A stretch of DNA of 13,657 bases from Thermoproteota archaeon. GTDB taxonomy: Archaea; Thermoproteota; EX4484-205; JAAOZP01. Position 1 is the stretch's first letter. The number at the start of each line of letters is the position of its first letter. Shown here in pieces: positions 1-13,657 of this stretch. Under the pieces are notes generated by a model, which did not search any database, was not told the origin of the DNA, and worked only from the letters and a program-made list of their open reading frames with translations. A program made the position numbers and the translations under genes. Where the stretch lies: contig JBNAVT010000035.1 of assembly GCA_049700215.1 (NCBI GenBank), forward strand, positions 1,552 through 15,208, given 5' to 3'.

Positions 1-522
1 GTTAAGCGGCTGATAGGCGTGTGCCCTCAGGAAACAGCCGTCTACGGTTACTTGACCGGCTTGGAGAACGTTGAGCTATTCGGGAGCCTCTACGCGATGC
101 GGGGAGACTTGCTTAAAGCCAGGCGGAAAACCCTGTTGGAGAAAATGGGGCTTGAAAAAGATGCGGAGAGAAGGGTTGAGAAATACAGCGGCGGGATGAA
201 ACGCAGGCTCAGCCTCATACTCGCGCTGGTCCACGATCCTCAGGTGGTTTTCCTGGATGAGCCGACTGTCGGTATGGATCCGCAGTCGCGCCGCGCCGTC
301 TGGGGCTTCATAAGAGGGCTCAAGGCTGAGGGGAAGACCGTCATCTTAACAACGCACTACATGGAGGAGGCTGAGGAACTGTGCGACCGCGTCGGAATAA
401 TCGACCACGGCAAGCTGATAGCCCTGGGACCCCCGAGAGAACTGATATCGGACGGCGGGGTTGGAAGCCTGGAGGAGCTGTTCATCAAGCTCACAGGAAG
501 AAGGATAAGGGAGGAGGCTTAA
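1..522 (+). CDS. ABC-2 type (DrrA-like) transporter ATP-binding protein, 5'-partial
   Basis: Frame is open from base 1 (VKRLIGVCPQE...). It contains the Q-loop PQE, signature YSGGMKRR, Walker B/D-loop VVFLDEPTVGMDP and H-switch LTTHYMEEAE. Walker A lies upstream of the window. Confidence 0.95.
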   Translation, partial: VKRLIGVCPQETAVYGYLTGLENVELFGSLYAMRGDLLKARRKTLLEKMGLEKDAERRVEKYSGGMKRRLSLILALVHDPQVVFLDEPTVGMDPQSRRAVWGFIRGLKAEGKTVILTTHYMEEAEELCDRVGIIDHGKLIALGPPRELISDGGVGSLEELFIKLTGRRIREEA

Positions 523-523
523 G

Positions 524-724
524 ATGAGGATTCAGAGGGTTCTTGCAATAGTTAGGAAGGAGGTGAGGAAGACTGTGCGCGAACCCGAGATACTATTCAT
601 GATATTCCTGTTTCCAGTGGTCTTCATGATTGCGTTCAGCACCTTCTTCGGCGGGGCTGGAGGCGAGCAGCCCATCTATGAGGTTGGAGTGGTCAACATG
701 GACGCGCGCGCGGAGACTGCTTGA
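524..724 (+). pseudogene. ABC-2 permease, N-terminal fragment only (66 aa)
   Basis: Starts 1 nt after the ATPase stop. It has the typical permease N-terminus (LAIVRKE...R..EILFMIFLFPVVFMIAFSTFFG, one TM helix, then VGVVNMD) and then stops. No continuation is recognisable downstream. Confidence 0.75.
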
Positions 725-1083
725 TGAACCCGGAGACGCTTGTGGAGGAGGCGGAAGCATCTGGGCACAGAGAAGCCTGTAAAATCCTGGAGAGAAACCC
801 GAACTACAGAATAGGGTTTGGCGTGAGAATCGAGGCCTCGGGGAACCATTCTTTCTTCATAGAGATCCTTGTCTACCTGTATCCTGCTTCAGGCAGTCTG
901 AATCTGAAGGCTCTAGGTAAATGCGTAGCCCTTCTTAAGAAGCTGGATGAGCGAGGCTATTTCCTGGCTTGCCAAGACGGAGGGTGCGTCTCCTGTGAAA
1001 AAACAGTGCCCGCAGAGAAATTGGCTGAAGAATACGCCGCTGTCAAGTCGTTGACAGAAACTGTTATTCTTAAACCTGGTTAG
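724..1083 (+). CDS. Hypothetical protein (~119 aa) with a C-x4-C-x2-C motif
   Basis: ATG at 724 overlaps the permease stop (TGATG). Composition is protein-like, with CQDGGCVSC near the C-terminus. No family recognised. Confidence 0.65.
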   Translation: MNPETLVEEAEASGHREACKILERNPNYRIGFGVRIEASGNHSFFIEILVYLYPASGSLNLKALGKCVALLKKLDERGYFLACQDGGCVSCEKTVPAEKLAEEYAAVKSLTETVILKPG

Positions 1084-1223
1084 CTTGCAAGCTGAACCAG
1101 CGAGAAGTCGTTAAGAATAATCGTGCTCTTTCTTTGAAAAAGGTTTGGCAAGAGAATGAGGGAGGCTGCCGCAGCCGTGGCGGCGGCTCCTATTATGACG
1201 GCAATGATAATGCCCTTAGGCAT
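1080..1223 (-). CDS. Small single-TM or signal-peptide protein, 47 aa (MPKGIIIAVIIGAAATAAAASLILLPNLFQRKSTIILNDFSLVQLAS)
   Basis: Translated by hand; below the ORF-track cutoff. ATG at 1223, TAA at 1080-1082, basic N-terminus followed by a ~21-residue hydrophobic run. TTATATAA lies ~27 nt upstream. Confidence 0.5.
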   Translation of the reverse strand: MPKGIIIAVIIGAAATAAAASLILLPNLFQRKSTIILNDFSLVQLAS

Positions 1224-1249
1224 TTCTATCCATCCTATGAGCGCGCGCG

Positions 1250-1266
1250 TTATATAAGGATTTGCT
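1250..1266 (-). promoter_or_regulatory. Archaeal TATA box TTATATAA (1250-1257) with a weak BRE-like upstream sequence
   Basis: Consensus TATA at promoter spacing from the 1223 ATG. Confidence 0.55.
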
Positions 1267-1377
1267 CTAAGATGCTTAAGCCAGCATCCTGTTAGCCGAT
1301 AATCCTCGAGGCTTAAACGTGCGAAAGCGGTTTACGAGTATTCTTCAAATCTTTTCAACACTCGGTTGTATTTTCGA

Positions 1378-3255
1378 CTACGTTACTAGGCCTGCTTCCC
1401 TAAGCTTGGCCTCCACATCCGTCAGGCCGAGTCTCCGCAGGGTTTTCGGCGTCGGCACACCGTTCTCATCCCAGCCTACAGCCTTGAAGTATTCAAGCCT
1501 CTCCTTTTCAAACCTTTTCCTCCTGAGCCTCCTGCCCTTGAACGGTCCTGAGGGCAAAGGCTCCCAGAACCTCGGCGGATTATCATCGTCTTCAAGAGGC
1601 CTCCACTTGAAGTCGGGGCCGCCTAGGAGCAGCATTGCTCTTTGAAGCTGGAGTATTCTCAACGCTTTCTCCCCGTACCATTCTCTAAGCGTCATCCTCC
1701 AGCCTGTTACAGCCTCGTAGAAGCCCAGGATCTCCCTGTCCGTTGGGCCGAAGGCTGCGAACATGCAGTATACTCCGCTGTCAGGCAGTATTGATGAGAG
1801 CTCGCCCCTGTCGCCCTTGCGCATTGGTGATGCTGGCGAAGTATGGTCTCCCGCTTGAACAGAACAGGCGTAGGCGATGCTGCTTGAAATATAGTCTCGC
1901 CCGCTTCTGACGCCGTGCGCCCCTATTGCCATGCCCTTCTCCTGGACAGCGTACTTAAGCAGGTTCACGCGCTTCTTCTCGCCGAGCTTGACGGCCGCGC
2001 GGTAAACCCCTTCAGCCAGAATGTCGCCAATACCTTGGCGGAAAGCCGTTTTCTCAGCGAGGGCTGCGAAGCCCCTTGGGTCGCCCCATTTAAGCTCCAA
2101 TCCGTCAAGGTCTTTCCTTGAAAGTATTTTCCTCTGGTAGAGCTCGGTTGCGAAGCCTAGGACCGCGCCGCCCTGTATTCCGCAGAGGCCGAGCTCGTTG
2201 ATAACGTAGGAAACGTAAATGTTGTGCTCAGGATTGAATATTCCGAGGTTTGTCCCAACGTATGCTTCAAGCTCGTAATCCGGGTTGTCGCAAACAGCCC
2301 CCCTGTACCTTCCTTTTCCAAGCACCGCGAGCTTGAGACAGGTCATTGCGCAGCCGAAGTCGCCCCAGTTCTTCTTAACCCAGTGCTTGTCGAACTCCTC
2401 CCTCCTGTAGCTCCTCCTGTTATGCCACTCTGTCTGCCAGTTTCTAACAGGCTCAGAGCTTGTTTCAGCGCCGAACGAGTAGCCTCCGCCCCCGGTTCCC
2501 CAGCGTCTGAACCAAACGTTTTCCAAGCAGTCCTCGGCGAACCTGCGGGCTAGGCGGAGCATCCTCTCAGCATCGTGAACATCCGGCAGTGGGCCGAAGC
2601 CTTTTGCAACGATCGCCTTAAGGTTCTTAGAGCCCATTACGCCGCCGTAGCCGCCGTAGCCGGCTGCATGCGAATACTTTGACATGACTGCTGCGATCCT
2701 GCCCCTGTTCTCCCCAGCCGGCCCAATGTATAGGATTGAAGGCTCCTTCGCCTCCCCGTAGCGCGTCCTGATTCTGGCAACATCTTCCCTGGATTTTCTC
2801 ACTAGGAAGCGCAGGGTCTCCCTTGCGGCAGCACCCCAGACTGGTGAAGCATCCTTTATCTCAACATGGTTGTCGCATACGAACAGGTAGCAGGGCTTCT
2901 CCGCCCTCCCGGTCACCATGATGCCGTCGTAGCCGGCGCACTTCAAGTCGACTCCGAACTCGCCTGCGACTGTTGAGCCTACTAGACTGTTGCTCTGCGG
3001 AGACTTTCCGGAGACACAGACCTTCGTCCCCGGATAGTAGCCTGTCAACGGGCCTGTTAACACGAGCAGAATGTTCTCCGGGCCGAGTGGGTCAACCGTC
3101 TCCCATTTAGCGCCAAGCCTGCCCCAAGCCATCTTCGCCGCCAAGCCTCTTCCGCCGACATAGTTCTTCAAATCCTCCTCCGGAACCCTGGTCTCCCTTA
3201 TGCTCCCGCTGGAAAGGTCGACGTCTAACAGTCTGCCAGCGTAGCCCCTCATCAT
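1378..3255 (-). CDS. Tungsten-containing aldehyde:ferredoxin oxidoreductase family, WOR5-like large subunit
   Basis: AOR-family motifs GGRGLAA, DPLGPEN, KSPQ, AGYD, IGPAGEN and GVMGSKNLKAI. Segments HAAGYGGYG, WGTGGGGYS, SSEPVRNWQ, GDHTS and DDDNPPRFWEPLPSGP match my recollection of Pyrococcus furiosus WOR5. Start is at 3255 or 3252. Confidence 0.92.
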   Translation of the reverse strand: MMRGYAGRLLDVDLSSGSIRETRVPEEDLKNYVGGRGLAAKMAWGRLGAKWETVDPLGPENILLVLTGPLTGYYPGTKVCVSGKSPQSNSLVGSTVAGEFGVDLKCAGYDGIMVTGRAEKPCYLFVCDNHVEIKDASPVWGAAARETLRFLVRKSREDVARIRTRYGEAKEPSILYIGPAGENRGRIAAVMSKYSHAAGYGGYGGVMGSKNLKAIVAKGFGPLPDVHDAERMLRLARRFAEDCLENVWFRRWGTGGGGYSFGAETSSEPVRNWQTEWHNRRSYRREEFDKHWVKKNWGDFGCAMTCLKLAVLGKGRYRGAVCDNPDYELEAYVGTNLGIFNPEHNIYVSYVINELGLCGIQGGAVLGFATELYQRKILSRKDLDGLELKWGDPRGFAALAEKTAFRQGIGDILAEGVYRAAVKLGEKKRVNLLKYAVQEKGMAIGAHGVRSGRDYISSSIAYACSVQAGDHTSPASPMRKGDRGELSSILPDSGVYCMFAAFGPTDREILGFYEAVTGWRMTLREWYGEKALRILQLQRAMLLLGGPDFKWRPLEDDDNPPRFWEPLPSGPFKGRRLRRKRFEKERLEYFKAVGWDENGVPTPKTLRRLGLTDVEAKLREAGLVT

Positions 3256-3785
3256 CCCAGAGCCTCCTTTAAAACCTTCTCCCCAAGGATTTTCAAAGCC
3301 GTGTCGCGAGTAAGCTCCTCAGGAGTCTTCGCCAGAGACCTGCGCGAAGCCACGCTGCCCGCGGTAACTAGCTCGAGAGCACCCCACTTGCCCGCTACGC
3401 ATTCCTTGACGCAGGCTGGGTCGCCGCCGCAAAGATTGCAGATCACGATAGTGTTCCTCCCGGGATGCAGGTGGGGAACCCTCCCGGGGCAGGCGTCCAC
3501 GCACAGGCTGCACCCGGTGCATCTAGAGGAGTCGGCTTCAACAGCGCCGGTTCGACTGTTAACCGAGAGCGCCCCGGCTGGACATGCTTCGACGCAGGGA
3601 TAGTCCTCGCACTGGAAGCAGAGATGTGGTATCTCAACCCCCGGGATAAGCATGAAAACCCTTATCCTAGAGGCCTCCGGCCAGATCCGTTCCTCATGGT
3701 GGAGCGAGCAGGCGATTTCACACCTTCTGCAGCCGCTGCAGTTCTCATAGTTCCGCCTGATCCAGACCCCGTCTTCCCCAGCCAA
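3252..3785 (-). CDS. 4x[4Fe-4S] electron-transfer subunit (DmsB/NrfC-like; WOR5 small-subunit-like)
   Basis: Four Cys groups: CSGCRRCEIAC, CFQCEDYPCVEACP, CTGCSLCVDACP and CNLCGGDPACVKEC. The stop overlaps the WOR start (ATGA). TTG at 3785 is preferred over GTG at 3854 because the extension runs through a T8/promoter-like tract. Confidence 0.9.
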   Translation of the reverse strand: MAGEDGVWIRRNYENCSGCRRCEIACSLHHEERIWPEASRIRVFMLIPGVEIPHLCFQCEDYPCVEACPAGALSVNSRTGAVEADSSRCTGCSLCVDACPGRVPHLHPGRNTIVICNLCGGDPACVKECVAGKWGALELVTAGSVASRRSLAKTPEELTRDTALKILGEKVLKEALG

Positions 3786-3808
3786 CGGTTTTAAAGGTGT
3801 TTCCGTGG

Positions 3809-3826
3809 AGAAAAAAAACTTTCGGC
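3809..3826 (-). promoter_or_regulatory. CCGAAAG-TTTTTTTT element: oligo-T terminator for acd-DRTGG and/or BRE plus T-rich box for the FeS-WOR pair
   Basis: A8 at 3811-3818 on the plus strand, ~43 nt after the DRTGG stop and 25 nt before the TTG at 3785. Its role is ambiguous. Confidence 0.4.
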
Positions 3827-3860
3827 TTGGAAAACCGCTCCTCCTAAAGACCACCTGGGT

Positions 3861-4931
3861 TTAAAAACTCAGGATCTTCTCCCAGTCAACGTTCTCATGA
3901 ACCAGCTTCCTGGCCGCGGCGATGCGCGTCTTGTCCCCCGGCCTTATTCTACCAACTATTTTCTGAATCATCTGCAGGGTGGTGTAAGTATCCTGGGGCA
4001 CTACGATCATGGGGATCTTAAGCTCATCCGCCCTAGGCAGTACTTTAACGCTTGGGCGCAGGTTTCCAGTCAGGATTATGCCGGAGGCTCCTGCTTCAAG
4101 CGCCGCCAGCACTATGTCCGTCCTATCGCCCCCGGTTATTATAAGCTCGTTCCTAACTCTTCTAAAATACTGTATGGCGCTTTCAGGAGTCATAGCGCCT
4201 ATTAAAACGGTTTCAACAGGGTTCTCAAGCCCTCTTTTCCCGGCGATGAGCTCGCCGCCTATGGACTCGTAAACCTCTCTTACCGTGAGGGAGCTGAGCA
4301 CCCTGTCCTCAGGCATGATCCCCAGGGTTTTCAAGCCTTCTTTCTCAAGCATTGGTTTCACGGTTTCTCTCGCAATCTTAAACCTGTTTTCCTCAACACG
4401 GTTTAGAACGACGCCTGACACCTTGACCCCCCAGTGTTCACAGTAGTCCCTCGCGTGAAGAGCCTCGTCGACGACGAAGTCGCCCTCGCATCTCAACACT
4501 ATGATGAGCTCAGCGTTGAAAAGCTTGGCGAGCCGCGGAGCCTGGCAGCCTAGGAAGGAGCCTGTTGAAAGCGTTTGAGCCCCCTCGATCAGCATCAGAT
4601 CCTTTTCAGCAGAAGCGTCCTTGTAAGACTCTAGGATGCTGTCTCTGAGACGCGAAGCGTCTTTGCTCAGGAAGTAGTCGAGGAAGCTTCCCCCGCATAT
4701 TTTGAACGGGCATAATTCTAGGCTTGTCTTCAGCCCGAGGATTTCCCTCATGGTTTCAGCATCCTCGTCCACAAGCTCGCCCCTAGGGTTCGGCACGCAG
4801 AACCCGCTGATAGGTTTGAAATAGCCTACTCGCAGCCCCTTCTCCAACGCCAGCTGCGCCAGCGAGATTATCAGCGTGCTCTTCCCCGCCAGCCTGCTCG
4901 GCGAAGCCACGTATAATGCTTGCCTCCTCAT
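3861..4931 (-). CDS. BioD-like (AAA_26) plus DRTGG domain protein, resembling the Pta N-terminus but with no Pta catalytic domain
   Basis: P-loop-like AGKST, GYFKP, LIEGA, GVVLNRV and LIITGGDRTDI. 356 aa, with an ATGA overlap with the upstream ACD. Confidence 0.9.
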   Translation of the reverse strand: MRRQALYVASPSRLAGKSTLIISLAQLALEKGLRVGYFKPISGFCVPNPRGELVDEDAETMREILGLKTSLELCPFKICGGSFLDYFLSKDASRLRDSILESYKDASAEKDLMLIEGAQTLSTGSFLGCQAPRLAKLFNAELIIVLRCEGDFVVDEALHARDYCEHWGVKVSGVVLNRVEENRFKIARETVKPMLEKEGLKTLGIMPEDRVLSSLTVREVYESIGGELIAGKRGLENPVETVLIGAMTPESAIQYFRRVRNELIITGGDRTDIVLAALEAGASGIILTGNLRPSVKVLPRADELKIPMIVVPQDTYTTLQMIQKIVGRIRPGDKTRIAAARKLVHENVDWEKILSF

Positions 4932-7048
4932 GTCTCAGCCTCACCCTTAGGCTTGGAAAGCGTTCCTCTTATATCTACTGCCATACACCCCTTCCCCTCC
5001 TCGTAGGCGAACAGGGGGTTTATTTCCATTTCCACCAGTTTCTTGAAGCGGCACATTAACTGGGAAAGCCTCACAACCACGTTTAAAACCGACTCCAGGT
5101 CCGCCGGAGGCTCGCCCCTAACGCCCTTGAGCAGGGTGTAAGCCTTAGTCTCGGAAACCATCTCCGTAGCCTCGGTGAAAGTAAGCGGCGCCAGCCTGTA
5201 TGAAACATCCCTCAGGAAGTTTACGTATATTCCTCCTAGGCCGAACATCACCAGGGGGCCGAACTGCGGGTCTCTGACAGAGCCCACTATAACCTCCCTG
5301 CCGGGCGGCGCCATTTTCTGGATGAGCGCGCCCAGGATTCTCGCCTGCGGCATTGCTGCCCTAGCCCTTCTCGTCACCAGCTCGTAAGCCCCGCCCGCCT
5401 CCTCAGGCGTTTTAACGTTAAGGATTACGCAGCCCATATCCGTCTTGTGCAGAATATCTGGGGAGACTATTTTCACCGCAACCGGGCAGCCTATGGATTC
5501 AGCTATTTCACGGGCCTCCGCAGCGTCCCTAGCTATCCTGGCCTCTGGAACAGGAATCCTGTATGCTGAAGCTATTTCGAAAGCCTCTTCTGAGGAGAGG
5601 TTGATTCTTCCCTCAGCCTCAACCCTTGCTATCACCCTCGCCACAGCATCGTCATCCACGTCAGCCAGGTTTACAGCATGCTCCTCAGGCTTGCTGAGCA
5701 TCAGGCTGTAGTCGTACATTCCCTTAAGCGCGAAGGCCGCGGGCTCCGGGAAATCGTAGTTGGGAATCTTCCCCTCTCTCAGGATCCTTATCGGTTGAGA
5801 CTCGTTGTCGAACCCCATGAAGACCGCTGCAACAGGCTTCTCAAACCTTCTCCCCGTCTCCACAACGACGCGCGCAACCTCCTCGGAGGGGGTCATAGCC
5901 TGCGGCGTCAGTATGACGATCACGCTGTGCACGTTGCCGCTGCTTAAAGCAGCCTCAAGCGCAATCCTGTAGCGCTTCTCGTCAGCGTCCCCAAGCACGT
6001 CCAGAGGATTGTTGACGCTAGCATGAGGCGGAAGCAGGCTGCTAAGCCTCTCCCTGAGATCCTGCTCCAGCAGGGGCAGGTCTAAACCCATTTTCTCGCA
6101 AGCGTCTACGGCAAGTATCCCGGGCCCGCCGCCGTTCGTAACCACCATGACGCCGCTCCCCCTTGGCAGAGGCTGGTCCTCGAAAGCTGAAAGAAGGTCG
6201 AAAAACTCTTTCATCGTGCCCGCCCTCAGGACACCAGCCTTCCTGAAGGCTGCTGAGAAAGCAGTGTCAGACCCTGCCAGCGAACCCGTGTGGGAGGAGA
6301 CTGCCCTGACACCAACCTCGGTGGTGCCGGCTTTCAAAGCAACCACCGGCTTTCTTCTCGACAGCCTCCGGGCAACGTCTATAAAACGCTCCCCGTTCTT
6401 CACGCCTTCAACATAGACCCCGACGACCCTAGTGTTCTCCTCTTCGATCAGAGCCTCGAGAAAATCGGCGGTAGTCAGGTCAGCCTCGTTGCCGACGCTT
6501 ATGAAGTTCGCGAGCCCCATTCCGCTGAGCCTCGACCAGTTTATTATCGCGCTTCCAAGAGCCCCGCTTTGAGAAACGATCGACACGCTTCCCGGCGTCG
6601 GCATGGTTGAGGCGAAGGAAACGTTCATACTGTTTCTAGAGCTTATGAAGCCGAGGCAGTTCGGGCCCTGCATCCTCATGCCGTACTCCCTGCATTTAGC
6701 GACAAGCTCTTTTTCAAGAAGCATCCCCTCCCTGCCTGTTTCACTGAAGCCCGCGGATATCACGATGAGGCCTTTCACGCCTTTCCTCCCACACTCCTCG
6801 GCGACGCTTGGAACAATCCTGGCGGGGACAGCGATAACAGCAAGGTCAACATCGTCTTCAACATCCTTAACGCTCCCGTAGCACCTGTAGCCAAGTATTT
6901 CTTGAGCGTTAGGGTTCACCGGGTAGAGCCTCCCCTTGAAGCCTGATTCAACCATGTTACGGAATATTCTGTGGCCTACTTTCCCCTCCTCCCTGCTGGC
7001 GCCTATTACCGCCACCGTTTTCGGGTTAAAGAAAGCCTCCAGCCTCAT
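4928..7048 (-). CDS. ADP-forming acetate/acyl-CoA ligase (ACD), fused alpha-beta
   Basis: CoA-binding N-terminus (AVIGAS, YPVNP, ISAGFSE, GPNCLG), SQSGA, phospho-His motif SSHTGSLAG, TNGGGPG, NNPLD, and an ATP-grasp beta domain with KIVSPDILHKTD, DPQFGP and EINP. Confidence 0.95.
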   Translation of the reverse strand: MRLEAFFNPKTVAVIGASREEGKVGHRIFRNMVESGFKGRLYPVNPNAQEILGYRCYGSVKDVEDDVDLAVIAVPARIVPSVAEECGRKGVKGLIVISAGFSETGREGMLLEKELVAKCREYGMRMQGPNCLGFISSRNSMNVSFASTMPTPGSVSIVSQSGALGSAIINWSRLSGMGLANFISVGNEADLTTADFLEALIEEENTRVVGVYVEGVKNGERFIDVARRLSRRKPVVALKAGTTEVGVRAVSSHTGSLAGSDTAFSAAFRKAGVLRAGTMKEFFDLLSAFEDQPLPRGSGVMVVTNGGGPGILAVDACEKMGLDLPLLEQDLRERLSSLLPPHASVNNPLDVLGDADEKRYRIALEAALSSGNVHSVIVILTPQAMTPSEEVARVVVETGRRFEKPVAAVFMGFDNESQPIRILREGKIPNYDFPEPAAFALKGMYDYSLMLSKPEEHAVNLADVDDDAVARVIARVEAEGRINLSSEEAFEIASAYRIPVPEARIARDAAEAREIAESIGCPVAVKIVSPDILHKTDMGCVILNVKTPEEAGGAYELVTRRARAAMPQARILGALIQKMAPPGREVIVGSVRDPQFGPLVMFGLGGIYVNFLRDVSYRLAPLTFTEATEMVSETKAYTLLKGVRGEPPADLESVLNVVVRLSQLMCRFKKLVEMEINPLFAYEEGKGCMAVDIRGTLSKPKGEAET

Positions 7049-7092
7049 TGCGAATCATCGATGCAGACTGCCCCTACTCGCCTGCAACTATG

Positions 7093-7100
7093 TTTATAAA
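7093..7100. promoter_or_regulatory. Palindromic TATA box TTTATAAA in the short divergent intergenic region
   Basis: 24 nt before ATG 7125 (+) and 44 nt before ATG 7048 (-). Confidence 0.6.
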
Positions 7101-7124
7101 CTTGCAGCCTTGAGAATGCTCCGG

Positions 7125-9026
7125 ATGGCCAGCAGGGAGCGTTTGCGAGACAGGTCTTACGACGAGAAGAAGACCAGCCTGGAGGAGGCTTTAAGCCACA
7201 TAAGGACTGGAGACCATATTTTCATAGGCTCAGCCTGCGGGGAGCCCCAGTACCTTGTGCATGGGCTGGTTGAGAAGGCTAAGCACCTGGCGGACAACGA
7301 GATACTGCATGTTCACACTCTCGGCGTCGCGCCATACGCTAAGCCGGTCTACTCGGACAGGTTCCGCCTTAACGCTTTCTTCGTAGGCGTGAACACTAGG
7401 GAGGCTGTTGCAGAGGGGAGGGCGGACTACACGCCTGTTTTCCTCTCCGACCTGCCTAAGCTGATATCAAGGGGAATGGTGCCGATAGACGTGGCGCTAA
7501 TACAGGTTACGCCGCCTGATGAACATGGTTTCTGCAGCCTAGGCGTCTCTGTGGAGATAACTAAGACCGCTGCGGAGAAGGCTAGGCTCGTGATAGCTCA
7601 GGTGAACCGTTTCATGCCGCGCGTCCTAGGGGACAGCTTCATACATGTTAACGATATCGACGTGGTTGTTGAGCACGACGAGCCGATTCTTGAGGCGCCG
7701 CAGCCGCCGAGAGACGTTGTTTCAGACAGGATAGCGAGATATGTTTCCGAGCTGGTTGAGGACGAGTCGACTCTTCAGATAGGGATAGGAAGCATTCCTG
7801 ACGCGGTGCTCAGCTCCCTTGAGGGTAAGAAGGACCTCGGCGTCCACACGGAGCTTCTCACGGAGAGCGTTGTAGACCTTGTTGAAGCAGGGGTCATAAC
7901 CTGCGCTAAGAAGACTCTCCACAGGGGGAAGATAATAGCCTCCTTCGCCATGGGGACGAGGCGCCTCTACGACTTCATAGACGACAACCCGATGGTTGAG
8001 TTCTACGAGTCGGACTACGTTAACAACCCGCTTGTAATCGCTCAGAACAGGAAGATGGTTGCTATAAACCAGGCTCTGGAAGTAGACTTGACGGGGCAGG
8101 TTTGCGCCGACTCGCTTGGATACGTTTTCTACAGCGGCCTCGGTGGCCAGGCTGACTTCGTAAGGGGCGCTAGGCTCTCGGAGGGAGGCAGGGCCATAAC
8201 CGTCATACCCTCCACGGCTAAAGAGGGCGCGATCTCCAGGATAAAATCGGTGCTCAGCGAGGGTGCTGGCGTAGTGCTGACCAGGGGCGACGTGGACTAT
8301 GTTGTGACCGAGTATGGTGTTGCACACTTAACGGGGAAGACGATAAAGGAGAGGGCGCTGGCGCTCATGGGCGTCGCGCACCCGAAGTTCAGGAACCAGC
8401 TTCTCGAATGGGCTAAGGCCCATAAGTATGTGCCTGAGGAGGTGCTCCCATTCCCGGAGGTAGAGTACCCTGAGGAGTTGAAGCGCTACGTTACCCTGGA
8501 GGACGGCACCAGGCTGCTCATAAGGCCGATAAAGCCTTCAGACGCGACGATGAAGCAACACTTGTTCTACGCTCTCTCTAAGGATAGTGTGACTAAAAGA
8601 TACTTGGGGCCTTTGAAGTCTCTCCCCTGGGACAGGGTTTGGCCGTACGTGATAGTAGACTACCAGAACGAGATGGTTCTAGTAGCGGTGGTGAGCCAAG
8701 ACGGGTTTGAAAGCATGGTTGGAATAGGCAGCTACTCCAGAATACCGGGGACGGAGCTTGCTGAAGTGGCGCTCGTCGTTAGGGACGACTGGCAGGGGAA
8801 GGGGATTGGGACGGGGCTTCTCAAATACCTTATTGAGCTCGCTAGGGCAAGGGGCTTCACGGGTTTAAAAGCATGGGTGCTTGTTGAAAACACTAAGATG
8901 ATGCATCTCTTCAGGAAGTGCGGCTACACTATGAGGTACCGGGTGGAGGACGGTGTTTATGAGGTGCTGATAGACCTTAGGCAACCTGTTGAAACCCGGG
9001 AGGCAGCTGCTTCCGAAAGCCTGTGA
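7125..9026 (+). CDS. Acetyl-CoA hydrolase/transferase (4-hydroxybutyrate CoA-transferase-like) fused to a C-terminal GNAT acetyltransferase
   Basis: GRADYTP, PDEHGFCSLGVS, LQIGIGSIP, catalytic GVHTE and YSGLGGQADF. The C-terminal GNAT has IRPIKPSD, AEVALVVRDDWQGKGIG and VLVENTKM. Likely start is ATG 7125 (or 7116); the track start at 6936 overlaps acd. Confidence 0.92.
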   Translation: MASRERLRDRSYDEKKTSLEEALSHIRTGDHIFIGSACGEPQYLVHGLVEKAKHLADNEILHVHTLGVAPYAKPVYSDRFRLNAFFVGVNTREAVAEGRADYTPVFLSDLPKLISRGMVPIDVALIQVTPPDEHGFCSLGVSVEITKTAAEKARLVIAQVNRFMPRVLGDSFIHVNDIDVVVEHDEPILEAPQPPRDVVSDRIARYVSELVEDESTLQIGIGSIPDAVLSSLEGKKDLGVHTELLTESVVDLVEAGVITCAKKTLHRGKIIASFAMGTRRLYDFIDDNPMVEFYESDYVNNPLVIAQNRKMVAINQALEVDLTGQVCADSLGYVFYSGLGGQADFVRGARLSEGGRAITVIPSTAKEGAISRIKSVLSEGAGVVLTRGDVDYVVTEYGVAHLTGKTIKERALALMGVAHPKFRNQLLEWAKAHKYVPEEVLPFPEVEYPEELKRYVTLEDGTRLLIRPIKPSDATMKQHLFYALSKDSVTKRYLGPLKSLPWDRVWPYVIVDYQNEMVLVAVVSQDGFESMVGIGSYSRIPGTELAEVALVVRDDWQGKGIGTGLLKYLIELARARGFTGLKAWVLVENTKMMHLFRKCGYTMRYRVEDGVYEVLIDLRQPVETREAAASESL

Positions 9027-9053
9027 AAACGTTTATTCTCCGTGCCGCTCTGA

Positions 9054-9453
9054 TTAAGGCTTGCTCAAGTTTATCCTTCTGATTCCCCCGGGAGGAGCCT
9101 TCCATCTCCTGCCGTAAGTCGTGAAACCTTTTACCTCGCCCTCCACGCCGTAGAGCCGAGTTTAGCGGAAACCGTGGACACCTAGAGCGCGAGAAACGGC
9201 TCAAGGTTTCGGCTAGCGCGCTAAAACCGTTAAGCCCCAGCTTCCTCACCGCTTCAACATCCCTCTTCGCCGATCAGACGGGCCGTTAGAGCCCGTCGGG
9301 GTAATAACCCTGTCAAGCACAAGCCTCAGGTAGTAAGGCTTACCTTTGAGCCGCGTGCTTTCAGCCGCTTATAAGGCTTCGCTCATCCTGCGCGGGTTGG
9401 AGAAAACCATCCTTATGCTTCACGGTTGTAAACTCGACTGCTTCAACCAACAT
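9054..9453 (-). pseudogene. Possible degraded gene remnant of unknown family
   Basis: ATG at 9453 followed by protein-like fragments in shifting frames (MLVEAVEFTTV / IRMVFSNPRRMSEAL*AAESTRLKGKPYYLRLVLDRVITP / RDVEAVRKLGLNGFSALAETL). No intact ORF spans them. Confidence 0.25.
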
Positions 9454-9486
9454 ATTTACAGCTCCATAATTGTCTCAACCGAATTG

Positions 9487-9516
9487 TTTATTAGCTGGGG
9501 AAAGCAGTTTCCCAGC
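9487..9516 (+). promoter_or_regulatory. TATA-like TTTATTA followed by the palindrome GCTGGGGAAA-gcag-TTTCCCAGC (candidate operator)
   Basis: The dyad at 9494-9516 lies between the TATA-like box and ATG 9526. Confidence 0.45.
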
Positions 9517-9525
9517 GTTGCAAAA

Positions 9526-10389
9526 ATGGGTAAGCCAATTATCATCGACACCGATATAGGCGACGATATAGATGATGCTTTCGCCCTGTTGTTTGCGCTG
9601 AAGTGCAGCGAGCTGGAGCTGGAGGCGGTTACAGTAGTCTGGGGCGATGTGGAGACGAGGGCTAAGCTAGCCTCCAAGCTTATATCAACACTAGGCTTGA
9701 AAAAACCCGTAGCCTCAGGCTCTTCTCAAAGCCTGCTTGGGTTTAAACCGGGATGGAAGCCTTGTCAGGCAGGGGTTTTGAAGCAGGGGGAGGCTTTTTC
9801 AAACATTCTGGAGACGCCGGCTTGGAACATTATTTCCATGAAAGCCTGTGAAATTGAAAATCTTAACCTTGTCAGCATCGGCCCGATGACGAACTTGGCT
9901 TTAGCACTGCTTTTTGAACCAGGCTTCAGCAAGAGGGTTAGCCTCACCTCCATGGCCGGGGTGTTCAAGGGCTCTGGCGCAGAGTACAATGTTAAATGCG
10001 ACCCTGAGGCTTTGAGCCTAGTGCTAAAGTCAGGGTTGAACCCGGTTCTAGTTGGGCTTGACGTCACGATGAAATGCGTAATGCCGGTGAGCATGGTTGA
10101 GAAGCTAAAAACCAGTGGGAAGCCGGAGCACCGGCTGGTTTCAGCGATGCTTGACGCCTGGACAGGGAGCACCGGCTTCAGGCAGCCGGTTTTACACGAC
10201 CCATTGGCGTTAGCCACGCTGGTGGACAACAGGATTGTGACGGTTGAGAAAACAAGGGTTGAGGTTGAGCTTAAAGGGGAATACACGCGGGGCTTCACTG
10301 TTCTAACCGGCGGCGCTCCGAACGCTTCCGTATGCTTGAGCGTTGACGTCGAAAGGTTTCTGAAGCTTTTCGAGGAAGTGGTTTTCTAG
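9526..10389 (+). CDS. Nucleoside hydrolase (IU-NH/RihA superfamily), atypical subgroup
   Basis: N-terminal Asp-rich Ca-binding motif IIIDTDIGDDIDD, IGPMTNLA, AEYNVKCDPEA, VGLDVT and LHDPLA. Likely start is ATG 9526 (287 aa). Confidence 0.9.
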   Translation: MGKPIIIDTDIGDDIDDAFALLFALKCSELELEAVTVVWGDVETRAKLASKLISTLGLKKPVASGSSQSLLGFKPGWKPCQAGVLKQGEAFSNILETPAWNIISMKACEIENLNLVSIGPMTNLALALLFEPGFSKRVSLTSMAGVFKGSGAEYNVKCDPEALSLVLKSGLNPVLVGLDVTMKCVMPVSMVEKLKTSGKPEHRLVSAMLDAWTGSTGFRQPVLHDPLALATLVDNRIVTVEKTRVEVELKGEYTRGFTVLTGGAPNASVCLSVDVERFLKLFEEVVF

Positions 10390-10427
10390 AAAAAGCAAAG
10401 CGTTTCTCAAAGGTTTTCACCTAGCCG

Positions 10428-10442
10428 GGAAACCTTTAAAAA
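10428..10442 (+). promoter_or_regulatory. BRE/TATA promoter GGAAACC-TTTAAAAA
   Basis: Ends 21 nt upstream of ATG 10464, consistent with a leaderless transcript. Confidence 0.6.
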
Positions 10443-10463
10443 GAAAGCGTCGCCACCATTCTC

Positions 10464-11516
10464 ATGGACGGGTTGAGGTTTTTAAACGGGCCGCTTTCAA
10501 ACCTGCCTAGAATAGTCCGCGCGAAAACCATGAGAGTATCCTCGTTCGACAAGACGGGTGGGAACAAGGATTACTGGACTATCGGTTCCCGCGAGAGGGT
10601 TAATATCGCTGAAATCAAGGGTGCTGGAATAATTAGACACGTATGGTTCACGGTTAGCTCCTTAAACAAGTTCTGCCTGAGGGACGCTGTGTTGAGAATA
10701 TACTGGGATGGCGAGCAGGATCCGAGTGTTGAAACACCTCTCGGAGACTTCTTCGGAGTTGGGCACGGTGTTGCAAACCACTTCGTGTCACTACCCTTAA
10801 GCATGGTTAGAGGACCCGGGAGAGGAGTTAACGCTGGCATGAACAGCTATTTCCCGATGCCTTTCTCAAACGGGGCTAGGATAGAGGTTGAGAACGAGAA
10901 GGATGACGAGATAATCCTCTACTTCCACGTGGACTACGAGCAGTTTGACGAAATACCTGAAGACTACGGGAGGTTCCACTGCTGGTGGAACAGGGAGAAC
11001 CCGTGCACCCCGGTGGAGCACAGGGGAGAAGAGTTGAACACTACTGGCGACGACAACTATCTGATACTTTACGCTGAGGGGACTGGCCACTACGTTGGCT
11101 GCGTGCTCAGCGTGGATAATTTCAACGCTTTCAACCAGAAGTACACATGGTTCGGAGAGGGTGACGACATGATTTTCGTCGACGGTGAGAAGTGGCCACC
11201 CAGCATCCACGGCACCGGGACCGAGGACTACTTCCTAGCGGCATGGGGCTTTCCCTGCGGAGAATACTCGGGGCCGTACCACGGCGTCTCACTGGCTGGA
11301 GACACTGTAGAGTGGTCTGGAAAATGGAGCGTCTACAGGTTTCACATAGAGGACCCGGTGAGGTTCACGAGGTCGATCAGGGTGACTATTGAGCACGGGC
11401 ATGCTAACGACCAGGGTAACGATTACTCGAGCGTAGCATACTGGTATCAGGCTGAGCCCCATAGGAAGTTCCCACCTCTTCCGAAAGCATTAGACAGGAG
11501 GCCTAGAAGAGCATAG
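10464..11516 (+). CDS. DUF2961 / glycoside hydrolase family 172 protein
   Basis: SSFDKTGGNKD, GAGIIRHVWFT, YWDGE..PSVETPLGDFFG, NSYFPMPF, GHYVG, WFGEGDD, GTGTEDYF, YRFHIEDP and EHGHAN...SSVAYWYQ. No signal peptide visible. Confidence 0.9.
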   Translation: MDGLRFLNGPLSNLPRIVRAKTMRVSSFDKTGGNKDYWTIGSRERVNIAEIKGAGIIRHVWFTVSSLNKFCLRDAVLRIYWDGEQDPSVETPLGDFFGVGHGVANHFVSLPLSMVRGPGRGVNAGMNSYFPMPFSNGARIEVENEKDDEIILYFHVDYEQFDEIPEDYGRFHCWWNRENPCTPVEHRGEELNTTGDDNYLILYAEGTGHYVGCVLSVDNFNAFNQKYTWFGEGDDMIFVDGEKWPPSIHGTGTEDYFLAAWGFPCGEYSGPYHGVSLAGDTVEWSGKWSVYRFHIEDPVRFTRSIRVTIEHGHANDQGNDYSSVAYWYQAEPHRKFPPLPKALDRRPRRA

Positions 11517-11609
11517 TGGAAACTTGTAAAAAGGTTGAGCGACACGGCTGTTTCCGGAGCCGCGGCTTCCAGCTGAAGAGCAGGCCTCGAAGATTTTAAA
11601 CCATAAAAT

Positions 11610-11685
11610 CGGGCCCGCTGGGATTTGAACCCAGGTTCTCCGGCTCCGGAGGCCGACGCCTTCATCCTGGCTTGGCCACGGGCCC
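11610..11685 (-). tRNA. tRNA-Arg(CCG), intronless, CCA not encoded
   Basis: Acceptor stem GGGCCCG/CGGGCCC plus G discriminator; D arm GCC..GGC; anticodon arm TCGGC-CT CCG GA-GCCGG; T arm CTGGG-TTCAAAT-CCCAG; T-rich 3' trailer. Confidence 0.96.
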
Positions 11686-11708
11686 TGTTAAAAACTTATT
11701 TGCGTATG

Positions 11709-11716
11709 CTTTTAAA
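11709..11716. promoter_or_regulatory. TATA element CTTTTAAA between the divergent tRNA-Arg and lysyl-tRNA synthetase genes
   Basis: ~23 nt from the tRNA 5' end (-) and 21 nt from ATG 11738 (+). Confidence 0.55.
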
Positions 11717-11737
11717 CCTAATTCGCTTCGAGCAGCC

Positions 11738-13366
11738 ATGGAAGCCAGAGGCAGAAGCGGGTTCGTGTTCTGGGCCGACGCTGTGGCAGAGTCAGCCTTT
11801 GAACACGCTAGGAGAAACGGTATGAGCGTTGTGACTGTTAAGAGCGGCGGCTCCCCGTCCGGGGGGAAGCACATCGGCAACATGAACGACCAGATCCGCG
11901 CCTTCTTCATATACGATGCTTTAACCAGGAAGGATGTTCGCGCGAGGCTAATCTATACTAATGACGACATGGATCCTCTCAGGACTATTCCGCCGTCTGC
12001 TCCAGACGGGGATGGGGAGTGGCATGTTTTCACGGAGCAGGAGCTCGCGACGCTTGAGAAACACTTAGGCTGGCCTTACAGCCGCATACCTGACGTCTTT
12101 GGGTGCCATGGGTCGTGGGGGGAGCATTTCAACTCGGTGATTCAAGAAGGCTTAAGCAGAATAGGAATAGTGATGGAGAACTATGATAACAGCGAGTCTT
12201 ACGCTAGCGGAAGGTTTCTCGAGGCCACTAGGCTGACCCTTTCCAAGACGGCTCTAGTCCGGGAGGTTTTAAGCAGGTTTCAGACGAGTGTTGAGAGAAA
12301 CTGGATACCGTTCCACCCTGTCTGCGGCAACTGCGGGAAGATAACGACCACTGCTCTAAGCGTTGACCTGGGCAGCGACACGGTTGAATACGAGTGTAAG
12401 GGCAGGGTTCTAGCCGGCAAGTACGTGATAAAGGGCTGCGGCCACAGGGGTGTTTCAACGCTGAAAGAGGGTAAGCTGCCCTGGCGTCTGGAATGGGTTG
12501 CCCAGTGGAGGGTTTTCCAGGTTAACGCGGAGCCGTTTGGAAAGGATCACTACGAGGGCTCGTGGAAATCCGGCCAAGCGTTGGCGAGAGAAGTCTACGG
12601 TATAGAGCCGCCAGCAAGCCTAGTCTACGAGTTCTTCCTGGTCAACGGTGAGAAAATGTCGAGTAGAAGGGGGAACGCGTATATTCTCCACGACCTTCTG
12701 AAAGTGCTTGAGCCTGAGGTGATAAAGTACCTCTACACTAAGAGGCCGATGATGCAGAGGAATATTGACTTGAAGAACCTGCACCTTCTTGTCGAGGAGT
12801 TCGACAGGTTTGAGGAGAGCTTTTTCAAAGGGTCTTCCGAGGAGGCTGCGAGAATATACCCGGCTCTGGTTGGAACCATCCCGGCTAGGAAGCCGTTGAG
12901 AGTAAGCTATCTTCTCGCAAGCTACGTCGTCCAGTTCTACCCGGTTGAGGAGGCTTACAGGAGCCTGGTTAGGGCGGGCGTCGTCAAGGAGGAGGCTTGC
13001 GGAGAAGACAGGGAGAGGGTTCTCAGGAGGCTTATGCTCGCTAGAAACTGGCTCAACATGTTCGCGGACACGAGTAAGTACGTTGTCAGGAAGGAGCCTG
13101 CTGAAGTTGGTTTAAACGGCTTCAGACAGGCTTTCGAAGAGCTCCTGGAGGAACTGTCGTCGCTGAAAGAGTTCAGGGGGGAGGAAATACAGAACATTAT
13201 TTACTCCACTGCCCGTAGACACGGAATCCCGCCTCCCAGCTTCTTCGAAAAGCTGTACATGGTTTTCACGGGAAGCGGGAGCGGCCCTAGGCTTGGCTAC
13301 CTGCTTGCAGCCCTGGGCAGGGAGCACGTGGTAACCCGTCTGAAGACGCTTCTCCAAAAGCCTTAA
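11738..13366 (+). CDS. lysS: Class I lysyl-tRNA synthetase
   Basis: FWAD N-terminus, HIGH-like SPSGGKHIGN, DDMDPLR, CGNCGK, KLPWRLEW, EPFGKDH, KMSKS-like KMSSRRGN and C-terminal GPRLG. Start is placed at ATG 11738 because the track start lies inside the tRNA. Confidence 0.97.
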   Translation: MEARGRSGFVFWADAVAESAFEHARRNGMSVVTVKSGGSPSGGKHIGNMNDQIRAFFIYDALTRKDVRARLIYTNDDMDPLRTIPPSAPDGDGEWHVFTEQELATLEKHLGWPYSRIPDVFGCHGSWGEHFNSVIQEGLSRIGIVMENYDNSESYASGRFLEATRLTLSKTALVREVLSRFQTSVERNWIPFHPVCGNCGKITTTALSVDLGSDTVEYECKGRVLAGKYVIKGCGHRGVSTLKEGKLPWRLEWVAQWRVFQVNAEPFGKDHYEGSWKSGQALAREVYGIEPPASLVYEFFLVNGEKMSSRRGNAYILHDLLKVLEPEVIKYLYTKRPMMQRNIDLKNLHLLVEEFDRFEESFFKGSSEEAARIYPALVGTIPARKPLRVSYLLASYVVQFYPVEEAYRSLVRAGVVKEEACGEDRERVLRRLMLARNWLNMFADTSKYVVRKEPAEVGLNGFRQAFEELLEELSSLKEFRGEEIQNIIYSTARRHGIPPPSFFEKLYMVFTGSGSGPRLGYLLAALGREHVVTRLKTLLQKP

Positions 13367-13476
13367 GACGGTTCGACGCTGGCTCCCTTTTTATCGCGCA
13401 ACGGTTGATCGTCGAACATGTTTTACGGTTGGAAATCAATCGGCTTTAGACGGATGTTTTCTAAGCATCTAATGGT

Positions 13477-13487
13477 AAGGTTAAATA
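13477..13487 (+). promoter_or_regulatory. TATA-like AAGG-TTAAATA upstream of HMG-CoA synthase
   Basis: TTAAATA at 13481-13487, 37 nt before ATG 13525. Confidence 0.45.
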
Positions 13488-13524
13488 CTGGCTTCTCCAA
13501 CCAGCGCAAACATTGGGGCTAAGC

Positions 13525-13657
13525 ATGAGGGTTGGAATAGTCGGCTACGGGGTGTACGTGCCGAGGCTGAGAATAAGGGTTGAGGAGATAGCGAGAGTCT
13601 GGGGGCATGATGTAAACTCCTACAGGGAGGGGCTTGGAATAGAGGAGAAGTCAGTCC
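13525..13657 (+). CDS. Archaeal hydroxymethylglutaryl-CoA synthase, 3'-partial
   Basis: Hand translation [44 protein letters not shown] matches the typical archaeal HMGS N-terminus. Runs off the end of the window. Confidence 0.85.

Follow-up and report, generated by a model that had tools for sequence, protein, structure and literature searches.

The 13,657-nt stretch of DNA analysed here (the window) contains a gene encoding a CoA-transferase with a C-terminal Pat-type GNAT domain (the fusion), which is divergent from a gene encoding a fused alpha-beta ADP-forming acyl/acetyl-CoA synthetase (ACD). The ATGA at 4928-4931 represents an overlap between the stop codon of the ACD and the start codon of an AAA_26+DRTGG protein (the DRTGG protein). 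The features observed in the original prediction, including the 76-nt spacer between the head-to-head genes, were right in every detail checked through the ORF map, Pfam and motifs (Table 1). The palindromic box in the spacer is found at the identical place in four other loci (L001, L002, L004 and L006), as shown by sequence comparison, and it may act as an archaeal promoter shared by the fusion and the ACD. The pair of genes encoding a 4Fe-4S protein and an aldehyde:ferredoxin oxidoreductase is also present in L004/L115 and L118 and is missing from L001 and L002, in which the fusion gene is ~95% identical. The pair is a variable accessory, outside the core module. A chance arrangement of the core genes is excluded because the same gene order is conserved in other genomes.

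Table 1. Features of the locus and their positions in the window.
Feature	Position	Strand	Details
CoA-transferase–GNAT fusion gene	7125..9026	+	633 aa; likely start ATG 7125, alternative ATG 7117 (ORF map, Pfam)
CoA-transferase domain of the fusion, 4-hydroxybutyrate / butyryl-CoA:acetate CoA-transferase subfamily	7125..8420	+	PDB, Foldseek, motifs
Pat-type GNAT domain of the fusion	8463..8990	+	Glu547 codon 8763-8765; acyl-CoA P-loop QGKGIG 8793-8810
Divergent spacer, fusion/ACD head-to-head	7049..7124		76 nt; palindromic TATA-like box TTTATAAA at 7093-7100
ACD gene, fused alpha-beta ADP-forming acyl/acetyl-CoA synthetase	4928..7048	-	Pfam, TIGR02717
AAA_26+DRTGG protein gene	3861..4931	-	356 aa; Pfam
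4Fe-4S protein gene	3252-3854	-	Pfam; downstream, same direction
Aldehyde:ferredoxin oxidoreductase gene	1378-3255	-	Pfam; downstream, same direction

The N-terminal region of the fusion is a family I CoA-transferase of the AcetylCoA_hydro/4-hydroxybutyrate (4HB) CoA-transferase subfamily, as evidenced by Pfam matches to AcetylCoA_hydro (PF02550; residues 10-188, E 4.9e-38, 131.6 bits against a cut-off of 24) and AcetylCoA_hyd_C (PF13336; residues 277-428, E 3.4e-65, 219.1 bits against a cut-off of 23.7), and by its motifs. GVHTE (residues 239-243) and GLGGQADF (residues 338-345; 8136-8159) align with the same motifs of solved 4HB-CoA-transferases. The HTE/HSE Glu and the GGQxDF loop are the catalytic motifs of family I CoA-transferases. 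The catalytic Glu, predicted at ~7851, is Glu243, whose codon occupies 7851-7853. The domain matches PDB 9vag (E 1.1e-138) as well as 3eh7, 2oas and 3gk7, and an AF2 model of the fusion protein (pLDDT 83.9, pTM 0.79) returned 2oas (TMt 0.91) and 3gk7 (TMt 0.87) in Foldseek, with entries for the RipA E249 mutant among the matches listed. The fusion thus shares fold, HTE Glu and GGQxDF motif with the AbfT, Cat2 and RipA group of 4HB/butyryl-CoA:acetate CoA-transferases (E 1e-138 to 1e-85 against solved members). In contrast to these enzymes it carries a C-terminal GNAT, branches apart with the other fused forms in the family tree and falls below the cut-off of the NCBIfam equivalog TIGR03948 (287.6 bits against 674.8). 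Judged by its conserved residues, the transferase domain looks catalytically competent.

The C-terminal domain matches Acetyltransf_1 (residues 500-601, E 7.6e-15) and Acetyltransf_3 (residues 463-602) in Pfam, and aligns with residues 709-884 of Escherichia coli PatZ (9it0, E 1.5e-22), including a common pre-GNAT segment (PatZ residues 709-740). In this alignment Glu547 is opposite E809 of PatZ and QGKGIG (residues 557-562) is opposite the PatZ P-loop; PMC12184503 identifies PatZ E809 and SlPatA E123 as the catalytic Glu, and Q/RxxGxG/A as the acyl-CoA loop. The domain also aligns with the GNATs of SlPatA (4nxy/4u5y) and MtPat (4ava), and the model superposes on 4u5y, which comprises the SlPat GNAT and the C-terminal domain of Acs (TMt 0.93, rmsd 1.7 Å), and on 4nxy (TMt 0.87). 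Across 17 fused GNATs the Q, G and G of the P-loop are invariant, while the Glu is present in 15 and replaced by Asp in two. The fold is therefore nearest to Pat GNAT domains, with catalytic Glu and acyl-CoA loop both present, in agreement with the Pat type originally assigned to it. No other Pat-type GNAT was found in the window's genome. [quoted passage not shown]

The fusion resembles Salmonella enterica Pat, E. coli PatZ/YfiQ and Streptomyces lividans PatA in GNAT subfamily, catalytic Glu, P-loop and pre-GNAT segment, and in carrying a large acyl-CoA-binding domain in cis; the proposed site of action, the acetate/acetyl-CoA node, is also the same. In Pat proteins, however, the cis domain is ACD-like and lacks the phospho-His loop (PatZ displays a 4-residue gap opposite the SHTG motif of the ACD), whereas the fusion has in this place a family-I CoA-transferase whose catalytic residues are intact, and the ACD is a separate enzyme encoded next door. 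As the in-cis domain is a CoA-transferase, identity as a type I or type II Pat was rejected. The five-type GNAT classification, in the form quoted in PMC12184503, contains no CoA-transferase–GNAT type, and the literature searched yielded no characterised archaeal example, as the original prediction had anticipated. Its proposal that the parts of Pat are rearranged at this locus stands as an analogy but not as descent, since the Pat regulatory domains form an ACD clade apart from the free ACD of the window.

The ACD displays the Pfam domains CoA_binding_2, Succ_CoA_lig, Ligase_CoA_2 and ATP-grasp_5, and has the five-subdomain architecture, alpha phospho-His and second His in beta that typify NDP-forming acyl-CoA synthetases. 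Both His motifs are kept, as was originally noted: His253 in SHTG (codon 6290-6292) and His534 in HKTD (codon 5447-5449), which are invariant across 19 linked ACDs (alignment A3). The protein scores 573.3 bits against TIGR02717 (cut-off 567.15), and its best PDB match is 8wzu, an ADP-forming 4-hydroxybutyrate-CoA ligase (E 4e-162). The ACD is thus apparently a separate, active enzyme and, as the window's genome (94.6% complete) yields a single ATP-grasp_5 match, the only one found there.

The DRTGG protein contains AAA_26 (residues 4-213) and DRTGG (residues 219-324) domains, resembling the N-terminal domain (BioD-like + DRTGG) of class II phosphotransacetylases (Pta). It covers only positions 3-368 of the 708 in the NCBIfam profile PRK05632 (Pta), and the 356-aa chain ends after DRTGG. 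It is therefore not a class II Pta, as there is no PTA_PTB domain; a separate short Pta is encoded in the window's genome. The N-terminal domain of E. coli Pta has a regulatory role, and by analogy the DRTGG protein may have one too. It matches PDB 2ioj (AF_1212; E 4.6e-26), which, going by locus tags, presumably neighbours the characterised Archaeoglobus fulgidus ACD AF1211. Desulfovibrio vulgaris DVU3031, according to PMC4481167, lacks PTA_PTB and lies beside pta-ack. The window's DRTGG protein differs from the Pta relatives in its coupling to an ACD and in having no PTA_PTB, yet all sit beside an enzyme that converts acetyl-CoA to acetate and ATP. The DRTGG gene is directly downstream of an ACD gene in 20 of 22 sampled genomes, and of 76 assessable loci 72 have the ACD→DRTGG pair, most of them lacking the fusion; half of the DRTGG-bearing sampled genomes (11/22) lack the fusion. 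The pair is older and wider than the link between ACD and fusion; the DRTGG protein, originally considered a possible substrate of the GNAT, is therefore not at the locus in that capacity, but as an ACD partner in its own right. Stand-alone Pta-N-terminal-like DRTGG proteins, long unexplained, turn out to be near-obligate partners of ACDs, providing a testable handle on their role.

The fusion class is widespread. Relatives were sought by scoring 8000 candidates, with at least 120 listed; all of the 120 matches listed have the PF02550+PF13336+PF00583 architecture, are 603-639 aa long and are 73-97% identical to the fusion. The class was found in Brockarchaeota-like Thermoproteota, Bathyarchaeia, Hadarchaeota, Thorarchaeota and at least seven bacterial phyla, and in the CoA-transferase tree one branch (SH-aLRT 97) groups all 32 fused rows together. 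When the GNAT alone was used as query, the best 150 cluster representatives (50% identity) included 55 proteins of at least 343 aa, of which 32 carry a CoA-transferase and 19 ACD-like domains. Linkage to the ACD, the lack of which would have counted against the original prediction, proved strongly conserved in archaea and bacteria: of 28 assessable fused loci, 22 have an ACD next to the fusion. These comprise 14/14 loci from Thermoproteota and Hadarchaeota, 0/1 from Thorarchaeota and 8/13 from bacteria, where the ACD is directly upstream on the same strand; in the other five bacterial loci there is no ACD within about 8 kb. In an 81-genome sample of Thermoproteota all 11 fusions adjoin ACD→DRTGG. 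By contrast, none of 46 unfused CoA-transferase loci has an adjacent ACD, showing that the ACD link follows the GNAT and not the transferase as such.

The fusion also tracks with Acs, the canonical Pat substrate (the known target is Lys609 of Acs; PMC12184503). The window's genome encodes one AMP-forming Acs, which carries PKTRSGKIMRR and is thus a candidate for acetylation at the PX4GK lysine that Pat enzymes modify in AMP-forming acyl-CoA synthetases. A DRTGG protein is present in 22 of the 81 sampled Thermoproteota genomes; Acs was found in 11/11 of those with the fusion versus 1/11 of those without it, a pattern that comes from a small number of independent lineages (families f1, f18 and f21 versus f11, f16, f22 and f25), relatives not being independent. 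The lone fusion-less genome with Acs has no detectable ACD, and the fusion is absent from all 10 genomes that have ACD-DRTGG without Acs. Of the genomes in the class sample, 13 have a Pat-type GNAT and every one of these encodes Acs; the GNAT is absent from all four genomes that have ACDs but no Acs. In these samples the fusion occurs solely in genomes possessing both ACD and Acs. Within the window's genus, fusion and ACD occur together in 11 genomes and are both missing from three, which do have Acs; this co-loss could be a single deletion of adjacent genes. Among 10 diverse fusion-bearing genomes Acs was found in nine and not in G096, against a background of 58/81 sampled and 7/14 control genomes. 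Three Bathyarchaeia genomes (G052, G059 and G080) encode, besides the fusion, a Pat-like protein of about 895 aa, which could be the Acs acetyltransferase there.

Gene neighbourhoods place Acs beside the module in three loci (L157, L024 and L020) and an HDAC in two (L024 and L071), bearing out the expectation of deacetylases near the module; in most loci the tight adjacency of the fusion is with the ACD, not Acs. In L157 a single strand encodes Acs (LPKTRSGKIMRR)→ACD→DRTGG→fusion, in L020 Acs is divergent from the fusion, and L024 has the order ACD→fusion→HDAC with MFS and Acs genes on the opposite strand. L071 displays HDAC→CBS→ACD→fusion→POR. These arrangements recall acsA/acuABC of Bacillus subtilis, where, according to PMC13039410, the GNAT AcuA, the CBS-ACT adaptor AcuB and the HDAC AcuC mediate reversible inactivation of Acs, and the acetyltransferase genes are divergent from or beside the acetate/acetyl-CoA enzyme that they serve; L071 contains comparable HDAC and CBS genes, and in L024 the HDAC follows the fusion. 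The systems differ in that AcuA has a single domain and belongs to a different GNAT subfamily, and its neighbour is the AMP-forming AcsA itself, here replaced by ACD; in NCBIfam the proteins of L071 and L024 were assigned to neither AcuB nor AcuC. There is no HDAC or CBS gene at the window's locus. The sole HDAC of its genome is on another contig, next to genes for an M20 peptidase and an aldehyde dehydrogenase, and no sirtuin was found in that genome.

Taken together, these data lead us to propose, with a confidence somewhat short of even, that the fusion represents an undescribed class of Pat-like lysine acetyltransferase, companion to the ACD, that guards the acetate/acetyl-CoA node against an Acs-driven futile cycle. 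When acetyl-CoA or other acyl-CoA is plentiful the ACD would form acetate and ATP, and the divergently co-expressed fusion would bind or turn over acyl-CoA in its transferase domain. ATP-costing re-activation of acetate during its excretion would be prevented, consistent with an acetate switch or futile-cycle guard; an HDAC-type deacetylase would remove the mark. In archaea the ACD has, in addition, its own Pta-N-terminal-like DRTGG partner. The domains, catalytic motifs, gene linkage and phyletic dependence on both ACD and Acs are observations, whereas the protein acetylated, the way in which control runs and the part of the transferase domain as a sensor are inferences. Acs is likelier to be the acyl acceptor than the ACD or DRTGG protein, the phyletic and neighbourhood data being at least as strong for it. 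Prokaryotic regulated lysine acetyltransferases are sorted by their sensor (ACD-like, cAMP, ACT or NADP), to which the fusion would add a CoA-transferase class. It would also offer a testable handle on how uncultured fermentative archaea avoid short-circuiting acetate/ATP formation by the ACD with Acs.

Acylation by the GNAT of the adjacent ACD or of the DRTGG protein, which would directly tune substrate-level ATP formation with a donor made or sensed by the transferase, is unlikely, although this proposal draws on the same adjacency (22/28 fused loci; 11/11 in the phylum sample) and on the genus-wide joint presence or absence of fusion and ACD. It is also consistent with two loci from related archaea (L082 and L083), in which a GNAT of this kind is joined directly to an ACD that has retained both His motifs, and with the retention of SHTG and HK[TS] in all 20 linked ACDs examined. 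Adjacency, however, is not necessarily an enzyme-substrate relation, ACD→DRTGG is widespread without any GNAT, and the reading leaves unexplained the absence of the fusion from every Acs-less ACD-DRTGG genome. To our knowledge there is no precedent for regulation of an ACD by lysine acetylation. No observation marks the ACD in particular as the acyl acceptor originally envisaged, and Acs is at least equally indicated.

A second view, also improbable, is that the transferase moves CoA between acetate and butyrate, 4-hydroxybutyrate, propionate or succinate, allowing a single ACD to harvest ATP from, or activate, many acyl-CoAs, in the manner of the ASCT/SCS cycle. The GNAT would then serve only in self-regulation of the transferase or as an additional module for binding acyl-CoA. 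Of 30 fused proteins, the window's included, 28 retain the catalytic Glu and 25 the strict GxGG[QA]xDF pattern, and among 11 more distant archaeal relatives identity is higher in the transferase domain (77-87%) than in the GNAT (56-73%). The nearest structural kin of the transferase are genuine 4HB-CoA-transferases, and the best PDB and NCBIfam relative of the ACD is an ADP-forming 4-hydroxybutyrate-CoA ligase. Neighbouring genes point the same way: the window's operon includes an aldehyde:ferredoxin oxidoreductase, and in L071 the fusion is followed by a 2-oxoacid:ferredoxin oxidoreductase (Pfam POR), to which tblastn gave a weak match (27-29% identity) after an unfused transferase in 10 loci, most of them named Acidobacteriota. 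Against this, unfused transferases of the same family never adjoin an ACD (0/46), the GNAT retains its catalytic Glu and P-loop, and two Bacillota fusions with Asp for the transferase catalytic Glu and a degenerate GGHTSF still keep the GNAT. Such coupling is, in any case, compatible with the guarding of Acs and not exclusive of it.

It is rather more doubtful that the module operates as a Pat in pieces, in which the active ACD and DRTGG protein dock on the fusion as an in-trans counterpart of the regulatory domain that PatZ has in cis, such that ATP-yielding flux gates the acetyltransferase. Any short-chain acyl-CoA in abundance would be converted by the transferase and passed to the GNAT, setting propionyl, butyryl or 4-hydroxybutyryl as well as acetyl marks on Acs and other enzymes. 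If true, archaea and bacteria would have in common an enzyme that reads out the acyl-CoA pool directly.

Finally, N-acylation of a small molecule (amino acid, polyamine or antibiotic-like) or of protein N-termini, with the transferase supplying an unusual acyl-CoA donor, is very improbable: weak secondary matches to ArsN1/phosphinothricin-type and RimI-type GNATs, and the HDAC beside M20 peptidase and aldehyde dehydrogenase genes, which fits small-molecule deacetylation too, are set against the lack of a conserved biosynthetic or resistance context around the fusion and top sequence and fold matches that are all Pat-group protein lysine acetyltransferases, pre-GNAT segment included.

All of the elements named in the original prediction are present in the window: a CoA-transferase with the GVHTE motif, a C-terminal GNAT domain in the same 633-residue protein, a gene for an ADP-forming acyl-CoA synthetase (ACD) placed head-to-head across 76 nt, and a coupled gene for a DRTGG protein. 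The coupling takes the form of an ATGA overlap shared by the ACD stop codon and the DRTGG start codon.

Features of the CoA-transferase–GNAT locus and the divergent ACD operon (window positions)
Feature	Position	Strand	Remark
ACD	7048→4928	minus	first gene of minus-strand operon
AAA_26+DRTGG protein	4931→3861	minus	second operon gene
4Fe-4S protein	3854→3252	minus	third operon gene
Aldehyde:ferredoxin oxidoreductase (AOR)	3255→1378	minus	fourth operon gene
CoA-transferase–GNAT fusion gene	7125-9026	plus	head-to-head with ACD operon across 76 nt
Divergent spacer, 76 nt			between ACD and fusion genes; contains TTTATAAA

The transferase half of the fusion matches solved 4-hydroxybutyrate CoA-transferases with E values of 1e-138 to 1e-112, and contains GVHTE (Glu codon 7851-7853) and GLGGQADF. 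The C-terminal 190 residues align with E. coli PatZ 709-884, the GNAT domain of S. lividans PatA and M. tuberculosis Pat. Glu547 of the fusion lies opposite PatZ E809, described in PMC12184503 as the key catalytic residue of that enzyme, while QGKGIG is opposite the PatZ P-loop. [quoted passage not shown] The alignments and the 4u5y superposition support the assignment of the GNAT to the Pat type. The transferase Glu is kept in 28/30 fused proteins, the window included, and the domain looks active. Both exceptions, from Bacillota (L028 and L030), have no ACD nearby; they retain the GNAT but carry Asp for the catalytic Glu (HTD) and GGHTSF for GGQxDF, and the L028 genome yielded no Acs. In these two proteins the fusion may have lost its enzyme activity and kept a regulatory role only.

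A search of 5.8 billion proteins, in which 8000 candidates were scored, listed 120 relatives of the fusion, and in each of them the two transferase halves occur together with the GNAT (603-639 aa, 73-97% identical). In one-genome-per-species DNA 80 loci were kept, 34 fused and 46 unfused. Fused forms occur in the archaeal Thermoproteota/Bathyarchaeia, Hadarchaeota and Thorarchaeota and, at ∼50% identity, in Planctomycetota, Verrucomicrobiota, a deltaproteobacterium, SAR324, Chloroflexota, Bacillota, Elusimicrobiota and a proteobacterium. In a tree of the transferase domain only (78 rows), all 32 fused rows fall on one side of a single branch (SH-aLRT 97). Judged by these comparisons, the fusions make up a large family that arose once. 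Two Bathyarchaeia copies appear split: in G059:C1:104612-106472 the gene matches in two pieces with one TAG inside the match, and in L138:421-1738 as two overlapping tblastn segments. A frameshift, assembly error or pseudogene may account for either.

When the GNAT alone was used as a query against 1.84 billion cluster representatives, 4766 matches were obtained at E≤1e-10. Among the best 150 of these, 55 are at least 343 aa long: 32 contain a CoA-transferase, 19 an ACD-like domain (type I/II Pat or pieces), one a GAF domain (P0160), one a receiver domain (P0196) and two nothing else. This GNAT subfamily is thus joined mainly to two partners, an ACD-like domain and this CoA-transferase. The GNAT-domain tree (FastTree, 167 rows) leaves 70/164 forks open and resolves neither a single clade of fused GNATs nor their sister group; many of its ‘short’ rows may be fragments. 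Two longer representatives extend the fusion itself: P0210 (960 aa) has a Fer4_8+CoA-transferase+GNAT arrangement, and P0182 (967 aa) a ∼340-aa N-terminal extension with no domain assigned. In PMC12184503 GNATs are sorted into five types: the regulatory domain is of the ACD-like, cAMP-binding, ACT-binding or NADP-binding kind, or there is none. A CoA-transferase, as in the fusion, does not figure in that list. Full-text literature searching found no paper on a CoA-transferase–GNAT fusion. The main text of the Brockarchaeota genome paper, which discusses ACD and ACS, contains no mention of ‘CoA transferase’ or ‘acetyltransferase’, and its supplements may list the gene. These observations support classing the fusion as a Pat-like acetyltransferase in which the putative sensor domain is new and itself of enzyme type, and whose partnership with ACD(-DRTGG) is conserved.

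The linkage with the ACD, surveyed by tblastn of the window proteins over the 80 loci, proved to be conserved. The DRTGG←ACD pair is divergent from the fusion in 14/14 assessable fused loci of Thermoproteota and Hadarchaeota, and an ACD lies immediately upstream on the same strand in 8/13 assessable bacterial ones. By the same searches no ACD is within reach at the other five bacterial loci or at the single Thorarchaeota fused locus, and none accompanies an unfused CoA-transferase (0/46 loci). Across 81 evenly sampled Thermoproteota genomes 11/11 fusions adjoin ACD→DRTGG. The window ACD has SHTG (His253) and HKTD (His534), and both His motifs are kept in 20/20 linked ACDs examined; together with the Glu and GLGGQADF of the transferase, these motifs are consistent with the predicted activity of both parts. 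The SHTG loop corresponds to a 4-residue gap in the PatZ alignment. Archaeal fusion-linked ACDs and DRTGG-linked, fusion-free ACDs form one clade of 20 (SH-aLRT 96), while Pat regulatory domains form a separate clade. The free ACD was on this basis rejected as the nearest kin of the Pat regulatory domain, from a tree that was searched quickly, has long Pat branches and lacks a known root. Two genomes of a sister family encode proteins of ∼900 aa with the Pat architecture, ACD-like plus GNAT (L082:4993-7710, minus strand; L083:4085-6751, plus strand). Unlike E. coli PatZ, both keep SHTG and HKTD and may work as ACDs with a GNAT attached; of nine other Pat-type representatives only P0270 has the two motifs.

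The DRTGG protein, by its gene context, belongs with the ACD and not with the GNAT. Within the 81-genome sample a DRTGG protein of ∼360 aa occurs in 22 genomes; in 20 its gene comes straight after that of a fused ACD, in one the two are 4.8 kb apart and in one no ACD was found, and the fusion is absent from 11 of the 22. An alignment-based scan found 80 DRTGG loci, archaeal (Bathyarchaeia, Hadarchaeota, Desulfurococcales, Methanomicrobia, Methanomassiliicoccales and an Asgard genome) and bacterial (Peptococcaceae/Pelotomaculum, other Bacillota, Chloroflexota and Acidiferrales). An ACD is directly upstream in 72/76 loci with any upstream DNA, several of which are the same contigs as in the fusion survey, so that the counts are not independent. 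Of the class II Pta model the protein covers the N-terminal half only, and among solved structures the DRTGG-only AF_1212 is its best match. A split Pta, with this protein as its N-terminal part, is unlikely: the gene is coupled to an ACD at nearly all loci and the short Pta of the genome is on another contig. A stand-alone DRTGG-type protein is mentioned beside pta-ack in D. vulgaris, with no function given in that passage of PMC4481167. The BioD-like half contains an invariant Gly-Lys followed by Ser/Thr in 8/8 aligned sequences (residues 16-17, window 4881-4886), which suggests a P-loop and nucleotide binding. In an Asgard MAG (L180:2950-5059) the ACD is followed by two tandem DRTGG-protein paralogues.

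The source genome (2.09 Mb, 94.6% complete), in which the window spans positions 1552-15208 of contig C35, holds one each of ACD, DRTGG protein, short Pta, HDAC and Acs; no sirtuin was found in it, and the fusion is the sole Pat-type GNAT found. Its Acs ends with PKTRSGKIMRR, a motif whose lysine is given in PMC12184503 as the site acetylated by Pat enzymes. An ACAS_N-type Acs is present in 11/11 DRTGG-bearing genomes of the sample with the fusion versus 1/11 without it, the lone exception being the genome where no ACD was found. In the genus of the window 14/14 genomes have Acs; ACD and fusion occur together in 11 and are both missing from the same three. Pat-type GNATs of any architecture were detected in 13 genomes of the class, all with Acs, and in 0/4 Acs-less, ACD-bearing genomes of the class sample. 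In these counts, therefore, genomes with the fusion always have both ACD and Acs. Although few independent lineages underlie the counts, this is the pattern predicted if the fusion guards against a futile cycle of ACD versus Acs. Among diverse fusion-bearing genomes Acs was found in 9/10. Acs is beside the module in three loci and a deacetylase in two: L157 reads Acs→ACD→DRTGG→fusion on one strand, L024 reads ACD→fusion→HDAC with MFS and Acs on the opposite strand, in L020 the fusion is divergent from Acs, and L071 reads HDAC→CBS→ACD→fusion→POR. The last order echoes B. subtilis acuABC beside acsA (PMC13039410); NCBIfam gives no AcuB or AcuC name to the CBS and HDAC proteins of L071 and L024.

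Acs is a likelier candidate target of the GNAT than the ACD or the DRTGG protein. The original prediction, in which the GNAT could acylate one of the latter and so control substrate-level ATP formation, is supported in part, for the linkage, the Pat-type GNAT and the active-looking parts, and is less likely in its choice of target. Against Acs, the module adjoins mostly ACD genes and not Acs. A Pat-like protein of ∼895 aa also present in three Bathyarchaeia genomes, and the bacterial fused loci without an ACD, may also weigh against the Acs reading. Sequence conservation is higher in the transferase domain than in the GNAT, and the transferase looks competent; a partnership of transferase and ACD that is purely metabolic may therefore exist alongside the regulatory role, or be the more important of the two.

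Past the fusion gene are genes for a nucleoside hydrolase, a DUF2961 protein and a class I lysyl-tRNA synthetase (window 9346-13366). The closest named relatives of the window are MAGs labelled Brockarchaeota, Thermoproteota and similar; in the nearest (L001, L002 and L004) this order is the same, with inserts of differing length between fusion and hydrolase genes. On the other side only 6 nt separate the DRTGG gene from the 4Fe-4S and AOR genes (1378-3854, minus strand). These two genes, present in L004/L115 and L118, were rejected as module members, being absent from L001 and L002 despite ∼95% identity in the fusion gene. Their occurrence with a butyryl-CoA:acetate-type transferase might bear on the butanol/butyrate route in Brockarchaeota, discussed as unresolved in PMC8065059. 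A 2-oxoacid:ferredoxin oxidoreductase gene (Pfam POR) follows the fusion in L071, and weak tblastn matches to it (27-29% identity) lie just downstream of the unfused CoA-transferase at ten loci (L034, L039, L040, L044-L046, L049, L051, L054 and L055), most named Acidobacteriota. In a Hadarchaeales MAG (L013:5143-11014, minus strand) the topoisomerase VI A and B genes beside the fusion each contain an intein with a LAGLIDADG domain.
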